Assembly: GCA_050250895.1 (NCBI GenBank)
Contig: JBFWNU010000002.1
Location: 439,659-503,658, forward strand
DNA: 64,000 nucleotides
Reading direction: 5' to 3'
DNA from: Vulcanimicrobiota bacterium
Lineage (GTDB): Bacteria; Vulcanimicrobiota; Xenobia; Xenobiales; JADMJV01
The notes under the pieces are model-generated. The model saw only the letters and a program-made list of their open reading frames with translations, was not told the origin of the DNA and searched no databases. Shown one piece after another: positions 1 to 64,000 of this stretch (positions are counted from its first letter, which is position 1; each line of letters opens with the position of its first letter). The position numbers and the translations under genes are program-made.

Positions 1-320
1 GGCCGTCGGGCAGGCAAGGTGCGCTGGCGACTTCCAGCTGGAAGACCCGCCAGGCCAGACAACCTCGCCATGGCCACTTCCGCACGGAAGAGCAGCCCGG
101 CCCGGCGGGTCGCGGCCTGGGCGAGCAGCCCGCCTGGACACTTTCGCCGCGGAAGCCTGCTGGGCCGCTGGGCCGTCGGGCAGGCAAGGAGGCAAGGGTG
201 CGCTGGCGACTTCAGCTGGAAGACTGGCCAAGCCAGACAACCTGGCCATGTCACTTCCGCGCGCGGCAGTCCGCCGGGCCCGGCCCGACGGGTCGCTGAG
301 GTCAGCCCCGCCCGGGCAGG
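1..320. repeat. Degenerate ~170-bp tandem repeat (2 copies visible, may continue left of the window)
   Basis: GGCCGTCGGGCAGGCAAGG...GTGCGCTGGCGACTTC.AGCTGGAAGAC...GCCAGACAACCT.GCCATG..CACTTCCGC begins at 1 and again at 171; no credible ORF. Confidence 0.8.
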
Positions 321-321
321 C

Positions 322-942
322 CTAGAACGGCTTACCGCAGGCGGTGCAGAAGCGGTCATCCGGCTCGCGGGGGGTGCCGCAGCCGCCGCAGAACTTCTTG
401 GCTTTCGGGGTTGGGGCGACCTCGGCCCGGGCGGTGGGCTGATGGACGCGAATCCTCAATTTGTCGGTCATGCCCAGGCTCCAGGGAATCTCCAGTTTGC
501 ATTCCACGGTCCAGACTACGGGGCCGCGTTGGATGGGGATGCCGGTCGAGAGGGAAGCCGCCATTTCCGCCACTTTCACCAGGTCCGAATCGGGGGTCAG
601 ATCGCTGAACTGGCGGGGCAGGGGCAGTTGGAAGGGATAGATTCCTTCGTCGTAGCGCCGCTGGCCATCGAGTTCCTGACGATACTCGTAAAGGATGTGC
701 TGACGAGTGGAGCGACGCACTTCGCGATGCCAGCGGCCGTCGCGGTGAACTCGCTCGACCTTGGGCTCGGTCACTGACTGGCTGGCCCGCACGTCAACGC
801 TGAGGCGATGGCCGTCGGCCGGCTGCTTGAGTTGATAGACCAGTTCGCCTTCGATGACCTCGCCCAGGGCAAAGTCGGTGCGTGGAAGCACGATCTGGAT
901 GGCGCCTCGGCTGAACCCCAGGCTGCGAAAGAAGCGATCCAT
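322..942 (-). CDS. SpoOM/arrestin-N-like protein with C-terminal zinc ribbon
   Basis: beta-rich GEVIEGEL...YPFQLPLP...WTVECKLEIPW; C-terminal CGGCG...FCTACG. Confidence 0.65.
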   Translation of the reverse strand: MDRFFRSLGFSRGAIQIVLPRTDFALGEVIEGELVYQLKQPADGHRLSVDVRASQSVTEPKVERVHRDGRWHREVRRSTRQHILYEYRQELDGQRRYDEGIYPFQLPLPRQFSDLTPDSDLVKVAEMAASLSTGIPIQRGPVVWTVECKLEIPWSLGMTDKLRIRVHQPTARAEVAPTPKAKKFCGGCGTPREPDDRFCTACGKPF

Positions 943-948
943 CCGCGG

Positions 949-3435
949 TTAGGCGAACATCTGGCGGATATTCTCTTCGTAGTGGGCGGTCACCACGGGA
1001 CGCACGAAGTTGCCTTTACCGGTCACTTCGTCACCGCTGAACTCGTGGTCGAGCACGGCCACGCTGCCGACTCGCTCGTAACCGATGCGATCCTTGGTGC
1101 GCTCGGAAGCGTCCGACTTGATGAGCTCGATGACCTTCGGGTCGGCCGCCATCTGGGCCGGCTCGGTCGAGACGCCGTTCTGCTTGGCCCACTCGGTTAG
1201 CGCGTCGAAGTTCGGCACCACCAGCGCTCCGACCCGCGATTTGGCGGTGTCGCCGACCACCACGGCCTCTTTGATATAGGGTGAGGCGCGCAGGGCATCT
1301 TCGATGGGCTCAGGAGTGACATACTCGCCGTTGGGAAGTTTGAACTGGCTCTTGATGCGGCCTTTGATAATCAGGTTGCCGTTCTCGATGCGGCCGCAGT
1401 CGCCGGTCTTGTACCAGCCGTCGGCAGTGAACGATTCGGCCGTCTTTTCGGGCTGGTCGAGGTAGCCACCCGTCATCACGCCGGGGCCTTTGAGCAAGAT
1501 TTCGTTGTTCTCGCCGATTTTGACCTCGGCTCCGGCGACCGGTTTGCCGGCCGAGTCGAACTCCGAGAAGACTTCGGTCTGGGTGAATTTGTCGGCGGCC
1601 CAGGCGGCCACTCCGCCGATGAGAGCGGCACCGGCTACGCCCCAGGCGACCGGGCCACCCACGATGCAACCCACGGCCGCGCCTACGGTGGCGCCGATGC
1701 CGGCTCCGGCCAGACCGGCCTTTTTGGGGTCGACCGCGGCTTCGCTGGTGGTGTGCAGGTTGCCCAGGGTGATGGGGCCGGTGGTCTCGGATAGACCATA
1801 GCCCTGCGAAACCTTGTAGCCCAGGCCGCGGAAGAAGCTCTCGAGGGTCGAGCCGAGGGCGGCGCCACCGCTGAGCATATACTTGATGTTGCCGCCCGTC
1901 TTCTTGTCGATCTCACGACGGACGTTGGGGAAGACCGCCTTTTCGGCGGCGGCGAATTTCAATCCGGTGGTCAGGCTGACATCGCCTTTGGTCTTGGCTT
2001 CGTAGAATTCTTGGGCCGACTGGACCGACCAGTCGAAGGCCTGGGCTTTGCTGAACTTGAGCTTCGAGGCCAGGCTGCCGATCCCGCCGGCGATGGCGCT
2101 GCCCAGGGCGGCTCCGCCGATGGGGTTGCCGACCAGGGCGCCACCCAGGGCACCCACGGCCGCGCCGAAAGTGGCCGAGAGCGCGGCCGCGCGACCGGGG
2201 CTGATGGTGGTCTCGCCTTCGGCTTTGGCAGGGGAAATCTGGTGGTTGATCTTTTCGAGCAGACCGCCCTCGGAAGCGCTCGAGACGGCTCCGCCCAGGC
2301 TGGCACCCAGAGCCGCGCCGGCGACGGGCATTCCGATGAAGGCGCCGCCCAGGCCACCCAGCACGCCACCCAGGGTAGCGGCCGCGATGCGCACGGTTTT
2401 GGGAGAGATCACGCGCTCGGTCTGTTTGTGGGCGGCCTTCTGAGCGCCGTCGTAGAAGTTTTGGTAGTGGGCGGGCGAGAGGACCAGGAAGGTCGGTTGG
2501 AGTTGACGCAGGTCTTTGAGGAAACCGGTCTGACCGGCAGGGTAGGGGACTTTGCCGCCCATCGCCGCCACGGCGTTGCTGACGGCCCGGCCCATGACGT
2601 GGCCCTCGGGGGCGCCGGCCGGGTAGACTTCGTTCTGAGCGGTGACGCTAGAGACGGTCTCGGCGTCGTTGCCGGTGAACTTCTTGACCACGCCGTCGAT
2701 GGTGCCCAGCCAGTTGCCGTGCGAGAGAGCCACCCATTTGGGGTTGCCGGTCGAGCCCGAGGTGTGGACCATGCCACCCACGTCGTCATACTTGATGGCT
2801 TCGCGGCGCTCTTTCATCTGGTCGGCGTGAGCCGGAGCAGCAGCGTGGCCGCGATTCATCAGGTCGCTCCAGGTGTGGAGCTGCTTGCCGGTCTTGACCT
2901 CCGAGGTGTCGACGCCATCAAGCACCACGATGTGGGCCAGGTCTGGCAACTGGCTCTCGAGCGAGACCACCTGCTTGAGGCGGCTGGCGCTGTCGACCAC
3001 CAGCACCTTGTGGGCGGCGGTCTGAAGGGTGGATTGAACTTTTTCGTCGGTGAGTTTATCGACCAGCGGAGCCGAGATGCAACCGGCGTCGAGGGCGCCC
3101 AGGTCGGTGATGCGCCCTTCCACGGTGTTGTCCATGTAAGTGCCGACCCGCTCGCCAGGAGCAACGCCCAGTGCGATCAGGGCTGAATGGAAGTCTTCGA
3201 CCTTCTCGAGGGTCTGGGCGTAGGTCAGATACTCATAATCCTTCTCGCCTTTGGCGCCGATGAAGGGGCGGTCGGCGTATTTGGCGGCAGCCATTCTGAA
3301 GAAGTTTGGCAGGGTGTGCACTTCGGCACTCCCGGCCCAACTGTCGAGGGCCTCGTTCTTCGGGTATTCTTGCGACCCGATGCGGCGAGGGCTTTCGGCG
3401 TTCTGGCGGATGGCTGGGTTGTGAGAAATCTGCAT
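949..3435 (-). CDS. Long-chain acyl-CoA ligase (FadD/AMP-binding)-like protein with three glycine-zipper insertions
   Basis: HTSGSTGNPK, SGGAAL, GYGLSET, GWYKTGD, GRIK motifs; three Gly/Ala-rich hydrophobic inserts. Confidence 0.85.
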   Translation of the reverse strand: MQISHNPAIRQNAESPRRIGSQEYPKNEALDSWAGSAEVHTLPNFFRMAAAKYADRPFIGAKGEKDYEYLTYAQTLEKVEDFHSALIALGVAPGERVGTYMDNTVEGRITDLGALDAGCISAPLVDKLTDEKVQSTLQTAAHKVLVVDSASRLKQVVSLESQLPDLAHIVVLDGVDTSEVKTGKQLHTWSDLMNRGHAAAPAHADQMKERREAIKYDDVGGMVHTSGSTGNPKWVALSHGNWLGTIDGVVKKFTGNDAETVSSVTAQNEVYPAGAPEGHVMGRAVSNAVAAMGGKVPYPAGQTGFLKDLRQLQPTFLVLSPAHYQNFYDGAQKAAHKQTERVISPKTVRIAAATLGGVLGGLGGAFIGMPVAGAALGASLGGAVSSASEGGLLEKINHQISPAKAEGETTISPGRAAALSATFGAAVGALGGALVGNPIGGAALGSAIAGGIGSLASKLKFSKAQAFDWSVQSAQEFYEAKTKGDVSLTTGLKFAAAEKAVFPNVRREIDKKTGGNIKYMLSGGAALGSTLESFFRGLGYKVSQGYGLSETTGPITLGNLHTTSEAAVDPKKAGLAGAGIGATVGAAVGCIVGGPVAWGVAGAALIGGVAAWAADKFTQTEVFSEFDSAGKPVAGAEVKIGENNEILLKGPGVMTGGYLDQPEKTAESFTADGWYKTGDCGRIENGNLIIKGRIKSQFKLPNGEYVTPEPIEDALRASPYIKEAVVVGDTAKSRVGALVVPNFDALTEWAKQNGVSTEPAQMAADPKVIELIKSDASERTKDRIGYERVGSVAVLDHEFSGDEVTGKGNFVRPVVTAHYEENIRQMFA

Positions 3436-3510
3436 CTTTATAGACTCTTTCTAGGACTAGCACGAGTTTACCCGAGGGGTCCAAAAAAAGCCTGAAAGCT
3501 GTAAACGGTG

Positions 3511-4734
3511 TTAGAGTTCTCCTGGAGGCAAGAGGCCGAGGCGGATGTAGCCGACCTGATCCGGGGTGTGGGTGTCACCGAAAGCTGGCGCGTGCTCGTG
3601 GTGCGTGCGAAACAGGTTGAGGATGTAGAGCATGCGCTGCTGGATATCGGTGTAGTCCTTGGTGCCGCTGCCGGCGGGAGTGTCCTTTACCTCGAAGCGG
3701 TCGAAGATGTCTTGAAGCTTCTGGTTTTCGATGGTTTGCAGATGCTGGGGATAGCCGCCTTCAGGCAAGGGCACGTCCTGGCCCAAGCGCAGGGTCTTAT
3801 CAGGCAGGGGTAGCGTCAGGTGATGGCGGGTCACCAGGGAGCGGGTGCCCCAGGGCAGCGCTTTGACGACATCTGCCTGGGCAGTGATCTGCTCGTCCCA
3901 CACGATCTGGGCGTTGCCCAACAGGGTCAATTCTTGCTTTTTCTTGGGATCGGTCTCGAACTTGGCCTGGTAGTAGCTCTGGAACCCCTCTTTGACCAGG
4001 CTGAAGCCACCTTCTTCCGAGGGGCCGTCGGGGCCGATGCCATCCAGAAACTTCTGCAGCTTGGCCGGGTCGGGCTCGGTGTCGTTGGCGAACGCCTCGA
4101 CAAAGCGGGCGTAGTTACGGGCCGTGCGCCGGAAGATTTCGTCGTTGCCGTCGCTGATGGCGTCGGCGCTGCGTTGGGACATGAATTCCACCAGCGCGCC
4201 TGCGGTCAGGCCAGCGACCAGACCAATGGGTCCGGTGGCGGCGGCCGCAACCGCGCCGATGGCGGCGGTGGGCTTGAGCCAGGGAAAGTCCTCCTGGCGA
4301 ATGGTGATCCCTACGTGCTTGGAGGCCCAACTGGCCCAGGCGCACCAGTTGACCCCGCTGTCGCTGCCGAGGCAGTCGCGAAACTCGCGGGCCAGGTCGG
4401 TATAGCACTGGGTGACCAGCACGTTGCGCTTGACCGGATCTTTCACCTCGAGAATGGCGTCGCAGCGCGCGGCCGAGACCGAGGGACCACCCACTTCGAG
4501 GTCAACCCCCTGCCAGCCGGAAGGGGCAGGGGGCGCGGTCTCCACTGCGGGAGACGGCTCGGGCGAGGGTTCGGACCGGGTGGGCGGCTGGCTGCGAGGC
4601 TGCCCGGCCGGGGACGACGATTGGCCGATTTCGCTGCGATCTGTGGGATCGACGGGGAGAGAGGTCGGTCCCTTGATTTGGCCGGCCCGGCGAGCAACCG
4701 GACTGGCGCTACTGGTAGTAGGCAAGATCTTCAT
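3511..4734 (-). CDS. Hypothetical protein with low-complexity N-terminus and Gly-rich hydrophobic segment
   Basis: Long ORF; MKILPTTSS start; NVLVTQCY...NWCAWASWASKHVG motif (DUF2515-like by eye). Confidence 0.65.
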   Translation of the reverse strand: MKILPTTSSASPVARRAGQIKGPTSLPVDPTDRSEIGQSSSPAGQPRSQPPTRSEPSPEPSPAVETAPPAPSGWQGVDLEVGGPSVSAARCDAILEVKDPVKRNVLVTQCYTDLAREFRDCLGSDSGVNWCAWASWASKHVGITIRQEDFPWLKPTAAIGAVAAAATGPIGLVAGLTAGALVEFMSQRSADAISDGNDEIFRRTARNYARFVEAFANDTEPDPAKLQKFLDGIGPDGPSEEGGFSLVKEGFQSYYQAKFETDPKKKQELTLLGNAQIVWDEQITAQADVVKALPWGTRSLVTRHHLTLPLPDKTLRLGQDVPLPEGGYPQHLQTIENQKLQDIFDRFEVKDTPAGSGTKDYTDIQQRMLYILNLFRTHHEHAPAFGDTHTPDQVGYIRLGLLPPGEL

Positions 4735-4781
4735 GCAGCCCATGTATTTTAAGGCAGTTGACCGGCGATGTCTACCTTTGT

Positions 4782-5492
4782 TCAGGTATCTTGTTTAACG
4801 GCCACCACCAGGTAGTTTTGCTGGGCGTAGGTCGGCGCCACCTTGAGCACCGAGAACCCCGCCTGGGACAACAGGTTGCGCAACTCATCGGGTTCGAGAA
4901 AATGAAACTGGCGGTTGCGGCCCTGGCTGACGACAATCAGGTTGAGCAGGGTAACGATCCCCAGGGCAGGCAGCATCAGAACGAATTGAAGCCATTCGAG
5001 CGGGGTGCGGGCGGCTCGCAGGTGGTCGAGCACCAGGGGGGACAGGGCGAAGTTACGGCTGGGGTTGGAGATGACCAGACGTCCTCCCGGACGCAGCACT
5101 CGTTGCAGTTCGCCCAGGGTTGCCTCGGGCCGCGGCAACGAATAGAGCACGTTGCAGCAGGCTACGGCATCAAAGCTCTGGTCATCAAAGGCGATCGGAG
5201 CGTCAAGATCGGCCGCGTAGAGATTGGCGGCCCGGCATTTTTTGCGGGCGCGCCGCAGCATCGCGCCGGCCCGATCGATTCCTACGACTTCGACGGAGGG
5301 GTTGTCGCGCTCGCTCAAGCGACAGAAGTTGCCGGTGCCGCAGCCTGCATCGAGTACCTTGCGGCAACTGTGCAGGTGCAGCCCGTCCGCGAGGTCGCTC
5401 AGCATCCGTCGATACGGGATCAACAGGGTCAGGGTGTCGTAGAAGAATGCGTAAAGATTCCAGAAGTTTTGCCAAAATGTCTGTTTGAACAT
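4782..5492 (-). CDS. Class I SAM-dependent methyltransferase
   Basis: VLDAGCGTG, VVGID, FDAV, RVLRPGGRL motifs. Confidence 0.9.
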   Translation of the reverse strand: MFKQTFWQNFWNLYAFFYDTLTLLIPYRRMLSDLADGLHLHSCRKVLDAGCGTGNFCRLSERDNPSVEVVGIDRAGAMLRRARKKCRAANLYAADLDAPIAFDDQSFDAVACCNVLYSLPRPEATLGELQRVLRPGGRLVISNPSRNFALSPLVLDHLRAARTPLEWLQFVLMLPALGIVTLLNLIVVSQGRNRQFHFLEPDELRNLLSQAGFSVLKVAPTYAQQNYLVVAVKQDT

Positions 5493-5498
5493 GGACCC

Positions 5499-5627
5499 AC
5501 TCTATCGGCCGAACTCAACAACTTCTCAACAGACAGTCGACTGGGTTGAGTGGCATTCAATCTCTTATTTGTCGAGGGTTTGCGCCGATTCGTTGTTGAC
5601 GTTCTGTTGAACGTGCGGTGGTACCGT
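5499..5627. promoter_or_regulatory. Divergent promoter with mirror-image 11-bp-periodic direct repeats (SARP/OmpR-type boxes)
   Basis: TCAACA at 5515 and 5526 (degenerate TCGACT at 5537) before the minus-strand -10 TAGAGT (5499-5504); TGTTGA at 5594 and 5605 before the plus-strand -10 TACCGT (5622-5627). Confidence 0.65.
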
Positions 5628-7308
5628 GTATGAACTCTCTTTGGGAAAGGGGGGCAAGGTCTTGCCTGAAGCTCTCACTCGGCCGGCCGCAACCGGCCAA
5701 ACGCTCTTCCTCGAATATGGTGAACTCATCTCATTCGAGGATATCAAAGAATACCTCACCATCCGCGCCCATGTCTACAAAGATGCGGGATACCTCGACG
5801 CCACGGCGCCTGACCTGGATATCGACCCCTACGATCGCAACTGTCGATACGTCGGCGCCTTCGTAGAAGGAGAGGACGGTCCGATCATGGTCGGCGGGGC
5901 GCGGTTGATCCTTCCCCCGGGCGAGGAGCCCAACCTGGCGGTGCTCGAGCAACTGGCTCGGCCCCTGGGGGGCCTGCCCGCCTCGGCGACGTATCACTAC
6001 TGCACCCAGAGCGGATTCGATCTGAGCGCTCTGCTCGACTATGCCGACCGCCACCAGCTGCGTCTGGCCGAGTTCGGACGAACCGTCTGCCTGCCGGAGT
6101 ATCGCTCTCGCTATGTCGGGCTTGGTCTGGTGCAGGCAGTGCACGGATTAGCCTACAGCTACGGTATCGACCTGGGACTGTCGTCGGCCCCACCGAAGCT
6201 GGAAGGCTTCTATGCCCAGTTTGGCTGGTTCGCGGTTTGCCGCCAGGGGGCTCAGCGCGTGGCCGGACTCGACACGGATGCGGTGGTCATGCTCACCGAT
6301 TTTCGGGCCCCGAAAAGCCACAGCTTGCTGGCCTATCGGGCCTCGGTCCTGCTCGACGGCGGACAGGCGCTTCGCCTTTGCTCTTGCCGAGACTGTCTCA
6401 ACAATCACGATCACGGCCGCCGCCGGCCTTTGATCGAAGGCGCCCTCGAGTTCGAAACCGGTCCGGGCTGGACTCCGGTTGGCGACTTCGTCGAGCAGGT
6501 AGCTGCCTCAGAGGTGACCACCCGCGTCACCGACGAGAGCCTGAGGCTGGGCATGGAGTCGCCCACCATCTCGCTGCCCGATGACAAGCTGGCGGCCTCC
6601 TTTGTCGGTCAGCTGGAGCGCCTGGGCTTTGACCACATCTGCCTGGGGCAACTGGGTGGACCTCATCCCAGCCAGGCTTTGCTGGGCAGGCTGCTGACCA
6701 GGCTGCCGATTGATCTCAAGTCCAGGCTGAGTCTGGCGGTGCCCTGTCAGGCAGGCGAGATCGAGCGTGGCTTCGGCTTGTTGGCGGGACGTTCGGCACG
6801 CCTTGATGTGGTGGTCCAGGCAGAGTGTCTCCATGAGTTCGAGCCGGTCTTGCCTCGGCTGGTGGGACGGCCTTTCGCGGTCGTGCTGGAAGGGGTGGGC
6901 GGGCTGGCCCAGGAGCGCCTCCTGGCCTGGCTCGACAGCTACGCTCAGACCGGGGTAGAGTGTGTCTTTCTGGTCGACTCGACTGGCACACTCGAGCCCG
7001 ACCAGGTTCGCCAGCTGTTGCGCCTGGGACGCCGGCTCTTCCCTAAGTTACGCCTGGGATGGGGCGGTGGCAACGATCGGGGCCTGGCTCTGGCCAACGC
7101 CCTGGCGGCCCTCGAGGAGGGAGCCATCGAGTTGCGGGGTAGCGGCCTGGGGCTGGCCCAGCGGGCCGGCACTCTGGCGGCGGACGAGGTGATGGTGCGC
7201 TCGGGTTGGAGCAGAGAGCTGTGGCAGACCTATCGGTTGGCGGTCGGCAGGTTGTACGGGGTGCCGACCTTGTGGCCTGGCTGCCTGGAGGAGGTTTGTC
7301 ATGAGTAA
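5626..7308 (+). CDS. Fusion: FeeM/LuxI-like GNAT acyltransferase + degenerate LeuA/HMGL-like (DRE-TIM) barrel; start may be TTG 5662
   Basis: N-half R.HVY...GY...DIDPYD, GGARL, AEFGR; C-half TDESLRLGMESP, LVDSTG, GGGNDRGLALANALAALEEGA, GLAQRAG. Confidence 0.7.
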   Translation: MYELSLGKGGKVLPEALTRPAATGQTLFLEYGELISFEDIKEYLTIRAHVYKDAGYLDATAPDLDIDPYDRNCRYVGAFVEGEDGPIMVGGARLILPPGEEPNLAVLEQLARPLGGLPASATYHYCTQSGFDLSALLDYADRHQLRLAEFGRTVCLPEYRSRYVGLGLVQAVHGLAYSYGIDLGLSSAPPKLEGFYAQFGWFAVCRQGAQRVAGLDTDAVVMLTDFRAPKSHSLLAYRASVLLDGGQALRLCSCRDCLNNHDHGRRRPLIEGALEFETGPGWTPVGDFVEQVAASEVTTRVTDESLRLGMESPTISLPDDKLAASFVGQLERLGFDHICLGQLGGPHPSQALLGRLLTRLPIDLKSRLSLAVPCQAGEIERGFGLLAGRSARLDVVVQAECLHEFEPVLPRLVGRPFAVVLEGVGGLAQERLLAWLDSYAQTGVECVFLVDSTGTLEPDQVRQLLRLGRRLFPKLRLGWGGGNDRGLALANALAALEEGAIELRGSGLGLAQRAGTLAADEVMVRSGWSRELWQTYRLAVGRLYGVPTLWPGCLEEVCHE

Positions 7309-7975
7309 CACCCAATTGTGGGACGCCACCGCGGTCGTCATGCCTGCCAATCGCGAGCAAGTACGGGCGGCGGCCGGACAGCTCGGACTGGAAAGCTGGG
7401 ACGGCTCGGGCCGCTTGGTGCGACTGCGGGCGCCCCTGGACGAGGCGGGACTGAGACGGGCTTTGAAAGCCCAGGCGGCCCTCGAGCAGGTGGTCTTGTG
7501 GCTCGACGGCTTTGGCTCGATGGGGACCTGGTATGCCATGGTGGCCGCCCGCTCAGGAGTGGGGGTCGTGCTGGCTTCGGCCTTTGGAACGGGCGGGTTG
7601 CCGGCCCTCGAACAACTCGTGGTGAACGGTCTCGGACAGAATGTCCGGCGCTCTGGGCTGGGCGATTACCTGGCTATCGTGGGTGGATTGCTCAAGTTGC
7701 GACCGTGGCCGCACCAGCCCGTGGCCGGCGAGGTGGCCTTCGAAGCCTGTCGCAGCGGATCGAGCAGCAGCCTCGACCCCGAAAGGTTCGGGCTGGCTCG
7801 TCGGCACCGGGTAGGAGCCTGCTCGGACGAAGGCGTGGTCGAGACCTGCCTGCGCCAGCTCAGTATCGAGCCCACTCCGGCCAGGGTGCAGCGGGTGCTG
7901 GGAGCAGCCGCTGGTTCGGCCGGGCTCTCCGAACTCGAGCTGATCAACTGTCTGGGCGAGGCCGAGCTAGTTTAG
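7301..7975 (+). CDS. Degenerate, truncated LeuA/homocitrate-synthase-like protein
   Basis: ALEQLVVN, PHQPVAGEVAF, LDPERFG...VGACS resemble the LeuA barrel end and post-catalytic linker; 8-nt overlap with the upstream gene. Confidence 0.55.
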   Translation: MSNTQLWDATAVVMPANREQVRAAAGQLGLESWDGSGRLVRLRAPLDEAGLRRALKAQAALEQVVLWLDGFGSMGTWYAMVAARSGVGVVLASAFGTGGLPALEQLVVNGLGQNVRRSGLGDYLAIVGGLLKLRPWPHQPVAGEVAFEACRSGSSSSLDPERFGLARRHRVGACSDEGVVETCLRQLSIEPTPARVQRVLGAAAGSAGLSELELINCLGEAELV

Positions 7976-10900
7976 AGCCCGCTCGAGCAGACGTTCGGCC
8001 ACGGCTTTGGTCGAGGCGGTCGGCTCCAGGCCGGTCGTCTCGGCCAACTTGGCCCGAAAGGCCTCGTACTCCCGCAGCGCGGCGGCTCGATCGCCGAGTT
8101 CGTCATAGCAGTGCAGCAGCTTGACGAAGATGCGCTCGTCGAGGCGATCCTCGGTGAGGAGATCGCGATAGCGACTGATGGCTTCGCTATACTTGCGTTC
8201 GCGCACGCTGTGGTCGGCCAGAAACTCGACCGCCAGGTCGTACTGATTGCGCAGGCTCATGCGGCGCTTGGTGATCCAGTCCTCGTAGAGTTCGTCGCAA
8301 AGAAACTCGTCCTGGTAGAGTGACTCGGCCCGCAGATAGCGAGCCACCGCCGTTTCGTGTTCGCCCTGGGCCAGGGCCGTACGAGCCTCCGAAATCAGGC
8401 GTTCGAACTCGGCCACGTCGAATTCAGCCCCCTGGTTGAGGCTCAGCTGATAAGAGTTACCCACCCGGTTCACCTGGGGGCCTCGACTCTTCTCGAGTTC
8501 GAGGGCCTTTCGCAACAAAGAAATGTGCGAGGCCAGGTTGTGCTTGGCTTTCTCGAGGGGGGCGTCGGGCCAGAAGATCTCGATGAACTGATCGAGCGGG
8601 GTGAGCCGATCGGAATAAGCCAAAAAGTACTTCAGCAAGCGAATGACCTGGGGACGAATCCTCTTGCCGGCCAAAAGCGAGCGACCGTTTTTCGTGATGG
8701 AAAGGCTGCCGAACGCCTGCACCACCAGCTTGGCCGGAGCGGCCGGATAGGCCTTGGGTGCTTCGCTGGCCGGCTCATCTTCGCTAGGCTCGCTCTGACT
8801 CAGTCCGCGGGCAACTGCCTGAGCCCAGCCTTTGTCCAGCTTTTCGCAGACGGCCAGGGTGCGCCGGCGCAGTTCGGGCTCGCCGTCGAGGCGAGAGATC
8901 AGTTCGTCGATCATGGCGTCGGTCTTGAGCGACATCACGTGGTGGACGAAATCGTCGTGGCTATGGCCGAGGAGCGCCTCGAGCAGTAACGGCAGCCCCA
9001 ATCCCAACGAGTCGGTGGCCCAATAGTCGTAGTAGCCGTTGGCTTCGGCCAGGTTTATGGCCAGATCCCGGTGCTCGGCCGAGCTTTCGCTCTGGCCATC
9101 GGCCCGGTAGATAGCGGCCATCAACTGGTGCACCCGCATCTGGTAGAACTTTGCTTGAGCTGTCTCGCACAGTTCGGCCAATTGCTGGCAGATGTCGAGG
9201 GCGCCGGGCAGGGAAGCGCTCCAGCGCAGATAGGCCACCGCCAACAACCCCTCGGGGGCGTACATGCCGTGACCGGTGATTTCCAGTGAGCGCATCAGCT
9301 CTTCAGCCAGCACCTGGGCCTGCTCGACGTTGCCCAGGCGCAGTTCGAGCAGCAACCGGTTGCGGTAGTGGAAGGCTTTGTACTGGGCGGGAATCTCTCC
9401 GCTTTCGACCGCCTCCATGGCTTTGCTCGAACGATGCAGGTCGCCGCGCTCGAGCAGGACCATGGCCTTGATGATCTCCAGGCCCTTGGTGACATAGACG
9501 TGGCCGGCTCGATGAGCCAGGCTCAGCGTGTCCTCCATCAATTCCCAGGCTTTGTCGAGCTTACCCTCGACGGTGTAGAGCACGGTCTTGTTCATCGAGA
9601 GCTGATAGACCACCAGCGACCAGCCGGCCTTGCTGAAGAAGTCGATGCCGTGATTGAGGGTCTTGTGGGCCTCTTGAAAGTTGCCCTGGGGAAAGTGATA
9701 GGCAAAGCCATAGGTCAGGCAGGCCCACGAGATGGCCCGGGGGTCGCCCGAACGCTGGGCCAGAGCCTCCCCCTCTTTCACCAGGGCGTACCCCTTTTGC
9801 CAGTCCTGACCCGAATAGACCAGCGACGAGCCCAACCATGAACTCAGCATCGAACGCAGGGCGATATCCTCTTCGCCGCAGGTGCGCAGGCCTTCTTCAC
9901 AGGTCTTCACCAGCATCTTCGTCTCGCCGTATTTGACGTAGCAGAGGCTGAGTTTCTCGAGGGTCGTTGCGCGACTCTCCCGGTCCCCCGCCCGGGTGTA
10001 GACGCTCAGGGCCCTCTGGTAGCCCTGGACGGCCTGAGCCCAGTCACCGCGAAGGTCGTGGACCTCGGCTTCGAGCACGATCAGGCCCGGGTGGTTGTTG
10101 CGCAGGCTGCCGGGCAGCGCGGCCAACCAGGCCGAGACCGTATCCTGCAAGCCCTGGCTTAACAGCTGCGTGCCGAACTTTTCGAGGTTGGCGGCCGCTT
10201 GTTCGAGATGGCCCGAGCGCACGAAATGACTCAGGGCCGCCACCACCTCGCCCCGCTCCTCGAACCATTGGGCGGCCTGCAGGTGCAGCCGACCCAGCTC
10301 GTCGGCGTTGTGGTCGATCGACAGCCGGCGCCGCAAAAAATCGCGAAAGAGGTGATGATAGCGAAACCACTCGCCCTCACCGTTGAGATGCACCAGAAAC
10401 AGTCGCGAGGAGTCCAGGTGCTGAATGCGCTCGATGGCGTTCTCGTTGGTGAGCAACGAGGCCAGCTCGGGACAGAATTGGTCCACGATGGAGGTGAATT
10501 TTAGGAAATTGCGGACGCCCTCTGGCTGGAGTTCGAAGACCTCGGTGGCCAGGTAGTTGTAGATGAACTGCTCTTTGCCTTCGAGCGACTCGAGATAGCT
10601 CTTCATCTCGGCCTCAGGCTTGCCTTCGATGGCCTGAGAGACGAGCTGCAGCCCGGTCACCCAACCCTCGGTCTTGGCTAGCAAGAGGCTCAGCAGATAG
10701 GGAGGGATGGAGCGTTGCCAGACCTGTTGGAAGAGCTCGGCCGCTTCTTCCTCATCGAAGCGAAGGTCGTCCTGGCGGATCTCGACTAGCATCCCTTTGG
10801 CTCGTAATAAGGCCAGTGGCAGGTCGGGAAGCTCGCGGGTCACCAAAACCAGCGAGAGATTGGGCGGTCCCTTCTTGACTAGAAAGTCGACCCAGCGGTG

Positions 10901-11338
10901 GATCAAGGGCACGTCGGAGAGCAGGTGATAGTCGTCGAGCACCATGACCACTCGTTTGCGGTAGTGGAGCACCTCGTTGACCAGGCTGGTGGCCAGTTCG
11001 TTGAACAAGGCTTCGAGCGGAACGTCCGACTCGAGCAGGTTCTCTGAGCGCGTCAGGCTACCCGGGTAGCTCGAGCTCAAGCAACGGAGAAAGTAGGGAA
11101 AAAAGAGGTGGGGATCCCGATCTTCTTCGGCCAGGCTATACCAGCCGACCCGCGCTTCTTGCTGGCGCACCCAGTCGTAGAGGAGACTGCTTTTTCCTGA
11201 ACCCGCGGCCCCGTGCACCAGCACCAGGCGGACCATGGAGATACGGTCCAGCTTCGACAGGAGTCGTTTGCGACTCAGAATCTGGGTGGATACAAAAGTG
11301 GGATGAAGCTTGGTTTCGAGATAACCCAGGGCTTTCAC
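7967..11338 (-). CDS. MalT-like STAND ATPase-TPR regulator with C-terminal wHTH + BTAD (SARP) module
   Basis: ETKLHP, GAAGSGKS, VLDDYH, TEGWVTGL, FRYHHLF; C-terminal FWPD...SLLRKAL, FDVAEF, LLTEDRLDE, GLEP; GTG start with SD AGAGAGG. Confidence 0.9.
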   Translation of the reverse strand: MKALGYLETKLHPTFVSTQILSRKRLLSKLDRISMVRLVLVHGAAGSGKSSLLYDWVRQQEARVGWYSLAEEDRDPHLFFPYFLRCLSSSYPGSLTRSENLLESDVPLEALFNELATSLVNEVLHYRKRVVMVLDDYHLLSDVPLIHRWVDFLVKKGPPNLSLVLVTRELPDLPLALLRAKGMLVEIRQDDLRFDEEEAAELFQQVWQRSIPPYLLSLLLAKTEGWVTGLQLVSQAIEGKPEAEMKSYLESLEGKEQFIYNYLATEVFELQPEGVRNFLKFTSIVDQFCPELASLLTNENAIERIQHLDSSRLFLVHLNGEGEWFRYHHLFRDFLRRRLSIDHNADELGRLHLQAAQWFEERGEVVAALSHFVRSGHLEQAAANLEKFGTQLLSQGLQDTVSAWLAALPGSLRNNHPGLIVLEAEVHDLRGDWAQAVQGYQRALSVYTRAGDRESRATTLEKLSLCYVKYGETKMLVKTCEEGLRTCGEEDIALRSMLSSWLGSSLVYSGQDWQKGYALVKEGEALAQRSGDPRAISWACLTYGFAYHFPQGNFQEAHKTLNHGIDFFSKAGWSLVVYQLSMNKTVLYTVEGKLDKAWELMEDTLSLAHRAGHVYVTKGLEIIKAMVLLERGDLHRSSKAMEAVESGEIPAQYKAFHYRNRLLLELRLGNVEQAQVLAEELMRSLEITGHGMYAPEGLLAVAYLRWSASLPGALDICQQLAELCETAQAKFYQMRVHQLMAAIYRADGQSESSAEHRDLAINLAEANGYYDYWATDSLGLGLPLLLEALLGHSHDDFVHHVMSLKTDAMIDELISRLDGEPELRRRTLAVCEKLDKGWAQAVARGLSQSEPSEDEPASEAPKAYPAAPAKLVVQAFGSLSITKNGRSLLAGKRIRPQVIRLLKYFLAYSDRLTPLDQFIEIFWPDAPLEKAKHNLASHISLLRKALELEKSRGPQVNRVGNSYQLSLNQGAEFDVAEFERLISEARTALAQGEHETAVARYLRAESLYQDEFLCDELYEDWITKRRMSLRNQYDLAVEFLADHSVRERKYSEAISRYRDLLTEDRLDERIFVKLLHCYDELGDRAAALREYEAFRAKLAETTGLEPTASTKAVAERLLERALN

Positions 11339-11541
11339 ACGTATTCCTCTCTGGTGTGGAGGGAACCACCCCCGAGCCAAGCGTCCGGTTCCCCAGTTTT
11401 CGAGTATATCACGAGTTCGTTTCTTTTCGCATTTGGGATTCGGTAAATTTTGCTTATGATAGAAATCTTGTCGTCAATGACTGAAAAATTCGGGGCGTGA
11501 GGCGGCTAGGAACCGGCCCGGCGGCAGAGAACAAACGTCCC

Positions 11542-12861
11542 ATGTTACACACCTCCTCACCCCGTCTCAGTCAGCATATGCAGGGTCGCAAGCCTTCGGC
11601 CATTCGCATCGCCGGTATTCGTTTCGACCAGCGCCAGGACGATACCCAGGCCCTCAACGTGGCCATCGGCAACGTTTCCCTTCCCATGCATCCGGCCATG
11701 CGGGCCCGTCTGGCCAGCCTCGGCGGCGCCTATAGCCCGTTCGCCGACGGCGTCGTCAAATACACCGGCACGGTCGGTACTCAGGCCGCTCGAGACGCCT
11801 TTCTCAACATCATTGCCTCGACCGGCAATCCCACCGAAGGTCTGCATTGCCAGATCACCGACGGCGGTAGCCAAGCCATGGAGTTGATCATCGTGGCCAC
11901 CTGCGGTCCTGCTGGCAGCGAGCAAACGCCCCTGTTGCTGATCGACGCCGCTTATACCAACTACAAGGCTTTCGCAAACCGTCTCGGTCGAGCTACCGTC
12001 TCGGTGTCGCGCGACTTGAGAGACGACGGCTTCTTCTCCCTTCCTTCCATGGAAGATATCGAGAAGACCATTGTCGAACACCGACCCGGTGCCCTTGTGG
12101 TTATTCCCTATGACAACCCCACCGGCGCGCTCTACAGCCACGAGGCCATGGTCGATCTGGCTCGCCTGTGCGTCAAGCACGACCTCTGGCTGATCAGCGA
12201 CGAAGCCTACCGCGAACTTTTCTACGAGGGCGAGGGCCCGGTCAGCGTGTGGGGCATCACCGAGGCCGAGGTGCCGGGCATCACCGGCCGCCGGGTCAGC
12301 ATCGAGACGGCCTCCAAGGTGTGGAACGCTTGTGGCCTGCGCATCGGCGCCCTGGTCACCGACAACCTCGAGTTCCACACCCAGTGCGTGGCCGAGAATA
12401 CTGCCAGTCTGTGCTCGAACACTCTGGGACAGTACATCTTCTCGGCCCTGGGGGAACTCGACCACGCAGAGCTGCGCCAGTGGTACGATCAGCAACGCTC
12501 CTATTACAAAGCGATGCTGACCACGTTTTCAGCCCGAATGAAAGAATTGCTGCCCGGCGTGATCGTGTCGCGTCCGGATGCCTCGATCTATTCGGTGATC
12601 GATGTGCGCAAACTGGCCAAGCCCGGATTTGATGCCCTGGAGTTCGTGCTGTGGTGCGCCAGCGAGGGAGCGGTCGAACGCGAAGATGGCAAGTGGACTC
12701 TGTTGACTGCACCGATGGCGGGCTTCTATAGTCCCGCTGTCGGAGCCAAGAACCCCGGCCTCACCCAGATGCGCGTGGCCTTCGTCGAACCCCCGGAGCG
12801 GATGCTGCTGGTGCCCGACCTTTTCGCCGCGCTGTTCACAGCCTACGAGGCCACTCGCTAA
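11542..12861 (+). CDS. PLP-dependent aminotransferase class I/II
   Basis: DNPTG, ISDEAY, SKVWNACGLRIG. Confidence 0.9.
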   Translation: MLHTSSPRLSQHMQGRKPSAIRIAGIRFDQRQDDTQALNVAIGNVSLPMHPAMRARLASLGGAYSPFADGVVKYTGTVGTQAARDAFLNIIASTGNPTEGLHCQITDGGSQAMELIIVATCGPAGSEQTPLLLIDAAYTNYKAFANRLGRATVSVSRDLRDDGFFSLPSMEDIEKTIVEHRPGALVVIPYDNPTGALYSHEAMVDLARLCVKHDLWLISDEAYRELFYEGEGPVSVWGITEAEVPGITGRRVSIETASKVWNACGLRIGALVTDNLEFHTQCVAENTASLCSNTLGQYIFSALGELDHAELRQWYDQQRSYYKAMLTTFSARMKELLPGVIVSRPDASIYSVIDVRKLAKPGFDALEFVLWCASEGAVEREDGKWTLLTAPMAGFYSPAVGAKNPGLTQMRVAFVEPPERMLLVPDLFAALFTAYEATR

Positions 12862-12970
12862 AAGGCCCGGCCGACCGAGGAGCGCGAACAGTGGGAGGGT
12901 GGAACGTAAAGTCGCTCGCCGGCCGGCCGGTGGGGTGCCATATCGTTTGGCACGATGACACCATAGCAAA

Positions 12971-13032
12971 ACTTTACCGACCGGTCAAGTATCGTTCTTG
13001 ACAGACGCCCTGCGGCGGCTTACCATCGGCCT
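12971..13032 (+). promoter_or_regulatory. Sigma70 promoter (leaderless) with upstream palindromic TetR operator
   Basis: TTGACA(12998)-N17-TACCAT(13021)-N6-ATG; ACTTTACCGACCGGTCAAGT at 12971-12990. Confidence 0.75.
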
Positions 13033-13644
13033 ATGGGCCGAACCAGCGATGCCAGAGACCGACTGCTCGATAGCGCTCTGGAATTGATCTCCTCTCGCAG
13101 CTACAACGATGTGGGCGTGCAGGAGTTGTGCCAGCATTCGGGAGTGAAGAAAGGTAGCTTTTATCACTTTTTCGAGTCCAAGCGCGAATTGGTGCTGGCG
13201 GCCCTTGACCGGCGGGCCGAAGAATATCGCGCCGATCTTAGCGCGCTCTTTTCTCGCCCCATTCCGCCCCTGGAAAAGGTGGCGGCGCTGTTCGACTCGG
13301 CCTGCGAAAGCAGTCGCCAGTGCAAGACTCAGCGCGGTTTGATGGTGGGGTGCTGCTTCGGCAACCTGGCCGTCGAGATGAGCACGCTGGACGAAACAAT
13401 TCGAGCCCGCCTGGAACAGATCTTTGAAGAGCGAGTGGGCTTTATCCAGAAGGCCCTCGAAGAAGCGATGGACCTGGGCCACCTGCCCCGCGGCGACGCC
13501 AACACCCTGGCCCGCAGCGTGATGGCTTTTCTCCAGGGGGCCACGGCCATTGCCAAGACCCGCAACGAGCCTGAACTGATCGGCCGGATGGCTCAGGCGG
13601 TGATGAACCTGTTTCGCGGTTGCCAGTCTCGCCTGGAGGGTTGA
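13033..13644 (+). CDS. TetR/AcrR regulator, NemR-like
   Basis: HTH GVKKGSFYHFFESKREL; GCCFGNLAVEMS. Confidence 0.9.
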   Translation: MGRTSDARDRLLDSALELISSRSYNDVGVQELCQHSGVKKGSFYHFFESKRELVLAALDRRAEEYRADLSALFSRPIPPLEKVAALFDSACESSRQCKTQRGLMVGCCFGNLAVEMSTLDETIRARLEQIFEERVGFIQKALEEAMDLGHLPRGDANTLARSVMAFLQGATAIAKTRNEPELIGRMAQAVMNLFRGCQSRLEG

Positions 13645-13669
13645 CACTCCGCACGCGGAACTCTGGCAG

Positions 13670-14002
13670 ATGCAAGACGCAACTGCCAAGATAATCGGCG
13701 CTCTCCAACAACTGTGCGAAATCGACGGACACACGTCGGTCGAAGAACAGGCCCTGCTCAAGAAGATCCTGCCTGAGGGTCCCCACCAGGATCCCCCCGA
13801 CTTAGACGATCTGGCCGCCAGTCTGGAAGACCCCCAAGAACGCCAGGACCTGATTCGCTTGATGCTGATGGTGTCGCTGGCCGACGGCTCGACCACCGCC
13901 CATGAGTATGACTACATCCGTGATGTGGCCATGCATCTAGGTCTGAGCGAAGAACTGCTCGAGGACCTGCGCCAGCACACCATGCTGGCCCTCGACCTCT
14001 AA
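13670..14002 (+). CDS. TerB-like protein
   Basis: EIDG...EE, VSLADG...EYDYI..VAMHLGL. Confidence 0.75.
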   Translation: MQDATAKIIGALQQLCEIDGHTSVEEQALLKKILPEGPHQDPPDLDDLAASLEDPQERQDLIRLMLMVSLADGSTTAHEYDYIRDVAMHLGLSEELLEDLRQHTMLALDL

Positions 14003-14058
14003 GCCGAGCCGAACATAGGTTCTCGAGGAAAATTCTAGCCGCCTTAGAACTTCCTTCA

Positions 14059-14664
14059 ATGGCCAAGCTTTACTTCCGTTATGGCGCCATGGGCAGCGCC
14101 AAGACTCTCAACCTGCTGGCGGTTCGGCACAATTACGAACAGCAGGGCAAGAAAGTGCTGGTGCTCAAGCCGGCCACCGACACGCGCTTCGGCGAGACGG
14201 TGATCCGCTCTCGGGCGGGTCTTGAGTACGCCGCCGACCTGGTGGTCGAGCCCGATACCGAGCTTGATTTCGAGCGTTTTCGGGGGGTCTCGTGTTTGCT
14301 GATCGACGAATGCCAGTTCTTGAGCCGCTCTCTGGTCAACCAGTTGCGCGAACTCACCCGCCAACTGGACATCCCCGTCATCGCCTACGGTCTGCGCACC
14401 GACTTCCGCTCTCATCTGTTCGAGGGCTCGGCTCGTTTGCTCGAACTGGCCGACGCCATCGAAGAGGTCAAGACGACCTGCAAGTTCTGCAACCGCAAGG
14501 CCGTCTTCAACCTGCGCCACGATGTTCACGGCCGGGCCCTGGTCGAAGGACCGTCGGTGTTATTGGGGGCAGAGGCGCTCTATTCTCCCACCTGTTACCC
14601 CTGCTATCACGAGCGCACCGAGGCTTCCTCGCTACCACGGCCAGAACCCATCCCTGGACTTTAG
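14059..14664 (+). CDS. tdk: Thymidine kinase
   Basis: YGAMGSAKT, IDECQF, YGLRTDF, CKFC...CYPC. Confidence 0.95.
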   Translation: MAKLYFRYGAMGSAKTLNLLAVRHNYEQQGKKVLVLKPATDTRFGETVIRSRAGLEYAADLVVEPDTELDFERFRGVSCLLIDECQFLSRSLVNQLRELTRQLDIPVIAYGLRTDFRSHLFEGSARLLELADAIEEVKTTCKFCNRKAVFNLRHDVHGRALVEGPSVLLGAEALYSPTCYPCYHERTEASSLPRPEPIPGL

Positions 14665-14707
14665 CCGCCACAGAGGGACGAGGGCAGGCGAGCACAAACC
14701 ATGCTAG

Positions 14708-15496
14708 GTGCTCAAGGACATCATCAGCGGTTTCGTCTCGCTGTTCAAGCCCAGTGCCGACCTCACCGAGGACCGGCGCAGGGTTATCCGGCTAAGATGT
14801 CGTTTTGCGGTTTATTGCATCGACATCAAGGAGATCAACACCGCCACCGTGATCGATATGGGTCTTCAGGGCTTGCGCTTGGAATGCTCCAAAGAGATCA
14901 AGCCCGGCACTCGGGTGAGCCTGGTTTATCGCGGCGCGGTGGGCGAGCGGCCCAAGGTCTCGGTGGCCCAACTCGAGAACGACCGCCAGGCGGCCATTGA
15001 AAGCGGCGTTCGCTGCAAGGTCAATTGGGTCAAGAAGACCAAATATTCCAAACGCTGCCAGATCGGCGTCACCTACGCCGACAGTCCCGAACGCATGAGC
15101 CGCTCCTGGGTCAAGAAGATCCTCAAAGAGATTGGTTTCGACGAAGAGAGCATCTTCCAGCGGCGTAAGATCGTCCGGGTGTTGTCGTCGATTCCTTGCC
15201 AGATCAAGGTCGAGCGGGGGAACTTTCGCGGCCGGGTCATCAACATGGGGGCGGGTGGGGCCCTCTATCAAGGCGATGACGGCCTCAACGAGGGCGAGTT
15301 CGTGGGTCTCAACGTCGGGCCTTATAAGGATTTCGAACACTTCAATTGCCGCGGAGAGGTGGTCACCTCACGCTATGACCCGGCCACCACCAGCTGGTTG
15401 TGCGGCATTCGCTTTCGCACCCTGGACACCAAACAGGTCGACCTGCTCGGCAAATACGTGGTCAATCTGCTTAAAGATCAGACGGCCAGTGGCTAG
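14708..15496 (+). CDS. Tandem PilZ-domain protein
   Basis: RRRVIR...DMGLQG and QRRKIVR...NMGAGG (RxxxR + D/NxSxxG-like, twice). Confidence 0.8.
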   Translation: MLKDIISGFVSLFKPSADLTEDRRRVIRLRCRFAVYCIDIKEINTATVIDMGLQGLRLECSKEIKPGTRVSLVYRGAVGERPKVSVAQLENDRQAAIESGVRCKVNWVKKTKYSKRCQIGVTYADSPERMSRSWVKKILKEIGFDEESIFQRRKIVRVLSSIPCQIKVERGNFRGRVINMGAGGALYQGDDGLNEGEFVGLNVGPYKDFEHFNCRGEVVTSRYDPATTSWLCGIRFRTLDTKQVDLLGKYVVNLLKDQTASG

Positions 15497-16850
15497 ATAG
15501 GTCAACGATCAAGGGCAGATGATCGCTGGCTTCGGCCGTCAAGCGGGTGCGAGGCACATCGATCCGCTCGACCGTGAGCGCGCCCTCGACGAAGATATAA
15601 TCGAGCAGACGCACGGGATAGCGCCCGAACCAGGTTTTCTTCGACTGGTCCGGCTGACTGTCGCGCAGCTTGCCACCGAGCAGGGCGTATTCGCGGGTGG
15701 CGGGTCCGGCGTTCATGTCGCCGCACACCACCACCGGCCCGTTGGCTGCGCCCACCCATTCCGGGCCCAGGAGGCACTCGATCTGTTGCAGGCGTTCGCT
15801 TCGCATCAGTCCGAGATGGGTGTTGAACAGCTGGATGCTGGTGCCCTCGAACTCGACCTCGACCCACATGGCTCCCCGCGGCTCTTTGTAGACCAGACCC
15901 CCGGGATGGGGGAGAGGACCGGCCTTCACCAGCCGCATGGGAATGCGACTGAGCACGGCGTTGCCGTATTCGCCTCCACCCGTCTCCATGGCCGCCTGGA
16001 AATGGAAATCCATCTCGAGCAGTTGGGCGAGCCGTTCGGCCTGGTCGTCGAAGCGGCTGCGCTTGCGTCCGCTATCGAGTTCTTGCAGAGCCACTACATG
16101 AGGAGCGTAGCGGGCGATGACCCGGGCGACCCGTTCGGGCGAGAGCCGTCCGTCCATGCCCACGCAACCGTGGACATTATAGGTCATGACCCTCAGGCGG
16201 CCAGGCTCGGCCGGTTGCGGCTCGACCCTCTCGATGACCTGGCGGCTGCGCACCTGCTGGCGGGCCAGATCGAGCAGAACGGCCGGGCTGTAGCCTCCAC
16301 TGGGCAGGCGTAGGGCGGCTGGCAACAAGGCCGCCGGACTGGGCGAGTCGGAGTACAGCCAGACGGAATACTCGCGCGTGACGGTGGCCTCGGCCATCAG
16401 ATAGACGCGGCGGGCGGCGGCCTGCTCGAGCCGCCGCACCCAGATGACCGGCTCGCCGCAACAGATGGCCATCTCGGCTTCCATGGCCCGGGTTTCACTG
16501 AGAATCCGATCCGGCCAGCTGACCTTCTCCTCGCCCAACCATTCTTTGACCAGCCCCCAGCCGACCCGAATCAGGGCCGGTAGATACCAGATCAGGATGG
16601 TGACCACCGGACGCGAGGCCTGGCGAGGCGGCGGCTCGGGGGGATCTTCCTCGCGTTCGAGGGGGCAGTGCCAGTATTCAGACTTTCGCAGCCGCCGCAC
16701 CAGCGGACCCTTTTCGAGCTGATCGACTTCGAGCAATACGATTCCAGGGCGGTCGAAGTCGCGACCACCTCCCAACCAGCGCCGGCCCCAGTTGCTTCGT
16801 GAAAAAGCTGCCTGCAGCTTGCGCAAAAGGCCTTCGAGTTCGGCTACCAT
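15471..16850 (-). CDS. Endonuclease/exonuclease/phosphatase (YbhP-like) with N-terminal extension
   Basis: MTYNVH, ALQE, GNAVLSR, NTHL, GDMN, SDHLP. Confidence 0.85.
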   Translation of the reverse strand: MVAELEGLLRKLQAAFSRSNWGRRWLGGGRDFDRPGIVLLEVDQLEKGPLVRRLRKSEYWHCPLEREEDPPEPPPRQASRPVVTILIWYLPALIRVGWGLVKEWLGEEKVSWPDRILSETRAMEAEMAICCGEPVIWVRRLEQAAARRVYLMAEATVTREYSVWLYSDSPSPAALLPAALRLPSGGYSPAVLLDLARQQVRSRQVIERVEPQPAEPGRLRVMTYNVHGCVGMDGRLSPERVARVIARYAPHVVALQELDSGRKRSRFDDQAERLAQLLEMDFHFQAAMETGGGEYGNAVLSRIPMRLVKAGPLPHPGGLVYKEPRGAMWVEVEFEGTSIQLFNTHLGLMRSERLQQIECLLGPEWVGAANGPVVVCGDMNAGPATREYALLGGKLRDSQPDQSKKTWFGRYPVRLLDYIFVEGALTVERIDVPRTRLTAEASDHLPLIVDLSSHWPSDL

Positions 16851-16854
16851 CGTA

Positions 16855-18291
16855 TCAAAGTATCGGCGAGAAAAGCCTGGCTAGCTTGACCCCCAGCTTG
16901 AAAACCAGTCCCCTGCTATAGTAGTCTTCGGGACCGACCTCGACACTCCGCTCGAGATCGCGGACCAGCATTTCCTCCACTTCGGCTGCAAACTCCGCTC
17001 CCAGCACCACCAGGTTGCCCTCGAAATTCAGACGCATCGAGCGATTGTCGATATTGGCGCTGCCTACCCAGGCGATGTCGTTATCGACCAACATGACCTT
17101 TTGATGGGGATGACCCGCTTGATAGCGGAAGATGCGGATGTCGGTCCCCTCGAGTTCGGGGAAATAGGAAAAGGCGGCCAGGTACATCACCAACATATCC
17201 CAACGCTGAGGCAGGATGATCCGCACATCGACCCCTCGCAGCGAGGCCAGAATCAGAGAGTCGGTCACCGACGGGTCGGGTACGAAATAGGGGCTGGTGA
17301 TCCACACCCGTTCGCGAGCGCAGTCGATCGAGTGGACAAAGAATAGGACGCCGGCGTCGAGTTGCGAGGCCGGTCCGGTGCCAAGATAGAGCACGTCGCG
17401 ATCCTGGTCCCGACTGGGCTGAGGGGTCCACTCGAGCTTGGGGAGCTGGCGCGTAGCCCAGTACCAGTCCTCCATCCAGACCAGCTGAACTCCCTGCACG
17501 CCCGGGCCTTCCAGCCGTACGTGAGTGTCCCGCCAGGGGCCGTAGAACGGGTTGAGCCCTAAGGTATCATCCTCGACGTTCATCCCACCCACGAAAGCTA
17601 CCCGGCCGTCGATGATGGTGATCTTGCGGTGGTTGCGAAAATTGTATTGGAGCTTGTTGGCGCTGCCCTGGGTGGTGTTGAAGGGCATCATCTCGACACC
17701 GGCCCGGCGCAACTCTTCGATGTAGGTGCCCAGGCCCATGCAGCCGAGCTCGTCATACAGAAAGAAAATGCGCACGCCTTGCGAGGCCTTCTCGAGCAAG
17801 TGCTCTTTGAGACGATTGCCGAGGTGATCGTCGCGAACGATGAAAAAGAAGAGCAAGATATAGTCTTTAGCCTTCTCGATATCCCGAAACATCGTGCCGA
17901 AGGCGTGTTCACCGTCGACCAGCAACTCGACGGCGTTGCCTCGCGTGAACGGCAGGCGGGCCAGACTCTCGAAGACCTGGGCCCGGCGGCGCCGATCGTC
18001 AGGAAGAGGCGTGCGGAACTGGTCGAGCTGGCGCAGCCATTCTTCCACCTGCCGATAGTTGTCGCCCGAGAGGGCGCGTGCCCGCAGCAGTTTCACATAA
18101 CCCTGAAACTTGTCGCGGGCCAGGGTCCAGTAGAGCGGCAGGGTGACATAGGGAAACGCCAACAGCGACAAAGACCAGACGATCGCCCCCTGGGCCGTTC
18201 GAGCGTAGAGAATGGCATGAAATGCGCTCACGATCCCCAGGATGTGAAGGGTCGAGAACAGGACGGCTATCAACCAACCAATATATGTCAT
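16855..18291 (-). CDS. cls: Cardiolipin synthase
   Basis: Two N-terminal TM helices; two HKD motifs (NHRKITIID, HQKVMLVD). Confidence 0.92.
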   Translation of the reverse strand: MTYIGWLIAVLFSTLHILGIVSAFHAILYARTAQGAIVWSLSLLAFPYVTLPLYWTLARDKFQGYVKLLRARALSGDNYRQVEEWLRQLDQFRTPLPDDRRRRAQVFESLARLPFTRGNAVELLVDGEHAFGTMFRDIEKAKDYILLFFFIVRDDHLGNRLKEHLLEKASQGVRIFFLYDELGCMGLGTYIEELRRAGVEMMPFNTTQGSANKLQYNFRNHRKITIIDGRVAFVGGMNVEDDTLGLNPFYGPWRDTHVRLEGPGVQGVQLVWMEDWYWATRQLPKLEWTPQPSRDQDRDVLYLGTGPASQLDAGVLFFVHSIDCARERVWITSPYFVPDPSVTDSLILASLRGVDVRIILPQRWDMLVMYLAAFSYFPELEGTDIRIFRYQAGHPHQKVMLVDNDIAWVGSANIDNRSMRLNFEGNLVVLGAEFAAEVEEMLVRDLERSVEVGPEDYYSRGLVFKLGVKLARLFSPIL

Positions 18292-18330
18292 GATAGGGTT
18301 TTGGCTCTCTGCTCAGGAACTTCGGCCTCT

Positions 18331-21285
18331 ATGACCGCTTTCCACGAGTTGCTCAAAGAATACGGCCACGCGAGCCGTTTCCATTCTTTCCAAAACCTGA
18401 TGCAGTATCGAGTGCGGAAAGTCCTTTTGGTTTGCAGCCTTTATGATAGCTTCATTCTCGAAGAGGACGGCCAGCTCTACGAGAGGCTTTACTCAGAGCA
18501 CCACAACCTCAACTTGATCACGGTCCCCAACCTGGTCCGGGTCTCGAGCGGCAAAGAGGCTCTCGATATCATCACCATTCCCGGCGAGATCGACCTGGTC
18601 ATCACCACCCTCAATCCCGGCGACATGCACGCCCTGGACTTCGCCCAGCGGGTGCGAGACCTGGGCGTCGGCGTGCCGGTGGTGTTGTTGACTTACGACG
18701 AGCGAGGCCTCAATCAGCTAGCCGACCGCCATGACCTTTCGGTGTTCGAGAAGGTCTTTCTTTGGCAAGGCGATTTCCGTATCCTCATCGCCATCATCAA
18801 GTTCGTCGAGGACAAGCGCAACCTCGAACACGACACGCGCATGGTGGGGGTGCAGTCGATCATCCTGATCGAGGACAATGTCCACTTCTACTCTTCCTAT
18901 CTGCCCATGATCTACAGCCAGATCTTCCTCCATTCGCTGAGTCTGATCTCGGAGGGGGTCAACCCCTCCCAACGCTTCTTGCGCATGCGGGCCCGACCCA
19001 AGATCTTGCTGTGCTCGACCTACGAAGAAGCCTGGCAGTATTACCTCACCTATCATCGCTGCATCCTGGGCGTTATCTCCGACATCAAGTTTCCGCGCGA
19101 CGACAAGATCGACGACGAGGCCGGCATTCGTTTCGCCACCCACGTCAAGCAGTCCAACGCCGACATCCCCATCCTGCTGCAATCCAACTCGGCCGAGCTG
19201 CGCCAGCGCGCCGAATCGATCGGAACCAGCTTTCTGCTCAAAACCTCTCCCACCTTGCTCCAAGAGCTCCAACACTTCATGCGCCGCTACTTCAGCTTCG
19301 GCGAATTCGTGTTTACCATGCCCGACGGCGCTGAGGTGGCCCGGGCCGCCGACCTGAGGGCCTTCGAGCAGCAGATCGAGCAGGTTCCGGCCGAGTCGAT
19401 TCGCTATCATGCCGAACGCAACCACTTCTCCAACTGGCTCAAGGCTCGCACCGAGTTCTGGCTGGCCCATCGGTTGCGGGCCTCGCGGGTGAGTCACTTC
19501 GAATCCATCGAAGGGGTCCGGCGCCACTTGCTCTACAGCCTGCGCGAATGGCGCCGCGAACGCTATCGCGGGACCATCGTCGATTTTGATCCCGAGAACT
19601 TCGAGGATGGCAGCTTCGCCCGTATCGGGGGGGGCTCGATGGGGGGAAAAGCCCGGGGCCTCGGCTTCGTGGTGTCGCTGCTGTCGAACTTCAACCTGCG
19701 CGACACCTTCCCCGGGGTCGAGATCGCGGTGCCGCCAGCGGTGGTGCTGGCCACCGAGGTATTCGACCGCTTCCTCGATCGCAACGATCTGCGCGAGTTC
19801 GCCCTGCGCAGCGATGACGACGCCGAGCTCGAGCGGCGCTTTCTGCAGGGCGTTTTTCCCGAGGATGTGCAGGGGGCACTCGATTCTTATCTCGACATCG
19901 CCCGCTATCCTCTGGCGGTGCGTTCGTCGAGTCTGCTCGAGGATTCGCGGTATCTGCCCTTTGCCGGGGTCTATGGCACCTACATGCTGGCCAACAATAG
20001 CCCCGAAAAGGACGTTCGGCGCCAGCGCTTCTTTGACGCCATCAAGCGGGTCTACGCCTCGACGTTCAGCAACCAGAGCAAAGCCTATATCCGCTCTACT
20101 CCCCATCGCCTGGAGGAAGAGAAGATGGCTGTGATCGTGCAGCGCCTGGTGGGCAGCCAGCACCAGGATCGCTTCTATCCTGACTTTTCCGGAGTGGTTC
20201 GTTCGCACAACTACTATCCCCGGCCGCCGATGCGGACGGTCGACGGCATCGCCTCGGTGGCTCTGGGCCTGGGCGAGACGGTGGTGGGAGGCCATCGGGC
20301 CGTGCAGTTCTGCCCTCGCTACCCCCGCCATTCCACCCAGTTCGCCGACCTCGACGATACGGTCAAGAACAGCCAGAACAATTTCTATGCCCTGCGGCTT
20401 CCCAGTTCCGATGGCGACGACAACCTCGAGCTGCAGCGCTACGACCTCGAGGTGGCCGAAGACGACGGCACCCTGGCCAACGTGGCCTCGACCTATTCTC
20501 ACGAGAATCGCGCCCTCTACGATGGTATCCGGCGGAGCGGGGCGCGGGTGGTGACCTTTGCCCCGGTGCTCAAGACCGAGCTGTTTCCCCTGGCCAGAAT
20601 CCTCGACATGGTTGCCGACATGGGCGAATGGGCGATGAATTCTCCCGTCGAGATCGAGTTTGCCGTCAACCTGCGCACCCCCCCCGACGCGCCCAAAGAG
20701 TTCGCCTTTCTGCAGATGCGGCCCATGGTGGCCGGTCACGAGATCGAAGAGCTAAAGCTCGAAGAACTCGATGACGAGGATCTGATCTGCCGCTCGACCC
20801 GCGTGCTGGGCAACGCCCTGCTCTCGGACATTTTTGACGTGGTGCTGGTCGATCCCGAAGAATTCGAACGCGCCAAGAGCCGTGAGGTGGGCCACGAGTT
20901 TTCGCTTTTCAACGCCGAATTGGTGCGGGAGGAGCGTCCCTATCTGGCCATCGGGGTGGGTCGCTGGGGCACGGCCGATCCCTGGCTCGGTATCCCGGTG
21001 ACCTGGGACCAGATCAGCGGGGCCAGGGTCATCATCGAGGCCGGCATGAAAGACCTGAAAGTCGAGCCCTCCCAGGGGACCCACTTCTTTCAGAACATCT
21101 CTTGCTTTGGAGTGGGCTACTTCACGGTCGGCGATAAAGACGGCGAGTGGGTCGACTGGGAGTGGCTGCTGGCCCAAGAGCCGGTGAGTCGACGCAAATT
21201 CACCCGGCATCTGCGTTTTGACCAACCCCTCATTACCAAGATGAACGGCCACAGCAACATTGGAGGGGTTTGTAAGCCGGTGTAA
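18331..21285 (+). CDS. PEP/pyruvate-binding (PPDK-like) protein with N-terminal receiver-like domains
   Basis: GGKARGL, PLAVRSSSLLED, EEKMAV, GRWG, PSQGTHFF; typical pairing with gdhA; start ATG 18331. Confidence 0.88.
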   Translation: MTAFHELLKEYGHASRFHSFQNLMQYRVRKVLLVCSLYDSFILEEDGQLYERLYSEHHNLNLITVPNLVRVSSGKEALDIITIPGEIDLVITTLNPGDMHALDFAQRVRDLGVGVPVVLLTYDERGLNQLADRHDLSVFEKVFLWQGDFRILIAIIKFVEDKRNLEHDTRMVGVQSIILIEDNVHFYSSYLPMIYSQIFLHSLSLISEGVNPSQRFLRMRARPKILLCSTYEEAWQYYLTYHRCILGVISDIKFPRDDKIDDEAGIRFATHVKQSNADIPILLQSNSAELRQRAESIGTSFLLKTSPTLLQELQHFMRRYFSFGEFVFTMPDGAEVARAADLRAFEQQIEQVPAESIRYHAERNHFSNWLKARTEFWLAHRLRASRVSHFESIEGVRRHLLYSLREWRRERYRGTIVDFDPENFEDGSFARIGGGSMGGKARGLGFVVSLLSNFNLRDTFPGVEIAVPPAVVLATEVFDRFLDRNDLREFALRSDDDAELERRFLQGVFPEDVQGALDSYLDIARYPLAVRSSSLLEDSRYLPFAGVYGTYMLANNSPEKDVRRQRFFDAIKRVYASTFSNQSKAYIRSTPHRLEEEKMAVIVQRLVGSQHQDRFYPDFSGVVRSHNYYPRPPMRTVDGIASVALGLGETVVGGHRAVQFCPRYPRHSTQFADLDDTVKNSQNNFYALRLPSSDGDDNLELQRYDLEVAEDDGTLANVASTYSHENRALYDGIRRSGARVVTFAPVLKTELFPLARILDMVADMGEWAMNSPVEIEFAVNLRTPPDAPKEFAFLQMRPMVAGHEIEELKLEELDDEDLICRSTRVLGNALLSDIFDVVLVDPEEFERAKSREVGHEFSLFNAELVREERPYLAIGVGRWGTADPWLGIPVTWDQISGARVIIEAGMKDLKVEPSQGTHFFQNISCFGVGYFTVGDKDGEWVDWEWLLAQEPVSRRKFTRHLRFDQPLITKMNGHSNIGGVCKPV

Positions 21286-21318
21286 AAACCCACCCGACAC
21301 TTCACCGGGGAGGACTGC

Positions 21319-22680
21319 ATGCCAACCTACGTATCCGAATTGATGGGTCAGGTCAGGGCCAAGAATCCGGCCGAACCTGAGTTTCACCAGGCGGTGGAGG
21401 AGGTTGCCGAGTCCATCTGGCCGGTGCTGGAAAGTCACCCCGAGTATCGCCAGAGCAAGGTTCTCGAGCGCATCATCGAGCCCGAGCGCGTCATCCTGTT
21501 TCGCGTTCCCTGGCTCGATGACCAGAACGAAGTGCAGGTCAATCGCGGCTTTCGCATCGAGATGAACAGCGCCATCGGTCCCTACAAAGGCGGACTGCGC
21601 TTCCACCCGTCCGTCAATCTGGGCATTCTGAAGTTTCTGGCCTTCGAGCAGGTCTTCAAGAACAGCCTGACCACCCTGCCCATGGGTGGGGGTAAAGGCG
21701 GCTCGGACTTTGACCCTAAAGGCAAGTCCGACACCGAAGTGATGCGCTTTTGTCAGAGCTTCATGACCGAATTGGCCCGGCACATCGGTCCCGACACCGA
21801 CGTGCCGGCCGGTGACATCGGCGTGGGCGGCCGCGAGATCGGCTACATGTTCGGCCAATACAAGCGCCTGCGCAACGAGTTCGTGGGCGTGCTCACCGGC
21901 AAAGGCTTGAAATGGGGAGGATCGCTGATTCGTCCCGAAGCCACCGGCTACGGAGCGGTCTATTTCGCGGCCGAGATGCTGCAGACCCGGGGCGAGACCC
22001 TCGAGGGCAAGAATTGCCTGGTCTCGGGGGCCGGTAACGTGGCCCAATACACCATCGAGAAGCTGCTCGACCTGGGCGCGAAAGTGCTGACCTTCTCGGA
22101 TTCGAACGGCTACATCTTCGACGGCGACGGGGTCGATCGCGGCAAGCTCGAATACATCATGAAGCTCAAGAACTTGCGGCGCGGACGGGTGGCCGAATAC
22201 ATCGAGAAATACCCCCACGCCATCTACACGCCGTTTGACCCCACCCTCGACCACAATCCCCTCTGGAACCACCAGGCCGACTGCGCTTTCCCTTCGGCGA
22301 CCCAGAACGAGATCGGCATCAAGGATGCCTCGAATATGGTCGAGAACGGCGTTTATGTCATCTCGGAGGGGGCCAACATGCCGACCGTGCCCGAGGGTGT
22401 CAACCTCTTCGTCGAAAAGGAAGTGCTCTATGCCCCGGGCAAAGCCTCCAACGCCGGTGGCGTGGCCGTCTCGGGCCTGGAGATGTCCCAGAACGCCATG
22501 CGCATGAGCTGGACCCGGCAAGAGGTCGACTCGCGCCTGCGCCTGATCATGAAGGCCATTCACAGCGAGTGCATCGAGGCCGGCGAGCGCTACAGCCGCC
22601 GGGGCAACTACGTTGACGGAGCCAACATCGCCGGCTTTCTCAAAGTGGCCGACGCGATGCTCGATCAGGGAGTGGTCTAG
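21319..22680 (+). CDS. gdhA: NADP-specific glutamate dehydrogenase
   Basis: GPYKGGLRFH, GGGKGGSDF, DVPAGDIG, RPEATGYG, GANMP. Confidence 0.96.
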   Translation: MPTYVSELMGQVRAKNPAEPEFHQAVEEVAESIWPVLESHPEYRQSKVLERIIEPERVILFRVPWLDDQNEVQVNRGFRIEMNSAIGPYKGGLRFHPSVNLGILKFLAFEQVFKNSLTTLPMGGGKGGSDFDPKGKSDTEVMRFCQSFMTELARHIGPDTDVPAGDIGVGGREIGYMFGQYKRLRNEFVGVLTGKGLKWGGSLIRPEATGYGAVYFAAEMLQTRGETLEGKNCLVSGAGNVAQYTIEKLLDLGAKVLTFSDSNGYIFDGDGVDRGKLEYIMKLKNLRRGRVAEYIEKYPHAIYTPFDPTLDHNPLWNHQADCAFPSATQNEIGIKDASNMVENGVYVISEGANMPTVPEGVNLFVEKEVLYAPGKASNAGGVAVSGLEMSQNAMRMSWTRQEVDSRLRLIMKAIHSECIEAGERYSRRGNYVDGANIAGFLKVADAMLDQGVV

Positions 22681-23684
22681 CCCATCAGGTCGGCCAGGCG
22701 AATGGGCGCAGCCAGGCCTTCCGGCAGCGGGCCCAAGCCATCAGCGGGCAACACGGCATACTGGAGCTTGTCGAGCAAGTCCTCGACCGGCAGGCTGGCG
22801 GGACCGCTCTGGGGATTGAAGAACTGCACCTCGTCGCTGGGGCTGGGTTTGACCAGCAGCATGTGGTCCTGTCCTTCCCAGTTGGCGCCCACCTGCATTG
22901 GCACCTCGGTCTGGATCAAAGCCTGTCGCAGGGTTTCTCGGGTGGCCTGGTCGGCGATGACCAGCGTCTGGTCCTGGCCCCGGGCCACGGCCACCATCAG
23001 AGCCACGTCGATGCCGTCGAGCCCCTTCTGATCGGGCGCTTGCGAGAAGCGGTCTTCAAGGGCCAGATACTCTCCGTGGCGCATGCCGGCCAGCCCCATC
23101 AACGCGCCCTGCACGACCCGGTCGAGCTGGGTCCGTCCGCTACCGTCTTCTCTCTCGCTGCCGGCTGCTCGCTCGAGCGGAAAGCCGGTATCGAGCGCAG
23201 CCTTGCCACCGGCATTGGTCAAGCCCTCGACGACGCGCGCAAAACTGGCGGGCTCGGCGGCTAATTCGGCCTCCATATTGGTGGCCCCGCAGGTGTAGCG
23301 GTTGCCCTGTCGGACCGACTCGGGTCGGGCGATGGCGGCCACGGTCTCGGCCATCAACTTGTGGCCATCCAGACCCCTCGCCCGCTGGCCCGCCATCTTC
23401 TCGAGGTGCTCGATGGTGGTCGCCTGGCCGTCGCTCTGGCCGAGTTTTCCCTGTTCGAGCAGTGGCAAGAAGTTGGGGTCCCCGGCCAGGCTGGGCCATA
23501 CGTGGAGAAAGGCTACCTGGGCGGCCGGCGGCAACGCGGCCAGCGCGGCTGCTTGCCCGGCTCCCAGCAGCGCCACCTGGCCCAGGGGCCGACCGCCGCT
23601 AAGCTCGACGCGATCGAGCGGCCCGCTCTGGGCCCGGGCCACTCGGGGGCGGGTGATGACCGGTCGAAGGCCTGAAATCTTCAT
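22677..23684 (-). CDS. Putative papain-fold cysteine protease-like protein with MKI...DRVELS N-terminus
   Basis: QGNRYTCGA (Q/C), DHMLLV (H), FFNP (N); start MKISGLR at 23684. Confidence 0.55.
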   Translation of the reverse strand: MKISGLRPVITRPRVARAQSGPLDRVELSGGRPLGQVALLGAGQAAALAALPPAAQVAFLHVWPSLAGDPNFLPLLEQGKLGQSDGQATTIEHLEKMAGQRARGLDGHKLMAETVAAIARPESVRQGNRYTCGATNMEAELAAEPASFARVVEGLTNAGGKAALDTGFPLERAAGSEREDGSGRTQLDRVVQGALMGLAGMRHGEYLALEDRFSQAPDQKGLDGIDVALMVAVARGQDQTLVIADQATRETLRQALIQTEVPMQVGANWEGQDHMLLVKPSPSDEVQFFNPQSGPASLPVEDLLDKLQYAVLPADGLGPLPEGLAAPIRLADLMG

Positions 23685-23772
23685 CCTTTCCAGCTTATGG
23701 CCCAGACCTGAACAAGGCCTGAAAATGCCTTTTGTCACGGTTTCGTTCCTTCGCACCGGCTAAGCTGGGACT

Positions 23773-24126
23773 ATGCGCTGGAAGGAACCCCTGCTGCTGT
23801 TGATGGTGGTGGCCCTGGTGTGGGCCTGGCGTCCTGCGCCCGTTTTCCTCGAGGGAAGTTGGGTTGGCGACCACGGCGGCGCCCTTTATCTAGAGGCCGA
23901 CGGGCGCTATCGCTCCTACCCGCGCCTGGACGGATGCAAGACTAGCCCTGTTGCGGTCCACGGCTACTGGCAGGTTGAAGAGGACCGGCTTCTACTGCAA
24001 CCCCTGAAGATGGAGCCCCAGGAGTTCGTCTTCGAGCTGCGCGGGGACACCCTGATCCTGACCCGCCCCGGCCTCGAGGGTGATACGACCCTGCACCGGC
24101 GAGCGCTGGAGGAACTCGCCCGCTGA
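23773..24126 (+). CDS. Small exported lipocalin-like beta protein
   Basis: N-terminal hydrophobic stretch; LEGSW, L.ADG.Y, GYWQV. Confidence 0.55.
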   Translation: MRWKEPLLLLMVVALVWAWRPAPVFLEGSWVGDHGGALYLEADGRYRSYPRLDGCKTSPVAVHGYWQVEEDRLLLQPLKMEPQEFVFELRGDTLILTRPGLEGDTTLHRRALEELAR

Positions 24127-24161
24127 TCGCGCAAACAGCCAAAAACGAGCGGGAGGAAGTC

Positions 24162-24524
24162 ATGAAGCGAGCGACCGGAATTGGTGGAGTGTTTTTCAAA
24201 GCGAAGGATCCGAAAGCTTTGGCCGCCTGGTACGAGAAGCATCTGGGGCTGCCGTTCGATGGCAACACCTACGCCGTCATCGCGGACGAGGCCGGCGGAA
24301 AGGCCAGCTTTGCTCTCTTTCCCGAAGACACCGACCATTTCAAGCCTTCAGAGAAACCCTTTTCGCTCAACTTTCGGGTCGACGACTTGCAGGCGCTGGT
24401 GGCCGTCTTGAAAGAAGAGGGGGTCGACGTGAACGACAAAATCGACGAATACCCCTACGGCAAGTTCGGCTGGCTCATCGACCCCGAAGGCAACCGGGTC
24501 GAACTGTGGGAGCCCGTTTCCTAA
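24162..24524 (+). CDS. VOC/glyoxalase family protein
   Basis: GIGGVFFK, NFRVDDL, YGKFGW..DPEGNRVELWEP. Confidence 0.9.
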   Translation: MKRATGIGGVFFKAKDPKALAAWYEKHLGLPFDGNTYAVIADEAGGKASFALFPEDTDHFKPSEKPFSLNFRVDDLQALVAVLKEEGVDVNDKIDEYPYGKFGWLIDPEGNRVELWEPVS

Positions 24525-24548
24525 CTTCCGCACGGAACTCCCTGACCA

Positions 24549-24590
24549 CTACCGTCTACCGTCTACCGTCTAAAGGCTACCGTCTAAAGA
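24549..24590. repeat. Heptamer tandem repeat (CTACCGT/CTAAAGR x6)
   Basis: ctaccgt ctaccgt ctaccgt ctaaagg ctaccgt ctaaaga. Confidence 0.9.
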
Positions 24591-24644
24591 CGCTGAAGGA
24601 ACTGGCGGGTCGACCTCGCAGACCCTCCCACCGGAGGTGCATCT

Positions 24645-25754
24645 ATGAAAGTCAAAGCGGCAGTGGCCTTCGAGGCGGCGAAGCCTCTCTCGATTGAAAC
24701 CGTGGACCTGGAGGGTCCCAAGGCTGGCGAAGTGCTGGTCGAACTCAAGGCGACGGGTATCTGTCATACCGACGCCTACACGCTATCGGGGCGTGATCCC
24801 GAGGGGTTGTTTCCGTCGATTCTGGGCCATGAAGGGGCCGGAGTGGTGGTCGAAGTGGGAGAGGGCGTAAAGAGCCTCAAACCCGGCGACCACGTCATCC
24901 CACTGTATATCCCCGAGTGCCGCGAGTGTAAGCGCTGCATCTCGCGCAAGACCAACTTGTGCGGGGCCATCCGGGTGACCCAGGGGCAGGGGCTGATGCC
25001 CGACGGGTCGAGCCGCTTTTCGGTCGACGGCCAGAAGCTGCACCACTACATGGGCTGCTCGACCTTCGCGAACTACACCGTTCTGCCTGAGATCGCCCTG
25101 GCCAAGATCCGCGAGGATGCGCCTTTTGACAAGGTCTGCTACATCGGCTGCGGCGTGACCACCGGGCTGGGAGCGGTCATCAACACCGCCCAGGTGCGGC
25201 CCGGTGACCAGGTGGCCGTGTTCGGGCTTGGCGGCATCGGCCTCAACGTCATTCAGGGAGCCCGCATCGCCGGCGCCTCGCGCATCATCGGCATCGACAT
25301 CAATCCGGCCAAGAAGGCCATGGCCGAGAAGTTTGGCATGACCGACTACATCAATCCCAAGGAGGTCGAGGGAGACCTGGTGCCTTACATCCAGAGCATC
25401 ACCGACGGCGGCCCCGATTTTTCGTTCGAGTGCATCGGCAAGGTCGAGATCATGCGCGAGGCCCTCGAGTGCACCCATATCGGCTGGGGCGTCTCGGTCA
25501 TCATCGGCGTGGCCGGGGCCGGCGAGGTCATCCAAACCAGGCCTTTCAACCTGGTCTGCGGAAGGGTCTGGAAAGGCACCGCCTTTGGTGGGGCCAGAGG
25601 GCGCACCGACGTGCCCAAGATCGTCGATTGGTATATGGACGGCAAGATCAACATCGACGATCTCATCACCCACACCATGCCGCTCGAGAAGATTAACGAC
25701 GCCTTCGAGCTGATGCACAAGGGCGAGTCGATCCGCAGCGTGGTGGTTTATTAG
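24645..25754 (+). CDS. frmA: S-(hydroxymethyl)glutathione dehydrogenase / class III ADH
   Basis: [37 protein letters not shown]. Confidence 0.95.
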
Positions 25755-25762
25755 GAGGGCCT

Positions 25763-26488
25763 GTGGAGGGCATTTTCATTCATCAATTCGAGTTGGGCCC
25801 CTGGGACAACTTCATCTATCTGATCGGAGACCGCTCCAGCCGCAGCTGCATGGTGGTCGACCCCGCCTGGGAGTTGCAGCCGATTCTCGACGAGGCAGCC
25901 AGGCTCGAGGTCGAGATCGCGGGGGTACTGTGTACCCACAGCCACTTCGACCACGTCAACATGGTCGACCCGCTGCTCAAGCAAAAGGACATCCCCGTGC
26001 ACATGCTCGACAAAGAGGTCGACTGGTCGGGCTTTCGGTGTGAGAACCTTACCCGCCACGCCTCGGGTGAGAAGATCACTCTGGGCAAGCACCTCGAGGT
26101 GACCATGGTGCACACTCCCGGGCACACGCCGGGCTCGGTCAGCTACTGGGTGAACGGCCAGTCGCTGGTGACCGGCGACACGCTGTTTATCAACGGCTGC
26201 GGTCGCTGCGACTTCGTGGGCGGTGACCCTGAGCAGATGTTCTACACTCTGCGCGGGCTGGTCGAGAAGCTGCCCGAGGCGACCAACATGTATCCCGGCC
26301 ACAACTATGGCGAGGTCACGGTGGCCACTCTCGACGAGCAGCTCAAGACCAACCCCTATTTGAAGCTGCCGACGGTGGAAGATTTCGTGGCCCATCGCAT
26401 GGACGGTCGCAAGCCCAACGCTCCCTTTCCGGCTGTCGACCCCGAATGGCTCGACAAGGTCGAAAAGCAACGAGCCGGCTGCTGCTAG
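25763..26488 (+). CDS. MBL-fold metallohydrolase (glyoxalase II-like)
   Basis: THSHFDH, HTPGHT, TGDTLF, YPGH. Confidence 0.9.
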   Translation: MEGIFIHQFELGPWDNFIYLIGDRSSRSCMVVDPAWELQPILDEAARLEVEIAGVLCTHSHFDHVNMVDPLLKQKDIPVHMLDKEVDWSGFRCENLTRHASGEKITLGKHLEVTMVHTPGHTPGSVSYWVNGQSLVTGDTLFINGCGRCDFVGGDPEQMFYTLRGLVEKLPEATNMYPGHNYGEVTVATLDEQLKTNPYLKLPTVEDFVAHRMDGRKPNAPFPAVDPEWLDKVEKQRAGCC

Positions 26489-27453
26489 ACCGCGCTCGGG
26501 GAGCGCTGGTCGGCCTGGCCGTTGGCGACGCCCTGGGCTTTGCCCTCGAAGGCTTGAAGCCCGCCGCTATCCGGCGTCGTTACGGAGAGCAGCATAGCCG
26601 CTATCGTTTTTTGCGCCAGACCGGCTATGTGAGCGACGACACCGAGCAGGCCGTGATGGTAGCCCGCTCGCTGCTAACCCGTGGCCAGGAGGCCGAGGAT
26701 TTTGGACGCCGGCTGTTCCGGTGGTTCTTGACCGCTCCGCCGGGCATTGGCCGGGCCACCCTGCGGGCCTGTTTGCTGCGGGCGGTGGGAGTCAAGCGGG
26801 GCACGGCCTCGGCCGGCAACGGAGCGGCCATGCGAATGGCCCCGATGGGACTGGTGGAGTGGCAGCCTGGGCTGGTGCGCCAGAACGCCCTGGTGACCCA
26901 TACTGATCCCCGAGCCATCGACGGGGCCCTGGTGGTGGCCCTGGCCGTGCACCGATTAGTGCGCCAGGAGGCCGACTGGCCCAGCCTCTCCCAGCTACTG
27001 CCAGAGCTCGACCCACGACTGCAGGCAGCCATGGAGCAAAGCTGGCAGAGGGCCGGCGACGACTCTGCGGCTGCCGAACTGGGCACCTCTGGTTATGTGC
27101 TGCACTCGGTGCCGTTTGCCTTCTGGGCCCTGTGGCGCCAACCGCCCGACTTTCTCTCGGGCCTGCAGCCGCTGCTGAGCCAGGGAGGCGACACCGATAG
27201 CAATGCCGCCATCGCCGGGGCCTTGCTGGGAGCCCGCTTCGGTTTTTCGGGCATCCCCGCAGAGCTGGTGGACAGGCTCGAGCCGAGCTACTCGGGGCAA
27301 CTGCTGGGCGGGCTGGCCGATGCCCTGATAGAAGGGTGCGAGCCACCGCCCGAGCCGTCGTTCTTCAGTCAGCGCTGGCGCGAGGCCAAGATCAAGCTGG
27401 GCGTCGCCGGCCATGTGCTGGGCGGAATCGCTACAGCCAGGCCTTGGGAATGA
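26446..27453 (+). CDS. ADP-ribosylglycohydrolase (exact start uncertain)
   Basis: GLAVGDALG, SDDTE, GNGAAMR, GGDTDS. Confidence 0.9.
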   Translation: MARQGRKATSRLLLDRARGALVGLAVGDALGFALEGLKPAAIRRRYGEQHSRYRFLRQTGYVSDDTEQAVMVARSLLTRGQEAEDFGRRLFRWFLTAPPGIGRATLRACLLRAVGVKRGTASAGNGAAMRMAPMGLVEWQPGLVRQNALVTHTDPRAIDGALVVALAVHRLVRQEADWPSLSQLLPELDPRLQAAMEQSWQRAGDDSAAAELGTSGYVLHSVPFAFWALWRQPPDFLSGLQPLLSQGGDTDSNAAIAGALLGARFGFSGIPAELVDRLEPSYSGQLLGGLADALIEGCEPPPEPSFFSQRWREAKIKLGVAGHVLGGIATARPWE

Positions 27454-28264
27454 CGAAGAAGGCTTTGGGATACATCGGGTGGCCGAACACCCGCACTTCC
27501 CAATGCAAGTGGGGGGCAAAGCCCCCGGTGCCGCCCACCGTGCCGATCTTCTGACCACGCTTGACCTTCTGGCCCTCGCGCACGGCGATCGAATTCATGT
27601 GAAAGTAGCTGCTGCCCACGCCGAGACCGTGGCTGAGCACAACCGTGTTGCCATTGACGATGCCCCGGGCCGTGTGCAGCACCACTCCGTCAGCCGGGGC
27701 CAGCACCGCTTCGCCTTCCCAGCCGGCTAGGTCCAGGCCTTTGTGCCAGCTCTTCTTCCAGCCGTTATAGGTGCGGCGCAGGCCGTAGCCGGTGCTCTCG
27801 GGAGCCTCGACCGGGTAGTGGAACTGGCCGTGCCAGCGCTGTTCGGGGTCAAAAGGCTTGAGGGCTTCGAGGATGGCCTCGTCGTCGGCCTTGTTCTGGG
27901 GATTGTCGTAGTTCGCCAGGGTCGATTCTGGCAGCGTGATGCTCTGCGAGCCGTAGTTGCGACTCTTGACCGGGATGGTGCGAGACAGGGTCTGGCCGTC
28001 GCCCAGGCGCACTACCAGCTCATGTTTGCCGGGTTTGAGATCGCGGGGCACGGGCAGAACCGTGCGCAGTTGGCCCTGATCGTCGCCCTCGGTCAGGTCG
28101 AACTCTTCGTCGGCCCACTCGATGGTGGCGCTCGCCCCGGGTTCGGCCGTGACGGTTACGAACAGTGGCCAGCCCTGTTCGGCGTTGCCCATGAGCGATA
28201 GGGTCGGCTCGGCCAGGGCAGGGGAGAAGAGCAGTAACAGCAAGAGCAAGGTTGATTTCGACAC
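27431..28264 (-). CDS. M23 metallopeptidase with signal peptide
   Basis: HKGLD, YFHM, PHLHWE; signal peptide ending ALA. Confidence 0.9.
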   Translation of the reverse strand: MSKSTLLLLLLLFSPALAEPTLSLMGNAEQGWPLFVTVTAEPGASATIEWADEEFDLTEGDDQGQLRTVLPVPRDLKPGKHELVVRLGDGQTLSRTIPVKSRNYGSQSITLPESTLANYDNPQNKADDEAILEALKPFDPEQRWHGQFHYPVEAPESTGYGLRRTYNGWKKSWHKGLDLAGWEGEAVLAPADGVVLHTARGIVNGNTVVLSHGLGVGSSYFHMNSIAVREGQKVKRGQKIGTVGGTGGFAPHLHWEVRVFGHPMYPKAFFVIPKAWL

Positions 28265-28300
28265 GCCTCGAGCTTCTGGGCGGGTCGGGCTTTTCCTCGC
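28252..28300. repeat. 49-bp direct repeat, copy A (M23 promoter + first codons)
   Basis: TTGATTTCGACACGCCTCGAGCTTCTGGGCGGGTCGGGCTTTTCCTCGC; 46/49 identical to 34337-34385. Confidence 0.9.
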
Positions 28301-28309
28301 TGGACGGCT

Positions 28310-28951
28310 TCAGCCCTCGAGTTGTCGCAGTCGCTCTTCGAGCGCTTGAAGTCGGTGTTGGGCCTCGGCCAGGGCCGCATCGCCCTCAGCCAGGGACTCT
28401 TCGCGGGTTGCGAGCAGGGTGCCGTCGGGTCGGGCCAGGCGCAACTCGTCGTTGACCACCGCCAGTTCCAGGCCGATCGTCTCGAGAACCAGTTTGCCGA
28501 CCACCGGAACGTAGTCTTCACCATTCCATCGCAGCAGTCGCAGGCGAGGCTCCAGATACTCCTGGCGGGGGTCAAAGAGCACGTACTCCCGCACGCCCAG
28601 CGTCGCGTAGAGGCGCCGTTTCTTGCCCATGTCCTCTTTTCGCGTCGAGGCCGAGGTGATCTCGAAGACGAGGTCGGGAGCTTTGCCTTCGCGCCAGAGG
28701 AGGTAATGCTTCCGCCGGCGCTTCTCGACGCCCTGGACCACCATGACATCGGGCGAAAGATGCTTTCGCTTGTTGCCTTCTTCATAGAAGAGCAAGAGGT
28801 CGCCGGTCACATACACCTGGGGATCGTCGCGGAAGTAGTCGGACAGGGTCTGGATGAGGGCGATCATCTGGTCTCGATGCTCGTCGGTCTCACCCATCGG
28901 TTTGCCGTCGCTGGTGGGGTATTCGAGGTCTTCGGGATGGATGTCTAGCAT
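28310..28951 (-). CDS. Uma2 family endonuclease
   Basis: SDGKPM.E...H, SPDVMV, PDLVFEITS, LGVREY.LFDP, coiled tail. Confidence 0.9.
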   Translation of the reverse strand: MLDIHPEDLEYPTSDGKPMGETDEHRDQMIALIQTLSDYFRDDPQVYVTGDLLLFYEEGNKRKHLSPDVMVVQGVEKRRRKHYLLWREGKAPDLVFEITSASTRKEDMGKKRRLYATLGVREYVLFDPRQEYLEPRLRLLRWNGEDYVPVVGKLVLETIGLELAVVNDELRLARPDGTLLATREESLAEGDAALAEAQHRLQALEERLRQLEG

Positions 28952-29457
28952 AGCGCTTCCTCGTTGTGGCTGTTCTCATCCTACCACAGTAGCCGGAGGA
29001 TGGCGAAAGAATCAGGTCTCTGAAGCGATCGAGTTGCGAACTTCTGGCCGGATGCTAGTGTCCGGCGAGTAGGCGTTCGCCGGTCACGAATTCGCGGCGA
29101 CGGAGACCCTGGCCGGTTTGCTGGGCATGGGTGCCTGCCCGGCCAGTTCGCGCAGGCGGGTTGGGGGTCGACTCTGGCTTTGAGGGCCTCGAGCACGGTG
29201 CGGTCAAAGTCGTTCATTCGGGGTCGATAAAGCGCCGAATGCAGGGAAAGGTGACGGCGAGCGCTCGAAAGCGGTGAGTGGGGTCTGTCATCGCGTTGCC
29301 AACAACCAGAGAACGACTATCGGAGAGTTCCTCTTTCAACTTCGCAAGTAGAAAGGATGGACTCAGAAGGAACTGGCGGAAGCCCTGAGAGTCTTCCTGC
29401 GCTCGGTGGTGACCTGCCAGAGGCTTCAGAGCCTCGCTTCGGGAAAGCTGGGATAGC

Positions 29458-29652
29458 ATGATGACCAAGCAAGATTTCATGAGGCTCGTCGAGTCTCTGC
29501 CGGAGGATACTCCCTTTGAGCAACTCGCGGCAGAACTCGAGAAGATTCGATTCAAGGCGGAGATCAACGCCTCGATCGCAGAGTTGAATCGAGGCGAGGG
29601 CATCCCCCACGAAGAGGTGGAACACCGTCTCGCAAAATGGCTCGAAGACTAA
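29458..29652 (+). CDS. Putative antitoxin of a RelE/ParE pair
   Basis: 64 aa, LPED...GEGIPHEEV; overlaps the toxin start. Confidence 0.7.
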   Translation: MMTKQDFMRLVESLPEDTPFEQLAAELEKIRFKAEINASIAELNRGEGIPHEEVEHRLAKWLED

Positions 29653-29920
29653 CCTGGTCGCCCAGGGCACTAGCGATGCTCGAGGCGATCTGCGACTACA
29701 TTGCCATCGACAACCCTGCAGCAGCCAAGAAAGTGGCCACCGAGATCGTTGCCCATGTCCGTTCCCTGAGATGGCTGCCTGGTATGGGTCGGATCGTGCC
29801 CGAGTATCGAGACCCAGCATCCGTGAAAAGATCTACGCGGCCCAGTTTCGAATCGTCTATCGCCTGATGGGCCTCAGGAGGATGTCTTTCGTGGCACTCA
29901 GGAACTGCCGGATACGCCGG
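29637..29920 (+). pseudogene. RelE/ParE toxin, frameshifted
   Basis: WSPRA..L..I.DYIA.DNP.AA...GRIVPEY; the expected continuation SIREKIY..QFRIVYRL lies in another frame after ~29813. Confidence 0.75.
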
Positions 29921-30417
29921 AGTTCTAGCCCGAACTGAAACGTAGCCGGGGCGCCGGCTCGTCCTTAACCTTAAGGCGCGATAGCCGGCGCCGCGAGAGG
30001 TGGCCGCAGCTGCAACGGAGGGTTCAGGTCGCCGGGCCTGGACCGGCGGCGGGCGCGCCTCTCGCACCACGTTGAACACGATAGAGGCGCGCGCGAAAGG
30101 GACCCGCATGAAGGCCGGCAGAAACCGCCCAACCGAGGACCGCCCTTGTTTCTGCCGGCCGTGGCCCCCGGAGGGGGACGGGGGGCGAACCTGCCCTGGC
30201 CAGCTCGGCCGCGGCCACCACACTTGTCACTTGTCACACAAGATTGCTCGCGAAATTTTCGTCGGCGGCGATGGGGGCTGCGCCTTCGCTTTTGGCCACC
30301 AGGCGCAGCCCCACTGAGCCGCCGGCCCCAGCCCGCCCAACGGCCACGACGGCCGCCCTTCACCGACAATTTGAAAGGCCCAAGCCCCGGCTAAGCCGAG
30401 TCTTGGGCCTGGGTCTT

Positions 30418-30588
30418 GGCGCTACCGTTCCGCGCGCAGTTCTATCAGGTTCGACGTGGTCTGAGAACTGCGCCCGAGCGCCTTTCAGCGACGGTCACGC
30501 CCTTCTCCGTTGCAGTCCTTGCTCACGTCCCGCGGCGCTGGCGAGCGCCCTTTCGTGAAAGGGCGCGCCGGCGCCCCGGTGGCGTTTC
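30418..30588. repeat. Structured ~172-bp repeat R, copy 1
   Basis: Close match to 40342-40515; hairpins GCGCAGTTCT/AGAACTGCGC (30434-30473) and GCGCCCTTTC-GT-GAAAGGGCGC (30545-30566). Confidence 0.9.
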
Positions 30589-30597
30589 AGTCCTCGG

Positions 30598-31080
30598 TCA
30601 TGAGCTAGAAGCTTTCTTTGAATCTGCCAATGCGCCATCCAGGATACGTTCCAGGCGCGCGTTCTTGAATCGCCGCCCTTCGCATTCCCCCTGGAATGCC
30701 TCCAATACATGCCGAAAGGCCGGCCTGCCAAGGCAGGAGCGATGGACCATCTTATAGTTAAACTTGTAGAGAGGTGACTCTCTTTCGGTAGTTAAAAGAC
30801 CTAGGCCGAGGGTATCGTCGGGGGTTTCAATTCTTCGCTTGCACAAATCGCAAAGATATTGCCCTGGCTCCGGACGTGCCTCTTCCCAATTGCGAAGGAC
30901 CTCTAGGATTGAAGCCCCCTCAACGTGTCTTGTCAGGCACGCTTGGTGAAAGAAGCGTTCATTGAATCTATAGAGGGCTTCTCGTTCATTTGCAACGATG
31001 TTCGCGAAACCAATAGGCTCTTCGTCAATCTGCTCTTCGCATAGCGCGCATTTGGTGACACCTTCGATAAAGATTCCCAT
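30598..31080 (-). CDS. Putative immunity protein with two CxxC...HxxC motifs
   Basis: Abuts the toxin-tip stop; lower GC; CALC...HQAC, CDLC...HRSC. Confidence 0.65.
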   Translation of the reverse strand: MGIFIEGVTKCALCEEQIDEEPIGFANIVANEREALYRFNERFFHQACLTRHVEGASILEVLRNWEEARPEPGQYLCDLCKRRIETPDDTLGLGLLTTERESPLYKFNYKMVHRSCLGRPAFRHVLEAFQGECEGRRFKNARLERILDGALADSKKASSS

Positions 31081-31443
31081 CTATGGTTTTCTCCAGAATT
31101 TTGTGAATTCACCATGTTCGAGTAACCAGGAACTCTTCTGGCCAAGTCTGTCGAGAACCGCAAAGTCCCCAGGAGAAGGCCCAGTAGGCGGCAGGCTGTA
31201 TGGATGGGTATGTCCCACCCAAGTCTTTATCTCGTCAATAATTGATCCGATCTTGATTCCGTCACGTCCGCCGCTAAACATCTGCAACGTCCCATCCTTC
31301 ATTCTGAAAACGGAGTGCTCGACATCGTTCATGTAGGTCAAACGTTTTGCAGTATCTACGAGTTCGTCGAGGGATTGACCTGTTGCGTCCATGACGAACC
31401 TAGCTTCGCGAAGATCCTTCCCGCAGTTGCCAGCTCGTATCAC
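31081..31443 (-). CDS. JAB/MPN-like toxin tip, out of frame with the upstream Rhs core
   Basis: EH...HTHP...PSPGD motif. Confidence 0.6.
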   Translation of the reverse strand: MIRAGNCGKDLREARFVMDATGQSLDELVDTAKRLTYMNDVEHSVFRMKDGTLQMFSGGRDGIKIGSIIDEIKTWVGHTHPYSLPPTGPSPGDFAVLDRLGQKSSWLLEHGEFTKFWRKP

Positions 31444-32690
31444 TAGCCCCCGACTTCGGCGGAACGAGCCGCTCTAGCTCCACGTGCTAGATTGACTCCC
31501 CCAGGGATGACGCTGATTGCGGCCCCGAGTCCTGTCAGCAGACCCGGAGCACCGACAAAGTCCGCTACAGCCATGGCTTCGCCTACGACAGGCAGAAAAC
31601 CTAAGCCAAAGACCGCGGCTGCCTTTTGCCCCTGGACATACTGCTCCGCGCTTGGTTGATCAGCCCACGGGATGACCATCTCACCGGCATCTCGACCAGG
31701 AATCAGTCCTGAAGGGTCCACGAATTCGACCGGTTTGTTGCCCGCATAGGCATACCGATTCAAATTCGCCACTTTGTCCTTGCTCAAGAACCTGGCCAAG
31801 GTCGGATCGTAGTGCCGCTGCCGCATGTAGAGCAACCCGGTGTCGGCCGTGTCGTCGTGGACGCCAAGCCCACCCACGTAGGTCTTCGGGCTATCCGAGT
31901 CGGAACTCGGGTCCTTCACCCCCCACTCGTCGTGGAGGAAGTTGGAAGTCGCCCCGTTCGAGGCCTTAACCATCACCCGCACCGAGGACAGCCCATCGGT
32001 TAGAAAGTAGAAGTAGTCGCTGCCCTTCTGGAAGCCCAGCAACTGGTGCCCCATCAGGTAGCTGAAGGCGTCGGAGCCGTCGACCTCAGAGACGGTAGGC
32101 AAGCCGGAGTAGAAGCTCTTGAGCTTCACTCCGTCATCGCGCACCTTCTTCTTACGCAGGTTGCCGGAATCGTAGACGTTGACGGTGGTTCCATCGGGCT
32201 TTTCGACGGCCGCCAGGCGGTCGAAGTCGTCCCAGAAGTAGTTGGTCGTCGCTGGCGTACCGCTCGGGTCGAGAACCCGGGCGATCATGTTGCCATCATT
32301 GTCGTGGCTAAACGACTCCACCAGAGCCGGCGAGCCCATGCCGATCGTGACCGAGCGGGAAGAAAGCTGGTCGGCGTTGTCATAGGCAAAGGTATGCAGC
32401 TCGGGAGTCATCAGGTCTTGCATGTCCACGCTGATGCGGTTGTCGGACTCATCGTAGCCATACAATCGCACCACCGAAGTGCTGCCAAGGTTGGCGCCTT
32501 TCTCGACCTGCACCAGGCGGTCCAGCCAATCGTAGTTGTATTTCCAGGCCACCGCGTTGGCCGTGTTGGCCGGCGTATCGACCATGGTGATGCGGTTGCC
32601 GCTATCGTCGTAGGTATACTCGAAGCTGTGGATCCTCGAGCCATCCAGATGGTAGAAGAGCCGCAACAAGTTGCCATTCTCGTCCCATCC
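31443..32690 (-). pseudogene. N-terminally truncated Rhs/YD-repeat protein (core end + pre-toxin region)
   Basis: YTYDDSGNR, YDWLDRL, TGLLYMRQRHYDP...RFLSKD, NRYAY...VDPSGL. Confidence 0.85.
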
Positions 32691-32782
32691 CGGCTCGGTG
32701 GCCGCACCGGGCGGTTTCGTTAAAGATACGGTCGGCCTCGCTGGTTCGCTCGATCGTCAGCCGGCCGCTACCTCAGGAGCGA

Positions 32783-33913
32783 CTATCGCTCGAATTGCCG
32801 GCCCTGGCGGTCCCAGAAGCTCAAGCCGTCGGGCGCCGTGCCACGGATGAAGAGAAAGCCATCGTGCACGTTGCGATGGCAGCCCGTGCACAGGAAGATG
32901 AGATTGGCCGGAACGGTCAGGCCGCCCAGGGCGAAGAAGCGGATGTGGTGGGATTGAAGCCAGATATGGTTTGGGCAGTCGGGGGTCTGGCAGCAGTAGC
33001 AGTCACGAATCTTTAGGGCTTCCGTCTGGGCGGGCGTGAGCCCGCGGGCGTCAGGGTTGAACTTCAGCTTCGGCGAGACCTCCCAGTGGGGCTCGGCGCG
33101 ACAGGCCAGTTCGACGTCCGGATTGCCAGGGCACTTCTCGCCGTCGACGGCGGTGGTAGCCATGAAGAACTCGTCCCCCGGGGGACGAACGCCCAGCTCT
33201 TGAGCCAGTTCGTGGGCCTTGCGGATGGGTCCGGCCAGCTTGCGCTGCTGCGAGGCGGCCACCGCGGCGGCTTTGGCGCGAAGTTCCTCGAGGTCTTTCT
33301 CGGTCACGGGCGCGACTTGCAAGCGTTGGGCCAGCATTAGCGCCAGGGCCTCTTTGAGTTCGACCTTGCGCCCTAGCTCGAGCGAGAGAGAATGCAAGAC
33401 TAGCTTGAGTAGCTCGCTCGTCTCGGGGTCGAGGTGCAAAGTGATCTCTTCACTCTCGACCTCGGAGGGCGGCCGCTCGCCGGGCAGGCCGCCTTTAGGA
33501 GTGGCGGCCACCAGGCGCCGGATGACCGAGGTGGAATACAGCGAGGCCAATTCGAGCCACACCAGCTCGGTCTCAGGAGTGGCCTTGCTGACGATTTCAC
33601 GCAGCTTGGCCCAACCGATGTCGCCCCGCTCGGCTGACGCGGTGATTTGTGGCAGGTCTTCGAGCTGGCGGGCCACGCGACGACAGGCGTTGGCCTCTTT
33701 CTTGGTGATCCCCAGCAGGCGGATAGCATAGTGGATGGGGCCACTGCAGCCAAAGTCCTGATAGCGACCGGTGGCTTGAAGGGCCAACAGGCAGCGGCCG
33801 AGCAAGATACGGTGGATGACCAGGCCGAAGGAAGCGCGGCGGGCCATGTGGTGGAGGGCCTCGGGTTCGAGGGCGATGAGAGCTTCGCGGGTGTGTTCTT
33901 GAAGAGGTTTCAT
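32783..33913 (-). CDS. HNH endonuclease with long N-terminal helical (DUF222-like) region, copy 1
   Basis: RDCYCCQTPDC...HHI...GG.T.PANL..LCTGCHRNVH; TAAAAT-N6-ATG promoter. Confidence 0.85.
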   Translation of the reverse strand: MKPLQEHTREALIALEPEALHHMARRASFGLVIHRILLGRCLLALQATGRYQDFGCSGPIHYAIRLLGITKKEANACRRVARQLEDLPQITASAERGDIGWAKLREIVSKATPETELVWLELASLYSTSVIRRLVAATPKGGLPGERPPSEVESEEITLHLDPETSELLKLVLHSLSLELGRKVELKEALALMLAQRLQVAPVTEKDLEELRAKAAAVAASQQRKLAGPIRKAHELAQELGVRPPGDEFFMATTAVDGEKCPGNPDVELACRAEPHWEVSPKLKFNPDARGLTPAQTEALKIRDCYCCQTPDCPNHIWLQSHHIRFFALGGLTVPANLIFLCTGCHRNVHDGFLFIRGTAPDGLSFWDRQGRQFER

Positions 33914-34160
33914 ACGCCTATTTTACCGAGGCGAGGGCCGTTCGAGCAAAAGATCGAACAGGCTTGAATGGCTTGGTTATAGGGTTTTTTGGCCTTCGAG
34001 AAGATGATGTCCGGGCTTTGTAAGGGGCTCGGCGACTCGAATGTCAAAATCTTGTTTTGAGCCTCGCTGAAGAGGCCTCAGGTGGATCTATGGAGCTGTT
34101 TGGGAGCGAGGTCGTCTTATCGGCCTGGTGGCCGACTTGGAAAGTTTTTTTGAAAAAAAA

Positions 34161-34347
34161 CCGGGGGACGAACGCCCAGCTCTTGAGCCAGTTCGTGGGC
34201 CTTGCGGATGGGTCCGGCCAGCTTGCGCTGCTGCGAGGCGGCCACCGCGGCGGCTTTGGCGCGAAGTTCCTCGAGGTCTTTCTCGGTCACGGGCGCGACT
34301 TGCAAGCGTTGGGCCAGCATTAGCGCCAGGGCCTCTTTGAGTTCGAC
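34161..34347 (-). pseudogene. Internal fragment of HNH copy 1 (187-bp duplicate of 33178-33364)
   Basis: Apparently identical sequence at offset +983. Confidence 0.9.
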
Positions 34348-34385
34348 ACGCCCCGAGCTTCTGGGCGGGTCAGGCTTTTCCTCGC
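34337..34385. repeat. 49-bp direct repeat, copy B
   Basis: TTGAGTTCGACACGCCCCGAGCTTCTGGGCGGGTCAGGCTTTTCCTCGC. Confidence 0.9.
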
Positions 34386-34431
34386 GCGCGCCGTTCGACC
34401 GAAGGGCGCGACACCGCCCCGGTGGCGTTTC
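34386..34431. repeat. Structured repeat R, partial copy 2 (right-hand ~45 bp)
   Basis: CGCGCCGTTCG-AC-CGAAGGGCGCG...CGCCCCGGTGGCGTTTC. Confidence 0.7.
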
Positions 34432-35278
34432 AATTCGCGAAACGAACTACCCCGAGAGCGTAACCCTTCGCTTTGATGCTCTCGAGTAATTGCCGCACTT
34501 TCTGAGAAACCAGAACCAGTGGCGCTGGCATTAATATTCCGCTACGCCTCCCGAGCAATTCGCTGGTTGTAACGAAGTCGGAGCCATCCCAGTCCTGCCT
34601 ACGAACAAATAGTTCCGAATGGCGGTTCAGGCCAAGCACATGACCGGCTCTTCCGACCGGGCAACGATCCCGATAATCTGAATCTCCCTCAAAAAGACTA
34701 CCCCCAACAACCGTTGGGGGGGCTATCGAAACTGTACGGGCTGTATACTTTGGCTGAAACCAAGCGATTCTCTTTCCATTCTTCGCCAGGATCGGCTCAA
34801 AATCGACCCCGGTCACACCGGCAGTTTCCAAGACCTTCACCAACGCCTCCGAAAAGATTCTCTCCGAAGACATCGAACTCGTCATCACCCTCTTTTTTGG
34901 AATGGAACTAGGCCGAAGATAGAGCGGACCTATTTGGCTCCGCCCTGCTCCACAAACATCACAAGAGGTCGACTCATCATATTTTGTACCACATTCCTCG
35001 CCTGTGGGCTCAAAGGCATCCCATACGGTTAGAAGGAGGAGGGACGCTGCGCTAAGCTCCGCCTTGGTGTATCGATAGGAAATGTCCCAGCCAGAAAACA
35101 GGTGGTCCCCCCGACTGCGTAGCTCTTGCTGGAGCGATCTTATCGTTGGGAGGCGCGGGTCATCATGCGAGACCTGAATCACTCTGACTGGAATCGGGTC
35201 TAAAGACTTCCCCTCGTTGGGCAAAAATACCCGATGTGCGGGCGCTTCTTTGACTCGTAGCTCGTAGATTTGCTTCAA
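34430..35278 (-). CDS. Putative immunity protein (CxxCG-containing)
   Basis: Lower GC; 4-nt overlap with the upstream toxin remnant; SCDVCG. Confidence 0.65.
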   Translation of the reverse strand: MKQIYELRVKEAPAHRVFLPNEGKSLDPIPVRVIQVSHDDPRLPTIRSLQQELRSRGDHLFSGWDISYRYTKAELSAASLLLLTVWDAFEPTGEECGTKYDESTSCDVCGAGRSQIGPLYLRPSSIPKKRVMTSSMSSERIFSEALVKVLETAGVTGVDFEPILAKNGKRIAWFQPKYTARTVSIAPPTVVGGSLFEGDSDYRDRCPVGRAGHVLGLNRHSELFVRRQDWDGSDFVTTSELLGRRSGILMPAPLVLVSQKVRQLLESIKAKGYALGVVRFAN

Positions 35279-35640
35279 TATCTTGGTCCTATCGCGTCTC
35301 TAGGATGAGTTAGGTGAGGCGCGGCTTCCATCCACACTCTGTGCTTCGCGTCGCGGCGGACAAGCGGATACCTTTCGAAGGTTTCGTCTATTGCTTCTTG
35401 AACCTCCTGCAACGTGCGCCGAGGGGGGGCGCCGCTTGCGAAACCGGGTTTCCCCTTTGATAGCTCGTGATAGGCTGATGGTATGCAGAATCCAATGGGA
35501 CGGGTTCCCCCGCGGGTTTGTCCCATCCGGGTCCACACAGGTCAACGGATTGTTTCCGCAGTAGGCATCCAGGTTCATGCCGCCGCTGTAACCGATGGGA
35601 TCGCGCACCAGAAGCGCGGGTCTGGACCGGCGCGCCCAGC
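35275..35640 (-). pseudogene. Degraded Rhs core end + toxin tip remnant
   Basis: RDPIGYSGGMNLDAYCGNNPLTCVDPDG followed by frameshifted sequence. Confidence 0.75.
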
Positions 35641-35651
35641 TGGGTGCGGCG

Positions 35652-36060
35652 GGAGTGGCGGCCACCAGGCGCCGGATGACCGAGGTGGAATACAGCGAGG
35701 CCAATTCGAGCCACACCAGCTCGGTCTCAGGAGTGGCCTTGCTGACGATTTCACGCAGCTTGGCCCAACCGATGTCGCCCCGCTCGGCTGCCGCGGTGAT
35801 TTGTGGCAGGTCTTCGAGCTGGCGGGCCACGCGACGACAGGTGTTGGCCTCTTTCTTGGTGATTTCCTAGCAGGCGGATGGCATAGTGGATAGGGCCACT
35901 CCAGCCAAAGTCCTGATAGCGACCGGTGGCTTGAAGGGCCAGCAGGCAGCGGCCCAGGATGACGCGATGAATGACCAGGCCGCTGCTGCCGCGACGGGTC
36001 ATGTGGTGGAGGGCCTCGGGTTCGAGGGCGATGAGAGAGGTTTCATACGCCTATTTTACC
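35652..36060 (-). pseudogene. Degraded 5' part of the HNH gene including its promoter (paralog of 33498-33927)
   Basis: High similarity with indels; same TAAAAT-aggcgt-ATG. Confidence 0.88.
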
Positions 36061-36342
36061 TCAGTGCGCGCGCCAGCCTGGCAAGCCGGCTGCACCGAGG
36101 TATGGCCGAGCGACGGAGAAGTCCCCCGGCCGTTCGCGGCTCAGAGGCTGGCCACCCCGGTTCTTGCCTAGTCGAACATCTGTCCAAGCTCCGCAAGCAA
36201 GGCATCTTACAACCAGCGAATGCGCTGGTGTGCCTACAGGCAGGAGTTCTAGAGGAGACGAGCCGCATTCCGGACACTTAAGCTCGGCCTCTAGATTCTC
36301 CTCAAGTTTTGCCAAGGTCTTCACCCACAGTTTGGTATTCAT
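36061..36342 (-). CDS. Small zinc-ribbon protein, possible orphan immunity protein
   Basis: CPECG...CLACG; same strand and context as the other modules. Confidence 0.5.
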   Translation of the reverse strand: MNTKLWVKTLAKLEENLEAELKCPECGSSPLELLPVGTPAHSLVVRCLACGAWTDVRLGKNRGGQPLSRERPGDFSVARPYLGAAGLPGWRAH

Positions 36343-36466
36343 CTCGAGAAGAATGCCTTATCTGCGTTTCTGCAAAACGTGTAAGTCGCCTTCGCCTCTA
36401 ATGAAGCCAGGTCTCGCCGCAATCCGGTGGAGCTGGACCGAGCCCCGATGACCGACCCGCTGGTCG

Positions 36467-37096
36467 CTAGCTCCTCGCCCCTGTGAGTGCGGCATAGCTG
36501 TTCATCAAGTTGCGATAGTTGGGAATGTGAGCCGAAAACAGCGATCCCAGCCCTTCAATGTCGTTACGCCAATCGCGGTGGAGTTCACAGGCCATGGCAA
36601 ACCAGGTGAGCAACTGAACCCCCGCAGCCTGCATTCTGAGCCAGGCGCTTTCCCGGGTTACCTCGCTGAAGGTCCCGCTGGCGTCGGTAATGACGAAGAC
36701 CTCGTATCCGGCCTCGATGGCCGAAAGAGCCGGAAAGGCTACGCAAACCTCCGTGACTACGCCGGCGATGATGAGTTGTTTCTTGCCTGTGGCCTCGACC
36801 GCGTTCAGGAAGTCTTGATTGTCCCAAGCATTGATCTGTCCTGGTCGAGCGATGTAGGGCGCATCGGAGAACATTTCCTTCAGCTCCGGAACCAGGGGAC
36901 CGTTGGGGCCTTGCTCAAAACTCGTGGTAAGAATCGTGGGAAGCCCGAAATATTTGCCGCAGGCCGCCAGAGCCAGGACACTGTTTTTGAACTCGCTGGG
37001 CGAAAAATCTTGCACGAGCGAAATGAGACCGGTCTGGTGGTCCACCAGCAAGAGGGCAGCGTCGTCTTTGTCGAGTTTGCGATACCTGATAGTCAT
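36467..37096 (-). CDS. ycaC: YcaC-like isochorismatase-family hydrolase
   Basis: LLVDHQTGL, TTSFE.GPNGP, RPGQINAWDN, GVVTEVCV, ELHRDWR. Confidence 0.88.
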   Translation of the reverse strand: MTIRYRKLDKDDAALLLVDHQTGLISLVQDFSPSEFKNSVLALAACGKYFGLPTILTTSFEQGPNGPLVPELKEMFSDAPYIARPGQINAWDNQDFLNAVEATGKKQLIIAGVVTEVCVAFPALSAIEAGYEVFVITDASGTFSEVTRESAWLRMQAAGVQLLTWFAMACELHRDWRNDIEGLGSLFSAHIPNYRNLMNSYAALTGARS

Positions 37097-37168
37097 GATG
37101 GAATCCCTTTCCTCAGGAGAATACTTAGAGTCTATGCTCTCACTCACCCTTCTGGGAAGTGACCAGAA

Positions 37169-38131
37169 TCAGAATGCAGCGTTCTCTTTTTCAGAACGCC
37201 AGGGAGGGGGAAGCTCCTGCTCCCAAGGAGGATCTCGTTTCAGAGACTCCTCGACATGCTCAGCCAATAGACGTACACGAAGCAAGCGCGAGCGACGAGG
37301 AGCACAACCCAGGACGATTCGGTCCGGCCTGGGCTCATCGTTGGGAAGGACACGAACGAGGCGTCCCGCTCGCAAATCATCAGCCACAATAAACAGCGGC
37401 AGAACGGTGATCCCAAAGCCCGACACCGCCGCGTCCCTCATCATTTCCCCGTTGTTTGTAGTCAGCCGACTGCCGGCGGGCAGCAGTTGTTCGGCCCCGG
37501 ATTTCTCCACAAAACTCCAAAGGCGTTCTCCCTCCAGGTTGGCATAACCGATACCCAGATGAGCGATCAACTCCCTTCGATCTCGAGGGACCCCAAACTT
37601 CTTTACATAGGCGGGGCTGCAACATACTGCTCTGCGGCTAAACCCGATCTCGGTCCAGTTTTCCGTTTTTTGAGGCGGCTCGCTGGTGATACGCACTCCC
37701 AGGTCGTAGCCCTCGGCAGCCAGGTCCACTCTATGATCGTGAAGTTCAATCTGCATTTCGATCCTAGAGTATTTCTTCAAGAAGTCCAGCAAGACGGGAC
37801 TCAAGAAGGCGTTCGTGAAAGAGGTTGGAACGCTCACCTTAAGCGTTCCGCTGACTTTCGTGAAGTCAGCCGCCAGCGAATCCGCGGCGGCATCGAGCGC
37901 CAGCAAAGCATCAGAGATCTGAGCGTAATACTGAGCTCCACGTTCGGTCAACTCCACCCCTTTGTTGGAGCGACGCAACAGCTCCGCTCCGAGAGCGGTT
38001 TCTAGACGGACCATCCTCTGGCTCACCATAGATTTGGCGATGTCCAACTGCCTCGCCGCTTTGCTGATGCTTCCCGACTCCACGACAGTAAGAAAGGTGC
38101 GAATATCTATCAGCTCATAGTGTCCGATCAA
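37169..38131 (-). CDS. LysR (CrgA-like) regulator
   Basis: GSISKAA..L...KS.VS...LE..LG..LL.RS; VDL..EGYDL..R. Confidence 0.9.
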   Translation of the reverse strand: MIGHYELIDIRTFLTVVESGSISKAARQLDIAKSMVSQRMVRLETALGAELLRRSNKGVELTERGAQYYAQISDALLALDAAADSLAADFTKVSGTLKVSVPTSFTNAFLSPVLLDFLKKYSRIEMQIELHDHRVDLAAEGYDLGVRITSEPPQKTENWTEIGFSRRAVCCSPAYVKKFGVPRDRRELIAHLGIGYANLEGERLWSFVEKSGAEQLLPAGSRLTTNNGEMMRDAAVSGFGITVLPLFIVADDLRAGRLVRVLPNDEPRPDRIVLGCAPRRSRLLRVRLLAEHVEESLKRDPPWEQELPPPWRSEKENAAF

Positions 38132-38314
38132 AGCTTCCCTCTCCCTTGCGTGGAGTTTCGGTTCTTGCCAGGGCCGTCAATACCCTCAAGTTCGGATGCT
38201 TACCTGTGGATTGGGTCCGCCGTCGAGGATTCAGTCGCGACTCGGAAAGGACCCCGGGTGCCTACCCTCTTCACCGTCACTCGTCCTTGCTCACGTCCCA
38301 GAGCGTGTTTCAGT

Positions 38315-38713
38315 CTAGTCAGCGCACTGCGAAGTGGGCGGCGCAAGCCAACCTTTCCCATGACACCGGAAACAGACGACATTCTTGTTACGAGGCGACC
38401 AGCGTGTTCCTTGGCAGATGTCGCAGTCATCTGCGGCGGGCGGGGCAGGTTCAACTAGCTGAAGCAGCTCTGGGAGTTCGAGAAAACGGGCCGCATGAAC
38501 AAGAAAAGTGCTGGCTTCGTCGGGTTCGGCATCCTCCAACGGAGAAGAATCGACAATGCCGTCCCCCTCGACGAGAACTCTTCCGTCCCGGGTCAGGTAA
38601 CTGACCAAACCAATGCCTGAGGTCAAAACGATGGCATCGCCTGCATTTTCGGCTAAAATATTCTTCTCTAGCTGCCAGAGTTTGATCTTGTCGAATAGCT
38701 CGGCCGAGATCAT
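38315..38713 (-). CDS. Putative immunity protein with CxxCxG zinc motifs
   Basis: CDICQG...CFRCHGKG; ATGA overlap with the upstream remnant. Confidence 0.6.
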   Translation of the reverse strand: MISAELFDKIKLWQLEKNILAENAGDAIVLTSGIGLVSYLTRDGRVLVEGDGIVDSSPLEDAEPDEASTFLVHAARFLELPELLQLVEPAPPAADDCDICQGTRWSPRNKNVVCFRCHGKGWLAPPTSQCAD

Positions 38714-39175
38714 GGCTTCTTGGGAATGGCCCGACGACTCTTTAACCAGTTTACAATCACATCGTTCGCGTGTTCGAAAGCTTCGTTGATCCTTCCTACA
38801 AAGACCTTCCCCTCTCTATCAACCAGCAGGCCCCACCTGCTTCTGTCGGGTCGCCCCGTCTGAAATCCGTGCTGTGCTCGGTAATATACGCCCATTAATC
38901 TGGCGGCTAGCTGTTGCCGAGATGCTGCAGCTGTTTCTTCGAGCAGGCACGGGGCTGAGCCCCGTCGCGGATGACACACGAATGACAGCACCAGCCCCCG
39001 TAGCTAGTTCTCGACCACCGTCCTGGTGGGGAGCGAGAGTGTCTTCCTTGTCCGGTTGCCGACCTCGTCGAACTGATAGCTGGCGCTCATCACGGGAGTT
39101 AGCCCGTTTGCGCAATCGATCTGGCTCAACCGGCCACGGTCGTCGTAGGTCGCGCCATAGTCGGTGGTGGCTGGC
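38710..39175 (-). pseudogene. Rhs YD-repeat fragment plus toxin-tip remnant
   Basis: TYDDRGRLSQI...YQFDEVGNRT at ~39010-39170; short lower-GC tail ending at 38710. Confidence 0.6.
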
Positions 39176-39220
39176 CTACCGCTCGGATGAGAACCCGGAC
39201 GCCAGCCCCTCCGCGCACAC

Positions 39221-40264
39221 GTGGGTCGCGAATTCTGGACCCTCGAAAACTTGAGCAAGCTCCCTCACGAGCGGCTGGAAAGGGTGATCCGTCGCCTGGC
39301 CAACACCCTGGCCCTGACTCGCATCCTGCTGGGGCGATGTTTATTGGCTATCGAGCGCACCGATTTTTGCGCCGAGACCGGCTGCCATTCGGCTCTCCAC
39401 TTCGCCCGGCTGATCAAAGTCGAGAAACGCGAGGCGCTAGATTCGATGCGGATCGCCGGCCATCTCGAAGAGCTGCCGCTGTTTTCCAAAGCCTACGAAG
39501 AGAACCGAATTTGCTGGTCCAATCTGCGCGTGGTCACCCGCATCGTGACGCCCGAGACCGAAGAGGCCTGGCTTGACCTGGCGGTGCGCCTCAAGCCTCA
39601 TCGGCTGGCTCGCCTGGTGGCCGGGGCCAATCGCGGCGACACTCCGGCCGAGGCGGCCCTGAATATGGTAGAGGAGGTTGAGCTTCGTTTTCGGGTCGCT
39701 CCTGAAGTGTCCGAGCTGTGGTCGCGAGCCGTGACCGTGATCTCGAGAGACCATGGGGGCACGGTCAAACCGGCCGAGGCGTTCGAATGGATCCTGGCCG
39801 ACTTTCTGGGTGGCCAGGTAGAGCAGCTCAAGGTTGAGGCCGCCCAGGACCTGGTCGCTCCGGTCGAGGCGCTGGCGATGCAGACACACGTGTGTCCGGG
39901 CGAGTCGAAACTGCAGTTGGCCGGACGGCTGCGGTTCAGTCCGAGCAAGCGTCAGGCGACTGCCGCCCAGCGCCGGGCAGTGCTGCGGCGGGATGGCTAT
40001 CGCTGCTCTTGCCCGGGCTGCCCCAACAGACTCTGGCTCGATGTGCATCACGTAGTGTTCTACTGTCGCGGCGGACCGACCGTGCCTGAGAATCTGGTGG
40101 TGGTGTCCTCGCGCTGCCACAAGAACATCCATCGGGGCATCCTGCGCGTTAGCGGGGTGGCTCCCCAGGGGCTGGTCTGGCGTGATCGCCGGGGGCGCGA
40201 GCTGGAACGCGAGCCCGAGAGCGGGCTATTGGAATGGCTGCTGGAGTGGGCTCACGCTGGCTAG
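39221..40264 (+). CDS. HNH endonuclease with long N-terminal region, copy 2 (divergent paralog)
   Basis: RILLGRCLLA, TPETE..W shared with copy 1; RDGYRCSCPGC...DVHH...GGPT..ENL...SSRCHKNIH. Confidence 0.85.
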   Translation: MGREFWTLENLSKLPHERLERVIRRLANTLALTRILLGRCLLAIERTDFCAETGCHSALHFARLIKVEKREALDSMRIAGHLEELPLFSKAYEENRICWSNLRVVTRIVTPETEEAWLDLAVRLKPHRLARLVAGANRGDTPAEAALNMVEEVELRFRVAPEVSELWSRAVTVISRDHGGTVKPAEAFEWILADFLGGQVEQLKVEAAQDLVAPVEALAMQTHVCPGESKLQLAGRLRFSPSKRQATAAQRRAVLRRDGYRCSCPGCPNRLWLDVHHVVFYCRGGPTVPENLVVVSSRCHKNIHRGILRVSGVAPQGLVWRDRRGRELEREPESGLLEWLLEWAHAG

Positions 40265-40341
40265 GTTGCGGCGACGGAGAAGTGACCCCCGCTACTAGAC
40301 CTTTTTCTCGCGGAGGGGGTCGCTGAGCGGTCGCCCCCCGG

Positions 40342-40515
40342 GGCGCTACCGTTCCGCGCGCAGTTCCATCAGGTTCGACGTGGTCTGAGAGCTGGGCCCG
40401 AGCGCCTTTCAGTCACGGTCACGCCCTTCTCCGTTGCAGTCCTTGCTCACGTCCTGCGGCGCTGGCGAGCGCCCATCTTTGGCCAAAGGGCGCGCCAGCA
40501 CCCCGGTGACGTTTC
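40342..40515. repeat. Structured ~172-bp repeat R, copy 3
   Basis: Close match to 30418-30588; starts 78 bp after the HNH copy 2 stop. Confidence 0.9.
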
Positions 40516-40921
40516 TCTCTACGATCCTTCGCCTGAAATTGTCTGCCAACCGAGTCAAGAAGGGCGAATCGTCTCCTGGCGGAGGTCCGAACTCATAAAC
40601 GTATGGATACTCAGAGTCCAACTCGGACTTTGGCCTGATAAACATTCCTGGCCTCATAAAGGGCCTAGTTGCCTCGTTGACTTCGACCCGGAAAAGCCAT
40701 CGACGCGGACGTCTCGCAAACGGCGGCGTCGATGGCCGCAGCCTAATCGGTCCCAAGACGGTATTCTCTGTGCCTATCTCGCAATGAATGAATGAAGGAT
40801 ATCGCTCTTCGGCCCGTTTGGGAATCAACTCGTAGAGATCTAATCCCAGTCCACTCTCCAAACCGCGAGAATCCACGGGCTCCCGTATTGCTACGACTTT
40901 CCATCTCCAAGTCTCGCTCAT
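40409..40921 (-). CDS. Putative immunity protein whose last ~35 codons read into repeat R
   Basis: Lower GC; ATGA overlap with the upstream toxin remnant. Confidence 0.55.
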   Translation of the reverse strand: MSETWRWKVVAIREPVDSRGLESGLGLDLYELIPKRAEERYPSFIHCEIGTENTVLGPIRLRPSTPPFARRPRRWLFRVEVNEATRPFMRPGMFIRPKSELDSEYPYVYEFGPPPGDDSPFLTRLADNFRRRIVERNVTGVLARPLAKDGRSPAPQDVSKDCNGEGRDRD

Positions 40922-41380
40922 GACTTCTTGTACGCTCTTAGGGCCCAGTCATTCAACCACTGCTCGTGGGAGTTCAGTGGCTCACCGAACCCTGGCCGGT
41001 TGTGGGCTTCGTTTACTACCTTCGAGTGGATGAGCGTTTCCACCTGGAGTCCTGTCTTATTCGCATCCAATCCAGACTTATGAAGCTCACCGTGAAAGTC
41101 TCGTGGGCAGCCGTGATTCTCAGCGCGTTTTTCTTCCAAGTTCGATGCATCTCAAGGAACGACCGGAATCCGAGGGATAGCCGGGAGGACATCTTCGCGT
41201 GGACCCGTCGTGGTCGCTCCGCTCTGGTCCAACATCACGGCCGCCGCTCTAAGGGCAGTTGCCTCCAACCAACCCCGACTCCACCTCGATCAATCGCCAG
41301 GTCCGCTTGCTGGTTCAGGTACTGTTGATTGGCCACCGGACATCAAATTGGCCCAAGCGTAGCCCGGTGGGGTCAACACA
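40918..41380 (-). pseudogene. Degraded Rhs toxin tip beginning at the DPxG motif
   Basis: Minus strand 41380-41360 reads CVDPTGL, then frameshifts; His-rich tail FHGELH...EAH at 40918-41139. Confidence 0.55.
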
Positions 41381-41505
41381 TCGGTAGGAAAGATCCTCCG
41401 AAGGGACAGGACTCGCCGATTCCGCTCCAACGTTTGTTACAAATTGGCAAAGCTACGCGACCCGATTCAAAGCAGAACGCCAAACCCGACCACTAGGCTC
41501 ATGGC

Positions 41506-42153
41506 ATGCGTCCCGTCTCATCGAACCCCAAAGCATGTCAGACTACCGTTCCATCCGGAGCCCGACCAGAACTGATGACAGAGACCACCTGCAATGAGTC
41601 CACCACCACCAACTTCGGCGACCGGGTGACCCTCTCCGAAGACGCCCAAAGCACCGTTGGGGGCGGGGCCAGCCCGATCAACGGCCCGGATGGCACTTTC
41701 GGGTATCGGGGGGGATATTGGGCCGAATATGCGGAGTCTCAGACGGTTAGTTTGGATGGATTGACCTACGAGCAACGCCAGACCCTGGGTGGTAGCGTCG
41801 GAGGCGCGGTCACCTATGGCCCCGACGGTAGCGAAGTCTCCCTGCCGGGATTCGCCGCCAGCATCGGCCAGGGCGCCTCGCTCCACTATCCTGACGGCAG
41901 CGGCCTCAGTTTCGACGGACGGCTGAACTTTAGCTACGGGCTGCCCAGCGCGCATTTTAGCACCAACAGCAGCTATGACGCCGAGCGCGATCTGGTGACC
42001 TTAGGTGTGGATGCCGGCGCAACCGGTGCGATCGGCGCCGACGGTCGCCTCGAGTTTACGGTTCCAGGCGATGATATGCGCGAATTCGGGCAACGGCTAA
42101 ACGAGAATCCCTACGACCCGATCGGGGCGCTAGGCGCCTTCGTCGGCTGGTGA
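41506..42153 (+). CDS. Hypothetical Gly/Ser/Thr-rich protein with DRVTLS motif
   Basis: ORF 215 aa; TAGGCT-N6-ATG promoter. Confidence 0.65.
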   Translation: MRPVSSNPKACQTTVPSGARPELMTETTCNESTTTNFGDRVTLSEDAQSTVGGGASPINGPDGTFGYRGGYWAEYAESQTVSLDGLTYEQRQTLGGSVGGAVTYGPDGSEVSLPGFAASIGQGASLHYPDGSGLSFDGRLNFSYGLPSAHFSTNSSYDAERDLVTLGVDAGATGAIGADGRLEFTVPGDDMREFGQRLNENPYDPIGALGAFVGW

Positions 42154-42543
42154 GGGAGTGGGCGTGGGCGTCTCCTCGGGCTCGTAGCCCGGAAAGGCGC
42201 CGGTGGGTGCTTCCGAGGGAAGGCGCAGGCGGTCGCGCCAGATCCAGTTGTCGCCGTCGACCGAGTATTGCGCCAGCTCGCCGTCTTGATCGCGATAGAT
42301 GATGGTGAAATCGGCCGGCCGCTGGTATTGCTTGAGTAGCTCACGGTTGATGGCCTCGAGGTCCTCGCGCCGGGCTCGGCTCTGGGCGATGGGGTGCACC
42401 TCGACCTCGATGCCGAGTTCCCAGGTTCGCTTGACTTCATAGTCGAGATAGTTGACCGTGCGGGGCGAGGGAGAGAGGCGGGCCGAGGGCGTGGTGGTGG
42501 CGCAACCGGCCAGCAAGGCCAGCAGGATAAGCCAAAAGCGCAT
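42130..42543 (-). CDS. Putative lipoprotein
   Basis: MRFWLILLALLAGC lipobox; TACCCT-N6-ATG. Confidence 0.75.
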   Translation of the reverse strand: MRFWLILLALLAGCATTTPSARLSPSPRTVNYLDYEVKRTWELGIEVEVHPIAQSRARREDLEAINRELLKQYQRPADFTIIYRDQDGELAQYSVDGDNWIWRDRLRLPSEAPTGAFPGYEPEETPTPTPSPADEGA

Positions 42544-42607
42544 GATACCAGGGTATTGGCGATCGAACACAGAATCCCTAGGTAAAGCTCTTGCCCGGAG
42601 GTTCCTC

Positions 42608-43267
42608 ATGTCTACAAGTAAGCAGCTTGACGAGATCGCACAACGCATCAGCGCTCGCTTCGAGCGCATCGACCAGGCCCGCGACCAGGGGATTCACCTG
42701 CATCGCAAAGTCATCAAGGCCTCGAGCCTTGCTATCCGTGCCATCCACCGCCGCGAGTTCGACGAGGCCGAGAAGAACTTGACCCAGGCTCAAGAATTGC
42801 TTCAACAAGCCTGCAAAGCCCTCGAAGACTATCCCAGCATCTTTCACGCCGGCTTTCTGCAAGACGCTCAGAAAGAGTATGCCGAGGCGCGCATTACCCA
42901 GGCCGTCATCTGCGGCCGACCGCTGCCCGAGCCCGAACAGCTCGAGGTCGACTTTCCGCCTTTCCTCAACGGCCTGGCCGAGGCCGTCGGCGAGTTGCGC
43001 CGGCACATTCTCGACCGCATCCGCCTGGGGCAGCTCGAAGAGGCCGAGCGCGTGCTGGCCGTGATGGACGACATCTACTACACCCTGATCACGATGGACT
43101 TCCCCGATGCCATCACCAAAGGCCTGCGTCGGTCGACCGATGTGGCTCGCGGTTGCCTTGAGCGCACCCGCGGCGATCTGACCAACCACTTCGGGCGGCG
43201 CAAGATCGACGCCGGTATCGAGTTCATCAAGGCTCGTCTCGACGAGCGGGAGATTTCCAAGGTCTGA
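42608..43267 (+). CDS. Translin/TRAX-family protein
   Basis: AIRAIHR, AQKEYAEA, GLAEAVGELRR, LRRSTD; SD GGAGG before ATG 42608. Confidence 0.8.
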   Translation: MSTSKQLDEIAQRISARFERIDQARDQGIHLHRKVIKASSLAIRAIHRREFDEAEKNLTQAQELLQQACKALEDYPSIFHAGFLQDAQKEYAEARITQAVICGRPLPEPEQLEVDFPPFLNGLAEAVGELRRHILDRIRLGQLEEAERVLAVMDDIYYTLITMDFPDAITKGLRRSTDVARGCLERTRGDLTNHFGRRKIDAGIEFIKARLDEREISKV

Positions 43268-43323
43268 TCAACCCGGGTCGGATGGTCAGGGGAAAAGCCT
43301 GACCGGCCTGCGAATGGCCGGGC

Positions 43324-44679
43324 ATGCCCGACCAAGAAAGCTTGAGCCAACGCATGCAAGAGCGCGGGCAGCGCATTCGCGCCCGTGCTCTTGATGAAAG
43401 TCGTCATCCCTACTCCGAAAAGACTCACCTGATCCACGGGCGCTTCGATAGCGCCCGCTGGGACTACCAACATCACGTGGTGCCGCCGATGTCGTCGTCG
43501 GTGACCTATCGCCTCGACACCAGTGTGCGCGGGGCGGAGGGCTTCACCATGTTCGGTCAGGGCCACGTCGAAGACCAGGCCCCGATCTACATCTACGATC
43601 GCCTCGACGAACCCACCAGAGGCATGCTCGAGCAGAATCTGGCCTATGCCGAGAGGGGCGATATGGCGGTCTGCTTCGCTTCTGGCATGGCCGCTATCAC
43701 GGCCGCCCTGGGGGTTTCGGCCAAAGCCGGGGAGCGAGTGCTGGCCCATCATGTGCTCTACGGCTGCACCTTTAGCTTGCTCAAGAACTGGCTGCCGCGC
43801 TTCGGCATCGCGGCCAACGGCATCAATCTCAACGACCTCGAGCTGCTCGAGCGCGAGCTGACAGCCGAGACGCGGGTCGTCTATTTCGAGACTCCGGTCA
43901 ATCCCGACCTGGAATTGATCGACATCGAAGCGGTGGTCAAGGTGGTCGACGGGGTCAATCAGAAGCGGCCTCCGGAAGAGCGTATCCGGGTGGTGGTCGA
44001 CAACACTTTTGCCACCCCCTATTGCCAACGCCCCCTCGAACTGGGAGTCGATCTGGTGGTGGCCAGCCTGACCAAGAACATCGGGGGCTTTGGCACCGAC
44101 CTGGGTGGAGTGGTGGTTGGCAAACGAGAGTTCGAGCCATCGCTGCTGGGTTTTCGCAAGGATTTCGGGGCCGTGCTCAGCCCCAAGAGTGCCTGGCCGG
44201 TGCTGGTCTACGGTCTACCCACCTTGCCGGTGCGGGTGCGTCAACAGCAGCAGACAGCCGAGAGGGTGGCTCGCTTTCTCGAAGAGCACTCTTGCGTCAA
44301 GGCCGTCCGCTATCCGGGGCTCGAGAGCTTTCCGCAGTATGACCTGGCCCGGCGCCAGATGGTCGACTACGAGGGCTTGTTTGCCCCCGGAACGTTGGTC
44401 TACTTTGCCCTCGACGACCCCGACGGCAGCCGGGCTGGTCGTTTCATCGACTATGTGGCCGAGAACGCCTACTCTATCACCATGGCCGTCAGCCTGGGGC
44501 AGATCAAGACCCTCATCGAGCATCCCTTCTCGATGACTCACGCCGCCATGACCTGTCAAGAGCAGGCTTCGCACCTGGTCGATCCCGGCGGCATTCGCCT
44601 GTCGATGGGGCTCGAGAAAGGCGAAGACCTGATCTTCGATCTGGAGGAGGCCTTTCGAGCGACTGGCCTCAGTGGATAG
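43324..44679 (+). CDS. Cys/Met metabolism PLP enzyme (methionine gamma-lyase / cystathionine lyase family)
   Basis: YDRL.EPT, FASGMAA, ETPVNP, VDNTFATP, SLTK, AVSLG. Confidence 0.9.
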   Translation: MPDQESLSQRMQERGQRIRARALDESRHPYSEKTHLIHGRFDSARWDYQHHVVPPMSSSVTYRLDTSVRGAEGFTMFGQGHVEDQAPIYIYDRLDEPTRGMLEQNLAYAERGDMAVCFASGMAAITAALGVSAKAGERVLAHHVLYGCTFSLLKNWLPRFGIAANGINLNDLELLERELTAETRVVYFETPVNPDLELIDIEAVVKVVDGVNQKRPPEERIRVVVDNTFATPYCQRPLELGVDLVVASLTKNIGGFGTDLGGVVVGKREFEPSLLGFRKDFGAVLSPKSAWPVLVYGLPTLPVRVRQQQQTAERVARFLEEHSCVKAVRYPGLESFPQYDLARRQMVDYEGLFAPGTLVYFALDDPDGSRAGRFIDYVAENAYSITMAVSLGQIKTLIEHPFSMTHAAMTCQEQASHLVDPGGIRLSMGLEKGEDLIFDLEEAFRATGLSG

Positions 44680-45949
44680 CCTGCTGGTTGCCCTTCGAGA
44701 CGAGGGCGTGCTGGACTCTAGCGGGAGCTTCCGCCTCGATCCTCAGCGGGCTCGCGAGAAGCTCAGGGTTTTTCAAGAAGCTCTGCCGGCCTATGCGGCC
44801 CTTCGCATCATCCAGGGCTTGCATCAGTTGCAGGCCCGGGCCGTCGCGGTCGAGGTTCACTCGAAGCGCCTGGTCATCGAGGCCAGTTTCGACCAGGCAC
44901 CCTTTGACCTCGAGCTCCTCCGTGGGGCCTTTCTGGGTCAGGCGGGACTGGGTGAGGCGGCCCTGGCCAGTCTGGCAGCCGGGCTCAACGCCAGCCTGCT
45001 GGACCAACCGATCGAGCTGACCTGCAGCCTGTCTGGTCCCAGGGGCGAGTTGGCCTGGAATCTGCTAGAAGATTCGATCGAGGTTCGCCCTCGCTCGCAG
45101 GGCGGTTGGCTTTTGCGCGTGGTGCACGCCTTTCCTTCGAGTTTTCTGGGCTTTTCTCGGCGCCGCGTTCTGCTCCATCGAGAGCTTCAGACCCGCTGTC
45201 GTTTCGCTCCGTGTGATTTCAAGCTCGACGGGCGTGAGCTCGACCACGATTGGGAGCAATTCCTCGGCTCAGAAGACGAGGCTACCACCATCGGCGCCAT
45301 GCTCGAGTATCTTGTGCCTGGCCAGGGCTTCTGGTTCACCGTCGGCGATCTCTCACCCTATCGCCTCGAAGGCGAGGCCCTGATCTGGAGCCGCACCGAG
45401 CCGATCCCCCTCGCCCAATATCGGGGCAGGTTTTTCCCGGCCCAACTCTACCTGGGCGTGGACCCCGAGCGTTCGGGCCGGCCGATGGGCTGCCGAACCG
45501 TGTTGTCTTGTTTCGAGCTTCACCGCGAGACACGGGCCAGGCCGTGCAAGGTCCACTTGATGCGCCACGGCGTCTTGGGCGAGACCTATGCGGATAGACA
45601 GGGCCTGCCCGAGAGTTATCTATTGCTCGATGTGAGTGACCTCGCGGCCGACCTTTCGGGTTTGCAGACTGTCCGGGACGAGGCCTTCGAGACCCGCTGG
45701 AACGAGGCTCGCCAGGATATGCGACGGGCCGTCGAGACGATGCTGGTCCACCTGCGGGGCACGACCCCGCTCTATCTGAGTTCGGCCGTGGCGGCCTATC
45801 TGGCCCGAAGTCCGGGGTTCACTTCTCGGCTCACACGCCAACTGGCGGCCCGTGCTCTGGGCTGGGCGGCCAACTCGAACCTGGCCCAGAAGAACCTGGC
45901 TCTGGTCGAGCAGCAGCTCGAGGCCTGGTTGACTAAGGAATCGGAGTAG
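44672..45949 (+). CDS. Hypothetical protein homologous to the N-terminal module of 54898..59277
   Basis: GSFRLDPQRAREKL, LAAGLNA, CRFAP, DLAADLSG...DEAF shared. Confidence 0.7.
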   Translation: MDSLLVALRDEGVLDSSGSFRLDPQRAREKLRVFQEALPAYAALRIIQGLHQLQARAVAVEVHSKRLVIEASFDQAPFDLELLRGAFLGQAGLGEAALASLAAGLNASLLDQPIELTCSLSGPRGELAWNLLEDSIEVRPRSQGGWLLRVVHAFPSSFLGFSRRRVLLHRELQTRCRFAPCDFKLDGRELDHDWEQFLGSEDEATTIGAMLEYLVPGQGFWFTVGDLSPYRLEGEALIWSRTEPIPLAQYRGRFFPAQLYLGVDPERSGRPMGCRTVLSCFELHRETRARPCKVHLMRHGVLGETYADRQGLPESYLLLDVSDLAADLSGLQTVRDEAFETRWNEARQDMRRAVETMLVHLRGTTPLYLSSAVAAYLARSPGFTSRLTRQLAARALGWAANSNLAQKNLALVEQQLEAWLTKESE

Positions 45950-47552
45950 CCTCGGGCGGTGGCGGGGCAGCCGGAGGAGCGCCGGGTGGCGGTCCGACTT
46001 CGATAGGCACGGCCTCGGGGATGGGCGCTGGTTCGGGCGGTTGAGAAACGGGCTCGGGAGCCAGTTCGGGCTCGAACTCGAGTTCAGGCTCGGGGGCCGG
46101 GGGAGGCGCGACTTCGTCCTCGGGAGTCAGTTCTGGCTCGGGTTCGGGCTGGGGCGGGGGATTGTGGGGAGCCGGTCGATAGACCGGATATTCCTGGGGC
46201 GGGGGAGTCCAGGCCTCACGACGGGTGCGGTCGCTGCCCACCACGATGGTCAGGTCATAGTCTGACTCCTGGTCGCTGTGCGCCTGGCGATATTTGGCCC
46301 CGCCCAAAAGCGACATCATCACGCCGCGGGCTCGGGGCAGATTGCGATGTTCGATGATTTCGGTCACCGCATAGGTGGCCCGGTCGGCCTCGCCCACATC
46401 GACGACATTGAGCCCCTCCAGGTTGAGTTCGTCGGCGAGGCGAGTGGCTGCGCCGGCATCGGGAGTGCCGTTGAGGACCTGAACGCGGAAGTCACCCTTG
46501 GCGATCCAGTTGTCATCTTTGAGCAGTCGGCGCACCGTCTTTTCGTTCTCGGGAGCGTAGGGCACGATGAACGATACTCCGTTGGCTTCGGCATCGTCGC
46601 CCACGATGGCGCCGGAGCGCATCTTGGAGAAGTCGAAGTTGCTGTAGAGGCTGGCCAGGTCGCCCATTTCGATGAGCTTGAGGTCGGTCTCGATGTTTTG
46701 CTTGACGATTTTGCCCAGTTCGGGCAGGCGGGTCAGGATGCTGGGCTCGCGCAGTTTTTGACCTAGAGCCCGAATGACTTGTTGTTGGCGGCGAATGCGC
46801 CCGCGGTCGCCTTCTTCATCCATGCGAAAGCGGGCGTAACCCACGGCCTGCTCGCCGTTGAGCACCTGAGGGCCCTTTTTCAGGTGGATATGCAGGTGGC
46901 CCCAGTTATCGTCATAGTCCATGTCCTTCTCGACGTTGATGGGCAAACCCCCGATGGCCTCGACGATGTCCTTGGCTCCACTGACTTTGACGATCACATA
47001 ATGATGGATGGGAACTCTGAGAAACTCGCTGACGGTCTCGATGGCTTGCTCGACGCCACCCAGAGCGTAGGCGCTGTTGATTTTGTCGTAGCCGAATTCT
47101 TCCGAGATCAAGACCTGGGTGTCGCGGGGGATCGAGACCACGTTGAGATAGCCGGCTTCCCGATTGAGGCTAACCACCATCATGGTGTCCGAACGGGCGC
47201 TCTTGGTATAGAGCATGCCCTTGGAGTCATAGTTGTAGTCGATGCCGAGCACCAGGATGTTGATGCGCTCTTTATCCTGGAAAACGACCCGGCCGTGTTC
47301 CTCTTGTTTGAAGATGCCAGGGCCGACACCGTCGACCCCGCTGCTGGCCAGGGGCTGAACCACCTGCTGGATATAGGCGAAGCCGCCCACCAGGGTGCCG
47401 ACCGCCATCAGAAAGACAAAAATGGAAAAGAAGACCAGGCGCCGCAGACTGGGCACACGCCGATACCATGGAATAGGGGGACCCAGCTGAACGGCTACCG
47501 TGCCACCCGGGATCACCGGCACGGTCCCGCTCGGGGCGGTCGAGCTAGTCAT
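45933..47552 (-). CDS. LCP (LytR-CpsA-Psr) protein with LytR_C domain and Pro/Glu-rich tail
   Basis: RSDTMM, SIPRDT, KINSAY, YARFR...GD.GR..RQQ; VQVLNGT...G.A. Confidence 0.92.
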   Translation of the reverse strand: MTSSTAPSGTVPVIPGGTVAVQLGPPIPWYRRVPSLRRLVFFSIFVFLMAVGTLVGGFAYIQQVVQPLASSGVDGVGPGIFKQEEHGRVVFQDKERINILVLGIDYNYDSKGMLYTKSARSDTMMVVSLNREAGYLNVVSIPRDTQVLISEEFGYDKINSAYALGGVEQAIETVSEFLRVPIHHYVIVKVSGAKDIVEAIGGLPINVEKDMDYDDNWGHLHIHLKKGPQVLNGEQAVGYARFRMDEEGDRGRIRRQQQVIRALGQKLREPSILTRLPELGKIVKQNIETDLKLIEMGDLASLYSNFDFSKMRSGAIVGDDAEANGVSFIVPYAPENEKTVRRLLKDDNWIAKGDFRVQVLNGTPDAGAATRLADELNLEGLNVVDVGEADRATYAVTEIIEHRNLPRARGVMMSLLGGAKYRQAHSDQESDYDLTIVVGSDRTRREAWTPPPQEYPVYRPAPHNPPPQPEPEPELTPEDEVAPPPAPEPELEFEPELAPEPVSQPPEPAPIPEAVPIEVGPPPGAPPAAPPPPEATPIP

Positions 47553-47757
47553 TTCCTACATCCTCCAGAGGCCAATCTTCCCCAACGCCAAACTTGATTA
47601 AAATTCACTTCGAGTCGGCCATTTCCTGGTCGACCTTAAACGGCTCATCGGCCGTTTACGCCTTGGGAATACCCAGCCGCCAGCTAACCAACACCTGGAT
47701 TCCACCAGTTGGGGTAGGGGAGGGGGTGAACGGATTGTAACTTTCGAACGCGACCAG

Positions 47758-48507
47758 GTGGGAAGACGCTGGGGACAACATTTCCTTCGAGACCGCCGGG
47801 TGGTGGAGAAGATCCTGGAGGCTGCCGAGCTTGGCCCGACCGACCAGGTGGTGGAAGTGGGCCCGGGACCGGGAGCAATGACCGTTCCCATGTGCGAGCG
47901 GGCCGGCCGGGTGGTGGCCTTCGAGATCGACCCCCGATGGGCCGAGAAGTTGCCACGCCACCCCAATCTGAAGGTCGTCCAGGGAGACTTCCTCAAGACC
48001 GACCTGGCCGCTCAGCTCGAAGGGGGACGCTGGAAGGTGGTGGCCAATCTGCCTTACTACATCACCGGGCCTATCCTCGAGAAGCTGTTTTTCGAGGGTC
48101 AGGGCTTGGTCAGCGATATGTGGCTGATGATGCAGAAGGAAGTGGCCGTGCGGCTGACTTCGCCGGCCAGCCGTGAAGCCGGTTCGCTGACTTACTTCGC
48201 CGCCTATTTTTGCCGCCCCAAGCTGCTCTTCAAGGTCAAACCCGGCTCGTTTGCTCCGCCACCCGAAGTCGACTCGGCGGTGGTCCACCTTCACATGCGG
48301 GAAGAACCGCTCGAGTGCGACCGCGATCGGCTCTTTCGCCTCGTTCGCCAGGCCTTCTCGATGCGCCGCAAAACGCTTCTGCGCTCCTTGCGCGGCCTCA
48401 TCGAGGAGCCGGGAGCGGTTTTGGAGAAAGCAGGAATTTCTGGGCAGAGGCGTCCCGAGACCCTCAGCCTGGAGGAGTTTATCCGAGTGGAAAGAGCCTG
48501 GGAATGA
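47758..48507 (+). CDS. rsmA: 16S rRNA adenine dimethyltransferase
   Basis: GQHFL, EVGPGPG, EID, ANLPYYIT, QKEVA.R, P.VDSAV, RRKT. Confidence 0.93.
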   Translation: MGRRWGQHFLRDRRVVEKILEAAELGPTDQVVEVGPGPGAMTVPMCERAGRVVAFEIDPRWAEKLPRHPNLKVVQGDFLKTDLAAQLEGGRWKVVANLPYYITGPILEKLFFEGQGLVSDMWLMMQKEVAVRLTSPASREAGSLTYFAAYFCRPKLLFKVKPGSFAPPPEVDSAVVHLHMREEPLECDRDRLFRLVRQAFSMRRKTLLRSLRGLIEEPGAVLEKAGISGQRRPETLSLEEFIRVERAWE

Positions 48508-48878
48508 GTGATTTGAGCCTGCAACTTCTAGAAGCCATGAAGCGCGAGTTTCAGTTCTTGCGCCAGGACCACGACTTCCAACTCGGCGACGACTTTCTTG
48601 ACGAGGTGCAGCTCGGGGCCACCGCTCGTAACACTTTCTTCAGCTGCAAAAAGCATGGGGCCCAGCCCCGGCTCAATCCTAATCACCGGGTCATCCTGGC
48701 TTTGATGAACTCGAAAGAACGCTCCAAGACCCATCTCTATTATCTGCTTTCGGCCGTCTATAGCATCGTCAACCGGGCGGTCGAAGAGATCGAGGATTCG
48801 CACGAGCGCGAGTTCCATGCCAAGATCCTCGAGACTCTGCTGGCGGGCCGGTCGGGGCGCTGGACCGATCTGGCCTGA
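48504..48878 (+). CDS. Small protein homologous to the C-terminal domain of 54898..59277
   Basis: LYYLLSAVYSIVNR..EEIEDSHEREFHAKILETLL vs LYFLLSALFSVKNR..QAIEDSHERDFHARILATLL. Confidence 0.75.
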   Translation: MSDLSLQLLEAMKREFQFLRQDHDFQLGDDFLDEVQLGATARNTFFSCKKHGAQPRLNPNHRVILALMNSKERSKTHLYYLLSAVYSIVNRAVEEIEDSHEREFHAKILETLLAGRSGRWTDLA

Positions 48879-49576
48879 TGCTCCAACTGCATCAGTTTCA
48901 TCCGGCTATGGGGCTGCTCAACGCCAGCCCCTTCTGCATGAAGGCCGAAATGTATCTCAAGATGGCCGGTCTTGAGTACAAGAACGTCTATGAAGACCGC
49001 CCCAACGGGCCCAAGGGCAAATTGCCCTTTCTGAGTGAGTCGGGCAAACTGGTGCCGGACAGTTCAGCCATCATCGACTATCTCAAGGAGACGCGGGGCG
49101 ACGCGCTCGATGGCGAGCTCGACTCCCAGCAACAGGGCCTGGGCGTGGCGGTGCAGCGGATGCTCGAAGAGCATCTTTATTTCGCCCTGCTCTACTTTCG
49201 CTGGATCGACGATGCCGGTTGGGATTTGACCCGTCAGGCCTTTTTCTCGCGCCTGCCGCCCGGTCTGAGCCTGATCATGCCGCCGCTTTTGCGCAGTCTC
49301 ACTCGCACCACCCTCAAGCGGCAGGGGATGGGCCGCCACACGGCCGCCGAAATCGAACAGCGAGGCAGAGCAGACATCGCCGCTCTGAGCCACCTGATGG
49401 GCGAGAAGCTTTATCTTTTGGGCGACCAACCCAGCAGCTTCGACGCTTGTGTCTACGCTTTTCTGGCCAATCTGCAGCCGCCCGCCGCCGACAATGTGCT
49501 CGCCCAGACGGTCAGCTCGTATTCTAACCTGGTGGCTTATTGCCACCGCATGCACGAGCGCTATCTCTTCAGCTGA
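48878..49576 (+). CDS. GST-like (metaxin/FAX-type) protein
   Basis: SPFCMKAE, PKGKLPF, DSSAII, LEEHLY, GDQPSSFDA. Confidence 0.88.
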   Translation: MLQLHQFHPAMGLLNASPFCMKAEMYLKMAGLEYKNVYEDRPNGPKGKLPFLSESGKLVPDSSAIIDYLKETRGDALDGELDSQQQGLGVAVQRMLEEHLYFALLYFRWIDDAGWDLTRQAFFSRLPPGLSLIMPPLLRSLTRTTLKRQGMGRHTAAEIEQRGRADIAALSHLMGEKLYLLGDQPSSFDACVYAFLANLQPPAADNVLAQTVSSYSNLVAYCHRMHERYLFS

Positions 49577-50199
49577 GGAATGAGCCAGTCGACGGCGGCC
49601 GAGAGGTCGCTGAAGTGCTGGTCGGGCACTGCCTGAGCGTGACCGTCTTGGCCGCCCATGCCGGTGTCGAGCAAGATGGTGGTCAGGTCCGGGGTGGCCT
49701 TTTCGCCGGCCGCGATGTCGGTGGTCATATCGCCCACCATGTAGCTGTCGGCCAGATCGATGGCGGCCCCAAAGTGGTTGGCGGCGGCATAGAACATTCC
49801 GGCCTCGGGCTTGCGGGCCGACAGTTCGCCGCTGGGAGGCAGTTCGTCTTTGCGGTTCGGGCAGTAGTAGATGGCGTCGAAGTGGCCGCCAGCCGCCTCG
49901 ACTCGTTCTTCCAGTCGCTCGAGAATGGCCTCGGCCTGGGCCGGCGTCATCTTGCCATAGCCGACTCCGCCCTGGTTGGTGACCAGCACCAATTTGGCGT
50001 CGGTTTCGCGCGAGAGTCTGGCCAGAGCCTCGACGGCCTCGGGCATCAGCTGGCGGTCGAGATCCTCGGGCGAATTGACGAAGCCATCGGTCGTGTTGAA
50101 CACGCCATCGCGGTCGAAAAAGACACAGGGCTGGCGGCCGGGAGTGTGGGTCCGGGCGGTGGCCGGAGCAGAAGATACCGAGTGGATTGCGCAACTCAT
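49561..50199 (-). CDS. gmhB: HAD-IIIA phosphatase (heptose bisphosphate phosphatase-like)
   Basis: FFDRDGV, VTNQGG, RKPEAGM, MVGD..TD. Confidence 0.8.
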   Translation of the reverse strand: MSCAIHSVSSAPATARTHTPGRQPCVFFDRDGVFNTTDGFVNSPEDLDRQLMPEAVEALARLSRETDAKLVLVTNQGGVGYGKMTPAQAEAILERLEERVEAAGGHFDAIYYCPNRKDELPPSGELSARKPEAGMFYAAANHFGAAIDLADSYMVGDMTTDIAAGEKATPDLTTILLDTGMGGQDGHAQAVPDQHFSDLSAAVDWLIPQLKR

Positions 50200-50244
50200 G
50201 GCGCGAAGATACACCGCCTCTGCGGTCCACGAGTTGTCGTGGTG

Positions 50245-50601
50245 TTAAATTTCCTCGAGAACCTCGCGATGCAGTTCGACCAGCTGCTCGAGGGGAATCT
50301 CCATTTCGTCGGCCAGTTTGTCGATGTAGCGCAGCTCGCCCGCAGCCAGCACCCCGTCGGCATGGGCCACCCGCAGGACGCTGCGCATGGCGGCGATACG
50401 GTCAGTTTGCGAGGGCAGCAGTTCACTCAGGCGGGGAGTATTGCGCGGCACCCCCGGCTCGGGCATCTCGAAGTCTTCGGGAAAGCCGAGATTGGCGAGG
50501 ATATCGGCGATGGCCTCTTGCTCTTCGGGATCGAAGCTGCCGTCGGCCATGGCCACCTCGAACAGGGTGCGGACCAGTTCGCGGCGGATCTCTGGCTGCA
50601 T
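50245..50601 (-). CDS. TerB-like protein
   Basis: VAMADG...EE and VAHADG...GE. Confidence 0.78.
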   Translation of the reverse strand: MQPEIRRELVRTLFEVAMADGSFDPEEQEAIADILANLGFPEDFEMPEPGVPRNTPRLSELLPSQTDRIAAMRSVLRVAHADGVLAAGELRYIDKLADEMEIPLEQLVELHREVLEEI

Positions 50602-50651
50602 CCCTGCTGAGGTTCGGGAGGACGAAACGGCTCCCTGCAAAAGGACTGGCC

Positions 50652-51638
50652 GTGAGCGCTCGCGCCTTCTGGGCGATTTCGTTGGGGATGTGGACTTTGC
50701 TGGTGGTTGTATTGGCCCTGGCCGCGCTCGTTGGTTCCGTTTCGGTGCCTGTGTCGACGCTGCTGAGCAGTCTGATTAGCCCTGGAGGACCTTCGACCAC
50801 GGCCCACCAAATTCTTTGGGATATTCGCCTGCCCCGGGTTTTGCTGGCCGCCCTGGTGGGGGCCAGTCTGGCCGCCGTGGGTGTGGCCCTGCAGGCGGTG
50901 GTGCGCAATCCTCTAGCTGATCCCTACATTCTGGGCTCGTCCTCGGGCGCATCCACGGGGGCGGCCCTGATGATGTTGCTGGGTTTGCCCGCCCTGGTCA
51001 AGCCGGCCGCCTTCGCCGGCGCCCTGTTGGCCCTCATGCTGGCCCAGGGCCTGGCCCGCCAGGGACGCCGTCTGGCCCCCGAGCGCCTGCTCCTGGCCGG
51101 GGTGGCGGTGGGCTATATGCTGGCGGCTCTCACCAGTTTGCTGACCGTGATGGGTGACCAGCGCATGACGCGAGGGGTGCTGTTCTGGCTGCTGGGCGGG
51201 TTCTCGGGAGCCACCTGGAGCGACCTGCTGTGGCCCAGCCTGGTGCTGGTGCTCGGCACCTTCTTTCTGCTCTTGCAAAGCCGTGCCCTCAACGCTCTGA
51301 GTCTGGGCGAAGAAGCCAGCCTGACGCTGGGGATCGAGCCCGACCGTTTTCGCAAGCAGTTGCTAGCGCTGTCGGCCGTGCTCACCGGGGTGTGCGTGGC
51401 GGTGAGCGGAGCCATCGGCTTTGTGGGCATGATGGTTCCTCATCTGGCCCGACGACTGGTGGGCGCCGATCATCGCAGACTGCTGCCGGTGGTGCTGGCC
51501 GGAGGCGCGGTGCTGATGGTGGTGGCCGATCTGTTAGCCCGCGTCTGGCTGGGAGGCCGAGAGCTTCCGGTGGGCATTCTGACCGCCCTGGCCGGTGGGC
51601 CCTTCTTTCTCTGGATGATGGCCGGGAGGCAGCGATGA
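50652..51638 (+). CDS. FecCD/BtuC-family ABC permease
   Basis: IRLPR, RNPLADP..LG, LG.E...LG, G.IGFVG...PH, ELPVG. Confidence 0.92.
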   Translation: MSARAFWAISLGMWTLLVVVLALAALVGSVSVPVSTLLSSLISPGGPSTTAHQILWDIRLPRVLLAALVGASLAAVGVALQAVVRNPLADPYILGSSSGASTGAALMMLLGLPALVKPAAFAGALLALMLAQGLARQGRRLAPERLLLAGVAVGYMLAALTSLLTVMGDQRMTRGVLFWLLGGFSGATWSDLLWPSLVLVLGTFFLLLQSRALNALSLGEEASLTLGIEPDRFRKQLLALSAVLTGVCVAVSGAIGFVGMMVPHLARRLVGADHRRLLPVVLAGGAVLMVVADLLARVWLGGRELPVGILTALAGGPFFLWMMAGRQR

Positions 51639-52405
51639 ATCTGCGCCTCGAAGAAGTCGAGTGGGGCGTCGACGGTCGCACCATCGTCGACCGGGTAAGC
51701 CTCGCCGTCGAAGCCGGCCAGTTGGTGGGATTGCTCGGTCCCAACGGCAGCGGAAAATCTAGCCTGTTGCGCACCGTCTATCGCGTCAACCAGCCACGGG
51801 CCGGCCAGGTCTGGCTCGACGAGCATCAGGTGTGGAAGGAGTCTCCCCGTTGGTTGGCCCAGCGGGCGGCCACCGTGCTGCAAGAGAATCTGACCTCGTT
51901 TGACTATACGGTGGCCGAGATGGTGGCTATGGGCCGCATTCCGCACCAAACCCAGCTCGGGGGCGAAAGCCAGGCCGATCGCGAGGCCGTCACCCAGGCT
52001 CTGGCCGCAGTCGGTTTGCCCGACTTTGGGGAGCGCGTGCTGGGGACCCTCTCGGGGGGCGAAAAGCAGAGGGTGCTGGTGGCTCGGGCGCTAGCCCAGG
52101 AGCCTCGCTTTTTGGTTCTGGATGAGCCCACCAATCATCTCGATGTGCGCCACTGCCTGGAGTTGCTCGACCTGCTCACGCGCTTGCGGGTCGGAGTGCT
52201 GCTCACCCTTCACGACCTCAACCTGGCCGCTCAATACTGCCATCGATTGGTGATGCTCAAGGCGGGAAGAGTGGTGGCCGAGGGCACTCCCGACGAAGTG
52301 TTCAGGCCTGACCTGCTGGCCGAGGTCTATGAGGTCGAGGCCGAGGTGGCCCGCCACCCTCGCACGGGCAAGTTGCAGGTGACCTTTTTCTCGGCTCAAA
52401 CCTAG
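51635..52405 (+). CDS. Iron/cobalamin ABC transporter ATPase
   Basis: GPNGSGKS, LSGGEKQR, LDEPTNHLD, LHDLN. Confidence 0.93.
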   Translation: MNLRLEEVEWGVDGRTIVDRVSLAVEAGQLVGLLGPNGSGKSSLLRTVYRVNQPRAGQVWLDEHQVWKESPRWLAQRAATVLQENLTSFDYTVAEMVAMGRIPHQTQLGGESQADREAVTQALAAVGLPDFGERVLGTLSGGEKQRVLVARALAQEPRFLVLDEPTNHLDVRHCLELLDLLTRLRVGVLLTLHDLNLAAQYCHRLVMLKAGRVVAEGTPDEVFRPDLLAEVYEVEAEVARHPRTGKLQVTFFSAQT

Positions 52406-52409
52406 GCTT

Positions 52410-53264
52410 ATGACCATCCTGTTCTGCAACCATCCGCTGGCTGCTCGAGAGGTCGACCCCGACTATCTGGAAGAGTGGGAGGCGGCCGGCCGCCACGGCT
52501 TTGAACGGGGGCTGGTTTCGTTTGAGGATCTGACCGCCGGGGCCCCCCTGCGCCGCCTGCCCGCCGAAGGGCTCTGTCTCTATCGCGGCTGGATGTTGCG
52601 GCCCGAGCAGTATGACCGGCTCTATCAGGCCCTCGACGGCCGCCTGGTCCACACCCCCGAGCAGTACCGCTTCTGCCACCTGTTTCCCCCCTCGTATCCC
52701 TATCTCGAGGGGATGACCCCCGAGTCGGTCTGGACCGACCAGCCCGACCAGTTCCACGATTTGCTAGCCCGCTTCGGCGATCAGCCAGTGGTCATCAAGG
52801 ACTACGTCAAGTCGCGCAAGCACGAGTGGCTCGAAGCCTGCTATATTCCCCGGGCCGACCAGCCAGGCCGGGTGGTCGAGACTTTCCTCGAGCGCCAGGG
52901 CGAGGATCTGGTGGGTGGACTGGTGGTGCGGCGCTTTGAAGCCTTCGAGCAGGTGGGCGTCCATCCCCTGAGCGGCTTGCCGACCTTTCGCGAGTATCGC
53001 CTGTTCTTCGCCGAGGGTCGGCTACTGCTGAGCTTTCCTTATTGGGGCGACGAACTGGAGGGACCCGGGCCGCCGAGCGAGCCGTTCGCCAGTCTGGCCG
53101 CCCGCTTGCCGGCCCGCTTTTTCACCATGGACGTGGCCCGGCGCAGCGATGGCCAATGGCGAGTGGTCGAGTTGGGTGACGGTCAGGTGGCGGGTTTGCC
53201 GGGTCGGGTCGACGAGTTCTATGCTCGCCTGGCTACTTCTTGGTCAGACGCTCTTCAAAGCTAG
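52410..53264 (+). CDS. ATP-grasp protein (R2K-like clade)
   Basis: YRGWML, KDYVKSRKHEW, EYRLF, FTMDVA, VELGDGQV. Confidence 0.8.
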   Translation: MTILFCNHPLAAREVDPDYLEEWEAAGRHGFERGLVSFEDLTAGAPLRRLPAEGLCLYRGWMLRPEQYDRLYQALDGRLVHTPEQYRFCHLFPPSYPYLEGMTPESVWTDQPDQFHDLLARFGDQPVVIKDYVKSRKHEWLEACYIPRADQPGRVVETFLERQGEDLVGGLVVRRFEAFEQVGVHPLSGLPTFREYRLFFAEGRLLLSFPYWGDELEGPGPPSEPFASLAARLPARFFTMDVARRSDGQWRVVELGDGQVAGLPGRVDEFYARLATSWSDALQS

Positions 53265-54798
53265 GAATGTGGGCGTCGCGCAGGCCTTCCATCCAGGTCA
53301 GGTAAAGCTCGCGCTCATCGAGCGACTTGAGTTCTTCGAGATAGCGTCCGGTCTCGCGCGAGAGGCCGGCTCGACGGGCTACCCGGACGGCGTTTTTGAG
53401 GTCGGCCACTGCCTGTTTGCGCTGGCCCCGGTCTTTCGAGAGCAGGCCGCGCTGGTAATAGGCCTCAGCCAGCCAGGCCGAGTCGCCGTGTTCGGCCAGC
53501 GACAGAATCGATTCGTTGAGCCGGCGGGCCGCTTCTTCGTGCTCGCCCTCGAGGCGGGCGATCGAACCCGATAAACAGAGCAAGAAAGACAGTTCTTTGA
53601 ACATCTTGTGCTCGCGGAACATGTCGCGAGCTTGCGAGCAGAGCAGGGCCGCCTCGGTGGCCTGACCCCGGCGGATATAGGCCTGGCACAGGTCCATCTG
53701 AACTCGGGCCACGTTGAAGGTGTCTTCGACGTGGCCGAACAGGGCCAGGCTCTCGCGCAGGTTGCGGATGGCCTCTTCGAGGTTCTCGAGCTGCACCAGG
53801 CACTGGCCCAGGTTGCGATAGGAGTAGCCCAGCGCGTAAGGGTTACGAAAGCGGATCGACAGCTCGAGGTCCTTGCGAAAAAAGGTGGCCGCGTTGTGAT
53901 AGTCTTCGCGCAGCATATACACCTGGCCCAGCTTGCCGTAGAGCGTGGCCAGTTCGGCGTTGGCCCCCAATTGCACACACAGCGACTCGCAGCGCTTGAA
54001 GCTGAAGATGGCCTCTTCCATGCGGTTGAGGGCCAGAAAAGTGCGCCCGATGCTCTCATAAACCTTGGCCTGGCCGAAGGGGCAGCTGGCTTTCTTGTAG
54101 ATCGACAGTGCGTCGAGGTGGCTCATCAGGGCCGAGCGATGCTTGCGCCGCAGGCCGCTGATCACGCCCAGGTAGCGCAACACCTGGGCCCGGGTCAGAC
54201 AGGGCGGGTCTTCGCCCAGGCATTCTAGCCCTTTGCGCACCTGGGATTCGGCCTCTTTGATGCGGGCCAGCCGGAAGTTATAGAGACCTAGTTGAGTCCA
54301 CAGCGAGGCCTGCAGGCGACGCTTTTCGGCCGATTCGGGCAGATTCTCGGCCTCGGCCAGGGCTTGATCGATGTGCTCTTTGGCGCGCGACACGGCCCCG
54401 GTGCGCCCGGCGTGTTCGGCCATTTTAGCCAGAGCTGCCGTGGTCACGTCGCTGGTTTCGACGGTGAAGGCCAGTTCTTGGGCTTTGGCCAGATACTCGC
54501 CGGCCATGCCGGGTTCGCCCCGCATGTCATGCAGTTCGGCGATGCTGAGCAGAGCCTCGACCCGCACCTTGTCTTGCTGTTTTCGCTCGAGCACCTTCTT
54601 GAGCTGGCGCTCGGCCTGATCCCACTGCCCCAACACCAGGTAGCAGCTGGCCAGACGGGCTCTCACGCCATCGTCATCGGCCTCGGCCGGGGCCGCCTCG
54701 ACAGCCTGCTTGAAGCAACCCACGGCGTCGACAAAGCGAAGCTCGGCCACCTGTCGCTGACCTTGCTCGAGCATCTGTTGATAGACAGAGGCGGACAC
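53233..54798 (-). CDS. Tetratricopeptide-repeat protein
   Basis: Repeated A..Y..LG..Y...A helical pairs throughout. Confidence 0.88.
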   Translation of the reverse strand: MSASVYQQMLEQGQRQVAELRFVDAVGCFKQAVEAAPAEADDDGVRARLASCYLVLGQWDQAERQLKKVLERKQQDKVRVEALLSIAELHDMRGEPGMAGEYLAKAQELAFTVETSDVTTAALAKMAEHAGRTGAVSRAKEHIDQALAEAENLPESAEKRRLQASLWTQLGLYNFRLARIKEAESQVRKGLECLGEDPPCLTRAQVLRYLGVISGLRRKHRSALMSHLDALSIYKKASCPFGQAKVYESIGRTFLALNRMEEAIFSFKRCESLCVQLGANAELATLYGKLGQVYMLREDYHNAATFFRKDLELSIRFRNPYALGYSYRNLGQCLVQLENLEEAIRNLRESLALFGHVEDTFNVARVQMDLCQAYIRRGQATEAALLCSQARDMFREHKMFKELSFLLCLSGSIARLEGEHEEAARRLNESILSLAEHGDSAWLAEAYYQRGLLSKDRGQRKQAVADLKNAVRVARRAGLSRETGRYLEELKSLDERELYLTWMEGLRDAHIPSFEERLTKK

Positions 54799-54897
54799 GG
54801 CCTGTAAGGTTCCTCCGCTCAGGCTCGCCTTCCTTCTAGGGCCGGGACAACCGGCCTGAGCCGGGGGATCCAGCGGGCCGAAGGCGAAGGCCCCGGC

Positions 54898-57800
54898 GTG
54901 AGTCAGGATGTCCAGTCATTTCTGGCCGCCTATCAAGAGAGCGGCCCAGAGTCGGTAGGCCACTTCACGCTCGACCCCAAGAAGGCTCGGGAGAAGATGA
55001 AGAAATTCCAGCTTACCGACCCCCATCGCTACGTGCTCATGCTGGCCGCCTCGGCCGTGGTTGGCCAAACCGAGTTCATTCGCTGCCACAACGATGCTGA
55101 TGACCTCATCCTGGAATACGACGGCCAGGCGCCCAGCCGTAGTGAATTGGAAAACCTCTTCGCCAGCCTCTTCGCAGGCGACGAAGAAAGCCGTGAACAT
55201 CTGCGTCTGCGTTTGCTGGCCATCGGCCTCAACGCCGCTCTGGGGTTGTCTCCCAGCACGGTGACGGTGGACAGTTGGGACGGGCAGGCGGGCCATCGGT
55301 TGGCCCTGACCCGCACCGGCGAGGGCGTTACGCGGCTCGCACAGTGCCCCTGGCCCGACCGCCAGCCGATGGTTAGAATCCATGTCCGCGAGCGAGTCAG
55401 TTGGCGGACCGTGGGGAAGTTTTTTAGTAAGCTGATGGGGCTGCCCCCCGAAGGCAAGACGATGCTGATGGGCTGCCGTTTCGCTCCCGTCGAGGTCACC
55501 GTGAACGGTCGCCCGGCCAACGGCCTGCCGGTGCTTCCTCCGCTGCTGACCTGGAGGGCGGTCAACCTGGAAGAGCACCGGCGTCCCCCCGGGACGGGGC
55601 AGATCATTTCCGACCAGAGTCTCAACCGAGCCCTGCTGTGGCTGCCCCTCGAGCCCCCCGAACAGTCGCGCATCGAGTTTGTCTGGAACGGTATCCGGGT
55701 GGCCGAGCAGCACCTCAGCCTGCCCTACGCCCAGGTCAACGCCATACTGGAGTGCGATGCGCTCAAGCTCAACGTGTCCCAGAGCGACATCGTCGACGAC
55801 GCTGCCTTTCGCGAATTGATGACCTGGTTTCGAGCCCATCTCAAACAGATGGTGCTCGAACTGGCCGCCCAGGTCGGCGTCGCGCCTGAACTCGAAGCCG
55901 CCCGCCGGCGGTTGCTGCTTGACGCCATCGGCCGCGCCGTGCGCTACGAGCCCAATCTTGACCGCTGGCGCGAGTTCAAGTCGACCCTGATCGACCTGCC
56001 GCTGTTCAAGAACGCCCAGGGACAGCAGGTGTGTCTGCGGCCAGCTCTGGAGCGCTTTCGAGCCACCGGCACCCTTTACACTACCCGGCGCCTATGGGAT
56101 GTGCCGCCCTGGGACCCGGCCGAGGTGGTGTTGCAGGCCGACGCTCAGACCGAGCCCGTCTTCACGGCCGTCTTTCCCGAGCTAACTGACGGTCATGCTT
56201 TGATGATGCAGGCGGTGGCGGCCTACGGTCGCCAGCGGGCTTTCGAGGCGCAACCCGTGCAAGAGCCGGTGCTTGGCGCTGGTCGTTGGCGAGCGCGCCA
56301 CCGACTGGAAGGCACCATCCGGGGCGAGCTGGGGCTGGTGGAAGACAACCTGCGGACCCTGTCCTTTATCGCTTTCCTGCGAGGGGGCAAGAGGCTCTGC
56401 GACCGCACCATCGACCCGGGCCACGGCCTCCCCACCGGGCTGGTGGCGGTGGTCGACCATCCCGACTTTCAGGTCGACGCCAACTGGGAGAAGGTGGTCG
56501 AGAACGAGGCCTATGTCGAGGCCATGAAGGCGCTGCGCCAGGGGGTCGAGCCGCTTTTCGAGCAGGCCATCGAACAGGGCAACTACGCGGCCGCCACCAC
56601 CTATATGGACTATCTCATCGAGCATAAGATCAAGTTCGCACCGCAAGCCCTGCGTCAGTTTCCATACTTTGTCACCCTGGGCGGAGAGCGCCTCTCCATG
56701 GAGCAACTGCGGGGCCGTCCCCTGGGTTATCTGGCCGGTCGGCCCGAGGCGGTCGAGATGGAGCAAATGACCGTCGTGGTTGGGGACGTGGCGATCGAGC
56801 GGTATTTGAGCCACTTCGTGGCGGTTCCGCTCGACGCCCGGCCAGCCTATCAAAAGGCGCTGGCCCGTCAGCGGTTTTTCGCCAAGCCTGAGCAGCCCGT
56901 ACGCCTGGGCAAAGAGATCGAGATTCGGGCACCGTTGTCCGGCCTCGAGGGCGAAATCGGACTGGAGCCCGGCCTGGCTCAGGTCATGCGGGTCGAAATC
57001 TTCCATCATCACCGGCGCCTGGCGGCTCGCTACGTCTCCGCCGGCCTGGGCGGGCTCTCGGCGGTGGTCAACGATGACAGGCTCGTGGCCACGGACGACT
57101 ATGGCGACCTGGTCGAAGAAGAACGCTGGGGCGAAATCCTACCACGGCTGTTGGCCGACGCCCGTCAGTTGGCCGAGCCGGCTTTCTTGCGCTGGCGAGA
57201 AGACCCCGAGCATCCCCTGGCCGGTCCTTTTCTACGCGGCTTGTTCTGCTTCGAAGCGGGCCTTCGTGGCCAGGGGTTTCGAGAGGATCTCGACGAGTTT
57301 CGGGCCGGCCTCATGACCTGGGAGTTCTTTCCCACCAACCACGGCTACGTCTCGCTCCAGGAACTGTTCAGCCGCGGCGAATCGTATTATCTCTTCAACC
57401 AACCCCCGCGCCCGGTGGCCGACAGCTATCTGGTGCTCACTCGCGAGCAATACAGTCAGATGAGCCGCATCCTGGGCGATTACAAGTTGATCGACGGCGG
57501 CCCTCGCCTCGAACGCGAGCTGAAGTTGGCTCAGCTCGAGCAACAACCGAGCCGTCAGGAGCTGACCCTTCCCGAGGGCGACTACGTGGCCCGGGTGGAA
57601 CTCGACGGTGAAACCGCGGGCCAGATCGGCCTCCTGGCTCGTTTGGGAGCCAGTCGCATCCTGGTCTATCGCAAGCACCATTTCCTCGAAGAGTTGGTCC
57701 GCGAGCAAACCGTGCCCATCATCGCCATCGTCAATGACGACAACCTCCGGGTCCACCCTGAGCGCTTCGGAGTGGCGGCCGACTCCCATCTCGAGGAACT

Positions 57801-59277
57801 TCTCGACCGGCTCGAAGCGGCGGCCGGGGCCCAAGTCGAAGACCTGGATCCCAAGCTTCAAGGCGATTATCTTCTGGCGCTCTTATGCCGACTGGTGGCA
57901 TCACGCCCGAAAGCTCCCCTCACGGCTAGCCTGATTTGCCGTCCGCTCTTCGAGGGCACCCGCGGCCAACCCTTGAATTACCGGCAGCTGCATCAGCAAC
58001 GCCAGGACGAGAACCGACTGTGCTTTCTCCCCACCTCTTCCCTGAGCCCAGAGCTGCTGGCTTACGTCGAGCCCGACCGCGACCTTGTCTGCCTCGATTC
58101 CCGGCAAGAGAAGGCTCTGCGTCCTTTGCTGACACCGCTCGACAACGTCAGCCGGAGCCTTCAGGTCGAGGCCAGGGCTCAGGCCAATCGCGCTCGCAGT
58201 AAAGTCGACGCCCTCGAGTTGGAAGCGCGCTTCCCCGACACCCAATGGTTGGCTCGAGTCTCTCGCCGCAACCGCTGGTACCGCGGCCAGCTGGGCCTGG
58301 CGCGTGAGGTCCGAGAGGGCGGTATCGAGTTGGTGATCGATGGGCATTGCCTGGCAACCCTCGATGTTTTCCCTGGCTGTGGCTTTATCGGCTGTATCCA
58401 GGGGCCGTTCAAGCCGACCGAAACCTGGGACGGGCTCCAGCCCGACAGCCTCGACGATGTGCGTGCCAAGCTGCTGGCCTGGCACCAGGAACTGCTGACC
58501 ACCCTGATCGCCGACTTTCCCACCCCGGCGGATCCGGGTTTTGCCTCGGCCCAGCGCTGTGTGCTGGCGTGGTGGAATCTGATCGGCAACCAGACGGGTC
58601 TCGAGCGCCAGCTCGAGCAACTGCACGTCATCCCGATCACCGAGGGGCGCTACCTGCGCATCGCCGACCTCGAGCGCGAGTTTCTGATTCGTGGCGAGTT
58701 GCGTTATTGTCGCCCCGGGCACGAGCCGACGGGGGAGGAGATGGTGTTGGTGCTCGAGGCTGGCTCCTGGTTGGAGGGCTTCATGCAGAGGTTGGCCGAA
58801 GAGGCCCTTCAGCCCCATCAACCTGCTCCTACGCCGCTCCGTCCGGCCACCCCTCGGCCCGATCCCCCCAGAGCCACGGCCCCGCCGCCCCCAGAGCCTA
58901 CACCCGTCCTGGCCCAAAAGCCCGCGCCCGAGCCCCCGCCTGAGCCCGAAGCGCCCACCATCGAGCGGGCCTTAGAGTCCGAATTTCGCCTGCTCGGCAC
59001 CTACGAACTCCATCCTCGCCTGGACCTGTTCAAGACCATCATCACTCGCTCGCTGGGTCGCGACGGCCCGATGTTCGAACTCGACCAGGCCAAAGTGACG
59101 GTCAATGGCCAACATCGCGTGGTGGAAAACATCATCCGCGCCGGCCTACCCCGCGAACGTCTCTACTTCTTGCTCTCGGCCCTGTTCTCGGTGAAAAATC
59201 GCGAGGACCAGGCTATCGAAGACAGCCACGAGCGAGACTTCCACGCCCGCATTCTAGCCACGCTCCTGGGCGGCTAG
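54898..59277 (+). CDS. Large divergent Hsp90/GHKL-like multi-repeat protein
   Basis: N-terminal FTLDP..AREK..FQL; AILECDALKLNVSQ; four internal G(E/Q)(L/I)GL repeats ~215 aa apart; VNGQHRVV after a Pro-rich linker. Confidence 0.6.
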   Translation: MSQDVQSFLAAYQESGPESVGHFTLDPKKAREKMKKFQLTDPHRYVLMLAASAVVGQTEFIRCHNDADDLILEYDGQAPSRSELENLFASLFAGDEESREHLRLRLLAIGLNAALGLSPSTVTVDSWDGQAGHRLALTRTGEGVTRLAQCPWPDRQPMVRIHVRERVSWRTVGKFFSKLMGLPPEGKTMLMGCRFAPVEVTVNGRPANGLPVLPPLLTWRAVNLEEHRRPPGTGQIISDQSLNRALLWLPLEPPEQSRIEFVWNGIRVAEQHLSLPYAQVNAILECDALKLNVSQSDIVDDAAFRELMTWFRAHLKQMVLELAAQVGVAPELEAARRRLLLDAIGRAVRYEPNLDRWREFKSTLIDLPLFKNAQGQQVCLRPALERFRATGTLYTTRRLWDVPPWDPAEVVLQADAQTEPVFTAVFPELTDGHALMMQAVAAYGRQRAFEAQPVQEPVLGAGRWRARHRLEGTIRGELGLVEDNLRTLSFIAFLRGGKRLCDRTIDPGHGLPTGLVAVVDHPDFQVDANWEKVVENEAYVEAMKALRQGVEPLFEQAIEQGNYAAATTYMDYLIEHKIKFAPQALRQFPYFVTLGGERLSMEQLRGRPLGYLAGRPEAVEMEQMTVVVGDVAIERYLSHFVAVPLDARPAYQKALARQRFFAKPEQPVRLGKEIEIRAPLSGLEGEIGLEPGLAQVMRVEIFHHHRRLAARYVSAGLGGLSAVVNDDRLVATDDYGDLVEEERWGEILPRLLADARQLAEPAFLRWREDPEHPLAGPFLRGLFCFEAGLRGQGFREDLDEFRAGLMTWEFFPTNHGYVSLQELFSRGESYYLFNQPPRPVADSYLVLTREQYSQMSRILGDYKLIDGGPRLERELKLAQLEQQPSRQELTLPEGDYVARVELDGETAGQIGLLARLGASRILVYRKHHFLEELVREQTVPIIAIVNDDNLRVHPERFGVAADSHLEELLDRLEAAAGAQVEDLDPKLQGDYLLALLCRLVASRPKAPLTASLICRPLFEGTRGQPLNYRQLHQQRQDENRLCFLPTSSLSPELLAYVEPDRDLVCLDSRQEKALRPLLTPLDNVSRSLQVEARAQANRARSKVDALELEARFPDTQWLARVSRRNRWYRGQLGLAREVREGGIELVIDGHCLATLDVFPGCGFIGCIQGPFKPTETWDGLQPDSLDDVRAKLLAWHQELLTTLIADFPTPADPGFASAQRCVLAWWNLIGNQTGLERQLEQLHVIPITEGRYLRIADLEREFLIRGELRYCRPGHEPTGEEMVLVLEAGSWLEGFMQRLAEEALQPHQPAPTPLRPATPRPDPPRATAPPPPEPTPVLAQKPAPEPPPEPEAPTIERALESEFRLLGTYELHPRLDLFKTIITRSLGRDGPMFELDQAKVTVNGQHRVVENIIRAGLPRERLYFLLSALFSVKNREDQAIEDSHERDFHARILATLLGG

Positions 59278-59301
59278 CCCTTCGGGCCGGGACAAGGAGC
59301 T

Positions 59302-59375
59302 CGCTCCCTGTCGACGCGCAGCGTCGAAATCTCCGCGCGAAGCAGTCGGCGCTCCCTGTCGGCGGCGAAGCCGAC
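59302..59375. repeat. Two REP-like hairpin units between convergent genes
   Basis: CGCTCCCTGTCG at 59302 and 59350, each running into a hairpin (TCGACGC/GCGTCGA; GTCGGC/GCCGAC). Confidence 0.6.
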
Positions 59376-59380
59376 GCGCC

Positions 59381-60550
59381 TCAGTATGGCCAGAGGGGCT
59401 TGCGGCCGTAGTCGGCGGCGTCGAGGAAGTTGCGCCAGCCGGCCGGCATGGTCTGGTCGTTGCGGTCGCGGTCGAGGGCAAAGGTGAAGCTGTGAGCGTT
59501 CTTCTGGTGCAGGACGGTCTTCTTCATGGCCTCTTTGGCGTTGCTCACGGCCTGCTGGGTCACCTCCGAGAGGGGAGCCTGAGAGAGCTTATCGAGGAAG
59601 CTGCTCATGTCGACCCGTTCGGTGAAGAAGAAGCCGGGCGATTTCGACCGGGCCAGGGCACGGCGAATGTCGGCCCGGTGACCCGATTCCAGCTCGCGGG
59701 CGAGCAGGCCGCCGAGCTGGTCGAGGGTCGGCAGGAGTTCGCTCTGCAGAGCGCGGGTATCGATGGCGGCCAGCGAGAAGGTGCCCTTCTCGGCGGTGGC
59801 GGCCCACTGGCCCAGGTCGTCGGCGGCCAGGTTTTTCTGGCTGAAGAGTTCTTCGATGGGCAGGCCCTTGGCCGGCACCACGTGGGACGAAGCCAGCACC
59901 ACCCCGGCCCAGGGGGCCAGCCGGGTCATGACTTCGAGCTGCGAGGTCAGACAGGCGTCGAGCACGGTCACATCGACCTGGGTGTCGCTCATGGTTGCGG
60001 CCAGGTCTTTGAACTTCATGCTGGCCACCTCGTCGTGCTCGCCGTGGCCCGACAAATAGATGACGTGACGGCTGTTGGGAAAGGCCTTAGCGTTGCTAAC
60101 CACCAGGTCGTGCAGACGGTTGACGCCGCTTTTGGTCACCGGCGTGGGTTGCGAGCCCTGACCGATGGTGTAGCGGGCGCCGGCCTGCCAGTTGGGGGCG
60201 GCCGAGGCGGCAGAAATCATGCTATAGCCGCTCAGCAGCGTCACCGGAGCCAGGGCCATGCCGGCGAACATACCGAATTGGGCTCCGGCCACCGCGCCCA
60301 CCAGCGCTCCGGCGGCCAGGGGAGCGGCCATCAACAGAACTCCCATCTTCTTGGCCGAGGCGGCGTCGCGGCGCTGGCCGTCGACCACTACGGTCAACCC
60401 CGAGTCGGCCTTTTGAAAGGCGCGCTCGAACTGGTCGATTCCGCGCAAGACCTGCTTTTCGATGCCGGAGGCCTGGCCATCGATATAGGCGCTGACCACG
60501 GTGTGGCTGGGAGCAAGCCTGGGTTGGACGGTGGCGGCTGCGATTTTCAT
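59381..60550 (-). CDS. Clostripain-like (clan CD) cysteine peptidase with Gly-rich hydrophobic segment
   Basis: HVIYLSGHG and VLDACL dyad motifs; TATGGT-N6-ATG. Confidence 0.7.
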   Translation of the reverse strand: MKIAAATVQPRLAPSHTVVSAYIDGQASGIEKQVLRGIDQFERAFQKADSGLTVVVDGQRRDAASAKKMGVLLMAAPLAAGALVGAVAGAQFGMFAGMALAPVTLLSGYSMISAASAAPNWQAGARYTIGQGSQPTPVTKSGVNRLHDLVVSNAKAFPNSRHVIYLSGHGEHDEVASMKFKDLAATMSDTQVDVTVLDACLTSQLEVMTRLAPWAGVVLASSHVVPAKGLPIEELFSQKNLAADDLGQWAATAEKGTFSLAAIDTRALQSELLPTLDQLGGLLARELESGHRADIRRALARSKSPGFFFTERVDMSSFLDKLSQAPLSEVTQQAVSNAKEAMKKTVLHQKNAHSFTFALDRDRNDQTMPAGWRNFLDAADYGRKPLWPY

Positions 60551-60627
60551 GGGCTGACCATAACGTGACTTCTCGTCGGGTTTTTTGCCGGGATTTGAAC
60601 AGCACGGTGGCGAACGGATTCCCCGCT

Positions 60628-61995
60628 ATGGCCAACGACCCCATCGTTCTCTGGAACGAGTTTCTCGATAAATGCGAGTTTGTCTATCTGACCGACCATC
60701 CCCGAGGCGTTCCCCTCGACTGGTTGCAAGAATTGCAGAACTTCACTCCGGCCGACCCCTTCGAGGCCGAGTTGCTGGCTCGTTTGAGCCAGGCCGAGCC
60801 CGACCAGTTCCGGTCCATCTTCAGCAGCTTTCTAGCCCGGCGCGGACCCACCACCTTGATGCAGGCTCCCAAGGTGCCCCTGCGGTTGGTGCTGGAAGAC
60901 CCAACCAGCGAGCCGGCCGACGTGCTCATCGCTTGCGGTGACTGGGATCGGGTGGGCCAGTATGTGCTCGAACGCGCCGGCCCGACGGCGGCCGAATTTT
61001 GGGCCAGCCAACCCCAGGACGTTCCCGTCGGCGTCGACCCTGGCAAGCTGCCCTGCCTGAAGCTGATTCTGTTGCCTCGTATCGAATCGGCCTCGCCCCG
61101 CGACCTGCGCAATCTGTGCAAGAAGGCGCTGGCCATGGCCGGCCAGGTCGAGGCCCGTCGGGTGGTGATGACCCACGTGCCCTCGACCCACCCCGAGCTC
61201 TCCGACGAGTTCGCTGCTGCCGAGGTGGTCAGTGCCGCTCGCGACTTTTTGCTCGGTCACAAAGAGGCATCGCTGAGGCTGGCCGTCTTTCATCGCCGCA
61301 CCTATCCCCACTATTTGCGTTGGCTCAAGACACTGGGAGCGACCCAGCCCCTCGAGGCCGACGATGCGCCACCGGTCGACAGCCCTTCGGCTCCGGCCTT
61401 CGAGCGGATCCTGGCCGGAGGGCGCGAGCTGGTGGGCACGGTCGGCGAGCGTCTGCAGGGGGCGCTCGGGGCCGGTCGCCGCATGCTCGAAGGCGGCTGG
61501 CTGCCCACCTACGAGACTCGCCAGGCCCAGATGCGGCTTGAATTAGGCGACCACGATGGGGCTCTCGAGCTGTTGGGTCGGTTTGGCGATACCGGTCGGG
61601 CTCTGCCCGAATTCGTCAAGTCGCTCATCTGCTACGATCGCTATCTGCGCCAGGGCGAAGAGGCCGACTTGATTCTGGCTCGGGCCGGGCTCGAGCGGCT
61701 GCTGGTCGAGTCGGCTCCCACCGTCGAAGCCCGGCTGCAGCTCAATCTCGCCCTGGCCATGTGCTATCAATTGGACGGACGAGGCAAGCTGGCCATCGAT
61801 CTGCTTCATCAGGTCGGTCAAGGATTACGCAGCCTCGAGCGTCTCGACCAGGCCGAGCAGATCGACCAGCTCGCCTTGGCTTTTGCCGAGTCTCCCAGGG
61901 CCAAGCCCTTCCTGCGCGGCACGGCCCCTCTCGAGGGAGACTCCATCGAGGTGGCCATGCCCTTTCATCAAGGCACCCTGGCCGGAGGAGGGTAA
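60628..61995 (+). CDS. Hypothetical protein: degenerate macro-like domain + TPR-like C-terminus
   Basis: ADVLI...ALAMA...RRVVM...AAEVVSAARDFL...LAVF pattern; helical repeats; start ATG 60628 inferred. Confidence 0.5.
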   Translation: MANDPIVLWNEFLDKCEFVYLTDHPRGVPLDWLQELQNFTPADPFEAELLARLSQAEPDQFRSIFSSFLARRGPTTLMQAPKVPLRLVLEDPTSEPADVLIACGDWDRVGQYVLERAGPTAAEFWASQPQDVPVGVDPGKLPCLKLILLPRIESASPRDLRNLCKKALAMAGQVEARRVVMTHVPSTHPELSDEFAAAEVVSAARDFLLGHKEASLRLAVFHRRTYPHYLRWLKTLGATQPLEADDAPPVDSPSAPAFERILAGGRELVGTVGERLQGALGAGRRMLEGGWLPTYETRQAQMRLELGDHDGALELLGRFGDTGRALPEFVKSLICYDRYLRQGEEADLILARAGLERLLVESAPTVEARLQLNLALAMCYQLDGRGKLAIDLLHQVGQGLRSLERLDQAEQIDQLALAFAESPRAKPFLRGTAPLEGDSIEVAMPFHQGTLAGGG

Positions 61996-62063
61996 TCCCC
62001 CACTTCAGGTCCGCCGGACCGGGTCGAAAAAGTTAGGGCAAACTGAAAGGAACTCTAACTCGA

Positions 62064-62276
62064 ATGAACCTCTTGCTGAACGGACTCGTAACCTTGTCGC
62101 TGCTGGGCGGCCCCGTCTACACCGACGTCAATCCCGAGGCTATCCAACTGTCGCCCGCCAAGAATCCCGTGGCCATCGTGGCCATGGCCAATCCCGATGA
62201 GCATCACGATAAGAAAGACAAGGACAAACACGACCAGGACAAGCACGACGACCATCACGACAAAGGTCACCACTAA
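62064..62276 (+). CDS. Small exported His/Asp/Lys-rich peptide
   Basis: Hydrophobic N-terminus then DEHHDKKDKDKHDQDKHDDHHDKGHH; followed by a terminator. Confidence 0.65.
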   Translation: MNLLLNGLVTLSLLGGPVYTDVNPEAIQLSPAKNPVAIVAMANPDEHHDKKDKDKHDQDKHDDHHDKGHH

Positions 62277-62301
62277 CCACAAATCTTGTGAGCCCCCGGT
62301 T

Positions 62302-62331
62302 GCCCTGGCTTCGGCCAGGGCTCTTTTTGTT
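62302..62331 (+). terminator. Intrinsic terminator
   Basis: GCCCTGGC-TTCG-GCCAGGGC then TCTTTTTGTT. Confidence 0.85.
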
Positions 62332-62368
62332 GCCAGGGAAACCTCGGGTGGGCCACAAAGGTGCGGTT

Positions 62369-64000
62369 ATGACAGCCCCACCGCCCCCCGGGGAAGAGCG
62401 CGTCGGACCCGCAGTCGCTCTGCTCGCGCTCGGGCTGAGCCTGCCGGTGGTGTTCTCGTTGGTCTACCTGGTGGCTCCCGAGCAACCCGCGGGTTTGTTG
62501 GGGTATCTACTCTTCGAGTCCGACGCCGGAGGGCTGTTGGGGGCGGGCGCGCCGTTAGGTCGGATTCTCTGCTTTGGTGCTGGCGCTCTCTGGCTGATGC
62601 AGGGGCCCCGCGTGCCCCAGGCGCTCAGAGGGGTAAGTCTGGCTCTGGCCGGGCTCATCGGCTGGAGCCTGATTTCAGCCCTGGCCTCGCCCTTTCGCCA
62701 TGATGCCCTGGTGGTCTGGATGGACCTGCTGGTGGCCGGATTGGTGTTCGTGATGGGGGCCGACTATGGTAGTCGCTGGGCTCCCGAGCGCTGGGTCGTG
62801 CCCGTGGTGGCGGCGGCGGTGCTGGTGTTGCCGGCGAATTTTCTCAGTCTCACCCAGCCATCTCCGTTTTATCCCTATATGATCGGTGCCTTCCAGGCGC
62901 CTAACCCGCTGGCCGGATTCTCGTTGCTCTTTTTACCCCTGGCCTTGGCTCTGACCTGGTGGCAAGACCCACCCGTAGCCGGCCGCCGACTGCTCATCTG
63001 GCTGCTGGGAGCGGTGCTGGCGGCCCTGTTGATCGTATGCGTCCTGATGGCCTTCTCTCGCACCGCCATGGCCGTAATGCTGTTGCTGATCGTAGCCGGA
63101 TTGGGACTGGCCCGCCCGCCCCTCGGGCAGGGGTTGGGAATGTTGGCTCTGGTCGCGATGCTGGTGCTCGGCTTCACCCGCGCCCTCGACCCCCAGGGCG
63201 AGCGAACCCAGTTTGCCCAGCACCGGGCCGAGCGGCTGGTGAAAGGAGACTCTTCTACCTCGGCTCGCTTCAAGCTGTGGTCGGCGGGCCTGGCCATCGC
63301 CCGGGACTATCCCGTCTTGGGCGTGGGCCCGGGAGGTTTTCGGCGAGTCTACCCCCGAGTCCAGAACGACGTGCGATTTTTTTCCAGTTCTCCCCACAGC
63401 TGGCTGCTCACGCTGGCTTGCGAAGAGGGCTTTCCGGCACTGCTGCTGGCCCTCTGCGCGCTGGGTCTGGGGCTGCGGGCAGCCTGGCCGTTCTGGAACC
63501 GCCACCCGTTGGCTCGCGCCCTGCTGCTGGGCGCGGGGGGATTTCTGCTCTATGATTCGGTCGATGTCCAATTGCGCTACCCCGCCGTGGTGTGGTTGAT
63601 GACCGCCGCGGCCGGACTGAGCCTGGCTCAATCCCCCAGCCTGTCACTTGGAAAGAACTGGCGTTGGGGCGGGCCGGGGCTGGCGCTACTGGCGGTGCTG
63701 CAATGGCCCCTCATCCTGGTCGACTATCATCTTCATCGGGGCGATCAGACCCTGGCTGCCCGCCAGTTCGAGGTCGCTTATTCCGAGTACACCCGTGCCC
63801 TATCCATCGACCCCTTCGAGGACCGCGCCTGGCACCAGCGTGGGTTAGTGCTGCTCAACAGCCTGGGCCAACCGGCCGCGGCGCTCGCGTCGGCCCGCCG
63901 AGCGGTCGAGCTGGCTCCTGACAAGGCGAGCCACTGGCATCTGCTGGGTCTGGCTCTGGAGAAGGTGGGTCAACCCGGCAGCCTCGAGGCCTTCCACCAG
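62369..64000 (+). CDS. O-antigen ligase-family membrane protein with TPR tail (runs off the window; not in the ORF track)
   Basis: Hand translation of sampled stretches in the frame of ATG 62369: many TM segments, SARFKLWSAG...YPVLGVGPGGF, SPHSW. Confidence 0.85.
   Translation, partial: MTAPPPPGEERVGPAVALLALGLSLPVVFSLVYLVAPEQPAGLLGYLLFESDAGGLLGAGAPLGRILCFGAGALWLMQGPRVPQALRGVSLALAGLIGWSLISALASPFRHDALVVWMDLLVAGLVFVMGADYGSRWAPERWVVPVVAAAVLVLPANFLSLTQPSPFYPYMIGAFQAPNPLAGFSLLFLPLALALTWWQDPPVAGRRLLIWLLGAVLAALLIVCVLMAFSRTAMAVMLLLIVAGLGLARPPLGQGLGMLALVAMLVLGFTRALDPQGERTQFAQHRAERLVKGDSSTSARFKLWSAGLAIARDYPVLGVGPGGFRRVYPRVQNDVRFFSSSPHSWLLTLACEEGFPALLLALCALGLGLRAAWPFWNRHPLARALLLGAGGFLLYDSVDVQLRYPAVVWLMTAAAGLSLAQSPSLSLGKNWRWGGPGLALLAVLQWPLILVDYHLHRGDQTLAARQFEVAYSEYTRALSIDPFEDRAWHQRGLVLLNSLGQPAAALASARRAVELAPDKASHWHLLGLALEKVGQPGSLEAFHQ

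Follow-up and report, generated by a model that had tools for sequence, protein, structure and literature searches.

The DNA analysed here is a 64-kb stretch from a Vulcanimicrobiota bacterium (the window), which contains an island of toxin/immunity modules, Rhs remnants, and HNH nuclease genes. A structured repeat occurs in five copies (c0 to c4), all within 29.9-40.5 kb of the window, each on the strand of its upstream gene and each starting with ACTGAAAC or a near match to it (Table 1).

Table 1. Repeat copies, gene modules, and HNH genes of the island, in window coordinates.
Feature	Position	Strand	Description
Toxin-antitoxin module before c0	29458..29928	+	Antitoxin-like ORF (by position only) and frameshifted ParE toxin gene
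c0	29934..30107	+	Full length, diverged; inverted relative to c1; starts 5 nt past the inferred ParE stop
c1	30418..30591	-	Full length: ACTGAAAC boundary, hairpin 1, linker, hairpin 2
Module A	30598..32669	-	Rhs core remnant 31443-32669, toxin C-terminus 31081-31443, putative immunity gene 30598-31080
HNH gene 1	32783..33913	-	DUF222-like; modelled as ParB-like HTH plus HNH; 3′ end free of repeat copies
Duplicated DNA	34161..34385	.	Exact 187-nt internal piece of HNH gene 1 and 49-nt duplicate of 28252-28300; directly beyond c2
c2	34387..34434	-	5′ 48 nt only; unrelated duplicated DNA beyond
Module B	34430..35650	-	Rhs core end, frameshifted toxin C-terminus, SitI6/Imm11-like immunity gene 34430-35278 (a lead only)
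Second copy of HNH gene 1	35652..36060	-	Broken 5′ half; fused with module B at the Rhs core end
c4	38265..38314	-	Degenerate; 3′ limit uncertain, possibly ~38190
Module D	38315..39200	-	Rhs fragment, toxin-like ORF 38710-38991, putative immunity gene 38315-38713
HNH gene 2	39221..40264	+	Converges on c3
c3	40342..40518	-	Full length; hairpin 2 partly decayed
Module E	40409..41139	-	Toxin-like ORF 40918-41139, putative immunity gene 40409-40921

The genes upstream of the repeat belong to two unrelated classes. Four lie directly behind toxin-like genes, three of these with Rhs remnants (none was identified in module E), and the fifth, before c0, is a broken ParE toxin gene. Stop and start codons overlap or abut in modules A, B, C, D, and E. 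The gene before c2 has SitI6/Imm11-like look-alikes at scores of 0.89-0.90, which offers a lead to its family; the other putative immunity genes are so named because they sit immediately after a toxin-like ORF. The preliminary description of this DNA placed the repeat always at the end of an immunity gene, which is too strong, as c0 trails the ParE gene and family-level support exists for the gene before c2 only. Cargo genes are GC-poor (0.49-0.55 vs 0.62). The island carries many frameshifts and the exact 187-nt duplication, and the copies are separated by rearranged DNA mixed with HNH pieces rather than by clean cassettes. Three of the putative immunity genes had no match among plasmids by tblastn.

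The start of the repeat is tied to the end of the gene in four of the five copies, which begin 0-6 nt from the upstream stop or overlap it. The distance is 0 nt for c4, where ACTGAAAC immediately follows the TAG of its gene, 5 nt for c0, and 6 nt for c1. In c2, the TGA stop of the gene comes from ATTGAAAC. In c3, the boundary reads AGAGAAAC, and hence the module E gene continues for 35 codons into the repeat; the TGA of the consensus would fall in frame as codon 136, the alignments of seven homologues end at residues 111-135, and the family alignment stops at the c3 boundary. Counting intergenic positions only, the chance of a boundary at a stop is roughly 0.029 per site, and a post hoc estimate for the three unambiguous sites (c1, c2, and c4) is ~2e-5 jointly. 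The 3′ ends are ragged or decayed, with none common across copies.

The copies differ in preservation. Identity is 91.4% between c1 and c3 over 174 nt and 69.9% between c0 and c1. The partial copy c2 was detected in the window by nhmmer at E 2e-4. In c4, a short spacer takes the place of hairpin 1 while a 16-nt linker motif is retained, and its local score is matched by 2 of 1110 background windows. No further full-length copy is present in the 64 kb. Two possible remnants, both on the forward strand, were left out of the count: 36060-36180 has a score reached by 10 of 1110 background windows, which is marginal, and 40271-40340 is not significant (21%). The preliminary description reported c1, c2, and c3 alone. 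Their coordinates and sequences hold, as do the sharp boundary common to them, the overlap of the c2 stop with it, the missing stop before c3, and the 78 bp from the HNH stop at 40264 to c3; c0 and c4 had been missed.

Hairpins 1 and 2 are imperfect palindromes downstream of the gene, with conserved 2-nt bulges. The three hairpin tips described earlier (TTTC-GT-GAAA, TTCG-AC-CGAA, and CTTTGG/CCAAAG) are present. Both hairpins covary: c0 and c1 differ by 6 compensatory pairs where 1.18 are expected (P 0.00075), and 9 of 47 pairs are altered on both sides, a count reached in none of 500 shuffles. The compensatory changes claimed at the outset thus exceed chance, but they come almost wholly from the one comparison of c0 with c1, while c3 has none relative to c1 and represents decay. 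Template switching can give compensatory changes in palindromes without selection. The RNA fold of c1 beats 200 of 200 shuffles (z -3.1), and those of c0 (z -1.8) and c3 (z -1.5) are only slightly better than shuffles. In energy and z-score, the two strands compare differently from copy to copy, so that no strand is consistently favoured.

The repeat matches no curated family. The Rfam search suggested at the outset gave no match at gathering score over the 64 kb, HEARO (RF02033) included, and ranking by E-value over c0, c1, c3, and c4 gave chance-level matches only. Resemblances to a hammerhead, a tRNA-like structure, a group II intron, and a cobalamin riboswitch were dropped, having no Rfam or ARAGORN support. 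A scan of GTDB genomes for two conserved motifs, both required to match exactly so that copies differing in either are missed, produced 69 loci, none of them true (best nhmmer E 0.64; best covariance-model E 0.66). By blastn, the repeat had no match in phages and one 58-nt match in plasmids (E 4e-3), and the c0-c1 region had none there.

The fixed 5′ boundary at gene stops, the orientation with the gene, the covarying hairpins, the ragged or decayed 3′ ends, and the confinement to the island within the window are all directly seen. The explanation we favour, at a probability of about 0.4, is that the repeat is a lineage-specific, non-canonical candidate cassette-end recombination site for the toxin/immunity modules of this Vulcanimicrobiota island. 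It would be a DNA site at which exchangeable modules, both toxin/immunity and toxin-antitoxin, end on the 3′ side. The site would fold as single-stranded or cruciform DNA, and a trans-acting enzyme would cut and join it at the ACTGAAAC boundary or close by. An integrase or HUH enzyme encoded outside the window would be the likelier candidate for this role, and the local HTH-HNH nuclease the less likely one. A module that comes in would bring, or be joined to, one copy and would often take its stop codon from the TGA of that copy. Several observations weigh against this explanation: the window ORFs scanned encode no recombinase, transposase, or reverse transcriptase, attC cores are missing, the folds show no consistent strand bias, clean cassettes are absent, the copies have no common 3′ end, c3 is decayed, the compensatory changes could stem from template switching, and the site is known from one locus only, with 0 of the 69 GTDB matches real.

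How polymorphic-toxin/immunity arrays acquire genes without homology to the recipient is open in the field. In a Vibrio study, the cited text states that the gain of such genes cannot be explained by homologous recombination alone and that no integrase has been identified (PMC5361080). A structured site in a fixed position at the immunity stop codon gives this question a concrete junction. If the repeat is a recombination substrate, it would be a cassette site distinct from attC, in a phylum that has hardly been studied.

By analogy, the candidate cassette-end site would work like an integron attC site or the intergenic repeat of rAID clusters, as a member of neither family. Like attC, it is an imperfect palindrome directly downstream of a cargo gene, with a variable hairpin tip and toxin-antitoxin cargo. 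According to the cited text, attC carries the inverse core RYYYAAC and works on one strand (PMC3053210). RYYYAAC is absent from the gene-proximal end of all five copies, where the boundary is ACTGAAAC-like, and GTTRRRY is absent within 240 nt in four of five; the match in c0, at +137, lies in the loop of hairpin 2, unpaired to the boundary. Further differences are the length of 175 nt and two hairpins, against the single 57-141-bp palindrome of attC, and the lack of a shown strand bias, a nearby integrase, or tidy cassettes. The ORFs scanned in the window include no recombinase, integron integrase, transposase, or reverse transcriptase. The initial proposal of an attC-like site therefore fails in the canonical sense, with its core sites and a local integrase missing. 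The accompanying view of the boundary as a recombination joint keeps the support of the geometry, namely the fixed 5′ boundary, ragged 3′ ends, and covarying hairpins. No literature linking polymorphic-toxin immunity genes with integron attC cassettes was found.

The Bacteroidales rAID clusters, described in the cited text as immunity arrays with integron-like intergenic repeats, provide a precedent (10.1101/471110). They share with the island an immunity-gene array, a repeated intergenic sequence, and a skewed (low) GC content. They differ in having a XerD-like recombinase gene at the 5′ end of the array (no tyrosine recombinase domain occurs in the scanned ORFs of the window), while the island retains toxin tips and Rhs remnants, has mixed orientation, and belongs to a different phylum.

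A less probable explanation, though the nearest competitor, is that the repeat is a passive conserved 3′ flank, a structured 3′-UTR element that stabilised mRNA or terminated transcription in ancestral rhs and toxin-antitoxin operons. It would be co-carried with displaced toxin-tip/immunity modules and may act as a second arm for homologous recombination. The invariable orientation with the gene, the position right after the last gene, the c0 and c1 copies facing each other between convergent genes, and the strong fold of c1 agree with this. Orphan rhs-CT/immunity arrays are reported in the cited passages to exchange by recombination at conserved core sequences (PMC3150448, PMC5361080). These arrays resemble the island in their broken Rhs cores, serial orphan toxin tips and immunity genes, and interruptions by mobile genes, and modules A, B, and D have the Rhs core remnant, toxin tip, and adjacent small gene of such arrays. 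The cited passages, however, link exchange in these arrays to conserved sequence upstream of the toxin tip and mention no structured repeat at the immunity stop. A passive flank is also at odds with the weak folds of c0 and c3, the lack of a called U-tract terminator at any copy, and the absence of copies after housekeeping genes in the other 50 kb of the window. Homologous recombination alone leaves the nucleotide-exact boundary unexplained. Literature searches on Eremiobacterota rhs toxins and on conserved repeats at orphan rhs loci found nothing relevant. Were it a conserved 3′ flank only, the sequence would be a modest lineage-specific repeat.

Somewhat less likely again is a palindromic, non-autonomous mobile element, either a MITE or one resembling REP, TIR, or PATE elements, which would depend on an HUH or IS transposase supplied in trans. 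With TGA in the fixed end of the element, insertions would survive at gene ends only. The copies have one sharp and one ragged end and two sub-terminal hairpins, and they are extragenic palindromes like REP, REPIN, and TIR elements and IS605 PATEs. The inverted pair c0/c1 resembles the REP dimers of the cited account (PMC3733652). In four of five copies, the end has TTCAG or TTCAA when read on the non-gene strand, similar to the IS605 right-end TTCAC given in the cited text (10.1101/2023.03.14.532601). In contrast, the repeat is far longer than REPs (175 nt vs 20-40 nt), and it has five copies in 11 kb of a single island, whereas REPs are described in the same account as high-copy and genome-wide (PMC3733652). 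No HUH or other transposase was found in the window, and no common target motif. The far ends of c0, c1, and c3 show no common motif, with the true far end uncertain. Reading c0-c1 as one 658-bp MITE was dropped; no target duplication was seen around the pair, and c2-c4 are solo.

A more specific version of the recombination-site model, which we regard as improbable, makes the 175-bp double-hairpin, stop-supplying site the recombination site of an undescribed Vulcanimicrobiota cassette system, whose cassettes would be Rhs toxin tips with their immunity genes and toxin-antitoxin pairs, with the DUF222-like ParB-HTH-HNH protein, encoded in between the modules, as the nicking enzyme starting exchange. 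If true, this would give a function to a widespread, uncharacterised HTH-HNH family. The titles and abstract openings of the DUF222/HNH literature describe no such repeat.

A protein-coding remnant or assembly artefact is largely refuted: the gene continuing through c3, the frameshifts, and the exact duplication speak for it, but the read-through part is missing in 7 of 7 homologues, substitutions between c0 and c1 are even by codon position (15/16/13), indels break the frame, and the copies, being 70-91% identical, are not duplicated reads. The open frames over the copies belong to no Pfam or PHROG family (one Pfam row, E 0.09) and match 0 of 8 candidate proteins. An Imm11-like coding motif in hairpin 1 was rejected because homologues of the c3 gene stop ahead of that hairpin.

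Least probable, and only barely tenable, is a guide-RNA scaffold for the HNH nuclease in a TnpB-like layout of HNH gene, scaffold, and variable guide. Read on the strand of HNH gene 2, c3 is structured non-coding DNA beside an HNH gene with variable sequence past a sharp boundary, as in OMEGA (IscB, IshB, TnpB) and HEARO systems. HNH pieces lie within 1.3 kb of c2, c3, and c4 and ~2.2 kb from c1, and near-identical relatives exist for the HNH family, in a cluster of 12 members. This layout, however, occurs in one of five copies and at one of two full-length HNH genes. Each 'guide' is antisense to the end of the host gene, and none has an informative second match, the best one in the window carrying 3 mismatches out of 20. 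The HNH translations lack both the PLMP motif and RuvC, one or both of which define IscB, IshB, and TnpB (PMC10734217), and they align to the IscB model in the HNH part only, scoring 25 and 36 bits where the cut-off is 175. The OMEGA/HEARO-type RNA proposed at first is thus not borne out. In the modelled structure, the top fold matches of the N-terminal domain are ParB/KorB HTH domains (Z 9.4, rmsd 2.6, 99 residues), which indicates protein-based DNA recognition. IscB chains align at residues 294-364 only, no TnpB-like whole-protein match is among the fold matches listed, and Foldseek gave no match at E 0.001. By its model, the protein is probably a ParB-like HTH plus HNH protein rather than IscB or TnpB. 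HNH gene 2 had no phage match and one distant plasmid match by tblastn; it is 5′-truncated relative to a 98% homologue, and Ser replaces one Cys of its zinc motif.

The repeat is real, and its support is firmer and its extent wider than in the preliminary description, which had a total of three copies. Those three (c1, c2 and c3) were found again, and two more (c0 and c4) bring the number to five, all contained in an island of 11 kb. By self-BLAST, c1 and c3 are 91.4% identical over 174 nt, and c0, a fourth copy in inverted orientation, gives 69.9% over 173 nt. A profile built from c0, c1 and c3 finds the partial c2 (E 2e-4) and, as a weak match equalled in 2 of 1110 background windows, c4, which lacks hairpin 1 and retains the 8-nt boundary and the exact 16-nt linker motif. 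With filters off, a covariance model returned from the 64 kb, below E 0.2, only the training copies c0, c1 and c3 and their self-complementary hairpins. The repeat was absent from the libraries (Rfam, GTDB genome scan) and the literature searched: Rfam has no match at curated thresholds and only chance matches by E-value, none of the 69 loci from a single exact-pattern scan of GTDB genomes is a real copy, and searches of plasmids and phages gave nothing or matches at chance level. Functional inference depends wholly on one locus.

Read on the upstream gene's strand, a full copy comprises the ACTGAAAC boundary (the fixed 5' end), hairpin 1, a linker with a conserved motif, and hairpin 2. Hairpin 1 is imperfect, about 60 nt long, and variable at its palindromic tip, while hairpin 2 bears a 2-nt bulge and a conserved 12-nt loop. 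At c1 the boundary is 6 nt past the upstream stop, at c2 it overlaps the TGA, at c4 it directly follows the TAG, and at c0 it is 5 nt past the stop inferred for a ParE gene with a frameshift. The chance of this position is about 0.029 per site and about 2e-5 jointly for c1, c2 and c4, counted post hoc over intergenic positions only. The c3 boundary has the sequence AGAGAAAC, and the upstream gene continues 35 codons into the repeat with no stop before it; both this and the overlap at c2 agree with the earlier account. Because the seven homologues of the c3 gene align no further than residues 111-135 and the consensus TGA position is in frame at codon 136, c3 most likely used to end in the same way as c2.

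Coordinates of the repeat copies, upstream genes and other features of the island
Feature	Position	Strand	Remarks
c0	29934-30101	+
c1	30418-30588	-
c2	34434-34387	-
c4	38303-38265	-
c3	40342-40515	-
Gene before c1	30598-31080
Gene before c2	34430-35278
Gene before c4	38315-38713
Small protein family	40409-40921	-	7 distant homologues; WxW and EIG motifs invariant; no match in Pfam, NCBIfam or PHROG; candidate new immunity family
Direct duplicate, 49 nt	28252-28300 and 34337-34385		94%; from M23 peptidase gene start and upstream region; brackets 6.1 kb of the island; joined to HNH fragment via 11-nt near-match; possible insertion scar
Regulator-like remnant	29214-29457		Helix-turn-helix, internal stop (read by eye); upstream of toxin-antitoxin pair
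Spacer, 310 nt	30108-30417		Between facing c0 and c1; 68% GC; folds into many more hairpins; could be their 3' extensions
HNH gene 1	32783-33913	-	DUF222-like; models as ParB/KorB-like HTH plus HNH
HNH gene 2	39221-40264	+
Broken HNH copy	35652-36037		Fused to Rhs core end; 99% to HNH gene 1 in one half, 88% in the other, which suggests recombination between paralogues
HNH upstream pieces	33903-33927 and 36036-36060		HNH gene 1 and broken copy share only ~14 nt before the start codon, including TAAAAT 6 nt before ATG; gene possibly leaderless, piece possibly the left edge of a mobile HNH unit
Linker-motif variant	36060-36180	+	Beside HNH sequence; as repeat remnant marginal against background
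Same variant	40271-40340	+	Beside HNH sequence; as repeat remnant not significant against background
Module C	36061-36460	-	Fifth toxin-like/small-gene pair, truncated; no recognisable boundary motif; small gene may read through beyond its natural end
LysR regulator and isochorismatase-family gene	36467-38131	-	Intact, amid toxin modules; c4 just upstream of LysR gene

Besides Uma2 and one toxin-antitoxin pair, the island contains five pairs of a toxin-like and a small gene, of which three have Rhs core remnants; HNH sequence is present as two genes and two fragments. Its cargo has a GC content of 0.49-0.55 versus 0.62 for the window. Recombinases, transposases and reverse transcriptases were absent among the ORFs scanned, 21 in the island and 43 in its flanks, the flanking ones being likely real frames chosen out of 88 candidates. 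The repeat had been placed always 3' of an immunity gene; family-level support covers the gene before c2 alone, as a lead at a score of 0.89-0.90, and c0 follows the ParE gene instead.

Compensatory changes, also proposed earlier, are borne out in c0 and not in c3. Measured against the predicted structure of c1, 6 pairs of c0 differ at both positions, where 1.18 are expected from an equal number of random substitutions (P 0.00075); c2 has one such pair, and c3 has none, 2 of its pairs being broken and 3 being A-C. Both partners have changed in 9 of 47 pairs of the three-way alignment, a number reached by 0 of 500 shuffles, in a control that ignores relatedness and uses a structure derived from these very sequences. 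Folding above shuffles is strong in c1 (z -3.1), weak in c0 and c3, and absent in c4, and neither strand is favoured consistently across copies, folded as RNA or DNA. An origin as a coding remnant is largely ruled out, since no family or protein matched the open frames that span the copies and substitutions are spread evenly over codon positions.

Three facts are to be accounted for: the nucleotide-fixed boundary, its placement at the stops of genes whose orientation it shares, and its restriction to two kinds of exchangeable toxin-related module. We infer the mechanism from these, and prefer a cassette-end recombination site (probability roughly 0.4) because, by analogy, it would account for all three. 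The analogy is to attC (PMC3053210) and to rAID immunity arrays, whose repeats are integron-like (10.1101/471110). Of the attC-like site first suggested, the fixed boundary at gene stops stands; however, the repeat does not pass the core-site test for attC and no recombinase lies next to it, so that at best it acts like attC and rAID repeats without belonging to either. For Rhs poly-immunity loci, the available part of a preprint from 2026 places Xer-dependent sites beside them and mentions no hairpin repeat (10.64898/2026.07.13.738213). A conserved 3' flank travelling with displaced rhs-CT/immunity modules (PMC3150448 and PMC5361080) would explain the orientation but not the sharp boundary, and is doubtful. 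Somewhat less probable again is a mobile palindrome of REP, TIR or PATE type (PMC3733652 and 10.1101/2023.03.14.532601), which accounts for the fixed end but requires selection to explain the gene-stop position. The OMEGA/HEARO-type guide-RNA scaffold for an HNH nuclease is unlikely, because the IscB model matches the HNH proteins in the HNH part only (25 and 36 bits versus a cut-off of 175), HNH gene 2, next to c3, is 5'-truncated and has lost one zinc-motif Cys when compared with its 98% homologue, the 3' end of HNH gene 1 carries no repeat copy, and the proteins show neither the PLMP of IscB and IshB nor the RuvC of TnpB (PMC10734217); Rfam adds no family.

Among named HNH homologues, the nearest come from Vulcanimicrobiota/Eremiobacterota (98% and 87%), and many close homologues of the HNH gene 1 protein lie on 1-5 kb contigs, as expected of a repeated mobile gene. 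The HNH protein has a Pfam HNH match and a weak DUF222 match, and its predicted model has a mean pLDDT of 84. The best four matches to the N-terminal helical domain are DNA-binding domains of ParB, Spo0J and KorB, with the top match at Z 9.4 and rmsd 2.6 over 99 residues, scores that a helical arrangement alone can give. The C-terminal HNH resembles the HNH domains of TagI, IscB, and McrA.
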